37,280 bases of DNA from Actinomycetota bacterium (GTDB lineage: Bacteria; Actinomycetota; Actinomycetes; Actinomycetales; Microbacteriaceae), in contig JBDKLA010000002.1 in assembly GCA_039795835.1 (NCBI GenBank), positions 1-37,280 of the forward strand. The letters run 5' to 3'. The notes under the pieces were generated by a model. That model was not told where the DNA came from, did not search any database, and saw nothing but the letters and a program-made list of their open reading frames with translations. Positions 1 to 37,280 of this stretch are shown one piece after another. Position 1 is the stretch's first letter. The number at the start of each line of letters is the position of its first letter. The position numbers and the translations under genes are program-made.

Positions 1-691
1 TGTCACCATCTAGCTCTACTGGGCCAAGAATGAACTTCTGGGTTCGGCTGCGGTCACAGGTAACCAGCGGCTTAGCAGGGTCGTCCACCTGACCCGGTGC
101 GCGGAACTCCTTGGAGCAGTCGAGAGCCTCATACTGAGCCTGAAGTTCGGCACTCACCCAGTTGAGGTCGCTGTTGTCGGTTGGTGCAGCCGTACTGGTA
201 GCGATCGGAGTTGATGCTGGAAGAGTTGGAGTTGGCTTTGGGTTCGCCTTGGTTGCGGGCGGTGTAACCAGCGCAGACGATCCGGCACCGGTGACCAAAA
301 CCGGACGGAACTCTAGTTTTGCGCTGGCCTTGATGAGTTCCAGTGTTGACTCGGAAGGCTTACCAGGGATGCTAACAACGATGGCAGCCTCGTTGCCTTC
401 ACCCTGAGTAATAATCTGAGCCTCAGAAACACCGGTCGAGTCGATTCGCTGACGAATGACGTCTACCGCTTGCGCCAGAGTTTCGGCCTTTACGGTCTTT
501 CCACCCTGAACGGTTGGCTTAAGGATGATTTGAGTTCCACCCTGGAGGTCTAGAGCCAACTGCGGAACCAGAGTAGCCCCAGGAACCTTGGTATAGGTTG
601 CGCCGGCGATGAGCCCTGCAAAAGCAATAAATAGAACCAATAGCCAAGCTAGACGCTTGCGCGCCCACTTGCCTGCGGATGAACCAGCCAT
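1..691 (-). CDS. secD: Protein translocase subunit SecD (5' part; runs off window start)
   Basis: Manual translation from ATG at 691: MAGSSAGKWARKRLAWLLVLFIAFAGLIAG...PQLALDLQGGTQIIL (SecD LxLDLxGG motif after TM1); directly downstream of yajC. Confidence 0.93.
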   Translation of the reverse strand, partial: MAGSSAGKWARKRLAWLLVLFIAFAGLIAGATYTKVPGATLVPQLALDLQGGTQIILKPTVQGGKTVKAETLAQAVDVIRQRIDSTGVSEAQIITQGEGNEAAIVVSIPGKPSESTLELIKASAKLEFRPVLVTGAGSSALVTPPATKANPKPTPTLPASTPIATSTAAPTDNSDLNWVSAELQAQYEALDCSKEFRAPGQVDDPAKPLVTCDRSRTQKFILGPVELDGD

Positions 692-701
692 GTGTAAAAA
701 C

Positions 702-1028
702 CTACTTCTTAGCAGCAGGCTTCTTAGCCGCTGGCTTCTTTGCTACAGGTGCTACCTCGGTGACAATTGGCTTTGCGTTATCAACAACGCGTAGAACTGC
801 GCCTCGAGCAACTTCAAGGGTGGTGGTTGGTGAGCAAAGGAGTGTCACACGGTCATCGTTGATCGATACAACCTCGCCGTAGATTCCACTGGTGAGCATT
901 ACCTTTGCACCAACAACAACCTTGCTGGCGAGTTCGGCAGCCTGAGCCTTACGCTTTCGCCCACTCATGTACATGAAGCCTCCGAGAAGAACGACCATAC
1001 CTATCATGATTAGTTCTTGTTGACTCAC
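702..1028 (-). CDS. yajC: Preprotein translocase subunit YajC
   Basis: N-terminal TM followed by basic residues; GAKVMLTSGIYGEV motif; lies between ruvB and secD. Confidence 0.93.
   Translation of the reverse strand: MSQQELIMIGMVVLLGGFMYMSGRKRKAQAAELASKVVVGAKVMLTSGIYGEVVSINDDRVTLLCSPTTTLEVARGAVLRVVDNAKPIVTEVAPVAKKPAAKKPAAKK
705..740 (-). repeat. Imperfect 15-nt tandem repeat encoding the KKPAA KKPAA KK tail of YajC
   Basis: + strand cttcttagcagcagg cttcttagccgctgg cttctt. Confidence 0.7.
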
Positions 1029-1080
1029 TGTGAAACCTCTACTTTGCGTAAAAAATGCGCCTAACTAGCGCCTAGGAAGA

Positions 1081-2106
1081 TTATAGGTCAAGCAGGGTAA
1101 CCGCACCGTGCGAACCCAGGTCTTTTCCGAGATGCTTGTAGGCGGCAGCCGTAGCTTCCCTACCTCGCGGGGTTCTCACAATCATTCCACTTCGAACCAA
1201 ATATGGTTCAACCACAGACTCGATGGTTTCCGCCTCTTCGCCAAGAGCAACCGCCAAAGTCGACAAACCTACCGCCTTGTGCGCGTATCGACCGGTGAGC
1301 AGATCCAAAAATTGGATGTCAATTCGATCTAGACCAAGCTCGTCAACTTCAAAAATAGATAACGCCTCGCGTGCGATTTCAACATCAACCAGTTCATGAT
1401 TGTGAACCAGTGCGTAGTCACGAACGCGTCGGAGTAGACGGTTGGCAATTCTCGGAGTACCTCGGGAACGACGGGCAATCTCCCCTAACGCCTGCTCATC
1501 ATGCCGGACGCCGAGGTGTACCGCGCTTCGACGGACAACCTCGTGAAGCTCTTCGGCGTCGTAAAACTCTAGGTGACCTGTGAATCCAAAACGGTCTCGC
1601 AGCGGAGTCGGCAGCATGCCAGAACGGGTGGTTGCACCGATCAGGGTGAAAGGTGAGAGTTCAAGAGGAATCGAATTGGCGCCGACACCCTTACCGACCA
1701 TCACATCGACACGATAATCCTCCATCGCAAGATAGAGCATTTCTTCAGCTGAGCGCGACATTCGGTGAATTTCGTCGATAAACAGAATTTCACCAGGAAC
1801 CAGCGAACTGAGAATTGCCGCGAGATCTCCAGCGTGCTGAATGGTAGGTCCGGAAGTAAGCCGAATCGGGTGGCCCGTTTCGTTGGACACGATCAGCGCG
1901 AGTGTCGTCTTACCCAAGCCTGGCGGCCCAACGAGGAGAATGTGGTCAGCGTTGGTGCCACGAAGTTTCGCAGACTCTAGCACCAACTCGAGTTGCTTAC
2001 GAACAGCCTGCTGACCCACGAACTGCTCAAGATTTGCCGGTCTTACCGCAGCCTCGAAAGCTAATTCGTTTTCGTTTGGCTCGGCGTCCAAGATTTCTGT
2101 GGTCAC
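1081..2106 (-). CDS. ruvB: Holliday junction branch migration helicase RuvB
   Basis: Walker [46 protein letters not shown]. Confidence 0.98.
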
Positions 2107-2675
2107 TTCTTGGCCAAACTTTGAAGCGCTAGGCGAAGAATGGATTCATTTGAACCGTTAGGCTCGGCCAACCGAACCTTTTTGATGGTGTCTTCGGCAA
2201 GTTTCGTCTGGTAACCAAGTCCAACCAGAGCCGAAACCAAATCGGCATCGCCTGATTTTGGTTTTGAGGTTCCCGAACCGCCCAGCTTTCCAGCCAAGGT
2301 AACCACGAGCAGCTTGGCGGTCTTGGGGCCGATTCCGCTGACGGATTTGAATGCCGAGTCATCCTCTGAAGCAACTGCGTCACGAAGGGCATCGACTCCT
2401 AGCTGATGAATGATGCTCATCGCTGACTTCGGACCTACACCTGTAACTGATCGCAGAAGGTCGAAGGTTTCTAACTCATCCCGCGAAGCAAAGCCGTAAA
2501 TAGTGAAGGCATCTTCACGAACCACAAAAGCAGTGACGACCGAAAGCTCCTGACCGACGTGAACCGAGAGCGCCAAACCTGGCGTAACTTGCACAAGATA
2601 CCCAACGCCGGAAACGTCCAGCACCACAGAATTCAAAGTTGAACTCTGCACCGTACCTTTGAGGGATGCAATCAC
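2103..2675 (-). CDS. ruvA: Holliday junction DNA-binding protein RuvA
   Basis: [24 protein letters not shown], HhH motifs VTGVGPK and VSGIGPKTA; start placed at second GTG (2675), 6 nt after a TAGCAT -10. Confidence 0.96.
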
Positions 2676-2688
2676 CACTAAATGCTAA

Positions 2689-3258
2689 CTAGGGCTTTGG
2701 CTTTCGCTTGGCAACTCGCTCTGCGTTCAGCCAAGCCTCCTGTGCTCGAGTCTTGGAACCAGAAGAGTTACTCAAGACTGAAGTCCCTTTCCATGCCGCG
2801 CAGATTGCGATCGCAAGTGCGTCTGCGGAGTCGGCGGGCTTCGGGATTTCGGTAAGACCCAAAATCTTGGTCACTGCCAAACCAATCTGCGGTTTTTGAG
2901 CGCGACCAGAGCCGGTAACCGCCGCCTTAACCTCACTCGGGGTGTGCATCTGCACCGGAATTCCATGCTTTTTCGCAAGATACATCACGACACCGGAAAT
3001 CTGAGCGACGCCCATAACAGACCGCACATTGGCCTGGGAAAAGACTCGCTCGATGGCGATAGCGGCCGGCTTGTGTTTAATGATCAATGCCTCTACCCCA
3101 TCGGCCACTTCCAGCAAGCGGGAGCTGAGTTCCTGGCTAGGTGCCGTCCGAAGAGTATCGACGGTTAGCATCTGAACTTTTCTAGTGGACGATGCGTCAA
3201 TTACCGCAACGCCACAGCGTGTGAGTCCCGGGTCGACCCCAAGAATCACTCGGGACAT
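2689..3258 (-). CDS. ruvC: Crossover junction endodeoxyribonuclease RuvC
   Basis: ILGVDPGLTRCG, AIERVF, TPSEVKAAVTGSGRA, DSADALAIAIC. Confidence 0.97.
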   Translation of the reverse strand: MSRVILGVDPGLTRCGVAVIDASSTRKVQMLTVDTLRTAPSQELSSRLLEVADGVEALIIKHKPAAIAIERVFSQANVRSVMGVAQISGVVMYLAKKHGIPVQMHTPSEVKAAVTGSGRAQKPQIGLAVTKILGLTEIPKPADSADALAIAICAAWKGTSVLSNSSGSKTRAQEAWLNAERVAKRKPKP

Positions 3259-4016
3259 TAGTCCTGCTCGATCTCTGCCAAAACTTCTGGGGACATGTCG
3301 AAGTTCGTGTAGACGTTCTGCACGTCGTCTAGGTCTTCAAGCGCGTCGATTAGACCAATGACCTTTCGAGCGGTTGGTGCATCTACCTGAACGTGCATTG
3401 AAGGAACGAACTCAACGTCGGCAGCTTCATAGTCGATGTTGGCGGCCTGGAGGGCAGTTCTTACAGCAACCATGTCGGATGGGTCGGTGGTGACAACCAA
3501 TACTTCGCCGCGGTCTTCAACGTCTTCGATTCCAGCATCAAGTGCTGCACCTAGGACACTGTCTTCGGTTGCAGTTTCAGACTTGTTCACCGTGATTACA
3601 CCCTTGCGGCTGAACATGAAGTTCACCGAACCGATGTCTGCCATGGTGCCGCCGTTACGAGTGACACCAAGTCGTACCTCGGCAGCTGCGCGGTTTTTGT
3701 TGTCGGTTAGACACTCGATAAGAATGGCGATTCCATTTGGGCCATAGGCCTCGTACATGATCGTGGTGTACTCAACGGCATCGGCACCGACACCTGAGCC
3801 ACGCTTGATGGCACGCTCGATGTTGTCGTTGGGTAGCGAAGATTTTCTACCCTTTTGAATTGCATCGTAAAGGGTTGGGTTTCCGTCGATGTCGGGACCA
3901 CCTAAGCGCGCTGCTACTTCGATGTTCTTGATTAGCTTTGCGAAAAGCTTGGCGCGACGGCCGTCGATGACTGCCTTTTTGTGCTTAGTTGTAGCCCATT
4001 TGGAGTGGCCGGACAT
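3258..4016 (-). CDS. yebC: YebC/PmpR family protein
   Basis: [44 protein letters not shown]. Confidence 0.97.
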
Positions 4017-4059
4017 GATTCTCCCGATAATGCTTTTGGTTTATTAGAAGTCTAATTGT

Positions 4060-4644
4060 TTAGGCACGAACAAGTGCGTCATAGAAGTAGCTGTGAATTC
4101 GGTCTTCCCCGGTGACCTCAGGGTGGAAGCTAATGCCGAGTCGGTTTCCCTGGACAACACCAACTACTCTGCCATCTTCGAGACTGGCCACAACCTGTGC
4201 ACGTGGTCCAACCTGAGTAATCAGTGGCGCCCGAATAAAGGCTGCGTGAACATGTCCGGGGATACCCGTGAACGGAAGATCGACCTCAAAAGAGTCAAGC
4301 TGGTTTCCAAATGCGTTTCTTTGAACCACGACATCGAGACCGCCGAAGGTCTCCTGCCCCTCAATTCCATCTGTGATGCTGTCGGCAAGCATAATGAGGC
4401 CGGCACAGGTACCAAAGACCGGGAGACCACCCTGGATTGCCTCAGAAATCGGATTAAACATTTCGAAAATTCTGGCTAGTTTCCCGATTGTGGTCGATTC
4501 ACCGCCCGGGATTACCAAACCTGCGACCGCATCCAACTCACTTCTCCGCTTTACCGAGATTGCCGGAATTCCGAGACGGTCGAAAGCCTGCAGGTGCTCG
4601 CGAAAGTCACCCTGCAGGCTTAGGACGCCTAGAGGTTTGGTCAC
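4060..4644 (-). CDS. pdxT: Pyridoxal 5'-phosphate synthase glutaminase subunit
   Basis: LQGDFREH, PGGESTT, GTCAG (nucleophile Cys), RNAFG, FIRAP, FHPE. Confidence 0.97.
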   Translation of the reverse strand: MTKPLGVLSLQGDFREHLQAFDRLGIPAISVKRRSELDAVAGLVIPGGESTTIGKLARIFEMFNPISEAIQGGLPVFGTCAGLIMLADSITDGIEGQETFGGLDVVVQRNAFGNQLDSFEVDLPFTGIPGHVHAAFIRAPLITQVGPRAQVVASLEDGRVVGVVQGNRLGISFHPEVTGEDRIHSYFYDALVRA

Positions 4645-5543
4645 TACCAGCCGCGCTCAGCCAAACGGTGAGGAGCAGGTAGATCAGAAACGTTGATACC
4701 GACCATTGCTTCGCCCAAGCCACGGCTCACTTCTGCGAGAACGGCTGGGTCGTTGTAGAAGGTTGTTGCCTTGACAATGGCCTTGGCGCGGGCCGAAGGA
4801 TTGCCCGATTTGAAGATTCCTGAACCAACGAAGACACCGTCGGCACCCATCTGCATCATCAGAGCGGCATCGGCTGGAGTTGCAACTCCACCTGCAACGA
4901 ACATTACAACTGGAAGTTTTCCGGTCTTGGCAACCTCGTGAACCAACTGGTACGGAGCCTGCAGTTCCTTGGCGGCAACATACAGTTCGTCGTCAGACTT
5001 GGCAGTTAGTGCTCGAATTTCGCCAGAGATGGTGCGAATGTGCTTCATAGCCTCGGAAACGTCTCCGGTACCGGCTTCGCCCTTCGAGCGGATCATCGCT
5101 GCACCCTCAGTGATGCGTCGCAGTGCCTCACCCAGGTTGGTTGCGCCACAGACGAACGGAACATTGAAGTTCCACTTGTCGATGTGGTTTACGTAGTCGG
5201 CTGGGCTTAGGACCTCAGATTCGTCGATGTAGTCAACACCTAGCGATTCAAGGATCTGAGCTTCGACGAAGTGACCGATACGAGCCTTGGCCATTACCGG
5301 AATCGAAACAGCCTCAATGATTCCATCGATCATGTCTGGGTCAGACATGCGAGATACGCCGCCCTGAGCACGGATGTCTGCAGGTACACGCTCGAGGGCC
5401 ATTACGGCAACCGCTCCGGCGTCCTCAGCAATTTTCGCTTGCTCTGGGGTTACAACGTCCATGATTACGCCACCCTTGAGCATCTCGGCTAGGCCGCGCT
5501 TTACTAGTGGGGTTCCAACTTCTGGCTTTGAAAATTCGCTCAT
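4644..5543 (-). CDS. pdxS: Pyridoxal 5'-phosphate synthase lyase subunit
   Basis: [48 protein letters not shown]-terminus; start moved to ATG 5543. Confidence 0.98.
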
Positions 5544-5595
5544 GTTTACAAGTCTAAACAACGAACCGAGCTCGAAGAGAAAGAATTCGAAACAG

Positions 5596-6132
5596 TTACT
5601 GCCAACCGGCCGCTAATTCCTCTCGCACCTGACTCAGAAGCTTCGGTAAAGCCTTGGTTTCGGCAATGATCGGGAAGAAATTGGCGTCATTTCTCCACCT
5701 TGGAACGATGTGCTGGTGCAGGTGTCCCGCGATTCCAGCGCCTGCTACCTCACCCTGGTTCATTCCGATGTTGAAGCCGTGCGCCTTGGAAACCCTAGTG
5801 AGAACCTCCATCGCCCTTTGCGTGAGAGCCCCAATTTCGGCGACCTCTTCCGGCGTTGCCAAATCGTAGGTTGGGATGTGGCGGTAAGGGCAGACCAGAA
5901 GGTGCCCGGAGTTATAAGGAAATAAGTTCAAGAGAACGTAGGACGTCTTTCCACGGAAGACAATCAGCGACTGTTCGTTAGACAAACTTGGCCCGATACA
6001 GAATGGACACTGATCTTCTGATGGCTGTTGCCCGTGCTGAATGTAGACCAAGCGATGAGGCGTCCAGAGCCTCTGAAACGCGTCTGGAACTGCCGCAAAA
6101 TCGGCTGAATGTTCCAAACGCTCTTCAGTCAT
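5596..6132 (-). CDS. HIT family protein (Ap4A phosphorylase-like)
   Basis: [32 protein letters not shown] (HxHxH-type motif); overlaps thrS stop. Confidence 0.93.
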
Positions 6133-8132
6133 TAGACCTGTTCCTTGTTTGCAATCGCCGAAAGGATTCGTTCGATCGCCTGCGCTACTGGCACGCCGTT
6201 TTCCTGCGAACCATCGCGGAAGCGGAAGCTGACTGCACCATTAGCGCGGTCCTCTTCACCAGCGATCAGCATGAACGGAACGCGGTCCTTGGTGTGGTTT
6301 CGAATCTTCTTTTGCATGCGGTCGTCCGAGTCGTCCACGAGAACACGAACACCGTTCTTGCGAAGGTCAGCAGCGATCCCGTGCAGGTATTCGCTGTATT
6401 CGTCAGCGATTGGAATACCGGCAACCTGAACCGGAGCCAACCAAGGTGGGAAGTGCCCTGCGTAGTGCTCAGTCAGCACACCGAAGAATCGCTCAATTGA
6501 ACCGAATAAGGCTCGGTGAATCATTACCGGACGCTTTAGAGTTCCGTCGGCAGCCGCGTATTCAAGGTCGAAACGCTCTGGAAGGTTGAAGTCCAGCTGA
6601 ATGGTCGACATCTGCCAGGTTCGCCCGATGGCATCACGAGCCTGAACCGAAATCTTAGGACCGTAGAATGCGGCGCCTCCAGGATCGGGAACCAGTTCAA
6701 GACCGGTTGAGGCAGCAACACGGGACAGAGTTCCAGTCGCACGCTCCCAAATCTCGTCGGAGCCAACGAACTTAGGGTTTCCTTCTTCGCGAGTCGAGAG
6801 CTCAAGGTAGAAGTCGGTCAAACCATAATCGCGTAGCAAACCAAGTACGAATCCGATGACATCGGTAAGCTCCTGCTCCATATTTTCCTGCGTGACGAAC
6901 AGGTGAGCGTCGTCCTGGGTTAGGCCTCGAACTCGAGTAAGTCCGTGAACGACACCACTCTTCTCGTAACGGTAAACGGTTCCAAACTCGAACATGCGAA
7001 GCGGAAGATCACGGTAAGAACGCGACTGAGACTTGTAGACCAAGATATGGAACGGGCAGTTCATAGGCTTCAGGTAGTAGTCCTGACCCTGTTTGCGAAC
7101 CACGCCGTCTTCATCTATTTCCTCGTCAAGCTTCATCGGAGGGAACATGCCGTCCGCGTACCAGGCCAGGTGGCCCGAGGTCTCGAACAGGTTCGACTTA
7201 GTGATGTGTGGTGAATATACGAAGTCGTAGCCGTTTTCTTCGTGACGCTTGCGGCTGTAGTCCTCCATCACACGTCGGATAATTCCGCCCTTTGGATGGA
7301 AGACAGCGAGGCCCGATCCAATTTCATCTGGGAACGAAAACAGGTCGAGTTCCGCACCGATTCGGCGGTGGTCACGCTTCGCTGCCTCTTCGAGACGTTC
7401 AAGGTGAGCCTTCAATTCATCCTTGGATGGCCAAGCGGTTCCGTAGACGCGTTGCAACTGCTTGTTAGCCTCGTTACCGCGCCAGTAAGCAGCAGCCGAG
7501 CGCATGAGTGAATAAGCATTCCCGATCATTCGGGTGTTCGGCAGGTGCGGACCTCGGCAGAGATCCTTCCAAACTGTCTCACCAGACTGAGGATTGATGT
7601 TGTCGTAAATCGTGAGTTCACCGGCACCAACCTCGGCAGCGCCATCGCCAACGGCATCGGAACCTTTGAGACCAATAAGTTCTAGTTTGTATGGCTCATT
7701 GGCAAGTTCAAGTCGAGCATCAGCATCGTTGGTTACACGACGAACGAACCGCTGACCGGCACGGATGATTCGGTCCATCTCTTTTTCAAGCTTGCGTAAG
7801 TCTTCCGGAGTGAATGGCTCGGCAACGTCAAAGTCGTAGTAGAAGCCATCTTTGATCGGAGGGCCGATGCCAAGCTTCGCCTCAGGATTGATGTTCTGAA
7901 CGGCCTGGGCTAATACGTGCGCCGCCGAGTGACGAAGAATATTTAGACCGTCTGGCGAAGAGATCTCAACGCCTTCGACCGAATCCCCTTCTCGAACCGA
8001 ATAGGCAAGGTCTTTTAGTTCGCCATTGACGCGAAGCGCCACAACGCTCTTGGATTCGAAAAGGTTGAAACCAGTAGTGTCGCTCGATACTTCGCGAGCC
8101 ACACCGTCAACCGTTATCTTCAAATCACTCAT
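6132..8132 (-). CDS. thrS: Threonine--tRNA ligase
   Basis: [54 protein letters not shown]. Confidence 0.99.
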
Positions 8133-8138
8133 TCGACC

Positions 8139-8144
8139 ATTCTA
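8139..8144 (-). promoter_or_regulatory. -10 element (TAGAAT) of a probably leaderless thrS transcript
   Basis: TAGAAT-ggtcga-ATG, no Shine-Dalgarno sequence. Confidence 0.65.
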
Positions 8145-8156
8145 ACGATTGAGTAA

Positions 8157-8170
8157 TTAGGCGTGCCTTA
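8157..8170. promoter_or_regulatory. Putative DtxR/IdeR-type operator
   Basis: TTAGG-CGTG-CCTTA (TWAGG-N4-CCTWA) about 20 nt upstream of a TAGGGT -10 (8190-8195) for the VIT1 gene; only a partial match to the 19-bp consensus. Confidence 0.45.
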
Positions 8171-8206
8171 GTAGCCAAACAAGTCTTTCTAGGGTTTTAT
8201 GAACCT

Positions 8207-8950
8207 ATGGCAAAAACCCAGCACGAAATCGACAACGAAGTAATCGCATCCGAAGAGTTCCAGAAGGGCTCGATGGCCCACAAGCTCAACTGGCTACGTG
8301 CCGGAGTGCTTGGTGCTAACGACGGTATCGTCTCAACTGCCGGACTGATCTTTGGTGTTGCCGGTGCTGGTGCCGACCAGCAAGCCATCTTCATCGCTGG
8401 TGTAGCAGCACTTGTTGCGGGTTCAATCTCGATGGCCGGTGGTGAATACACATCCGTCAGCGCCCAACGCGACTCCGAGCTAGCTGCCATTGCCAAAGAG
8501 AAGAAGGAACTCAAAGAAAACCCTGAGGCCGAACTTCGCGAACTAGCTTGGTATTACGAACAGAAGGGTATGAGCCCGAATCTAGCCAAGCAGGTAGCAG
8601 AAGAACTCAGTGCCAAGGACGCACTGAAGGCGCACGCAGAAGCCGAACTGGGAATCTCCCACGACGAACACGTCAGCCCTACCGCTGCAGCCATATCTTC
8701 ATTCATTGCATTTGCTGCCGGATCACTTCTGCCGCTGCTAACGGCCACTGCTACCCCATGGCTAGACCTCGAGATTCCATTCACAATTGCTGCTGTGGTG
8801 CTCAGCCTCGCGCTAACCGGCTTCGTTGCAGCAAAAATCGGTGGAGCAAAGCCAATGCGCGCCGTAGTTCGAAACGTCGTAGTCTCACTCCTAACCATGG
8901 GTGTCACCTACGGAATTGGAATGTTGGTTGGCGGAGGCATCAGGGGCTAA
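8207..8950 (+). CDS. VIT1/CCC1 family Fe2+/Mn2+ transporter
   Basis: LNWLRAGVLGANDGIVS, AGSISMAGGEYTSVSAQRD, H...ELG, multiple TM segments. Confidence 0.93.
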   Translation: MAKTQHEIDNEVIASEEFQKGSMAHKLNWLRAGVLGANDGIVSTAGLIFGVAGAGADQQAIFIAGVAALVAGSISMAGGEYTSVSAQRDSELAAIAKEKKELKENPEAELRELAWYYEQKGMSPNLAKQVAEELSAKDALKAHAEAELGISHDEHVSPTAAAISSFIAFAAGSLLPLLTATATPWLDLEIPFTIAAVVLSLALTGFVAAKIGGAKPMRAVVRNVVVSLLTMGVTYGIGMLVGGGIRG

Positions 8951-8967
8951 CCGATAAACTGAAGTAC

Positions 8968-10413
8968 GTGACCGCAACTAAAAAATACGACGTCGTACTA
9001 ATCGGTGGAGGCATCATGAGTGCCACCCTGGGCACTCTCCTCAAAGAGCTTTCTCCAAAGCTAGAAATTGCCCTATTCGAAAGACTCGATGAGGTCGCTC
9101 TAGAAAGCTCAAACCCTTGGAACAATGCCGGCACCGGTCACGCCGCCCTCTGCGAGCTGAACTACATGCCCAACCCCAAGGATCCTTCCAAGGCAATCCA
9201 AATCAACGAGCAGTTCCAGCTCTCCCGCCAACTCTGGGCCTACCTGGTCGACAAGAAAATCCTCGGCGACCCAAAGACTTTCATCAACTCAACCCCTCAC
9301 ATGACCTACGTTCAGGGCGATAAAGACGTTGCCTATCTTCAGGCTCGCTACGAGACCCTGAAGAACGAACCGCTGTTCGAGGGCATCGAGTTCTCAACCG
9401 ATCACAAGCAGATCGCCAAGTGGACTCCCCTGCTCATCGACGGTCGAAACCCGAACCAAAAGATCGCCGCAACTCGAATTGAATCCGGAACCGACGTTGA
9501 CTTCGGTTCGATCACTCGACAGCTCATCAACCACCTAAAGTCATCAGGCGTTGAGATCCACACCTCCAACGAAGTGAAGTCACTCAAGCGAAGCAACAAC
9601 GGTTGGACTCTGAAACACCAGGTAGGCATTGCCGAAGCCAAGTTCGTTTTCGTTGGCGCCGGTGGTTGGGCACTAAAGATGCTCCAGAAATCTGGTATCC
9701 CAGAAGCTAAAGGCTATGGCACCTTCCCTGTCTCGGGAGCATTCCTAAAGACCACCAACCCCGAGGTCGTAAAGCAGCACCAGGCGAAGGTTTACAGTCA
9801 AGCTGCCGTTGGAGCCCCACCAATGTCGGTTCCTCACCTCGACACTCGCGTTGTCGATGGCAAACCAAGCCTCCTATTCGGCCCATACGCCGGCCTAAAC
9901 TTCAAGTTCCTCAAGTTCGGTTCCATCTTCGACTTACCTCTATCGGTGAGACTGGGGAACATCATCCCCTACCTATCCGTAGCGGTTAGCAACCTTGGCC
10001 TAATCAAATACCTAGTCACCGAAGTAACAAAGACACAGAAAAAGAAGTTCGAATCACTCCAAGACTTCGTTCCAAACGCAGACCCTAAAGACTGGGAACT
10101 AATCGTTGCCGGCCAACGCGCACAGGTAATCAAGAAGGACGCCAAGAAGGGCGGTGTCCTTCAGTTTGGTACCGAGGTGGTCTCTTCAGCAGATGGCAGC
10201 ATCGCGGGCCTGCTAGGAGCTTCACCAGGCGCATCTACAGCGGTTCACATCATGCTCGACGTACTCAAGAAGGGCTTCCCAAACGAGTTCAAGTCGTGGG
10301 AAAAAGATCTGAAGAAGATGATTCCTTCTTACGATACCGAGCTAAACAAGGACGCAAAGAAGGCCAAGGCCTCGCTGCAGTCCACCGCTAAGGCCCTCAA
10401 GCTAAAAGCCTAA
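8968..10413 (+). CDS. mqo: Malate:quinone oxidoreductase
   Basis: DVVLIGGGIMSATL, ESSNPWNNAGTGHAALCELNY, GAPPMSVPHLDTR, AGQRAQVIK, LLGASPGASTA; start moved to GTG 8968. Confidence 0.97.
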   Translation: MTATKKYDVVLIGGGIMSATLGTLLKELSPKLEIALFERLDEVALESSNPWNNAGTGHAALCELNYMPNPKDPSKAIQINEQFQLSRQLWAYLVDKKILGDPKTFINSTPHMTYVQGDKDVAYLQARYETLKNEPLFEGIEFSTDHKQIAKWTPLLIDGRNPNQKIAATRIESGTDVDFGSITRQLINHLKSSGVEIHTSNEVKSLKRSNNGWTLKHQVGIAEAKFVFVGAGGWALKMLQKSGIPEAKGYGTFPVSGAFLKTTNPEVVKQHQAKVYSQAAVGAPPMSVPHLDTRVVDGKPSLLFGPYAGLNFKFLKFGSIFDLPLSVRLGNIIPYLSVAVSNLGLIKYLVTEVTKTQKKKFESLQDFVPNADPKDWELIVAGQRAQVIKKDAKKGGVLQFGTEVVSSADGSIAGLLGASPGASTAVHIMLDVLKKGFPNEFKSWEKDLKKMIPSYDTELNKDAKKAKASLQSTAKALKLKA

Positions 10414-10449
10414 AAAGATGGCCTCTGAAATATACAGAGGCCGTCTTTT
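10413..10449. terminator. Bidirectional intrinsic terminator between convergent mqo and DUF4282 gene
   Basis: aaaagatggcctctg-aaatata-cagaggccgtctttt inverted repeat with A and T tracts on the flanks. Confidence 0.85.
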
Positions 10450-10460
10450 CTTATGCTGAA

Positions 10461-10736
10461 CTATTTCTTTGTGTTCTCAGCAACAATCACAAGAGCAATT
10501 GAGCTCTCAAAAGCCACACGAAGCAAGACAATCGAGATGAACCAGGCAACAGGAACTGCGACAAGTGCGAGCAAAGCAATTAACGGAAAGTTTCCTTGGA
10601 AGATCTGTACCAAAGCCGCTAGAAACACAAATGCAGAAGCCAAAGACACCAAGACTACGACGATGGCGTAAACGGCACCCAAAATTTTACGAGTAACAAG
10701 CTTCTCAAATTTAAAATCGAAAAGTTCTTTTAGCAT
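10461..10736 (-). CDS. Small membrane protein, DUF4282-like
   Basis: LFDFKFEKLVTRKI..VY start, two TM helices, RVAFE..I....VAENT end; GGGA RBS. Confidence 0.8.
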   Translation of the reverse strand: MLKELFDFKFEKLVTRKILGAVYAIVVVLVSLASAFVFLAALVQIFQGNFPLIALLALVAVPVAWFISIVLLRVAFESSIALVIVAENTKK

Positions 10737-10855
10737 TTTCCCCTAATTGGATTATTGATTTTCATGAAATGCATTTAGTTCAAAACGCACCATCAACACT
10801 CTATGGGGTCTAGACGACAAAGGAATGATGTTACTTAGTATTTTCTTTGGAAATT

Positions 10856-10930
10856 TGGTGGTCGTAACTGGGATCGAACCAGTGACCCCTTCCATGTCAA
10901 GGAAGTGCGCTACCGCTGCGCCATACGACC
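10856..10930 (-). tRNA. tRNA-Val(GAC)
   Basis: GGTCGTATGGCGCAGCGGTAGCGCACTTCCTTGACATGGAAGGGGTCACTGGTTCGATCCCAGTTACGACCACCA; cloverleaf, encoded CCA. Confidence 0.96.
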
Positions 10931-10946
10931 GGGTCTTGTTACTTTG

Positions 10947-11021
10947 AGGTGGAGACGGGATTTGAACCCGTGGTTTTACAGCTTTGCAGGCTGCTGCTTT
11001 GGGCCGCTCAGCCACTCCACC
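10947..11021 (-). tRNA. tRNA-Cys(GCA)
   Basis: GGTGGAGTGGCTGAGCGGCCCAAAGCAGCAGCCTGCAAAGCTGT...GGTTCAAATCCCGTCTCCACCT; CCA not encoded. Confidence 0.94.
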
Positions 11022-11040
11022 GTGCTACAGCACTGCTGCG

Positions 11041-11113
11041 AGCGGATGACGAGATTCGAACTCGCGACCCCAACCTTGGCAAGGTTGTGCTCTACCAACT
11101 GAGCCACATCCGC
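11041..11113 (-). tRNA. tRNA-Gly(GCC)
   Basis: GCGGATGTGGCTCAGTTGGTAGAGCACAACCTTGCCAAGGTTGGGGTCGCGAGTTCGAATCTCGTCATCCGCT. Confidence 0.96.
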
Positions 11114-11139
11114 ATGTTGTATCGAAATACAACTTGAAA

Positions 11140-11168
11140 ATGCTAACCCATTCTCTGGGGTTTTGCAA
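11140..11168 (-). promoter_or_regulatory. Primary-sigma promoter of the tRNA Gly-Cys-Val operon
   Basis: TTGCAA-N17-TAGCAT, followed by leader hairpin GTTGTAT-TTCG-ATACAAC (11116-11133). Confidence 0.75.
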
Positions 11169-11184
11169 CCACCAGAGAGCTGGG

Positions 11185-12468
11185 TTAGCGCTTTAGATAC
11201 CAGCGAGGGTCAGACTCCGAATAGGCTGCCTCGCCGTGAACTACTAGGTCAACACCGGCGATTTCGTCGGTGCTTTTCACTCGGAAACCGATGGTTTTCT
11301 GGATGATCCAGCCGAGTGCATAGCTGATTAGGAAGGCGTAGAGGCCCACAACAACGACACCGATCGCCTGCTTTCCGAGCTGCGAGAAGTCACCGGTTTG
11401 GAAGACTCCAACGTACTTTCCGCCAACCTGGCCAACCAGGCCGATAAACAGCGTTCCGATGATTCCACCGACGAGGTGAATACCCACGACGTCAAGTGAG
11501 TCATCGTAGCCGAGAAGGAACTTCCATTCGATTGCCCAACCACAGAAAGCACCGACGATAATTCCGAGAACTAGTGCCCAGACAGGGCTTAGGAAGCCAC
11601 AGGAAGGAGTAATCGCAACCATACCGGCAACCGCTCCAGACGCAGCACCGACGGCGGTTGGCTTGCCATGAGCGAGACGCTCGTAGACCGACCAGGCGAT
11701 AAGGCCGCCAACACCGGCTGCGAGAGTGTTTACGAACGCTAGAGACGCTGTGCCATCGGCTGCCAATTCGCTACCCGCGTTGAAGCCGAACCAGCCGAAC
11801 CAGAGAATTCCAGCACCAATCAGGGTTAGCGGAACGTTGTGGGGTGCGTGCATACCCTTACGGAAACCGAAACGCTTTCCGAGAACGAGCGCGAGGGCCA
11901 ACGCTGACGCTCCCGAGGCGATCTCAACGACCGTTCCACCGGCAAAGTCGAGCAGGCCGACGTCCTTGACTAGCCAACCGCCCTCGGTAATCACGCCGTT
12001 CTGGACTTTGAAGTTGAAGACCCAGCCAGCCGCTGGGAAGTAAACGATGGTGGCCCAGAGAGCGGCGAACAGCATCCACGAACCGAACTTTGCGCGGTCG
12101 GCGATTGCTCCGGAAATGAGAGCAACAGTGATGATGGCAAAGGTTCCCTGGAAGCCTGCGAAGGCGAGGTCAACGCCGTCCGAAGTGTTGTGAACCGCGA
12201 CTAGTTGCGTGAGGCCGATTTGATCAAGACTGATGCCAATAACACCGGGGATTCCGTGGAAAGAGGCGTCATTTGGGCGAGCAAAGGAAATCGCGTAACC
12301 GTAGAGCATCCAGAGCATGCCAATGAGACCGAGAGAGCCGAAACTCATCATCATCATCGACACCACAGACGACGCGCGAACCAATCCCCCGTAGAAGAAA
12401 GCCAACCCCGGTGTCATAAAGAGCACTAGGGCGCCGCAGAAGATGAGGAACATTGTTGTGTCGCTCAT
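11185..12468 (-). CDS. amt: Ammonium transporter (Amt family), Glu-His pore variant
   Basis: MTPGLAFFYGG, FQGTFAIITVALISGAIADR, DFAGGTVVE, WFGWFGFNAGS, DDSLDVVGIH, HGEAAY. Confidence 0.96.
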   Translation of the reverse strand: MSDTTMFLIFCGALVLFMTPGLAFFYGGLVRASSVVSMMMMSFGSLGLIGMLWMLYGYAISFARPNDASFHGIPGVIGISLDQIGLTQLVAVHNTSDGVDLAFAGFQGTFAIITVALISGAIADRAKFGSWMLFAALWATIVYFPAAGWVFNFKVQNGVITEGGWLVKDVGLLDFAGGTVVEIASGASALALALVLGKRFGFRKGMHAPHNVPLTLIGAGILWFGWFGFNAGSELAADGTASLAFVNTLAAGVGGLIAWSVYERLAHGKPTAVGAASGAVAGMVAITPSCGFLSPVWALVLGIIVGAFCGWAIEWKFLLGYDDSLDVVGIHLVGGIIGTLFIGLVGQVGGKYVGVFQTGDFSQLGKQAIGVVVVGLYAFLISYALGWIIQKTIGFRVKSTDEIAGVDLVVHGEAAYSESDPRWYLKR

Positions 12469-12491
12469 TCACTTTTCCTTTCTCGCACCAA

Positions 12492-12519
12492 GCGGAGGAG
12501 CCGAAATCGACTCCTCCGC
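12492..12519 (-). other. GC-rich stem-loop between the two amt genes, no U-tract
   Basis: GCGGAGGAGTCG-ATTT-CGGCTCCTCCGC on the - strand; 12-bp stem with one G-U pair. Confidence 0.7.
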
Positions 12520-12541
12520 AAGGTGGTACTTCTATTTAGTT

Positions 12542-13810
12542 TTAGCCTCGATCAGCACCGAAAGCGTAGGCCTCTTCACCGTGAACAACGGTGTCGATAC
12601 CGGCGATTTCGTCCTCAGCCTTTACTCGGAAACCAATGGTCTTTTCGATTGCGAAGCCGATGATTAGCGAAAGAGTGAAGCTGTAGAAGAGTACCGAGAA
12701 GGCACCGATGGCCTGGGCAGCGAGCTGGTCCCACTTACCGCTGTCTAGAAGGCCAACGCCAGTTCCGAAGAAACCGATGAACAAGGTACCAACGATTCCA
12801 CCCACTAGGTGAATACCAACAACGTCTAGCGAGTCGTCGAAACCGAAGGCGAACTTGAGGTCAACTGCGAGTGCACAGAGCACACCGGCTAGAACACCTA
12901 GAACCATCGCCCATAGTGGGGTGAGTGAAGCACAGGCTGGGGTAATTGCAACCAAACCTGCAACAGCACCGGAAGCAGCACCAATCGAAGTGGCCTTACC
13001 GTGCTTAATCTTCTCGATAAGGATCCAACCGAGCATCGCGGCAGCGGGTGCTGCCATGGTGTTGATGAATGCTAGCGATGCAACGCCATCAGCGGCAACT
13101 TCCGAGCCGGCGTTGAAGCCGAACCAACCGAACCAAAGCAGTGCGGTTCCAAGAAGGGTCAGCGGCACATTGTGAGGCTGCATGATTCCCTTTGAGAATC
13201 CGAAGCGCTTGCCGAGAACGATGGCTAGAGCAAGACCTGCGGCACCGGCGTTGATGTGAACTGCAGTTCCACCGGCGAAGTCAATTGCACCCACGTTGTT
13301 TACGATCCAACCACCGTCGGTAACTTTTCCATCCTTGAGGGTGAAGTTGAATACCCAGTTGGCTACTGGGAAGTAAACCAAGGTTGCCCAGATACCGGCG
13401 AAAACCATCCACGCACCGAACTTTGCGCGGTCAGCGATAGCACCCGAAATTAGAGCAACGGTGATGATTGCAAAGGTTGCCTGGAATGCAACGAATGCAA
13501 GTGATGGGTAGGTTCCGGTTGGAGCCAAAGCATCTTGAACCTGCGCTCCAAGACCGATGAAGCTGGTGTCAATTCCGAAGACGCCGTCCCAGCCGTAGAA
13601 AGTTTTTGATCCGCCGTTTGCAAATGCGATTGCGTAGCCGTAGAGCACCCAAAGAACGCCAATCAAACCGAGCGAGCCGAAGCTGAGCATCATCATGCTC
13701 ACTACCGACTTGGCCTTCACCATACCGCCGTAGAAGAACGCTAGTCCCGGCGTCATAAGTAGCACCAAAGCGGCACTAATCAGCACGAATGCTGTGTTTC
13801 CCTGATCCAT
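12542..13810 (-). CDS. amtB: Ammonium transporter AmtB (canonical twin-His)
   Basis: MDQGNTAF, MTPGLAFFYGG, DFAGGTAVHINAG, WFGWFGFNAGS, GIHLVGG; start at ATG 13810 after AGGAGAGAGG RBS. Confidence 0.97.
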   Translation of the reverse strand: MDQGNTAFVLISAALVLLMTPGLAFFYGGMVKAKSVVSMMMLSFGSLGLIGVLWVLYGYAIAFANGGSKTFYGWDGVFGIDTSFIGLGAQVQDALAPTGTYPSLAFVAFQATFAIITVALISGAIADRAKFGAWMVFAGIWATLVYFPVANWVFNFTLKDGKVTDGGWIVNNVGAIDFAGGTAVHINAGAAGLALAIVLGKRFGFSKGIMQPHNVPLTLLGTALLWFGWFGFNAGSEVAADGVASLAFINTMAAPAAAMLGWILIEKIKHGKATSIGAASGAVAGLVAITPACASLTPLWAMVLGVLAGVLCALAVDLKFAFGFDDSLDVVGIHLVGGIVGTLFIGFFGTGVGLLDSGKWDQLAAQAIGAFSVLFYSFTLSLIIGFAIEKTIGFRVKAEDEIAGIDTVVHGEEAYAFGADRG

Positions 13811-13863
13811 TTGTTTACCTCTCTCCTTGAAAACAAATGCACACAGCGTTGGGTGCATGGGTC

Positions 13864-13919
13864 AAGTTAATCGAAGAAAGATTTCGAAATATGGTTCAAA
13901 AATGTTTCGTGTTTGTAAA
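13864..13919 (-). promoter_or_regulatory. amtB promoter with GlnR-box-like site
   Basis: TTTAC-aaacac-GAAAC (13919-13904) fits the actinobacterial GlnR a-site/N6/b-site pattern; -10 TAACTT at 13869-13864. Confidence 0.65.
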
Positions 13920-13924
13920 CACTT

Positions 13925-14914
13925 TTAGGAACTGAGTGCGCCGAGGCGTGAGATGGCACGTAGATATTTCTTGCGGTAGCCACCCTCTAGGAAGTTGGCT
14001 GGGAAGATATCGGTCAACGGAATGCCTGTTCCACGAATCTTGATCTGAAGTTCGTAAGCGCGGTCGACCAGGCTCACAAACCGAAGTGCATCGTTTTGGT
14101 CGGTTAGTGCGTTAACCCCAATCAGAGCAAGTTGTTCGTCTTCCCCGAGAAGCTTGCCGTAGAGCGCCGGGTGAACGGTTCCGAGCTTCTTGAGAAGTTT
14201 GCCGAAATCCGCAACCGCAGTTTTCTTGGTTACCCAAGTCTTTAGTTCATCCAACGAGTAAGAGACTCCAACCGAATTGACTGGGCGGTGACGGTAGTCT
14301 TCACCATCCACCCTGAGCATCAGGAATTTCTTACCGATACCTAAGATTTCACGTTGGAAGTCGGCCGCTGCGAATCTTCCCTCCCCCAGCGCATTAGGTG
14401 GGGTATTGGAGGTTGCTGTGAATCGCGTTCCACCCTCCGAGAGCTCATTCAACAGGCGGGACATGATCATCGTGTTACCTGGATCATCGAGTTCAAATTC
14501 GTCGATGGCGATGAAATCAAACTTACTGAGAGTTTCCAGGGCAGTAGCGAAGCCGAGAGCTCCAACGAGACTGGTGTAAGCCATGAAACTGCCGAAGAGT
14601 TTTGATCCTTGGAAGGAGTGATACATGGCCGCGAGTAGGTGCGTTTTCCCGACACCAAAGCCGCCGTCTAGGTATAGACCAGGTGCTGTGATCGTTGATT
14701 TCTTGGCGAAAAGTCCACGCTTCGTTGCACCAACGAATTCGGCCGCTTTGTCGCGTGCTTCGGTCTGTGATTGGAAGTTTGGGTCCGGTCGGTAGTTTTC
14801 GAAACTCGAGTGTTCAAACTCTCTCGGAGGAAAAAGTTCGCTGATTAGTTCACTCGGCACAATTTCCGGTGTGCGGGCACAAATATCGTCACCGTTTAGT
14901 AGTTCTGTGACCAA
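13925..14914 (-). CDS. zapE: AFG1/ZapE family ATPase
   Basis: GLYLDGGFGVGKTHLL, IDEFELDDPG, ATSNT, GEGRFAAADF, GEDYRHR. Confidence 0.93.
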   Translation of the reverse strand: MVTELLNGDDICARTPEIVPSELISELFPPREFEHSSFENYRPDPNFQSQTEARDKAAEFVGATKRGLFAKKSTITAPGLYLDGGFGVGKTHLLAAMYHSFQGSKLFGSFMAYTSLVGALGFATALETLSKFDFIAIDEFELDDPGNTMIMSRLLNELSEGGTRFTATSNTPPNALGEGRFAAADFQREILGIGKKFLMLRVDGEDYRHRPVNSVGVSYSLDELKTWVTKKTAVADFGKLLKKLGTVHPALYGKLLGEDEQLALIGVNALTDQNDALRFVSLVDRAYELQIKIRGTGIPLTDIFPANFLEGGYRKKYLRAISRLGALSS

Positions 14915-14998
14915 TTATGACCATGCCATTTCGAATAAATCGGGAATCAATTAACCTTGTATCAGGACTCAATCAGCCTAACGAACAGAAAGCAACAA

Positions 14999-15895
14999 AT
15001 GACTCTTCCGCTAGATTCGAACGAAAAGTTTTCCTCCTACGCGCACCCAGAGGTTTTGGTTTCTACCGAGTGGCTGGAAGCCAATCTGGGCACTCCTGGT
15101 TTGGTAATCGTTGAGTCAGATGAAGACGTATTGCTCTATGACGTTTCGCACATCCCAGGCGCTGTAAGAATCGACTGGCACACCGACCTAAACCAGCCAG
15201 TCGTTCGCGACTACCTGCAGGGTCCAGAATTTGCAGAGCTCGCTAAGCGTTCCGGAATCAAGCGTGACAGCACGGTTGTAATCTACGGAGACGCCAGCAA
15301 CTGGTGGGCTTCATACGCACTCTGGGTATTCAAGCTTTTCGGTCACGAGGATGTTCGTCTACTCGATGGCGGTCGTGAAAAGTGGATCGCCGAAGGTCGC
15401 CCGGTAACCAAGGAAGCTAATGAAGTAACTCCTAGCGACTACCCAGTGATTGACCGCGATGATGTTACCGATCGCGCATTCCGCGACCAGGTTCTAGCGC
15501 ACATTGGAAACCCAATGGTGGACGTTCGCTCCCCTCAGGAATACAACGGTGAGCGCACTCACATGCCTAACTACCCGCAGGAAGGCGCACTTCGTGCTGG
15601 ACACATTCCAGGAGCTCAATCGGTTCCGTGGGCTCGAGCAGCCAACGAAGACAAGACTTTCAAAACCCGTGCCGAGCTTGAAGCGATTTACCTTGGCGAG
15701 AAGGGTCTAGATCCAAACGACGATGTAATCGCATACTGCCGAATCGGTGAGCGCTCAAGCCACACCTGGTTCGTCCTCAAGTACTTGCTCGGTTTCAGCA
15801 AGGTTAGAAACTACGACGGCTCCTGGACGGAGTGGGGCAGCCTCGTTGGCGCTCCAATCGTCCTCGGAGATGAACCAGGCGTATTCTCTAAGTAA
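14999..15895 (+). CDS. sseA: Thiosulfate sulfurtransferase (double rhodanese, SseA-like)
   Basis: [27 protein letters not shown] twice, [22 protein letters not shown]; start moved to ATG 14999. Confidence 0.93.
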
Positions 15896-16320
15896 TGACC
15901 TCAATCGAACAAGCTCTGACCGATCTCGGTTCGGAGTTTGGCGAACTCGGCGTAAAAGACCGTTTGACGCTTCTACTTGAAATCGCTGGCGAGTTACCGC
16001 CACTACCTTCAAGGTATACGGATCACCCGGATCTTCTAGAACGCGTTGAGGAGTGCCAGTCGCCGGTGTTCCTTTTCGTAGAGGTGAACCAAGGAGTCGT
16101 TGAAATCTTCCTTACCGCACCGGAGGAAGCGCCTACCACTCGTGGTTTCGCTAGCATCCTTCACCAACTTCTAAACGGCCACACCGTGGACGAAGTGTTG
16201 AATGCGCCAGAAGACATTCCAGATCGGCTTCACCTTCAAGAGGCGGTTTCACTCCTACGCATAAATGGCCTTCGAGGCATGTTGAACCGAATCAAACGTC
16301 AGGTTCGCGAAAAGTCGTAA
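15895..16320 (+). CDS. sufE: SufE family sulfur-acceptor protein
   Basis: VEECQSPVFL, EAPTTRGFASIL, VSLLRINGL. Confidence 0.9.
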   Translation: MTSIEQALTDLGSEFGELGVKDRLTLLLEIAGELPPLPSRYTDHPDLLERVEECQSPVFLFVEVNQGVVEIFLTAPEEAPTTRGFASILHQLLNGHTVDEVLNAPEDIPDRLHLQEAVSLLRINGLRGMLNRIKRQVREKS

Positions 16321-16847
16321 TGGAAAGTTGGCTGGATTCCTACACCGACTTAGACGGCGTGCGTCTGAACATGGTGGTTAGTGGTACTGGCGGATTCGTG
16401 GATGAAACAGGATCCAGCCGCGGAATCTCTAATGAACTCGATCGAAAACTTATCGGTCATTTGCGCAGGCGTTCGGATGTTGTTGTCACCGGTGGAAATA
16501 CCGCCAGGGTTGAGCAATATCGAGTTCCCTCGCACTGCGCTCTTGCCGTAATTTCAAACAGTTTCACCATAGATGACGATAATTTCATCTCTCTGGACTC
16601 CCCCGAGACCGCAATAGCTAAGCTTCGAGAGCTGGGATTTTCTCGCATTCTTCTCGAGACTGGTCCGTCACTCTCCAAATTCTTCTTGGAGCGAGGGGAT
16701 GTTGACGAATTTTGTCTCACGGTTACCAGCGGAGACCGAGCTCTCGCAGCAAAAACCGTGGCAGCTCTGAATTCCAACTTCCATCTCTTTGACGCGACCG
16801 AAATCGAATCGACGCTGTTCACGAGATGGCGGCGTGGCAACGAATAG
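16320..16847 (+). CDS. RibD C-terminal / dihydrofolate reductase-fold protein (short)
   Basis: VRLNMVVS, SRGISNELDR, LRRRSDVVVTGGNTARVEQY, ILLETGPSL, VDEFCLT. Confidence 0.8.
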   Translation: MESWLDSYTDLDGVRLNMVVSGTGGFVDETGSSRGISNELDRKLIGHLRRRSDVVVTGGNTARVEQYRVPSHCALAVISNSFTIDDDNFISLDSPETAIAKLRELGFSRILLETGPSLSKFFLERGDVDEFCLTVTSGDRALAAKTVAALNSNFHLFDATEIESTLFTRWRRGNE

Positions 16848-16876
16848 CAGCGACTAATAACCAATATTCTTGATTA

Positions 16877-17461
16877 GTGCTTGACCTAGAGATCGATGAC
16901 AAAGCGAACGCGGAATTTCGCTTAGCTGCCAACTCGCTGGCTTCGGCCAACATCCGCAGCGAAGTGATCATCGACCAAATCGATGCACCTTCAAACCTTT
17001 CGCGCCATGCCATCGCTTTTGCCTGCGATGTTAAGGCTGTTGAGGGTGACTCATCAATTTTCCGCGGAACCGGTCGATTCATCTTGCTCTGGGACGACGC
17101 CCCGCAAGAATCCTGGACGAATAATTACCGCGTAATTCTTTACGCAAAGTCACCCCTGGAAACAGACATCGGATTCGACGACGACTCAGCCGAGATCGCC
17201 TGGGCATGGCTAATGACTTCCCTTGAACAGCACGGAGCAACCGTTGAGGTAGCCGGTGGTACCACCACTCGCGTGCTCTCGGTAGGTCACGGTACTCTCG
17301 CAGCACAGTCTCACCATGCAGAACTCGAACTTCGCGCCAGCTGGTGTCCTTCGAACGACAACCTGGCTGGCCATTTGGAAGCTTGGATTGACCTAATTTG
17401 CATGATGAGTGGTCTTTCACTTCATGGCGAAGGGGTTTCTTCTATTGACCGAAGAAACTAA
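16877..17461 (+). CDS. DUF3000 family protein
   Basis: IDAPSNL, GTGRFILL, LETDIG, GGTTTRVLS, ELELRASW; usual position upstream of rnd. Confidence 0.85.
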   Translation: MLDLEIDDKANAEFRLAANSLASANIRSEVIIDQIDAPSNLSRHAIAFACDVKAVEGDSSIFRGTGRFILLWDDAPQESWTNNYRVILYAKSPLETDIGFDDDSAEIAWAWLMTSLEQHGATVEVAGGTTTRVLSVGHGTLAAQSHHAELELRASWCPSNDNLAGHLEAWIDLICMMSGLSLHGEGVSSIDRRN

Positions 17462-18680
17462 CGAGCAAGAACCAGTCGAACTGCCGCTTCGCAGTGAATC
17501 AGTTGCGCCGGTCTATTACCTAGATACCGAAGATGAATTGGCTGGCGCGATCGCTAGCCTGAAACTTGGTTCCGGCCATTTGGCAATTGACGCTGAACGA
17601 GCCAGCGGTTTCAAGTACTCCTCTCGCGCCTATCTAATTCAGGTTCACCGCGCGGGAACCGATGTTTTCCTTATTGATCCGATTCCGTTGAGCGACTCGG
17701 AATCTTGGAGGGAGTTTGCCGAACTGTGCAACTCGTTACCTTGGATTCTGCATGCCGCAACGCAGGACCTAACCTGCCTTCGGGAAGTTGGGCTAAACCC
17801 GATCGAATTGATCGACACCGAACTAGGCTCAAGAATCCTGGGCCTACCCCGTGTTGGCCTCGGGGCCGCCTGCGAGCAACTCTTGGGCTTCCGACTGGCC
17901 AAAGAGCACTCTGCCGCCGACTGGTCGATTAGACCACTTCAAAACTCTTGGCTTAATTACGCGGCTTTGGATGTAGACGTTCTTCCCGAGTTGGCGCGGG
18001 TTCTTCTCGAGCAGTTAGAGATCGCCGGAAAACTCGAATGGGCGAAGCAGGAATTCCAATCACTCCTGTCGTTTCAGCCAAAGCCACATAACCCCGATCG
18101 CTGGCGGAGCATGACCGGTCTCCATGAAGTGAAAGACCAGCAGAAACTTGCAATCGCCAGGGAATTGTGGATTGCTCGAGATGAGCTGGCCGTGAAGTTG
18201 GATGTTTCACCCGGACGCTTGGTTCCAGACGCTTCGATTGTTTCTCTGGTCAAGTCGAACGTCTCAACCAGGTCGGAATTGGCTTCGCTATCAAGTTTCA
18301 ACGGTAGAGCTTCGAGAACCTACCTCGACACCTGGTGGGCTGCATTCAGCAAGGGAGCGTCAACCAAAGACCTTCCGCCGCTGAAACTGCCTCAAACCGG
18401 CATCCCAAACCACCGAAACTGGCCAAATCGCTTCCCAGAGGCCGACGACCGATTACAGGCACTTAAGCCGGTTATGGCAGAACTTGCACTCGAACTTGAG
18501 GTACCAGCCGAGAATCTCCTTCAGCCGGATTTGATGCGTCGAGTGGCGTGGGAGCCTGAGGAAGACATCGCTATGCAGCTTGAAAATCTAGGTGCCAGAA
18601 AATGGCAAATCGAAGCGGTGGCAGAACCGTTTAGCGCTGCTCTTTCAGCTCTGAATCAGGCGAACCAGTCAGCTTCCTAG
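17445..18680 (+). CDS. rnd: Ribonuclease D (3'-5' exonuclease with HRDC domain)
   Basis: AIDAERASGFKY, WILHAATQDL, DTELGSR, KEHSAADWSIRPL, YAALDV; probable TTG start at 17445. Confidence 0.92.
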   Translation: MTEETNEQEPVELPLRSESVAPVYYLDTEDELAGAIASLKLGSGHLAIDAERASGFKYSSRAYLIQVHRAGTDVFLIDPIPLSDSESWREFAELCNSLPWILHAATQDLTCLREVGLNPIELIDTELGSRILGLPRVGLGAACEQLLGFRLAKEHSAADWSIRPLQNSWLNYAALDVDVLPELARVLLEQLEIAGKLEWAKQEFQSLLSFQPKPHNPDRWRSMTGLHEVKDQQKLAIARELWIARDELAVKLDVSPGRLVPDASIVSLVKSNVSTRSELASLSSFNGRASRTYLDTWWAAFSKGASTKDLPPLKLPQTGIPNHRNWPNRFPEADDRLQALKPVMAELALELEVPAENLLQPDLMRRVAWEPEEDIAMQLENLGARKWQIEAVAEPFSAALSALNQANQSAS

Positions 18681-20565
18681 CGTGCGGAACCTTCGCACCT
18701 AGAACCTGAGCGACGATGTCGTGAGTGATCTGCTTGGCGGTGAGGCCTACGCGTTCCAGAATTTCATCTCTAGAAGCGTGCTCTAGGAATTCGTCTGGGA
18801 GGCCAATTTCATTTAGAGCAGTATCAATCTGGGCAGCGCGCATGTCCTGGCGAATTCGGGTACCGATGCCCCCGACCTTCACGCCGTCCTCGATGGTTAC
18901 CACTAGGCGATGCTCTGAAGCCTCCTTGAGAACCGACTTTGGTACGGGAACAACCCAGCGTGGGTCGATGACCGTAGATCCGATTCCCTGAGCCTTAAGT
19001 AGCTCTGCAACCTGAAGAGCAGTGTTTGCCATTGAACCAATTGCCACGATCAAAACATCTTTTGAAGGTGAGCGATACAGGTAGTCAACACCATCTGCGG
19101 AGCGTTTTAGCGCGTTAATGCTTTCGGCTGCAACACCCTTAGGGAATCGAATAACCGTAGGTGCATCGGTTACGTCGATAGCCTCATGGAGTTCTTCTCT
19201 GAGGCGCTCAGCGTCTCGTGGAGCGGCAATTCTGATGTTTGGAACAACCTGAAGCACCGAGAGATCCCACATGCCGTGGTGGCTTGCTCCATCCGGTCCG
19301 GTTACTCCCGCACGGTCGAGCACGAAGGTGACTCCAGCTTTGTGAAGTGCAACATCCATCAGAACCTGGTCAAAGGCTCGGTTGATGAAGGTGGCATAGA
19401 CTGCAACGACCGGGTGCAGACCACCAAAAGCCATACCGGCCGCCGAGGCTACCGCATGCTGCTCGGCGATTCCAACATCGAAAACACGGTCAGGGAACTT
19501 CGCCGCCATGCCGTCAAGACCAACTGGAATCGTCATCGCTCCGGAGATACCAACTACGTCTTTTCTCTCAGACGCAATCGTGACCATTTCGTCGCGGAAA
19601 ATGTTGGTCCAGGATTCGCCGCCGGAAACCTCAAGTGACTCGCCGGTAGTTGGGTCAATCTTCCCAACCGCGTGGAACTGGTCGTCTTCGTTCAGCATGG
19701 CTGGGTCAAAACCCTTACCCTTCTGGGTGATCACGTGAACGATAACGGGAGAGGCATAGTTTTTCGCCTGCTTGAGAGCGTGCTCAAGTGCCTCAATGTT
19801 GTGACCATCGACTGGGCCGATGTACTTGATGTCGAGGTTTGGGAACATCGACTGCGGTGCCATGGTCTCAAGCGCACTTCGCCCTGCTCCCCTAGCTGCG
19901 TTGAAGACCAAACGTCCAAGCGTGCCGAAGGCATAGAAGAACTTCTTGCTGAACCGATACATGCGCTTGTACATCTTGTCGGTTCGAATGTTGGTGAGGT
20001 GCTTGGCTAGACCACCGATGGTTGGTGCGTAGGAACGACCGTTATCGTTCACAACAATCACCAGTTTGCGATCGTTTTCGTGAGTGATGTTGTTGAGAGC
20101 TTCCCAGGTCATACCGCCGGTGAGCGCACCATCACCAATCAGTGCGACCACATATCGGTCGTCCTGGCCACTGATTTTGAAAGCCTTTGCGATTCCATCG
20201 GCCCAAGAGAGCGAACTAGAAGCGTGCGAACTCTCCACGACGTCGTGCTCCGATTCGGAACGTTGCGGATAACCGGCGATGCCGTCCTTCTTACGAAGCG
20301 AACTGAAGTCTTTTCGACCGGTTAGAAGTTTGTGCACATAGGACTGGTGACCAGTGTCGAAAACAATCGGATCCCGAGGCGAGTTGAAGACACGATGTAT
20401 AGCAACCGTAGTTTCGACCACTCCGAGGTTTGGACCAAGGTGTCCACCGGTTTTGGCAACCGATTGCACGAGGTATTCACGAAGTTCCGCGCACAGGGTC
20501 TCCAGCTCGGCAGTGCTCAGCGCATCAAGGTCTCGGGGACCCGAAATTCGCTCGAACACTGTCAT
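18631..20565 (-). CDS. dxs: 1-deoxy-D-xylulose-5-phosphate synthase
   Basis: GGHLGPNLGVVE, DTGHQSYVHK, GDGALTGGM, DVGIAEQHA, DRAGVTGPDGASHHG. Confidence 0.98.
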   Translation of the reverse strand: MTVFERISGPRDLDALSTAELETLCAELREYLVQSVAKTGGHLGPNLGVVETTVAIHRVFNSPRDPIVFDTGHQSYVHKLLTGRKDFSSLRKKDGIAGYPQRSESEHDVVESSHASSSLSWADGIAKAFKISGQDDRYVVALIGDGALTGGMTWEALNNITHENDRKLVIVVNDNGRSYAPTIGGLAKHLTNIRTDKMYKRMYRFSKKFFYAFGTLGRLVFNAARGAGRSALETMAPQSMFPNLDIKYIGPVDGHNIEALEHALKQAKNYASPVIVHVITQKGKGFDPAMLNEDDQFHAVGKIDPTTGESLEVSGGESWTNIFRDEMVTIASERKDVVGISGAMTIPVGLDGMAAKFPDRVFDVGIAEQHAVASAAGMAFGGLHPVVAVYATFINRAFDQVLMDVALHKAGVTFVLDRAGVTGPDGASHHGMWDLSVLQVVPNIRIAAPRDAERLREELHEAIDVTDAPTVIRFPKGVAAESINALKRSADGVDYLYRSPSKDVLIVAIGSMANTALQVAELLKAQGIGSTVIDPRWVVPVPKSVLKEASEHRLVVTIEDGVKVGGIGTRIRQDMRAAQIDTALNEIGLPDEFLEHASRDEILERVGLTAKQITHDIVAQVLGAKVPHARKLTGSPDSELKEQR

Positions 20566-20593
20566 GCTGAACTAAACCCTCTTCGACGAGGTT

Positions 20594-23272
20594 TTATGCC
20601 ACCAACGAGCGAAGAACGTACTGAAGAATTCCGCCGTTTCGGTAGTAGTCGGCTTCTCCAGGGGTGTCAATGCGAACCACGGCGTCGAAGACGATCTCCT
20701 GCTTGCCTGCTGGCGAGTGTGCTGAAGGCTTAGCAGTAACCTTCAGGGTCTTAGGAGTCGTCCCGTTGTTTAGCTCGGTGATTCCCTCAATGTCGAAAAT
20801 TTCGGTACCGTCAAGCCCCAGCGAAGCCGCAGTCTGGCCGGCTGGGTACTGCAATGGAACTACACCCATACCAATTAGGTTGCTGCGGTGGATACGCTCG
20901 AAGCTTTCGGCGATAACTGCCTTCACTCCCAGCAAGCTGGTTCCCTTGGCTGCCCAGTCGCGCGACGAACCGGTGCCGTATTCCTTGCCACCTAGGACAA
21001 CCAGTGGGGTGCCTTCAGCGCGGTAGTTCTCAGATGCGTCGAAGATGAAGCTCTGTGGACCATCAGCCTTGGTGAAGTCGCGGGTGTAACCACCCTCAAC
21101 TCCGTCTAGCAGCAGGTTCTTTAGGCGAATGTTCGCAAATGTTCCGCGAATCATGATCTCGTGGTTTCCGCGACGCGAGCCATAGCTGTTGAAGTCGGCA
21201 CGGGCAACACCCAAATCGGTTAGGTACTTACCAGCTGGCGAGTCAACCTTGATCGAGGATGCAGGGCTGATGTGGTCGGTGGTAACCGAGTCGCCTAGAA
21301 GAGCCAGAACTCGAGCCGAGTGGATGTCCTTGACTGGGTCTGGGGTCGTCTTCATGCCGTCGAAGTAAGGAGCCTTCTTTACGTAGGTCGACTTTTCGTC
21401 CCAGGCGAAGGTTGCGCCGGTAGGAGTTGGTAGACCTTTCCAACGTGCGTCACCCTCGAATACGCTTCCGTACTGCTTCTTGAACATTTCGGAGTTGATC
21501 GAGTTGTCGATGGTCTCCTGAACCTCTTCAGGGCTTGGCCAGATGTCCTTCAGGAAAACATCGTTACCCTCTTGGTCTTTGCCAAGAGAGTCGTTCTCGA
21601 AATCGAAGTCCATGGTTCCTGCCAACGAGTAGGCAATTACCAGCGGTGGTGAAGCTAGGTAGTTCATCTTCACGTCTGGGCTAATACGTCCCTCGAAGTT
21701 ACGGTTACCAGAAAGCACCGCGGTGACCGCAAGGTCGTTCTCCTGGATTGAAGCGGAGATTGCTTCGTCCAGAGGGCCAGAGTTACCGATACAGGTAGCA
21801 CAGCCGTAACCAACAAGGTTGAAGCCGAGAGCGTTCAGGTCGTCGGTTAGGCCAGCCTTCTCGTAATACTCGGTGACAACCTTCGAACCTGGAGCAAGCG
21901 AGGTCTTAACCCACGGCTTAGCCTTCAGGCCCTTCTTTACGGCATTGCGAGCAACCAGTCCGGCTGCCAACATCACCGAAGGGTTCGAGGTGTTGGTGCA
22001 GGAAGTGATCGAAGCGATGGTCACGTAACCGTTGTCGATCGTGTATTCCTTGCCGGAAACCTTAGAAGGCTTTGATGTTTCCGAGACATAACTAGGAAGA
22101 ACCTGCTTGAAGCTCTCCTTCGACTTGTGCAGTTCGATGCGGTCCTGTGGACGCTTCGGACCGGCAATCGAAGGCTTTACGGTACTTAGATCGAGTTCTA
22201 GGTACTCGCTGTAGACAGGCTCAATGCTCGGGTCGTGCCATAGGCCCTGGGCCTTGGTGTAGGCCTCAACCAGCGCCACATCTTCTTCGCTACGACCGGT
22301 GATGCGTAGGTAGTCCAAGGTAACTTCGTCAATTGGGAAGATCGCCACGGTTGAACCGAACTCTGGGCTCATGTTTCCGATGGTCGCGCGGTTAGCAAGA
22401 GGAACCGACGAAACACCGTTTCCATAGAATTCAACGAACTTGCCAACTACACCGTGCTTGCGAAGCTGCTCGGTAATGGTTAGAACCACGTCTGTAGCAG
22501 TTACACCCATAGGGATCGAACCGGTCAGCTTAAAGCCAACGACGCGAGGAATAAGCATCGAAACAGGCTGACCAAGCATGGCAGCCTCGGCTTCGATTCC
22601 ACCGACACCCCAACCTAGGACTCCTAGTCCGTTCACCATTGTAGTGTGCGAGTCGGTACCGACACAGCTGTCTGGGTACGCCTGAAGTTCGCCGTTTACC
22701 TCGCGAGCCATAACGGTTCTGGCTAGGTATTCGATGTTTACCTGGTGAACGATTCCAGTGCCTGGAGGAACAACCTTGAAGTTGTCAAACGCGGTCTGCC
22801 CCCAACGTAGGAACTGATAGCGCTCGCCGTTTCGCTGGTACTCCAACTCAACGTTCTTTTCGAATGCGTCGGCGCTTCCGGCGACGTCGATGATCACCGA
22901 GTGGTCAATAACCATTTCGGCGGGAGCTAGTGGGTTGATTCGCTCTGGGTTACCACCTAGAGCCGAAACTGCTTCACGCATGGTGGCAAGGTCTACGACA
23001 CAAGGCACACCGGTGAAGTCCTGCATGATCACGCGCGCAGGGGTGAACTGGATTTCAGTGTCTGGTTCAGCGCTTGGGTCCCAGTTGGCTAGAGCTTTGA
23101 TCTGCTCTGCAGTAACGTTTGCGCCATCTTCGGTACGGAGTAGGTTCTCAAGCAGAATCTTGAGGCTGTATGGCAGCTTAGGTGCGTTTAGCTTGTCCAG
23201 TCTGAAATAGCGGTACTCCTTGTCACCAACTTTTAGCTTGTCGGCAGCTTGGAAACTATTTACTTTGGACAT
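20594..23272 (-). CDS. acnA: Aconitate hydratase A
   Basis: [55 protein letters not shown]. Confidence 0.99.
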
Positions 23273-23318
23273 ATTTACTCCTACTGAAACAACATCACTG
23301 TCAGGATAAAAACTACCA

Positions 23319-23939
23319 TTACTTGTCGCGGGTCAAGGTAACTCTGGCGATGAGCCAACTGAACCAAACGATTAGTGCATAAAACGGGGTTCCGAGTAAT
23401 AGTTTGGCTACACCGAGAGCCGCAACCTGATTTGCAAAATACAGCGGAACCTCAACAACTAGACGAACCACGAACATACCCAGCCACATCACCGTAATCC
23501 AGTAACAGCGCCTGTAGACGGCGCGATCGGTCTTCCAGGTTTTCGCAGTAGGACTCAGGAAACTCAAGGCTACGGCAGCCAGCGGATACCTGAATAACAG
23601 GGATAGCCCGAATGCCAGGCCGTAGCCCACATTTGTGAGCAGTCCAGGTACAAAGTAGTCGGCGGCGTGGGTGTCGTTTAGTCCGTCGCGAAGCGGCAGA
23701 TAAACCGACAAGGCCAAACCAACGATTCCGGCAAAAACCTGAGTTAGCGGACGCTTGCGAATAAGTTGAAGAATTGCGAAAACAAGCGCAGTGGAACCGG
23801 CCACGATTGCGGAAAGCACGACGTTCAAAGTGAGACTGAACAGGGTTACGTAAACAGTTCCTGGAATTAGAGATTCGATGATTCCAATTGGCCCACCAAG
23901 GGTGGCCAAAATGTCGTTCTGTTTAGGTTTCTCGGTCAA
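23319..23939 (-). CDS. DUF3159 family membrane protein
   Basis: [33 protein letters not shown]; usual position after dut-DUF3710. Confidence 0.85.
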
Positions 23940-24503
23940 CTAAAGCTCAAACTTTGGGGGTACAAAATTCCCGTCTGGAACTTTAAGCGGAAGTGGTTCG
24001 CGAGGAGGCATTGGCGAGTTTCCACGATCGATCACCAATGAACGGAAAATGTCTTCCATGTTCACGGCCGCGTTAGCATCGGTGAGTGCCGGCCCGGTGA
24101 TGGCACCACGAAGGAACCAGCGTGGTCCGTCTACGCCGATAAAGCGAACCTCTCTCCGTTCACCGTTGGTCACGAGGACGGCGTCGAGCTGTTTGCCAAA
24201 ACCGCCAATGGTTTCAACGACCGAGCCGCCTGAAGTGGTAATCGTTTCCATGAGCTGCGAGTAAATCTCCGGCCAAAGTTCCTCACTCTTGGCGGCAGAG
24301 AAGGCTGAAACCTGAAGCACCGAACCTTGGTGCTCAAAGCTAACCGCAACAATCGCATTGGTCGCTTCATCGACTTCGGCACGAACCGAGACGCCCTCGA
24401 TGACCGGCATCAAGATGCTTCCAAACGAAAGCAGTCCTAGGGTCGATGCGACCTCGGTGGAGTCGTGCGGGCCGGTTAGGTCTGGAGTGTGGATGTCAGA
24501 CAT
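23940..24503 (-). CDS. DUF3710 family protein
   Basis: GPHD, LQVSAFSA, LWPEI, RFIGVDGPRWFLRG, PMPPREPLPL. Confidence 0.88.
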   Translation of the reverse strand: MSDIHTPDLTGPHDSTEVASTLGLLSFGSILMPVIEGVSVRAEVDEATNAIVAVSFEHQGSVLQVSAFSAAKSEELWPEIYSQLMETITTSGGSVVETIGGFGKQLDAVLVTNGERREVRFIGVDGPRWFLRGAITGPALTDANAAVNMEDIFRSLVIDRGNSPMPPREPLPLKVPDGNFVPPKFEL

Positions 24504-24940
24504 TACTTAACTCCGGTCGAACCGAATCCCGCCTCTCCACGGTGGGATTCTGGGAGCTTGTCGACAACTACGAACTCGGCCTTAGTAAATTCCTGAATCA
24601 CCAGCTGGGCAATTCGGTCAAGTCTGGCAACTGGGAAGTCCGTGTCGGTGCTGTTGTAAAGGGTGACCATGACTTCACCGCGATAGCCGGCGTCGATGGT
24701 TCCAGGGGTGTTTAGAACGGTAATTCCGTGCTTGGCGGCGAGACCCGAACGAGGGTGAACTAGGCCAACGTAGCCATCCGGTAGAGCGATCGAAACACCA
24801 GTCTTGACGAGCACACGACCGCGGGCAGGAACAACCGTTTCCTCCGAAGCACGCAGATCACAACCGGCATCGCCAGGTTGCGCATAGGCAGGCATGAGTT
24901 CAGAATCGGCAACAATGAGCACAGGAACTGTTTGGGTCAT
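24503..24940 (-). CDS. dut: dUTP diphosphatase
   Basis: GDAGCDL, HPRSGLA, GTIDAGYRGE, DRIAQLV, RGEAGFGSTG. Confidence 0.98.
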   Translation of the reverse strand: MTQTVPVLIVADSELMPAYAQPGDAGCDLRASEETVVPARGRVLVKTGVSIALPDGYVGLVHPRSGLAAKHGITVLNTPGTIDAGYRGEVMVTLYNSTDTDFPVARLDRIAQLVIQEFTKAEFVVVDKLPESHRGEAGFGSTGVK

Positions 24941-24962
24941 GGTTAGAGCGTAGTCTAAATAT
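24941..24962. promoter_or_regulatory. Bidirectional overlapping -10 elements for dut and the DUF3093 gene
   Basis: - strand TACGCT-N6-ATG; + strand TAGTCT-N6-GTG. Confidence 0.65.
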
Positions 24963-25394
24963 GTGATTGTTTACCGTGAACGAGTGCTGCCGAGCATCTC
25001 AAATCTTGTTCTGCCAGTACTGCTTTTCCCGAGCGTTTGGGCGGTAATGCTCCCTATCGATGCTCCCCTAGCACTACCCGTTGCCGCCTTCCTGACATTT
25101 GGATTTGTGGCCCTTATTTTTCTTTCGGCGCCGGTCGTCCTAGTTTCGGAAACTGAACTCTCTGCACGCGGTGCAACTATTCAACGCAAGTTGCTTGGCG
25201 AGATTACATTGGTGCCAAAGTCGCAACAATTCAATGAGCTCGGAACAAAACTCAATGCGAGAGCCTGGTTATCGATTCAGGCAAGCGTAAAGGGAATGGT
25301 CAAGGTTGAAATCAACGATCCGAGTGACCCAACACCATATTGGCTGATTAGCACGAGAAATCCGGAAAAACTGAAGAGAGTTCTGTCGAACTAG
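24963..25394 (+). CDS. DUF3093 family protein
   Basis: YRERVLPS, two TM segments, LNARAW, DPSDPTPYWLISTRNPE. Confidence 0.9.
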   Translation: MIVYRERVLPSISNLVLPVLLFPSVWAVMLPIDAPLALPVAAFLTFGFVALIFLSAPVVLVSETELSARGATIQRKLLGEITLVPKSQQFNELGTKLNARAWLSIQASVKGMVKVEINDPSDPTPYWLISTRNPEKLKRVLSN

Positions 25395-25684
25395 TCGGCG
25401 CACTCGGTGCAGAATGGGCCTTCGATGCCCGACTTCTTCTTGACCTTAGACATCTGCGAACGGTGCTTTACGATGAAGCAATCCATGCAGGTGAATTCAT
25501 CGCTCTGGGGTGGCATAACCACAACGTCCTCGAGGGCCTGCTTATCTGGGTCGATACCGCCTAGATCCTCGATTTCAACAGGCAGGGTGGCCTGGGCAGA
25601 CTTGTCGCTCTGGCTTTCTTTGAGAGCGTCTAACGACTCCGCATCATCGTCATTTTTGCGAGGTGCATCGTAATCGGTGGCCAT
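25391..25684 (-). CDS. DUF4193 family protein
   Basis: MATDYDAPRK, DEFTCMDCFIVKHRSQ, CTEC; start moved to ATG 25684. Confidence 0.92.
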   Translation of the reverse strand: MATDYDAPRKNDDDAESLDALKESQSDKSAQATLPVEIEDLGGIDPDKQALEDVVVMPPQSDEFTCMDCFIVKHRSQMSKVKKKSGIEGPFCTECAD

Positions 25685-25769
25685 TTGCCTACCCTTCAGG
25701 GAATCACTTTTACTTAAGGCGCGTTTAGTGTCCAACATGTTTATCGTTTTCGCAAACGCAAAACGCCCA

Positions 25770-25795
25770 AACACTCAAAAAAAGTTCTTTATTCC
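25770..25795 (-). promoter_or_regulatory. Putative SigR/SigH-type ECF promoter for the DUF4193 gene
   Basis: GGAAT-N18-GTT on the - strand, about 85 nt upstream of the ATG. Confidence 0.55.
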
Positions 25796-25857
25796 ACACC
25801 TAGACCAATCCCCTACAAATCCGCTTGCTGGTGGCAAACTTTTCGCAGGAGGGTTTT

Positions 25858-26817
25858 ATGCGTGAACTAAATCCGATCGGTAGAGAAGACAACCTTCTAC
25901 TACTGGTCAGTGCTGATGGTGAAAAGTTTTCAGTAACCATCGACGAAACCCTTACCCGAACCATCAAGGAAAACCGCCTTCCTGATACCAGCGGAGAACA
26001 GCTCACACCTAGACAGATCCAGGACGCCGTACGCGCTGGTAAATCGGTGACCGAAATCGCTGAAGAGAGCGGAACCAAACTTTCGCTCGTCGAACGTTTT
26101 GCCCACCCAGTTCTAGAAGAACTTCAACACATGGTCGATCTAGCAAAAAGCATTCGAGTTGAGCTTCCTGCGGACCGCTTCAACGAGATTGCCAAAAAGC
26201 CTTTCGGCGAGGTCATCGAAGAAAACCTTGCGGCCGTATCTGCCACATCAATTACCTGGAGTGCCAGCAGAGCAGAAAACTCGGTCTGGCTAATTACCGT
26301 TACCTATACCGTGAACGATGCACAGGGCGCAGCTACCTGGACTTTTGACCCCCGCAAATATTTGCTTACTCCAGAAACCTCTAACGCACAGTCGCTCTCC
26401 ACGCCAGGTACAAAAATTGACTCTCCTTTGCGTTCCACCGCCAAGGTGGCGCAACCAGAGGAACAGGTTGCAAGTGAACCTGTTGTGACCGCGGAAAAAC
26501 TTGAAGCTTTCCGCAGCCGCCGCGCCCGAGCCGAAGTGCCAGTGGAGCCAGAACCCATTCCTGAACCTGAACCTGAACTCATTCCTGAACCACAAGTTAT
26601 CGAAGCCGTGGAAGAGGAAACGGTTCTCGCAGAAGTTATTTCGATAACTCAGCCAATTGAGCTGGTACCAGAGGATCTCGGGGAAGAGACTCAAGAAGTT
26701 CCTGCCGAGCAACCAGAAGCGCCTAAGCCAGACGCATCCAAGAAAACCCGTGCACCAATGCCGTCCTGGGATCAGATCGTTCGAGGCACGCAGTCGGATG
26801 ACGGCGAAGCCTTCTAA
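25858..26817 (+). CDS. sepH: Septation protein SepH (DUF3071)
   Basis: LTPRQIQDAVRAGKS HTH, VERFAHPVL, C-terminal MPSWDQIV; ATG 25858 after AGGAGG and a TGG-CAAACT -10. Confidence 0.88.
   Translation: MRELNPIGREDNLLLLVSADGEKFSVTIDETLTRTIKENRLPDTSGEQLTPRQIQDAVRAGKSVTEIAEESGTKLSLVERFAHPVLEELQHMVDLAKSIRVELPADRFNEIAKKPFGEVIEENLAAVSATSITWSASRAENSVWLITVTYTVNDAQGAATWTFDPRKYLLTPETSNAQSLSTPGTKIDSPLRSTAKVAQPEEQVASEPVVTAEKLEAFRSRRARAEVPVEPEPIPEPEPELIPEPQVIEAVEEETVLAEVISITQPIELVPEDLGEETQEVPAEQPEAPKPDASKKTRAPMPSWDQIVRGTQSDDGEAF
26545..26593 (+). repeat. Low-complexity Glu-Pro repeat in the SepH linker
   Basis: EPEPIPEPEPELIPEP encoded by repeated cctgaa-like units. Confidence 0.6.
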
Positions 26818-27942
26818 CTAGTAGCTACCGAGACGAATCAGGGGAACCCTTGTCTCCTGATCTGAAATTGCCCCGTGCTGGCCAATCATTTTCAAATGAC
26901 TTTCTTTGGCAAACCTTCGATCGTAGGCCACCACTGCGTCTTTCCAGATGATGTACAAATCCGGCAGGAGACCACTTACGGCAGGTGTGGATGCACTCAT
27001 CCAGCCAGTTGCAATTAGTTGCTCGGCGTCGCAAATATAGGCACTCGCACCAAAAGAGCTATCGAGTTTGGCACGCATGTCGTTTACACCCGCGCTTTCG
27101 CGCAAGTAGACAAAGTTGCAGCGAGGATCCCCAGCTGTGTATTCAACAGATTCGGTGAACCATTCGAACTCGTCCAAGTAGATCTGATTACTCACGGAAA
27201 CATCGAGAACGCCGTGGTCTGCAGTTAGGAGCACTCCAACGTTTCCAGGCAAGTCGTTAATGAATTTCTCAACTTCTCGATCTAGGTCTTCCAACGCTTC
27301 CAACCACTGGCTAGATTCAACACCAAACCGATGAGCCAGCTGGTCTAGCTCAGGTATGTATAAATAACTAAGGGTTGCTTGGTGGTTCCGAACCAACCGA
27401 CCGAACTTTTCGAAACGCTCGGCAATACTTTGCGCCGAAACATATTTGGCGGATTTCATGGTTAGCTCGGTGAAACCGGAAGTTTCATAGCTGGAAGGTC
27501 CGATGGCAAAGACCTCAACCTCACCTGGAGATTCTGAGAGCGCAGGAAGCTTCTTATATTCGGCCGCCTGGAAGGATGAAGCCCATCCTGTTAGTAGATT
27601 CTTTAGTTCTTTGGTGGAACGATCAAAGGCTGAATAGCCGATGAGACCGTGCGACCCCGAACGCAAACCCGTAGCGAAACCGGCAATTGAAGTAGCGGTG
27701 GTGCTGGGAAACTCACACCTGATTGAATGGGTGAGTTTCGAATTTAGAAATCTTGCATACGCGGTGGATTTGCGCACATTTTTATATCCCAAGCCGTCCA
27801 CGAGAATCACCACGGAGTGACGAGTTTTAGGTAACTTGAGTCGGTTCTCCCCCGAGCCACCCACCGAAGCCAGAGCACTGGTAAACACATCCGAGAGCCT
27901 CCCCACATCTTTAGGGGCTGCAGGTAGCATCAAAGGGGTCAT
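26818..27942 (-). CDS. Alkaline phosphatase / nucleotide pyrophosphatase family protein
   Basis: [40 protein letters not shown]. Confidence 0.88.
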
Positions 27943-27975
27943 CCCCTAGAGTTTGCCATACCGAGTAAAGAAACC

Positions 27976-30399
27976 ATGACGAACAACATCACACCCTCAG
28001 AAAAGATTGTCGACATCGACCTGACTCTTGAAATGCAAGAGTCGTTTCTGGAGTACTCGTACTCGGTTATTTACTCTCGAGCTCTCCCGGACGCCCGAGA
28101 CGGTCTGAAGCCAGTCCACCGCAGAATCATCTATCAAATGGGTGAAATGGGTCTGCGCCCAGACAAGGGTCACGTTAAGTCGGCTCGAGTCACCGGTGAG
28201 GTCATGGGTAAGCTCCACCCTCACGGAGATAGCGCGATCTACGATGCCATGGTTCGCATGGCCCAGGACTTCAGCCTTCGAATGCCACTGATCGACGGTC
28301 ACGGAAACTTCGGAAGCCTCGATGACGGTCCGGCGGCCGCCAGGTACACCGAAGCTCGTCTGAGTCAGGCTGCCATGCTCATGAACGAAGATCTCGACGA
28401 AGACGTGGTCGACTTCAAACCAAACTACGACGCACAGTTGACCGAGCCAGAGGTACTTCCAGCGGCCTTTCCAAACCTTCTGGTAAACGGATCCGCCGGT
28501 ATTGCGGTTGGTATGGCAACCAACATGGCTCCGCACAATCTTCGCGAGACCATTGCCGCTGCGATCCACCTGCTAAACAACGTGGACGCCACCAATGCCG
28601 AACTAATGAAATATGTTCCCGGACCAGACCTACCAACCGGCGGAATTATCGTCGGTCTCGATGGCATCCGAGACGCTTACGAAACCGGTCGCGGAACCTT
28701 TAAGACCCGTGCCAAGGTGTCGGTAGAGAGCGTAAGCCCGAGAAAACTAGGTCTTGTGGTCACGGAACTTCCCTACTTGGTTGGGCCTGAAAAGGTAATT
28801 GAAAAGATCAAAGAGGGTGTCAACAACAAGAAGCTTCAGGGTATTGCGGATGTCACCGATCTAACCGACCGAACCAACGGCTTGAAGCTAGTGATTGGTC
28901 TCAAGACCGGCTTTGACCCGGATGTAGTCCTAGATCTCTTGTACCGATTCACTCCGATGGAGGATTCGTTCGGCATCAACAACGTTGCCCTGGTTCACGG
29001 TCGTCCTCAAACTCTGGGTCTTCGCGACCTGCTTGGAGTGTTCCTGGCTCACCGAATCACCGTGACCCGTCGTCGCAGCGAGAATCGACTTGGCAAAAAG
29101 AAGGCGCGCCTTCACCTCGTCGAAGGTCTCCTCAAAGCCATCCTCGAGATCGACGAAGTGATCCGAGTTATTCGCGCTTCCGATGAGGTTGATGAAGCTC
29201 GAACAAATTTGATGGAGCGATTCTCGCTTTCGGAAATCCAAGCAGAATACATTCTTGAACTGCGTCTACGTCGCCTCACAAAGTTCAGCAAAATCGAACT
29301 GGACGGCGAGGCCGACAGCCTCAAGAAAGAGATTGATTATCTCGAGAAACTTCTCGGAAACGAATCACTGCTTCGCGACTTAGTGGCCGAAGAACTTCAG
29401 GCCGTTGCCGACAAATACGGCGACGCCAGACGCACTCAACTCATCGATGATGCGGGTGAAGTCAAAGCAGTGAGCAATGCCAAAGCAATTGCATCGAGCG
29501 CAGAACTTGCCGACACCGAATGTTCGATTCTTCTAACCAGTAGTGGTTTACTCGGCCGAACTCCTGCGTACGCGGCTGCTGAACCTGGGTCGAAGCGTAA
29601 GCGTCATGATGCGGTTGCGAGCCATATTGAAACCAGCACACGAAAAGATGTCGGTTTCCTAACCAGCACCGGACGAATGGTAAGAATTCACGCCGGCGAC
29701 ATCCCTCCGGTTGGAGACAGCTTCGATCCTTCAGCCGCGATCAAGGTCCATGAATTCCTTGGACTAGAGGGAGACGAAAAACTCATAGGAGTATTCGACC
29801 TGGCGAACCCTACGGAAATTTCTCTCGCTACAGCCCAGGGTGTAATCAAGCGCGTAGCAGCCGACTTCCCTGCCAAGGACGAATTCGAAATGATTAGCCT
29901 CAAAGAAGGCGACCGAGTAATTGGCGCCGAGGTGGCCGGGGATGCCAAGGAGTACGTCCTGATCACTTCGGATGCCCAGTTGCTTAGATTCGACTCCAGT
30001 TCGGTTCGAGCCACCGGTAGAGCAGCTGCTGGAATCGCTGGAATCAACCTTCCAGAGGGAGCATTGGTTATTTCGTTTGGCGTTGTGAGCGACGCCGACT
30101 CGGTCCAGGTCATCACCGCGGCAAAATCAGGAAGCACACTTGCCGGAATTGACGGCGGCAGCCTGAAGCGCTCAATGTTGAACGAGTTCCCAGCCAAGGG
30201 CCGTGCAACCGGTGGCGTTCGTGCTCACAAGTTCATTCGCAACGAAGATCACCTTTATTTCGCCAGAGTAATTGCAGGAGAGCCGCTTGGTGCAAGCGCC
30301 GACGGTAAACCGATCGATCTCACTGCGTTTGAACTAGCTAAGCGAGATGCCAGTGGTTCAACCCTGGACATAGCTATCGCCAGTGTTGGAACCCGCTAA
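27976..30399 (+). CDS. parC: DNA topoisomerase IV subunit A (actinobacterial second type IIA topoisomerase)
   Basis: [45 protein letters not shown]; no QxRGGKG GyrA-box at the start of the CTD. Confidence 0.9.
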
Positions 30400-30402
30400 A
30401 AA

Positions 30403-32484
30403 CTAAGCGTCGATTTTGTCGGTGTCGAACGCGTCGGCCGAGTCAATGATGAAATCACGTCTTGGGGCAACGTCATTTCCCATCAGGAGTTCGAACACCT
30501 TCTCGGCGGCCTGGGCGTCTTCAACCCGCACACGGCGAAGAGTACGTCGCTCACGATCCATGGTGGTCTCTGCCAACTGATCGGCATCCATCTCACCAAG
30601 ACCCTTGTAGCGCTGAATTGGCTCTTGGTAACGCTTTCCCTGCGATGCCAACTTGGCTAGAACTGCCTCGAGTTCGGCCTGCGAATAGGTGTAGAGGGTT
30701 TCATTGGCCTTTGAGCCAGGGTTAATGACCACAACGCGATGTAGCGGTGGAACGGCCGCAAAAACTCGCCCAGCCTCAACCAGCGGCTTCATGTAGCGGA
30801 AGAAAAGGGTTAGCAGCAGCGTGCGAATGTGAGCACCATCGACATCTGCATCGCTCATGAGGATTACCTTGCCGTAGCGGGCCGCCTCAAGCTCGAAGCT
30901 ACGACCGGAACCCGCACCGATGACCTGAATGATTGATGCGCACTCGGCGTTTGAAAGCATGTCGGAAACCGAGGCCTTCTGCACATTGAGGATCTTTCCT
31001 CGAATTGGAAGGAGAGCCTGGTACTCACTGTTGCGGGCTAGTTTGGCTGTGCCTAGGGCCGAGTCACCCTCAACGATAAAGAGCTCGGAAACGTCGGTTT
31101 CCTGGGTTCTACAGTCCACCAGCTTGGTAGGTAGCGAGGACGACTCGAGCGCATTCTTACGTCGCTGGGTTTCCTTGTGAGTTCTCGCCGAGATTCGAGA
31201 CTTCATTTCAGCAACGATCTTCTCCAGTAGCAGGGCCGACTGTGCCTTGTCGTCTCGCTTGCTGCTGGTTAGGCGTTCGGTTAGTGCCTTTGCCACAACA
31301 TTGGCAACGATGTTTCGAACTGCTGGAGTTCCCAAGATTTCCTTGGTTTGGCCCTCAAACTGTGGTTCGGCCAGTCTCACCGAAACCACTGCTGTGAGTC
31401 CGGCGAGAATGTCTTCCTTCTCCACCTTGTCGTTTCCGAGTTTGAGCTTTCGGGCGTTGGAGTCAATCTGGCCGCGTAGAGCCTTCATGAGACCGGTTTC
31501 GAAACCGGCAACGTGCGTTCCACCCTTAGGTGTGGCAATGATGTTTACGAACGACTTCACCTCGGAGTCGTAACCGGTACCCCAGCGCAAGGCAACCTCA
31601 ACCTGGGCGTTACGTTCCACCTCACGGGAAACCATGTTGCCAGATTCATCGAGAACCGGAACTGTTTCGGTAAAGGCCCCGTCTCCGAGAATGCGCCAGG
31701 TGCTGGTTAGCGGTGTGTCCTTGGCTAGGAACTCGGCAAACTCGGTCAGTCCGCCGTCAAACTTGAACTTGTGCTCAACCGGTTCTGCCTGTCGTTCATC
31801 ACGAACGGAGAGGGCCAAGCCACTAACCAGAAACGCGGTCTGACGGGCACGACCGATCAGGTCGTCTAACTCAAAATTGGCGTCCTTGATGAAAATCTGC
31901 GGGTCGGTCCAGTAGCGAACGCGTGAACCCGTGACGTCCTTGCCAACCTTGCCAACTTCGCGGAGCTTGCTTTCGTCTTCGAACGGGGTGAACGGGTTAT
32001 CGGCCGAGATGCCCTTCGAGTCATCGAAAATTCCAGGCTCTCCCCTGCGGAAAGACATCGCGTAAGTTTTGCCACCGCGGTCAACCTCTACATCAAGACG
32101 AGCCGACAGAGCGTTAACAACCGAGGCACCAACACCGTGAAGACCACCGGATGCAGCATAAGATCCGGAACCGAACTTTCCACCCGCGTGGAGCTTGGTA
32201 AATACAACTTCCACGCCGGTCAAACCAGTTTTTGGCTCGATGTCTACTGGGATACCGCGTGCCTTGTCGCGCACCTCAACCGAGCCGTCCTTGTGAAGGA
32301 TGACATCGATGGTGTTACCGAAGCCGGCCAGCGCTTCATCAACAGAGTTGTCGATAATTTCCCAGAGGCAATGCATCAGGCCTCGAGAGTCGGTAGAACC
32401 GATGTACATTCCCGGACGCTTGCGAACGGCTTCGAGACCCTCTAGGACAGATAAATGGCGGGCTGAGTAGTCGTTGGTTGGCAC
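30403..32484 (-). CDS. parE: DNA topoisomerase IV subunit B
   Basis: LEGLEAVRKRPGMYIGS, EIIDNSVDE, LHAGGKF, VEGDSALG, PIRGKILN, DADVDGAHI, RYKGLGEM; start moved to GTG 32484. Confidence 0.92.
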   Translation of the reverse strand: MPTNDYSARHLSVLEGLEAVRKRPGMYIGSTDSRGLMHCLWEIIDNSVDEALAGFGNTIDVILHKDGSVEVRDKARGIPVDIEPKTGLTGVEVVFTKLHAGGKFGSGSYAASGGLHGVGASVVNALSARLDVEVDRGGKTYAMSFRRGEPGIFDDSKGISADNPFTPFEDESKLREVGKVGKDVTGSRVRYWTDPQIFIKDANFELDDLIGRARQTAFLVSGLALSVRDERQAEPVEHKFKFDGGLTEFAEFLAKDTPLTSTWRILGDGAFTETVPVLDESGNMVSREVERNAQVEVALRWGTGYDSEVKSFVNIIATPKGGTHVAGFETGLMKALRGQIDSNARKLKLGNDKVEKEDILAGLTAVVSVRLAEPQFEGQTKEILGTPAVRNIVANVVAKALTERLTSSKRDDKAQSALLLEKIVAEMKSRISARTHKETQRRKNALESSSLPTKLVDCRTQETDVSELFIVEGDSALGTAKLARNSEYQALLPIRGKILNVQKASVSDMLSNAECASIIQVIGAGSGRSFELEAARYGKVILMSDADVDGAHIRTLLLTLFFRYMKPLVEAGRVFAAVPPLHRVVVINPGSKANETLYTYSQAELEAVLAKLASQGKRYQEPIQRYKGLGEMDADQLAETTMDRERRTLRRVRVEDAQAAEKVFELLMGNDVAPRRDFIIDSADAFDTDKIDA

Positions 32485-32554
32485 AAAGAAGATGCTAGCC
32501 GAGCCGAAGCACTTGCTCCCTGACTGACACACTGCTAAATAGACTGATAAGACC

Positions 32555-33142
32555 ATGAACGATCGAGTGCAGCCAGGGCAACTACGGCGCGAGCTGCGTT
32601 TCTCACGTTCAACAATCTCTCAGAACCTAGAGTCCATCGGCGTTTCCATGGACGAAGTGAAACCTCTACTGGAAGCATTCATGACCACGAACGGCCTCCT
32701 GGGCCTCTACGGCAGCGAACTGCTACTGGCCGAGAAGGCCTTAGGTATCTCAGCGGGGACTCCAGCCGTTGACCTGGTTGGTGAGTTGGTCTCGGTCAAA
32801 CAAGTACCAGCGGGCACGGGTGTGTCTTACGGCTACCTCTCCAGAACCAGTACCGAGACCAATTTGGGGTTAGTCGGAATTGGCTTCTCAGACGGAATTC
32901 CCAGATCGGCAACCAACCAAATCAAACTTTCTATCTCCGGTCAAAGCTATCGGGGCCTTGGACGCATCGCCATGGACCAGTGCATCGTCGATTTGGGTCA
33001 GGATTCGCCAAAACTCGGTGCCGAAGTTTCCTTCTTTAGTCGCGAGTTCAGTCTTAGCGACTGGGCTCGGGCGTCTGGATTTAGCCAGCTCGAAATCCTC
33101 GGTCGAATCACCGATCGAGTTGTTAGAACGTGGTCCGAATGA
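32555..33142 (+). CDS. Alanine racemase C-terminal-domain protein (has catalytic Tyr, lacks PLP barrel)
   Basis: VKQVPAGTGVSYGY, IGFSDGIPR, GRIAMDQCIVD, EILGRITDRVVRTW; no VKADAYGHG motif. Confidence 0.88.
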   Translation: MNDRVQPGQLRRELRFSRSTISQNLESIGVSMDEVKPLLEAFMTTNGLLGLYGSELLLAEKALGISAGTPAVDLVGELVSVKQVPAGTGVSYGYLSRTSTETNLGLVGIGFSDGIPRSATNQIKLSISGQSYRGLGRIAMDQCIVDLGQDSPKLGAEVSFFSREFSLSDWARASGFSQLEILGRITDRVVRTWSE

Positions 33143-34149
33143 CGGTAACCAAACACGTTGACCTTTTGGCCTACAAAGAAAATCTGAAACTCATCGGCGA
33201 GCTGGTGAGCCCAGCAAAGTTGATGGCGGTAATCAAGGCCGATGCCTACGGTCATGGGTTGATCGAAATAGCTCAGGCGGCCGAAGAATTTGGAGTTGAT
33301 TCACTCGGGGTTCTCGACATCGAAACAGGTCTAAAGATTCGAAAAGCCGGGGTCAAGACCCCTGCCTTTGCATGGTTGCACTCTCCAGAAAGCAACTTCA
33401 CCGCGGCAGTAAAGGCTGGCATCGAACTCTCGGTGAGTTCATTGGCAGAACTAAAAAGAATTTCAATCGTCCAGGGCCGCGCAAAAGTTCACCTAAAGAT
33501 TGACACCGGATTGAGCCGTAACGGTTGCCGACCTGAAGACTGGTACGAATTGGTTTCTGAGGCTAGAGCCATTGAAGATTCAGGGTCGATTGACCTGGTG
33601 GCAATCTGGTCGCATCTTTCTGGAACGAGCCAGCAGGACGACGAAACAGCGATTGGCAAATTCGAAGACGCACACAGGATTGCCGTTGAACTTGGTTTCA
33701 AAGGTTACCGTCACATCGCTTCCAGCCCAGCAGCATTCAATCTTCCTAAGAGTAGATACGAACTGGTTCGCATCGGTGTTAGTGCTTTTGGAACATCGCC
33801 TGTAGAGGGAAAGCCAGCCAGTGACTTGGGTCTCAAGATTCCAATGCGATTGACCGCTGAAGTTCTGGCTCCCGAAGTGATTTCCATCGGCTTCCTGCAC
33901 GGCTACTTCAGTCAACTTGCCGGAAAAGCCCAAGTGTCGATTGCTGGCAAGCTTTACCCAGTAAACAAGATTGGACCTCTAGCAAGTTCGATTGGTCCAG
34001 GCGATTACAACCCCGGTGACGAAGTTTTGATTCTTGGCACAGAACCCGACCTTGCCCCCACTGCCGAGGATCTTTGTGAACTGGTTTCAACAGTGACCGA
34101 TGAACTCTTCACCGGACTCAAGCCAAACCTAACTTCGTACTCTGGCTAG
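33139..34149 (+). CDS. Alanine racemase family PLP enzyme with degenerate C-terminal domain
   Basis: AVIKADAYGHG (PLP Lys33), HLKIDTGLSRNG, WSHL, HIASS, VRIG; lacks VSYG and GRxxMD motifs; ATGA overlap with the upstream gene. Confidence 0.9.
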   Translation: MTVTKHVDLLAYKENLKLIGELVSPAKLMAVIKADAYGHGLIEIAQAAEEFGVDSLGVLDIETGLKIRKAGVKTPAFAWLHSPESNFTAAVKAGIELSVSSLAELKRISIVQGRAKVHLKIDTGLSRNGCRPEDWYELVSEARAIEDSGSIDLVAIWSHLSGTSQQDDETAIGKFEDAHRIAVELGFKGYRHIASSPAAFNLPKSRYELVRIGVSAFGTSPVEGKPASDLGLKIPMRLTAEVLAPEVISIGFLHGYFSQLAGKAQVSIAGKLYPVNKIGPLASSIGPGDYNPGDEVLILGTEPDLAPTAEDLCELVSTVTDELFTGLKPNLTSYSG

Positions 34150-34836
34150 AATCGCAGCTCTGGCTTTCTTCGCAAGCCGATCGAACGTATCGGCGGTCTT
34201 TGGCTTCACATACTTCGGGAAAACCCAAGAAAGCAGTCGATCGGCCAGTTGCGGGTTCATGGGCAGAAGTGGTCCCTGTACATTGCTTGCCATGACTTTG
34301 CCGTCCTGGTAGCCGTCTACATAACCAACCAAACCTGCGTTGTCAGAAGAACGAACTATGCCGAGTTCCATACCAGGCGCTCCCCTTACGATCAAACGGT
34401 TTGAGTTCACGAAGCCCGCAAAACTTTCAGATAACCAGACTTCACCAACCAGATAAGAAGCCGCAAACTTGTGCTCGGTATTGGTAAGACCCAAACCTTC
34501 CAGGACCGAGCCATCTGGAAGTTCAAGACTTTTGGAAACGAGATCGAACCCAGCTCCAACCGCTAGAACTTTCAATCCCTGTGCGATCCAGGCATGAATT
34601 TGTAGATCTTTCTTGGCGAGGTCGGCGTGAGCTACCTTGGTAGCCGAAAATGTTCCAGAGCCGATAAAGATCAAATGTGGTCGATTCGCAGGTAGAGACT
34701 CCCCGACCTCTAAGGTGGAAACCTTGACCGAGTAACCGGCCAATTCTGCTCGCAACTTCAGCGCGGCAACGTTGCCCCTTTCGCCGTTGAGACGAAGGGT
34801 TTCTGGATAGAGGTGCAGGATTCTGAACTCAGCCAT
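34129..34836 (-). CDS. gatD: GatD/CobQ-like class I glutamine amidotransferase-fold protein, catalytically degenerate
   Basis: LYPETLRLNGERGN, FIGSG, EGLG, GPLLPMNPQLADRLL; nucleophile site reads AVGAG and His site reads NVQGP. Confidence 0.85.
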   Translation of the reverse strand: MAEFRILHLYPETLRLNGERGNVAALKLRAELAGYSVKVSTLEVGESLPANRPHLIFIGSGTFSATKVAHADLAKKDLQIHAWIAQGLKVLAVGAGFDLVSKSLELPDGSVLEGLGLTNTEHKFAASYLVGEVWLSESFAGFVNSNRLIVRGAPGMELGIVRSSDNAGLVGYVDGYQDGKVMASNVQGPLLPMNPQLADRLLSWVFPKYVKPKTADTFDRLAKKARAAILARVRS

Positions 34837-36085
34837 TGCCACCCTCTAAATCCAACAGACCGAGTTTCTTACGAAGCCACATCATTTGCTCGTAATTCAC
34901 GATGGCGGTTTTCTCAGTTCCTGGAAGTTTCAAGAAATACTCGAGCGCCTCGGACTCGTTCTCGATTAGTTTCATGACTGGAATCCTCTCGAAGGCAAGT
35001 CGAGTGGCCCACTGATATGTCTTGGTGCCAGAAACTACATCAACGCGATCAAGATTCGATAGGTCAATGTCGTAGATCCATGAAGGGTCGGGTGTTCCTT
35101 CGTCGACCGATATCCAAACTCGTTTGGGAACGGTCTCGAGAGCATCTAGATTCGCTTGAAGGCTAGGAAGATTCTTCATCATGATGATTTCGATCTTTTG
35201 ACCCTGATGCTCAATCACTTCTCCGCGTCCGTAAACGGCAGGAAGATCAGAAATAGCTGAACCCGCAACCTTGGCCTGAAACTTAGTTCCGAGAATTTTC
35301 TTGGCCATTCCAATTGCCAAAGCGGCATCAACCGCATAGTGAAGGCCGGGAGCCGGCAAGGTAACCGAGAGCTTGTCACTCTCAATTTTGAGCGTCGCGA
35401 CCCTACCCTTGGCATCTACCAAAGTCACCGAGGAATCAAGGTTGGATTCATCCTTAGTGAAACTTGGCGCTGCCAAAATTCCGTGTTGAGCAGACTTTCG
35501 AGCCTTGTCCGATAGGTAAATTCCCTGAACGTTCAATCTCGAAGAATTCTCACGTCCAAGCCGCTCGGTGTTTGGATCTTCACCGTTAACCACTAGGAAA
35601 TCGGTCGTCAACGCCGCTAGTTCATTCAGGTAAACGTAGACATCTTCAGGTGAATGGAAACGGTTCAACTGATCGAGCTGGATGTTGGTCAGAAGCAATC
35701 CATTAGGTGCAACCTTCGCTGCAATCAACTTGCCATAGGCCTCATCGACTTCGAGAACGGCCACGTCATGTTCTAGCCGTCCCAGGTAGTTCACATCGGC
35801 AAGTAGGGCCGAAGCTAAACCCTGTGGCAGGTTACCGCCAGCTGGGTTAGAAAGAACCTTGAGACCGTGATCTCGCAGAATTTTGACCAGCATGGCTGTG
35901 GTCGTTGATTTCCCATTGGAACCACTCACGAAATAGATGCCGGAAGACATTCGACCGAGCGTTTTCTGCAGAAAACGAGGTTGAATCGCAAGCGCTAGTC
36001 GGCCAGGAACTGCTGAACCACCACCGCGAAGCCTGAGGACAAAGCGGGCAGCCTTGCCAACCAGGACCGCGAGTGGTGTAAGCAT
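34829..36085 (-). CDS. murT: MurT-like Mur ligase (DUF1727 domain)
   Basis: GGSAVPG, P-loop GSNGKSTT, SNPAGGN, LEVDE, DQLNRF, GRGE, MKN, DPSWIYD, NYEQMMWLRK. Confidence 0.88.
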   Translation of the reverse strand: MLTPLAVLVGKAARFVLRLRGGGSAVPGRLALAIQPRFLQKTLGRMSSGIYFVSGSNGKSTTTAMLVKILRDHGLKVLSNPAGGNLPQGLASALLADVNYLGRLEHDVAVLEVDEAYGKLIAAKVAPNGLLLTNIQLDQLNRFHSPEDVYVYLNELAALTTDFLVVNGEDPNTERLGRENSSRLNVQGIYLSDKARKSAQHGILAAPSFTKDESNLDSSVTLVDAKGRVATLKIESDKLSVTLPAPGLHYAVDAALAIGMAKKILGTKFQAKVAGSAISDLPAVYGRGEVIEHQGQKIEIIMMKNLPSLQANLDALETVPKRVWISVDEGTPDPSWIYDIDLSNLDRVDVVSGTKTYQWATRLAFERIPVMKLIENESEALEYFLKLPGTEKTAIVNYEQMMWLRKKLGLLDLEGGNG

Positions 36086-37280
36086 TAGTTGCCGCGGAAC
36101 TCGCTAAGACGCTGAGCGCGGGTTGGGTGCTTCAGCTTAGAAATCGCCTTGTTCTCAATCTGACGAATACGTTCACGAGTAACACCGATCTCCTCACCAA
36201 TCTGGTCAAGAGTCTTCGGGATTCCGTCGATAAGTCCGTAGCGGTGACGAAGAATCGTAGCCTCGCGTTCGCTCATGGTCGAAAGAATTCGCTCAAGTTC
36301 ACGCTTGCGAGCCGCAGCGGTTACCGCCTCGAGTGGGCTAACCGCTTCGGTGTCTTCGATGAGGTCTCCGAACTCGCTGTCGCCATCCTCGCCAAGTGGT
36401 GTGCTGAGCGAGATCGGTTCACGACCGTACTTCTGAACCTCAACGACCTTTTCAGGGGTCATGTCTAGCTCACGGGCTAGTTCCTCTGGGGTCGGTTCGC
36501 GTCCGAGATCCTGAAGCAACTGACGCTGAACACGTGCCAGCTTGTTAATGACTTCAACCATGTGAACTGGGATACGAATGGTTCGAGCCTGGTCTGCCAT
36601 AGCGCGGGTGATGGCCTGACGAATCCACCAGGTGGCATAGGTAGAGAACTTATAACCCTTGGTGTAGTCAAACTTCTCAACCGCACGGATTAGACCGAGG
36701 TTACCTTCTTGAATTAGGTCAAGGAACTGCATTCCACGACCGGTGTAACGCTTTGCTAGTGAAACAACGAGTCGAAGGTTCGCTTCCAGAAGGTGGCTCT
36801 TGGCTCGTTCACCATCCTTGAGTACACGCTTTAGGTCGTAGAGCATTTCCTTGCTGAACTTCGCCTTTGGATCCGCAAGCTTCTGGGCGGCGTAAAGACC
36901 GGCCTCAATGCGCTTGGCAAGTTCAACCTCAAGCTCGGCGTTTAGAAGTGCAACCTTACCAATTTGCTTTAGGTAGTCCTTTACCGGGTCGGCAGTAGCG
37001 CCATTGATTGCCGCGGTTTGAACCGGAATATCATCGACTTCTTTATTACTGAGAACGAATCCACCACCGGCTTCAACGGCCTTCTCTTTTTCTTTGGCGT
37101 CTGGATCGTCGTGGTGCTCGTCGTCCTCGGGGTGCTCATCGATTACTTCGGTGATGTCAACTTCGGCCGATGCTTCTTTGACGATGTCCTCTACGGATAA
37201 GTCTTCGTCTTCTAGATCGTCTTCGTCGTCGCCCTCGGCCATACCCTTAGGTAACTTGGCGGACTTGGTTGCAGTCTTGG
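36085..37280 (-). CDS. rpoD: Primary RNA polymerase sigma factor (HrdB/SigA); 5' end lies beyond the window
   Basis: [69 protein letters not shown]; frame stays open to the window end. Confidence 0.97.

What the first reader, a model, noticed from the sequence alone, without database searches (positions are those of the whole stretch)
32555..36085. Candidate biosynthetic module for the group B peptidoglycan cross-bridge: two-part racemase plus repurposed MurT and glutaminase-dead GatD
Seen in sequence: four tightly packed genes (two Alr-like genes on +, murT-gatD on -, 3' ends overlapping by 21 nt), each departing from its canonical family in a coordinated way. Established: MurT-GatD amidates the alpha-carboxyl of D-Glu2 in lipid II using ATP and glutamine-derived ammonia. 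Microbacteriaceae have group B peptidoglycan, in which that same alpha-carboxyl carries a diamino-acid bridge (D-Orn or D-2,4-diaminobutyrate in B2 types). Inference: MurT still activates the D-Glu alpha-carboxylate, but the nucleophile is a D-diamino acid made by the adjacent racemase pair. Ammonia would then be unnecessary, which explains the decayed GatD. I know of no description of the enzyme for this step, but I cannot search the literature here.
Basis: partly seen in the sequence, partly recalled or inferred. Interest (0 to 1): 0.93.

Follow-up and report, generated by a model that had tools for sequence, protein, structure and literature searches.

The report
Likely group B wall bridge enzymes
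This freshwater actinobacterium carries an intact cell-wall ligase paired with a partner that lacks its glutamine-splitting residues, next to a racemase whose two catalytic residues sit on separate genes; together they likely make and attach the diamino-acid bridge of the unusual 'group B' bacterial wall, a step for which our literature searches found no enzyme.

Summary
Observation confirmed. MurT keeps its ATP and carboxyl-activating residues; GatD has Gly and Gln at the catalytic Cys and His; the Alr pair splits the PLP lysine and catalytic tyrosine between two genes, and the lysine subunit has Tyr354→Asp. The host shares a genus with Rhodoluna lacicola (B2β wall). Comparative tests mostly support the ligase idea: 132 of 132 Microbacteriaceae GatDs at this rpoD–parE slot lack Cys, against 0 of 49 in ten other families of the order. 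Cys-less GatD arose independently in Eubacterium limosum and Acetobacterium (group B, recalled), while Pseudoramibacter is canonical. Where murT-gatD is missing, the slot usually holds another amide ligase (CofE-like ± ATP-grasp). Corrections: GatD is under purifying selection, not decaying; His loss is not general; the racemase is not universal and MurT is one of several solutions. Against: no biochemistry; some family members lack the module; Cys-less GatDs also occur in taxa of unknown wall; R. lacicola is reported with D-Dab but has no second racemase. The scan noted the same module twice before on other DNA; the Eubacteriales, CofE/ATP-grasp and Tyr354 evidence was worked out here.

The parts
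32555..33142 (+). alrC: truncated Alr paralogue that keeps the catalytic Tyr92 (codon 32828-32830) and Met140-Asp141, and has lost the PLP lysine and most of the barrel
   Evidence: Ser91-Tyr92-Gly93 and Met140 invariant in 42 of 42
33139..34149 (+). alrN: Alr paralogue with PLP Lys33 (codon 33235-33237), catalytic-Tyr loop deleted, Asp321 (codon 34099-34101) at the position of the pocket tyrosine (Tyr354 in the usual numbering, recalled)
   Evidence: Lys33 invariant in 47 of 47; predicted to pair with AlrC
34129..34836 (-). gatD*: class I glutamine-amidotransferase fold with Gly94 for Cys, Gln187 for His, GSG for GGG; under purifying selection
34829..36085 (-). murT: Mur-family ligase with ATP site and carboxylate-activating residues intact, no zinc ribbon, Arg135 position changed to Leu
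   Evidence: residue roles from PMC6085368 section 11
36085..37280 (-). context: rpoD (primary sigma factor), directly upstream of murT; upstream boundary of the conserved slot
30403..32556 (-). context: parE/gyrB-like gene, downstream boundary of the conserved slot

Best explanation
MurT, likely held together by a catalytically dead GatD, likely uses ATP to activate the alpha-carboxyl of D-Glu2 of the stem peptide and joins it to a diamino acid instead of ammonia, and the AlrN-AlrC pair is predicted to form a one-site racemase that likely supplies the D-form of that diamino acid. Shown: intact MurT catalytic residues, loss of the GatD nucleophile, reciprocal loss of the two racemase catalytic residues, an acidic residue replacing the pocket tyrosine, selection on all four genes, and the distribution. 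Inferred: an acyl-phosphate intermediate as in Mur ligases; lipid I/II as acceptor (canonical MurT-GatD acts only on these, PMC6085368); the D-diamino acid (Dab most likely in this genus, else Orn or Lys) joined through its side-chain amine, leaving the alpha-amine for later transpeptidation to D-Ala4; GatD kept because MurT is unstable without it. MurT-GatD* is one of several interchangeable ligases for this step: a CofE-like enzyme, or imported Firmicutes-type MurT-GatD*, can fill the same slot, and an ATP-grasp enzyme is added where a longer bridge is probably built.
For: (1) 132 of 132 family GatDs seen next to rpoD/parE lack Cys; all 14 Cys-bearing family GatDs lie elsewhere (loci, a few genomes twice). 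(2) 49 of 49 GatDs read from ten other families of the order have Cys and His (50 loci read of 121 non-family matches). (3) Eubacteriales: 4 of 64 GatD loci have Cys; dead in E. limosum, E. maltosivorans, E. barkeri, A. woodii, A. carbinolicum, canonical in Pseudoramibacter alactolyticus. One clade of the two dead groups is rejected, p-AU 1.7e-9 (36 rows, LG+G4, quick search). (4) In 16 of 20 MurT-less genomes read, the slot holds a PF01996 CofE-like ligase, most with a PF14397 ATP-grasp gene and the Alr pair; CofE-like hits 48 of 301 genomes and overlaps the 212 GatD-positive relatives in 2. (5) Eubacteriales-type and Oscillospiraceae-type dead MurT-GatD have been imported into the same slot in Gryllotalpicola and Pseudolysinimonas. 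(6) An aminotransferase of the Dab-making type joins the slot in three loci (EctB label recalled). (7) Every AlrN row has Asp/Glu for the pocket tyrosine, as do unsplit tandem paralogues in Curtobacterium and Herbiconiux. (8) AlrN-AlrC model: score 0.94, best control 0.00, runs agree in at least 96% of contacts, partner pLDDT at least 88; the mark was reached by 116 of 157 solved and 2 of 215 mismatched pairs; Lys33 and Asp321 touch Met140/Asp141; the pass may reflect likeness to Alr homodimers. (9) A second Alr-type gene occurs in 35 of 38 genomes of the window's MurT clade and 3 of 22 of the other clade, which includes Agromyces; A. aureus is B2γ with L-Dab (PMC5217419). (10) MurT without GatD is fully degraded by trypsin (PMC6085368).
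Against: No enzyme assay exists. Canonical MurT-GatD can use free ammonia at pH 8.5 (PMC6085368). Four family genomes (proteins filed as Klugiella xanthotipulae, Humidisolicoccus flavus, Leucobacter sp. UCMA 4100, Agrococcus sp. KRD186) have an empty slot and no match to MurT or the CofE-like query; Lysinibacter, Leucobacter sp. Psy1 and Aurantimicrobium minutum have only canonical MurT-GatD, yet L. chironomi is reported B-type (PMC4511665); Lysinibacter's structure is listed as unknown (PMC7033078). Four complete same-genus genomes have only the canonical Alr, although R. lacicola is reported with a D-Ala-D-Dab peptide (PMC4156110). 14 of 90 Bacillota GatDs read lack Cys, and dead GatDs occur in Vescimonas and in Oscillospiraceae and Propionibacteriaceae MAGs whose walls are unknown to me. 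A. woodii and A. carbinolicum show one Alr-type match only. Species-level wall types of E. limosum, Acetobacterium and Pseudoramibacter are recalled; the review read lists Eubacterium as A or B2α at genus level (PMC11382707). The two MurT clades are one split, so item 9 is not a set of independent events; 34 of the 38 were assigned by profile score.
Confidence: 0.72

Rival explanations
1. MurT-GatD* still amidates a carboxyl group, using free ammonia, and the bridge is made by another enzyme; the racemase is a neighbour of related but separate purpose.
For: Ammonia can serve as direct donor in vitro and GatD is still needed then (PMC6085368); MurT Asp336 and often the GatD His are kept; some probable group B genera lack the module.
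Against: In group B walls the D-Glu alpha-carboxyl carries the bridge (established scheme, PMC11382707), so little is free to amidate; replacement by amino-acid ligases (CofE-like, ATP-grasp) at the same slot and independent Cys loss in Eubacteriales are unexplained.
Confidence: 0.08
2. MurT-GatD* is an amino-acid ligase of the D-Glu alpha-carboxyl, but its product is a side decoration or another residue (such as Gly) rather than the cross-linking diamino acid, and the racemase serves another ligase.
For: Dead GatDs in taxa of unknown wall; MurT-GatD* occurs together with CofE-like or ATP-grasp genes in some loci; Gly substitution of this carboxyl is known in Micrococcus luteus (recalled, not checked).
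Against: Genera with direct one-residue bridges (Curtobacterium, Agromyces, Leifsonia, Rhodoluna) have MurT-GatD* alone at the slot; the window genome shows no CofE-like or ATP-grasp match (72.5% complete).
Confidence: 0.12
3. The ligase reading is right but the Alr pair is not its supplier: it is a second alanine or serine racemase (annotation pipelines call such genes vanT), or has another PLP activity.
For: Same-genus genomes and Acetobacterium lack it; best PDB matches are alanine racemases; a 31%-identity 'vanT' call is reported in a family member (PMC12275160).
Against: A canonical Alr with the pocket tyrosine exists at C42; the acidic substitution is uniform; the pair stays at the slot when the ligase is swapped.
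Confidence: 0.08

Closest known systems
MurT/GatD lipid II isoglutaminyl synthase (S. aureus 6GS2/6H5E/5N9M, S. pneumoniae 6FQB, S. pyogenes 9SQ9)
   Same: Two-gene operon, folds, ATP site, carboxylate-activating residues, MurT Asp of the inter-subunit triad
   Different: GatD lacks Cys, His, GGG and Arg128; MurT lacks the zinc ribbon and Arg135; far below NCBIfam cut-offs; predicted nucleophile is an amino acid
Mur ligases MurC-F
   Same: ATP-dependent amide bond between a peptide carboxyl and an amino acid, the chemistry proposed here
   Different: They extend soluble UDP precursors along the stem; MurT has no UDP-binding domain and would branch from the D-Glu alpha-carboxyl
Alanine racemase Alr and its changed-specificity relatives (VanT serine racemase, lysine and broad-spectrum racemases)
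   Same: Fold-type III PLP enzyme, Lys/Tyr two-base site formed across two chains
   Different: Known members are homodimers with two sites (recalled); here Lys and Tyr are on different genes, giving one site, with Asp/Glu for the pocket tyrosine
F420-0:gamma-glutamyl ligase CofE (PF01996) and sugar-transfer ATP-grasp proteins (PF14397)
   Same: Nucleotide-dependent amide ligases; occupy this slot in relatives
   Different: Not in the window; no role in peptidoglycan was found in the searches made

Membership tests
MurT/GatD isoglutaminyl synthase | murT and gatD adjacent and co-oriented | tested here: met
MurT/GatD isoglutaminyl synthase | MurT P-loop Lys, Asn85, Glu110, Asp112/Glu113, Arg304 equivalents | tested here: met
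MurT/GatD isoglutaminyl synthase | GatD nucleophile Cys | tested here: not met
   Gly94
MurT/GatD isoglutaminyl synthase | GatD His and GGG oxyanion strand | tested here: not met
   Gln187, GSG
MurT/GatD isoglutaminyl synthase | NCBIfam equivalog cut-off | tested here: not met
   MurT 95.3 of 800 bits, GatD 62.9 of 450
MurT/GatD isoglutaminyl synthase | Glutamine-dependent amidation of lipid II | not testable with these tools
   needs an assay
Alanine racemase (alr equivalog) | PLP Lys and catalytic Tyr in one chain | tested here: not met
   split over two genes
Alanine racemase (alr equivalog) | Pocket tyrosine restricting the site to Ala (role recalled) | tested here: not met
   Asp321
Alanine racemase fold, two-chain active site | Lys chain and Tyr chain meet at one site | tested here: inconclusive
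   model passes (0.94 against 0.00) but may rest on likeness to solved homodimers
Group B peptidoglycan organism | Host belongs to a group B taxon | tested here: met
   same genus as G009, whose GatD is filed under Rhodoluna lacicola; B2β in PMC4156110; this genome's own wall was not analysed
Group B bridge ligase (proposed) | Ligation of a diamino acid to the D-Glu alpha-carboxyl | not testable with these tools
   needs an assay

The most novel reading that the evidence does not exclude
The rpoD-parE slot of Microbacteriaceae is the locus for group B cross-bridge synthesis, and its gene content reads out the bridge: a repurposed MurT with a dead GatD (evolved at least twice, also in Eubacterium/Acetobacterium) or a CofE-like ligase attaches the bridge to D-Glu, ATP-grasp enzymes lengthen it, and a one-site heterodimeric racemase sets the D-configuration. 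Group B walls could then be predicted from genomes, including uncultured gut Clostridia with dead GatD.
Probability: 0.6. Interest if true: 0.93.

Novelty: new variant of a known kind. Interest (0 to 1): 0.84.

Why it matters
Group B peptidoglycan defines Microbacteriaceae and a few Firmicutes, yet no enzyme for its 2-4 bridge turned up in the searches made. The module names concrete, purifiable candidates and makes the question directly testable. It would be a case of an amidotransferase turned into a peptide ligase by silencing its glutaminase, repeated independently, and of a homodimeric racemase split into complementary halves. It would also give functions to widely mis-annotated genes ('F420 ligase', 'vanT', 'CobQ') and a genomic predictor of wall type.

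Tried and rejected
Pseudogene/decay reading: rejected by pN far below pS and family-wide conservation. Frameshifted single Alr: rejected, because alrC lies upstream of alrN, both have own starts, and the pair recurs in both orientations. 'His loss is diagnostic': rejected (81 of 137 keep His). 'Racemase pair marks all group B': rejected. Single origin of dead GatD: rejected; minimum 6 changes on the 88-row FastTree, where one long-branch join was flagged. ESM Atlas gave only GATase_3 clusters; the same top cluster for this GatD and the E. limosum one is a lead only. Search for another ligase in empty-slot genomes found no GatD-like match and ATP-grasp matches only in an unrelated context. Erysipelotrichaceae (group B1, recalled) could not be reached by name. 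Literature: 0 papers held MurT+GatD+Microbacteriaceae; 0 held racemase+D-ornithine+peptidoglycan+Microbacteriaceae; two searches listed nothing on this step (listings only). No search was made for CofE-like or ATP-grasp genes in peptidoglycan. Schleifer & Kandler 1972, Willems & Collins 1996 and Perkins 1971 were not held, and most subscription taxonomy and biochemistry papers are outside the library, so prior description cannot be excluded. A mixture-model tree did not finish.
Full report
Observation. The four ORFs, strands and the 21-nt overlap are as stated. Families: Ala_racemase_C only for alrC; Ala_racemase_N with a weak C domain for alrN; GATase_3; Mur_ligase_M plus MurT_C; none reaches an equivalog cut-off. 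They lie between rpoD and parE. The genome (1.06 Mb, 72.5% complete) has a separate canonical Alr on contig C42 and no second MurT or GatD.

MurT and GatD. Against solved GatDs, Cys94 is Gly, His189 is Gln, GGG is GSG and Arg128 is Tyr. Published mutagenesis shows that Cys-to-Gly or Ser abolishes amidation (PMC6113224 passages; PMC6085368 passages). MurT keeps each residue shown or inferred to be needed for ATP use and carboxylate activation (PMC6085368 section 11), invariant in 19 relatives; its model (pLDDT 87.6) matches MurT structures best. It lacks the zinc ribbon, as do its closest canonical relatives, and the conserved Arg135 of the ammonia gate. All four genes are under purifying selection against L088. 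So GatD is a maintained dead subunit; MurT is degraded without GatD, which gives a reason to keep it.

Host. G000 is in the same genus as G009, whose GatD is filed under Rhodoluna lacicola; that species has a B2β (B10) wall with Dab (PMC4156110, passages).

Distribution in Actinomycetes. The GatD query matched 213 of 301 family genomes. Of 151 family loci with a GatD, 132 show rpoD or parE and none of these has Cys; the 14 Cys-bearing ones all lie elsewhere; His is kept in 81 of 137 Cys-less ones. Among 67 named family loci, 64 had a GatD and none had Cys. In the order, MurT_C matched 128 of 401 genomes; I read 50 of the 121 non-family loci, covering ten families, and 49 of 49 GatDs found had Cys and His.

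Independent lineage. A locus titled Eubacteriaceae (L154) had a dead GatD. In its order 85 of 102 genomes carry a MurT; of 64 GatD loci read (some genomes twice) 4 have Cys, 59 another residue, 1 is cut off. Dead copies belong to E. limosum, E. maltosivorans, E. barkeri, A. woodii and A. carbinolicum; canonical ones to Pseudoramibacter. I recall B2α walls for the former and a meso-DAP group A wall for P. alactolyticus; the review read (PMC11382707, section 4 part 1) gives only genus-level A and B2α for Eubacterium. The Eubacteriales MurT keeps the zinc ribbon and branches with Firmicutes; Microbacteriaceae MurT branches with canonical actinobacterial MurT; one clade is rejected (p-AU 1.7e-9). 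Control: of 96 matches in 301 Bacillota genomes I read 90; 76 have Cys and His, 14 lack Cys, two of them Eubacteriales-type, the rest of unknown wall type.

Replacement at the slot. The MurT profile missed 28 of 120 family genomes. In 20 such genomes the rpoD-parE interval held a CofE-like ligase in 16, mostly with one or two ATP-grasp genes, in two cases an aminotransferase, and usually the Alr pair; 4 were empty. CofE-like matched 48 of 301 genomes, overlapping the GatD-positive set in 2; 42 matched neither query, some of which have divergent MurT-GatD. Carriers include Microbacterium oxydans, M. saperdae, M. foliorum, Gulosibacter macacae and Parafrigoribacterium mesophilum. The two overlaps are cassettes of cofE-murT-gatD* of Eubacteriales type, one at the slot with the Alr pair. 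Five further loci hold a third dead type, at the slot. ATP-grasp genes also accompany MurT-GatD*. Unrelated amide ligases taking turns at one place is the strongest sign that the job is amino-acid ligation. Whether CofE plus ATP-grasp marks Gly-containing bridges could not be checked in the library.

Racemase. AlrN keeps the PLP lysine and has lost the tyrosine loop and the Met-Asp motif; AlrC keeps these and has lost the lysine. The pocket tyrosine of canonical Alr is Asp or Glu in each AlrN row and in unsplit paralogues beside alr in Curtobacterium and Herbiconiux, which suits a basic side chain (inference). The pair is predicted to bind with Lys33 and Asp321 against Met140/Asp141 (0.94 against best control 0.00; 116 of 157 solved and 2 of 215 mismatched pairs reach the mark; likeness to Alr homodimers may explain the pass). 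Family MurTs form two clades. A second Alr-type gene was found in 35 of 38 genomes of the window's clade (34 assigned by score) and 3 of 22 of the other (G093 and G014, which carry ATP-grasp genes, left out), and in 0 of 4 same-genus genomes. Agromyces aureus, of the second clade's genus, has L-Dab (PMC5217419, passage).

Against. No assay. Some family members have an empty slot or only canonical MurT-GatD, while a Leucobacter species is B-type (PMC4511665, passage); Lysinibacter's structure is unknown (PMC7033078, table passage). R. lacicola is reported with D-Dab but its genus-mates lack a second racemase. Acetobacterium shows one Alr-type match. Dead GatDs occur in taxa of unknown wall.

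Literature and earlier notes. Searches found no description of this step; PMC11915815 (passages), PMC12141560, PMC12275160, PMC6113628, PMC7524325 and PMC12029686 (passages) add none. Supplements were not read; those of the two structure papers could mention Cys-less GatD. Two earlier notes of this scan describe the same module on other DNA; they were seen after my reading was formed and are not counted as support.

Verdict. Real, conserved and most likely the group B bridge ligase with its diamino-acid racemase (0.72). Built from known families with changed chemistry, hence a new variant; high interest because it makes an old open step directly testable.

Noticed in passing
L230:1151-1840 (+) and L230:1905-2918 (-); also L224, L226-L229, L234, L236-L243: CofE-like ligase (PF01996) with zero, one or two ATP-grasp genes (PF14397) replaces murT-gatD* right after rpoD; a second candidate bridge-ligase system annotated as F420 ligase.
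   Followed up: partly
L291:3316-6111 (-): Cassette cofE-like, murT, dead gatD of Eubacteriales type inserted at the slot in a genome whose MurT is filed under Gryllotalpicola protaetiae.
   Followed up: partly
L282-L286; L280:2983-5036: A third type of dead MurT-GatD, shared by Pseudolysinimonas-like genomes, Vescimonas fastidiosa, Oscillospiraceae and Propionibacteriaceae MAGs; predicts an unusual wall in these gut taxa.
   Followed up: partly
L352, L354, L357, L358, L370: Small Bacillota genomes (1.4-1.7 Mb) with Cys-less GatD and a strongly diverged MurT C-terminal domain.
   Followed up: no
L200/L203 and L197/L201: Full-length Alr paralogue in tandem with alr in Curtobacterium and Herbiconiux, with Glu or Asp for the pocket tyrosine; likely the unsplit form of the racemase.
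   Followed up: partly
L202, L206, L216: Another Alr paralogue with His at the pocket-tyrosine position in Okibacterium, Herbiconiux and Amnibacterium.
   Followed up: no
L085:8989-11938: Canonical murT-gatD plus an M15 carboxypeptidase gene on a heavy-metal plasmid of Leifsonia shinshuensis; canonical second copies also in G063 and G148.
   Followed up: partly
L296:3265-7288: A 0.9-Mb reduced family genome (G012) keeps murT, Cys-less gatD and the split Alr pair.
   Followed up: no
L293:5858-6433, L295:2583-3113, L297, L298: Small freshwater relatives have GatD shortened to 177-211 aa.
   Followed up: no
L402:1108-2169 (-), L403: E. limosum and E. barkeri encode an ornithine-racemase-like protein (label recalled) far from murT-gatD.
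   Followed up: no
window 11185-13858: Two ammonium-transporter-like genes in tandem (read from sequence, not scanned).
   Followed up: no

What the first reader, a model, noticed from the sequence alone, without database searches (positions are those of the whole stretch)
32555..34149. Two Alr paralogs with complementary half active sites: a probable obligate heterodimeric racemase
Seen in sequence: the 195-aa protein keeps an Alr-like first strand and helix (RELRFSRSTISQNL) and a full C-terminal beta domain with GVSYG (Tyr92, codon 32828-32830) and GRIAMDQ, but has no TIM barrel or PLP lysine. The 336-aa protein has the barrel with Lys33 (codon 33235-33237), but its beta domain goes from MRLTAEVL straight to ISIGFLHGY, deleting the VSYG hairpin, and GRxxMD has decayed to KIGPLAS. 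The genes are coupled by an ATGA overlap. Established: each Alr site uses Lys39 of one subunit and Tyr265' plus the Met312'-Asp313' loop of the other (Geobacillus numbering). Inference: after duplication each copy kept only the half it contributes, giving a heterodimer with a single active site.
Basis: partly seen in the sequence, partly recalled or inferred. Interest (0 to 1): 0.85.

Follow-up and report, generated by a model that had tools for sequence, protein, structure and literature searches.

The report
Split racemase sharing one active site
Two overlapping genes each keep only one half of the catalytic parts of an alanine-racemase-type enzyme, a split kept in many related bacteria, so the two proteins likely work as one enzyme with a single active site, probably making an unusual D-amino acid for the cell wall.

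Summary
Observation confirmed. The 195-aa protein has only the Alr beta domain with catalytic Tyr92; the 336-aa protein has the barrel with PLP Lys33 and lacks the Tyr hairpin. In 53 two-gene loci the large protein keeps the Lys in 53 and the Tyr in 0; the small protein is the reverse. A large gene lacked its small partner only where a contig ended. One genome fuses the two halves. Five near-complete genomes have no Alr beta-domain match outside a split or fused pair. A predicted complex scored 0.96 against 0.01 for controls, a pass that may reflect likeness to solved Alr dimers. The genome also has an intact housekeeping alr, and the alanine-gate Tyr354 is Asp or Glu in 53 of 53 large subunits. 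The pair sits beside MurT and a GatD lacking its catalytic Cys, and its subtype travels with a MurT subtype. Best reading: heterodimeric single-site racemase (about 0.85), probably making a D-diamino acid for B-type peptidoglycan (about 0.5). No activity was measured. I found no paper describing it; this scan noted the same system before on other DNA. New variant of a known kind.

The parts
32555..33142 (+). Small, Tyr-donating subunit (195 aa): remnant first strand and helix plus full Alr beta domain; no barrel, no PLP lysine
32828..32830 (+). Tyr92, equivalent of catalytic Tyr265' of Geobacillus Alr
   Evidence: TAC; 107 of 107 homologues; 53 of 53 paired small subunits
32903..32905 (+). Arg117, equivalent of entryway Arg290'
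32963..32977 (+). Arg137-Ile-Ala-Met140-Asp141, equivalent of the Arg309'...Met312'-Asp313' loop; contacts Lys33 of the large subunit in the model
33139..33142 (+). ATGA stop/start overlap; a 4-base overlap in 17 of 24 relatives checked, starts chosen by script
33139..34149 (+). Large, PLP-binding subunit (336 aa): full barrel (Lys33, Lys120, Arg127, His159, Arg211), beta domain without the Tyr hairpin
33235..33237 (+). Lys33, equivalent of PLP Schiff-base Lys39
   Evidence: AAG; 53 of 53 paired large subunits
33868..33879 (+). Short APEV link at the place where the Tyr265 hairpin is deleted
34099..34101 (+). Asp321 at the position of the alanine-specificity gate Tyr354; Asp or Glu in 53 of 53 large subunits
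34129..34833 (-). GatD-like gene with Gly in place of the catalytic Cys; probable part of the same cell-wall module
34829..36085 (-). MurT-like ligase of the subtype that travels with this racemase subtype

Best explanation
The two genes encode complementary halves of an Alr-fold enzyme that likely assemble into a heterodimer with one working PLP site and probably racemise a basic (diamino) amino acid for the cell-wall cross-bridge rather than alanine. Shown in sequence: the large chain has every barrel-side residue (Lys39, Lys129, Arg136, His166, Arg219 equivalents) and no Tyr hairpin; the small chain has every partner-side residue (Tyr265', Arg290', Arg309', Met312') and no PLP lysine. Established for Alr: each site uses Lys39 of one chain and Tyr265 of the other. 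Predicted: head-to-tail pairing that puts the small chain's Met140-Asp141 and Tyr loop on the large chain's Lys33 site, the second site being lost. Inferred history: duplication, loss of opposite halves, then shrinkage of the unused barrel (small chains run from about 350 aa with a decayed barrel down to about 190 aa). Inferred role: the D-amino acid made (D-2,4-diaminobutyrate, D-ornithine or D-lysine) would be joined to D-Glu by the neighbouring MurT-type ligase, whose GatD partner lacks the catalytic Cys that releases ammonia. My odds: heterodimer with one site about 0.85; diamino-acid substrate for the wall about 0.5.
For: Complementarity in 53 two-gene loci: large K39/K129/R136/H166/R219/G221 53 of 53, Y265 0 of 53; small Y265 and M312 53 of 53, R290 and R309 52 of 53, K39 0 of 53; intact controls keep K39 and Y265 in 47 of 47. 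Small always directly upstream of large. Fusion of small and large in one 765-aa frame in L219. Separate origin from the housekeeping alr: fused in L321-L324, split in L083; one clade of all large halves is rejected, p-AU 1.8e-8, 44-row subset. In G012, G017, G063, G109 and G146 (98-100% complete) all 9 Ala_racemase_C matches lie in the split or fused pair, so the design probably supports D-Ala supply there. Model: ipSAE 0.96, best of 3 controls 0.01, runs agree in at least 97% of contacts, partner pLDDT at least 91; the mark was reached by 116 of 157 solved and 2 of 215 mismatched pairs. Substrate: intact alr elsewhere in G000; Tyr354 is Asp32/Glu21; Tyr354 gates alanine specificity and is replaced in Lys and broad racemases (PMC3485190, PMC4542195, passages); walls in this family carry a D-DAB bridge on D-Glu (PMC9603630, PMC4156110, passages); GatD lacks the Cys in 72 of 75 rows; all 32 genomes with the window's racemase subtype have MurT of one clade (SH-aLRT 96) while that label needs 17 changes on a ParE tree, 8 of 8 independent pairs agree, p 0.008; in L092 a diaminobutyrate transaminase follows the pair directly.
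Against: No binding, PLP or activity data. The complex pass may come from likeness to solved Alr homodimers, and the tool gave no Tyr92-PLP distance. For the substrate step: 13 of the 50 relatives with the pair have no MurT match at E<=1e-30; co-travel with MurT is partly explained by physical linkage; the dead GatD is family-wide, also in genomes without the pair; a transaminase over the TIGR00709 cut-off is in only 25 of 151 genomes, most carriers lack it and G000 (72% complete) has none. Only 5 of 61 genomes of the window's genus have the large gene. The window's housekeeping Alr groups with a named Rhodoluna locus, and that genus' type strain has D-Ala-D-Dab in its wall (PMC4156110); most of the genus lacks the pair, so if they share that wall, D-Dab can be made another way. 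G012 has the pair at this locus as its only Alr-family candidate, so some members may act on alanine.
Confidence: 0.75

Rival explanations
1. Same one-site heterodimer, but its substrate is alanine (a second Alr) or another neutral amino acid such as serine or homoserine, with no special tie to the cross-bridge.
For: The housekeeping-derived fusions keep the Tyr354 motif where it was read (TINYEV in L321, L322) and are the only Alr-family beta-domain matches in four genomes; G012 has only the pair. Asn at the Tyr354 position gives serine activity in VanT (PMC4542195). Patchy presence in the window's genus; 13 carriers lack MurT.
Against: G000 already has an intact alr. The position is acidic in 53 of 53 large subunits, never Asn or Tyr. 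An intact paralogue of the same lineage far from murT still comes with the same MurT clade in 10 of 10 genomes examined.
Confidence: 0.3
2. The large protein works alone as a homodimer, using another residue as second base or doing another PLP reaction; the small protein is a modulator or a remnant.
For: Ornithine racemase of the same fold replaces the Tyr by a conserved Cys (PMC13397332, passages). The large protein keeps a partial beta domain, with Asp313 in 36 of 53.
Against: No Cys or other new candidate base among the invariant columns of 30 diverse large subunits. The small protein keeps precisely the catalytic and entryway residues, which a remnant would lose. No large gene without its small gene except at contig ends. 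Fusions exist. A large-large homodimer was not modelled.
Confidence: 0.07
3. The small protein's real partner is the housekeeping Alr (a hybrid or an inhibitor), and its position beside the large gene is incidental.
For: The small protein is about as similar to housekeeping Alr beta domains as to anything else, and close cousins of a true partner can also score in complex prediction.
Against: Fixed order and overlap with the large gene, fusion to it, and presence in G012, which has no intact Alr beta-domain gene.
Confidence: 0.04
4. A decaying duplicate, frameshift or assembly artefact.
For: The genome is a 72% complete assembly.
Against: About 100 homologues of the small protein at 56-93% identity, mostly 194-195 aa; the same two-gene layout in 48 of 150 family genomes; both genes carry their own beta domain, so this is not one gene broken in two.
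Confidence: 0.01

Closest known systems
Canonical alanine racemase Alr/DadX (TIGR00492; best solved matches 1VFH, 5FAC, 1XFC; Geobacillus 1SFT)
   Same: Fold type III barrel plus beta domain; Lys/Tyr two-base pair across a subunit interface; all PLP-side residues kept.
   Different: Two unequal chains, neither with both bases; one site predicted instead of two; Tyr354 is Asp/Glu; each chain is below the TIGR00492 cut-off (147.8 and 97.5 against 168). A 2015 paper states that all characterised members are homodimeric (PMC4542195, passage).
Alr-fold racemases for larger substrates: Lyr and Bar (PMC3485190), Oenococcus lysine racemase (PMC6955911), VanT serine racemase (PMC4542195)
   Same: Tyr354 gate replaced by another residue.
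   Different: Those described as dimers are homodimers with Thr, Ala or Asn there (Trp in the Oenococcus enzyme); they are weak sequence matches; here the residue is acidic and the enzyme is split.
Ornithine racemase OrnR (PMC13397332)
   Same: Fold type III racemase whose chain lacks the catalytic Tyr; acts on a diamino acid.
   Different: OrnR uses a conserved Cys in a single gene product; the large subunits have no invariant Cys and have a Tyr-bearing partner gene.
Eukaryotic serine palmitoyltransferase SPT1/SPT2 (PMC6148460) and trypanosomatid deoxyhypusine synthase DHSc/DHSp (PMC7581365, PMC3663545)
   Same: Homo-oligomer with shared interface sites turned into a heteromer of paralogues; only one has the catalytic Lys; half the sites are dead.
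   Different: Unrelated folds, eukaryotic; the Lys-less partner keeps its whole fold, whereas here it supplies a catalytic base and has deleted most of the barrel, with intermediates and fusions still present.
MurT/GatD lipid II isoglutaminyl synthase (NF045635, NF045636)
   Same: Neighbouring genes match these models and act, by homology, on the D-Glu alpha-carboxyl.
   Different: Far below the curated cut-offs; GatD lacks the catalytic Cys.

Membership tests
Alanine racemase Alr | N-terminal barrel with PLP lysine (Lys39) and Arg136, His166, Arg219 | tested here: met
   Met by the large chain only; absent from the small chain
Alanine racemase Alr | C-terminal beta domain with Tyr265 and the Met312-Asp313 loop | tested here: met
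   Met by the small chain only; hairpin deleted in the large chain
Alanine racemase Alr | Both catalytic residues on one polypeptide, giving a homodimer with two sites | tested here: not met
   0 of 53 large chains have the Tyr, 0 of 53 small chains the Lys
Alanine racemase Alr | Tyr354 specificity gate | tested here: not met
   Asp321 in the window; Asp 32, Glu 21 of 53
Alanine racemase Alr | Score above the TIGR00492 equivalog cut-off (168 bits) | tested here: not met
   147.8 and 97.5 bits
Alanine racemase Alr | L-Ala/D-Ala interconversion | not testable with these tools
   Needs an assay
Ornithine racemase OrnR | Conserved catalytic Cys replacing the Tyr | tested here: not met
   No invariant or nearly invariant Cys among 30 large subunits; feature from PMC13397332
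Complementary-paralogue heteromeric enzymes (SPT1/SPT2, DHSc/DHSp type) | Paralogues with reciprocal loss of the residues of a shared interface site | tested here: met
Complementary-paralogue heteromeric enzymes (SPT1/SPT2, DHSc/DHSp type) | Physical complex of the two paralogues | tested here: inconclusive
   Model passes (0.96 against 0.01) but may reflect likeness to solved Alr dimers; natural fusions
Complementary-paralogue heteromeric enzymes (SPT1/SPT2, DHSc/DHSp type) | Activity needs both subunits | not testable with these tools
   Needs an assay; indirect support from five genomes with no other Alr beta-domain match
MurT/GatD isoglutaminyl synthase (neighbouring genes) | GatD glutaminase nucleophile Cys | tested here: not met
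   Gly in the window; Cys in 3 of 75 rows, all three at other loci; the motif is recalled and seen intact in L310-L312

The most novel reading that the evidence does not exclude
A bacterial family has repeatedly turned the homodimeric Alr fold into a one-site heterodimer, and this lineage is the undescribed PLP racemase that supplies the D-diamino acid of B-type peptidoglycan, working with a MurT ligase and a catalytically dead GatD as an exchangeable cassette that sets the cross-bridge type. Intact, split, shrunken and re-fused forms all survive, giving a complete natural series for how heteromeric enzymes arise.
Probability: 0.45. Interest if true: 0.8.

Novelty: new variant of a known kind. 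Interest (0 to 1): 0.66.

Why it matters
Alr-fold racemases are described as homodimers. A natural pair in which a 195-residue chain delivers the second catalytic base to a separate PLP chain would be a new architecture for this textbook family, and both genes are named simply 'alanine racemase' by most sources that name them, which misleads annotation. Because intact, split, shrunken and fused forms coexist and arose at least twice, the system allows a direct test of how complementary loss locks paralogues together. It also names a testable candidate for the source of the D-diamino acid in B-type peptidoglycan, for which my searches found no described enzyme.

Tried and rejected
Literature: ten searches found no split or heterodimeric alanine racemase and no racemase assigned to B-type bridges; the library lacks most subscription papers and no supplements were read. 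Diaminobutyrate transaminase as a marker of substrate: not general among carriers. A search for an alternative racemase in four genomes without the pair found one Asp/Glu-racemase-family and one DAP-epimerase gene each and a normal TINYE/SINYE Alr, so their D-amino acid route is unexplained. Beta-domain tree: 132 columns, poorly resolved, and my pattern-based labels marked several intact genes as halves; its change counts are not used. Barrel tree: four rows mislabelled (G004, G099, G026, G016); left out. Direction of change is not settled: large halves of the Asp/Glu lineage are not one clade without the intact paralogues (p-AU 0.0015), so either several splits or re-formation of intact genes. 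RNA runs: two found, one with a small share of words; one 277-base contig of run X1 spans the junction, but contigs cannot show one transcript and DNA may be present. Outside the family, matches at E<=1e-45 in 234 genomes of the order all lay in open frames of 383 aa or more, so no short Tyr subunit was found with that query. PMC6113628 gave nothing on the wall types of carriers.

Full report
Observation. The window holds two same-strand frames, 32555-33142 (195 aa) and 33139-34149 (336 aa), overlapping by ATGA, between parE (divergent) and gatD-murT-rpoD (convergent). Pfam finds only Ala_racemase_C in the small protein, and Ala_racemase_N plus a beta domain that starts at profile position 36 in the large one. 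Tyr92, Lys82, Ser91, Gly93, Asp113, Arg117 are invariant in 107 small-protein rows; Lys33 is in all 120 large rows that cover it. The genome has a separate intact alr in glmS-acpS-alr-tsaE.

Established background. In Alr the site lies between the barrel of one chain and the beta domain of the other, with Lys39 from one and Tyr265 from the other; Tyr354 and Tyr265' form the gate that restricts it to alanine (PMC3485190, passages). A 2015 paper calls all characterised members homodimeric and shows that the Tyr354 position sets serine versus alanine preference (PMC4542195, passages). Geobacillus numbering was transferred through motifs of the genome's intact Alr, not by structural superposition.

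Spread. I searched 150 genomes of the window's family and fetched the candidates visible in the listed matches, so counts are lower bounds. A two-gene pair was verified in 48, a fusion in 1 (G093, L219), a large gene at a contig end in 1 (G142), an intact paralogue of the same lineage in 17, and a housekeeping-derived split or fusion in 5. Most pairs lie between parE and rpoD in either orientation; one lies at the glmS locus (L232). In 16 of the 17 genomes with the intact paralogue that were checked, no pair lies beside gatD. Named carriers include Microbacterium phyllosphaerae (L149), Glaciihabitans sp. (L161) and, for the intact form, Cnuibacter sp. (L104); named large-subunit homologues come from Leifsonia, Diaminobutyricibacter, Diaminobutyricimonas, Schumannella, Amnibacterium and Pseudolysinimonas. 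In the window's genus only 4 of 60 other genomes have the large gene, all 4 with the small gene upstream. No short Tyr subunit was found in 234 genomes of other families of the order with the query used.

Complementarity. For 53 two-gene loci (48 handles plus 5 named loci; the window not counted), large chains keep K39, K129, R136, H166, R219 and G221 in 53 of 53 and Y265 in 0; small chains keep Y265 and M312 in 53, R290 and R309 in 52, and K39 in 0 (Arg 29, gap 11, Asp, Gly, Thr, Ser 3 each, Ala 1). Intact controls keep K39 and Y265 in 47 of 47. Many small chains still show the xADAYGHG motif with the Lys replaced, and eight are 308-375 residues long with a decayed barrel; most are 207-252; the window's has lost even the motif. 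The 24 loci picked through the small gene all had a large gene; those picked through the large gene all had a small one except at contig ends.

Fusions and repeat origins. L219 encodes small then large in one 765-aa frame. In G017, G063, G109 and G146 the housekeeping alr position holds a single chain of Lys half then Tyr half, in two cases further fused to TsaE; G054 has the same split with the Tyr half fused to TsaE. These large halves fall in the housekeeping clade, and one clade of all large halves is rejected (p-AU 1.8e-8; 44 of 117 rows used, four mislabelled rows left out). In those four genomes and in G012, all 98-100% complete, every Ala_racemase_C match is in the split or fused pair. 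Since D-Ala is normally needed for the wall (general knowledge), this suggests that the design works as a racemase; a D-amino acid transaminase route was not excluded. The Asp/Glu lineage's halves and intact paralogues form one clade (support 98), but the halves alone do not (p-AU 0.0015), so the order of events within it is open.

Models. The small protein folds well (pLDDT 93.5). Large plus small plus PLP scored ipSAE 0.96 in three runs, best of three controls 0.01, contacts agreeing in at least 97%, partner pLDDT at least 91; that mark was reached by 116 of 157 solved and 2 of 215 mismatched pairs, counts that hold only roughly for this job. Lys33 touches Met140, Asp141 and Ser112, and residues 88-94 are in the interface, as in an Alr dimer. 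Because Alr dimers are solved, the pass may be from memory; it shows fit, not binding.

Substrate. Tyr354 is Asp (32) or Glu (21) in all 53 large chains, which would open the gate and suit a basic side chain (inference; known Lys and broad racemases replace this Tyr). Walls of this family are cross-linked from D-Glu through a diamino acid, D-DAB in Clavibacter (PMC9603630, passages) and D-Ala-D-Dab in Rhodoluna lacicola (PMC4156110, passages). The adjacent GatD lacks the catalytic Cys in 72 of 75 rows, with or without the pair, which fits a MurT that adds an amine other than ammonia. On a MurT tree of 85 genomes the 32 with the window's racemase subtype form one clade (SH-aLRT 96); on a ParE tree the same label needs 17 changes; 8 of 8 independent pairs agree. 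Two complete genomes of the window's genus lack the pair and have MurT at 33-34% identity to the window's, against about 50% in distant carriers and 68-80% in genus members with the pair. Linkage explains part of this, but 10 genomes with the intact paralogue far from murT, and G006, follow the same rule. In L092 a diaminobutyrate transaminase lies right after the pair.

Against the substrate reading. Thirteen of 50 carriers have no MurT match. The transaminase is not general. Most of the window's genus lacks the pair, although the genus is probably Rhodoluna or close to it and its type strain has D-Dab. G012 has only this pair. The exact substrate is therefore open, and may differ between subtypes.

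Known systems. Reciprocal loss in paralogues that share an interface site is known from serine palmitoyltransferase (PMC6148460, passages) and trypanosomatid deoxyhypusine synthase (PMC7581365, passages; PMC3663545, listing only). OrnR lacks the Tyr but uses a Cys (PMC13397332, passages), which the large chains do not conserve. The one dedicated Dab racemase I found described is the PLP-independent PddB (PMC8225329, passages). Ten searches found no split or heterodimeric Alr; supplements and most subscription papers were not seen. Earlier notes of this scan report the same pair in two other genomes and the MurT/dead-GatD idea in a third; they are not independent evidence.

Verdict. It works like an Alr-type two-base racemase but is not a member of the canonical Alr family, failing the single-chain and Tyr354 tests. 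New variant of a known kind; interest 0.66.

Noticed in passing
window 34129-36085 (-): GatD next to MurT has Gly for the catalytic Cys and Gln for the His of the HGP motif; the Cys is missing in all 72 rows of this type and present in 3 GatD at other loci. MurT may ligate an amino acid to D-Glu.
   Followed up: partly
L321:3375-5552, L322:3290-5299, L323:3686-6055, L324:3188-5452, L083:5117-7212: The housekeeping alr itself is a Lys-half/Tyr-half fusion or split, in three cases with the Tyr half fused to TsaE; a separate origin of the same design.
   Followed up: partly
L219:4945-7242 (-): Natural single-chain fusion of a full-length Lys-less copy and a Tyr-less copy.
   Followed up: yes
L096-L103, L238-L243, L314-L316: Intact second alr in tandem after the housekeeping alr, with Asp or Glu at Tyr354; the simplest enzyme for finding the substrate.
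   Followed up: partly
L092:2371-7186: Between parE and rpoD: an unknown 235-aa frame, the pair, a diaminobutyrate transaminase and a 343-aa frame that looks like an ATP-grasp protein (by eye, not searched); no murT. Possibly an alternative bridge-building cassette.
   Followed up: partly
window 32487-32556: The listed parE frame starts inside the small gene's start; homologues align from about residue 24, so the true start is probably about 70 bases further on. TAGACT at 32540-32545 lies 9 bases before the small gene's ATG, as in a leaderless transcript (by eye).
   Followed up: no
G000:C76:5424-6074: A second Asp/Glu-racemase-family gene in the window's genome, not found in four relatives searched.
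   Followed up: no
L325-L333: Further intact Alr-like paralogues with His at or near the Tyr354 position (TIPHE, TIAHE), outside both lineages.
   Followed up: no
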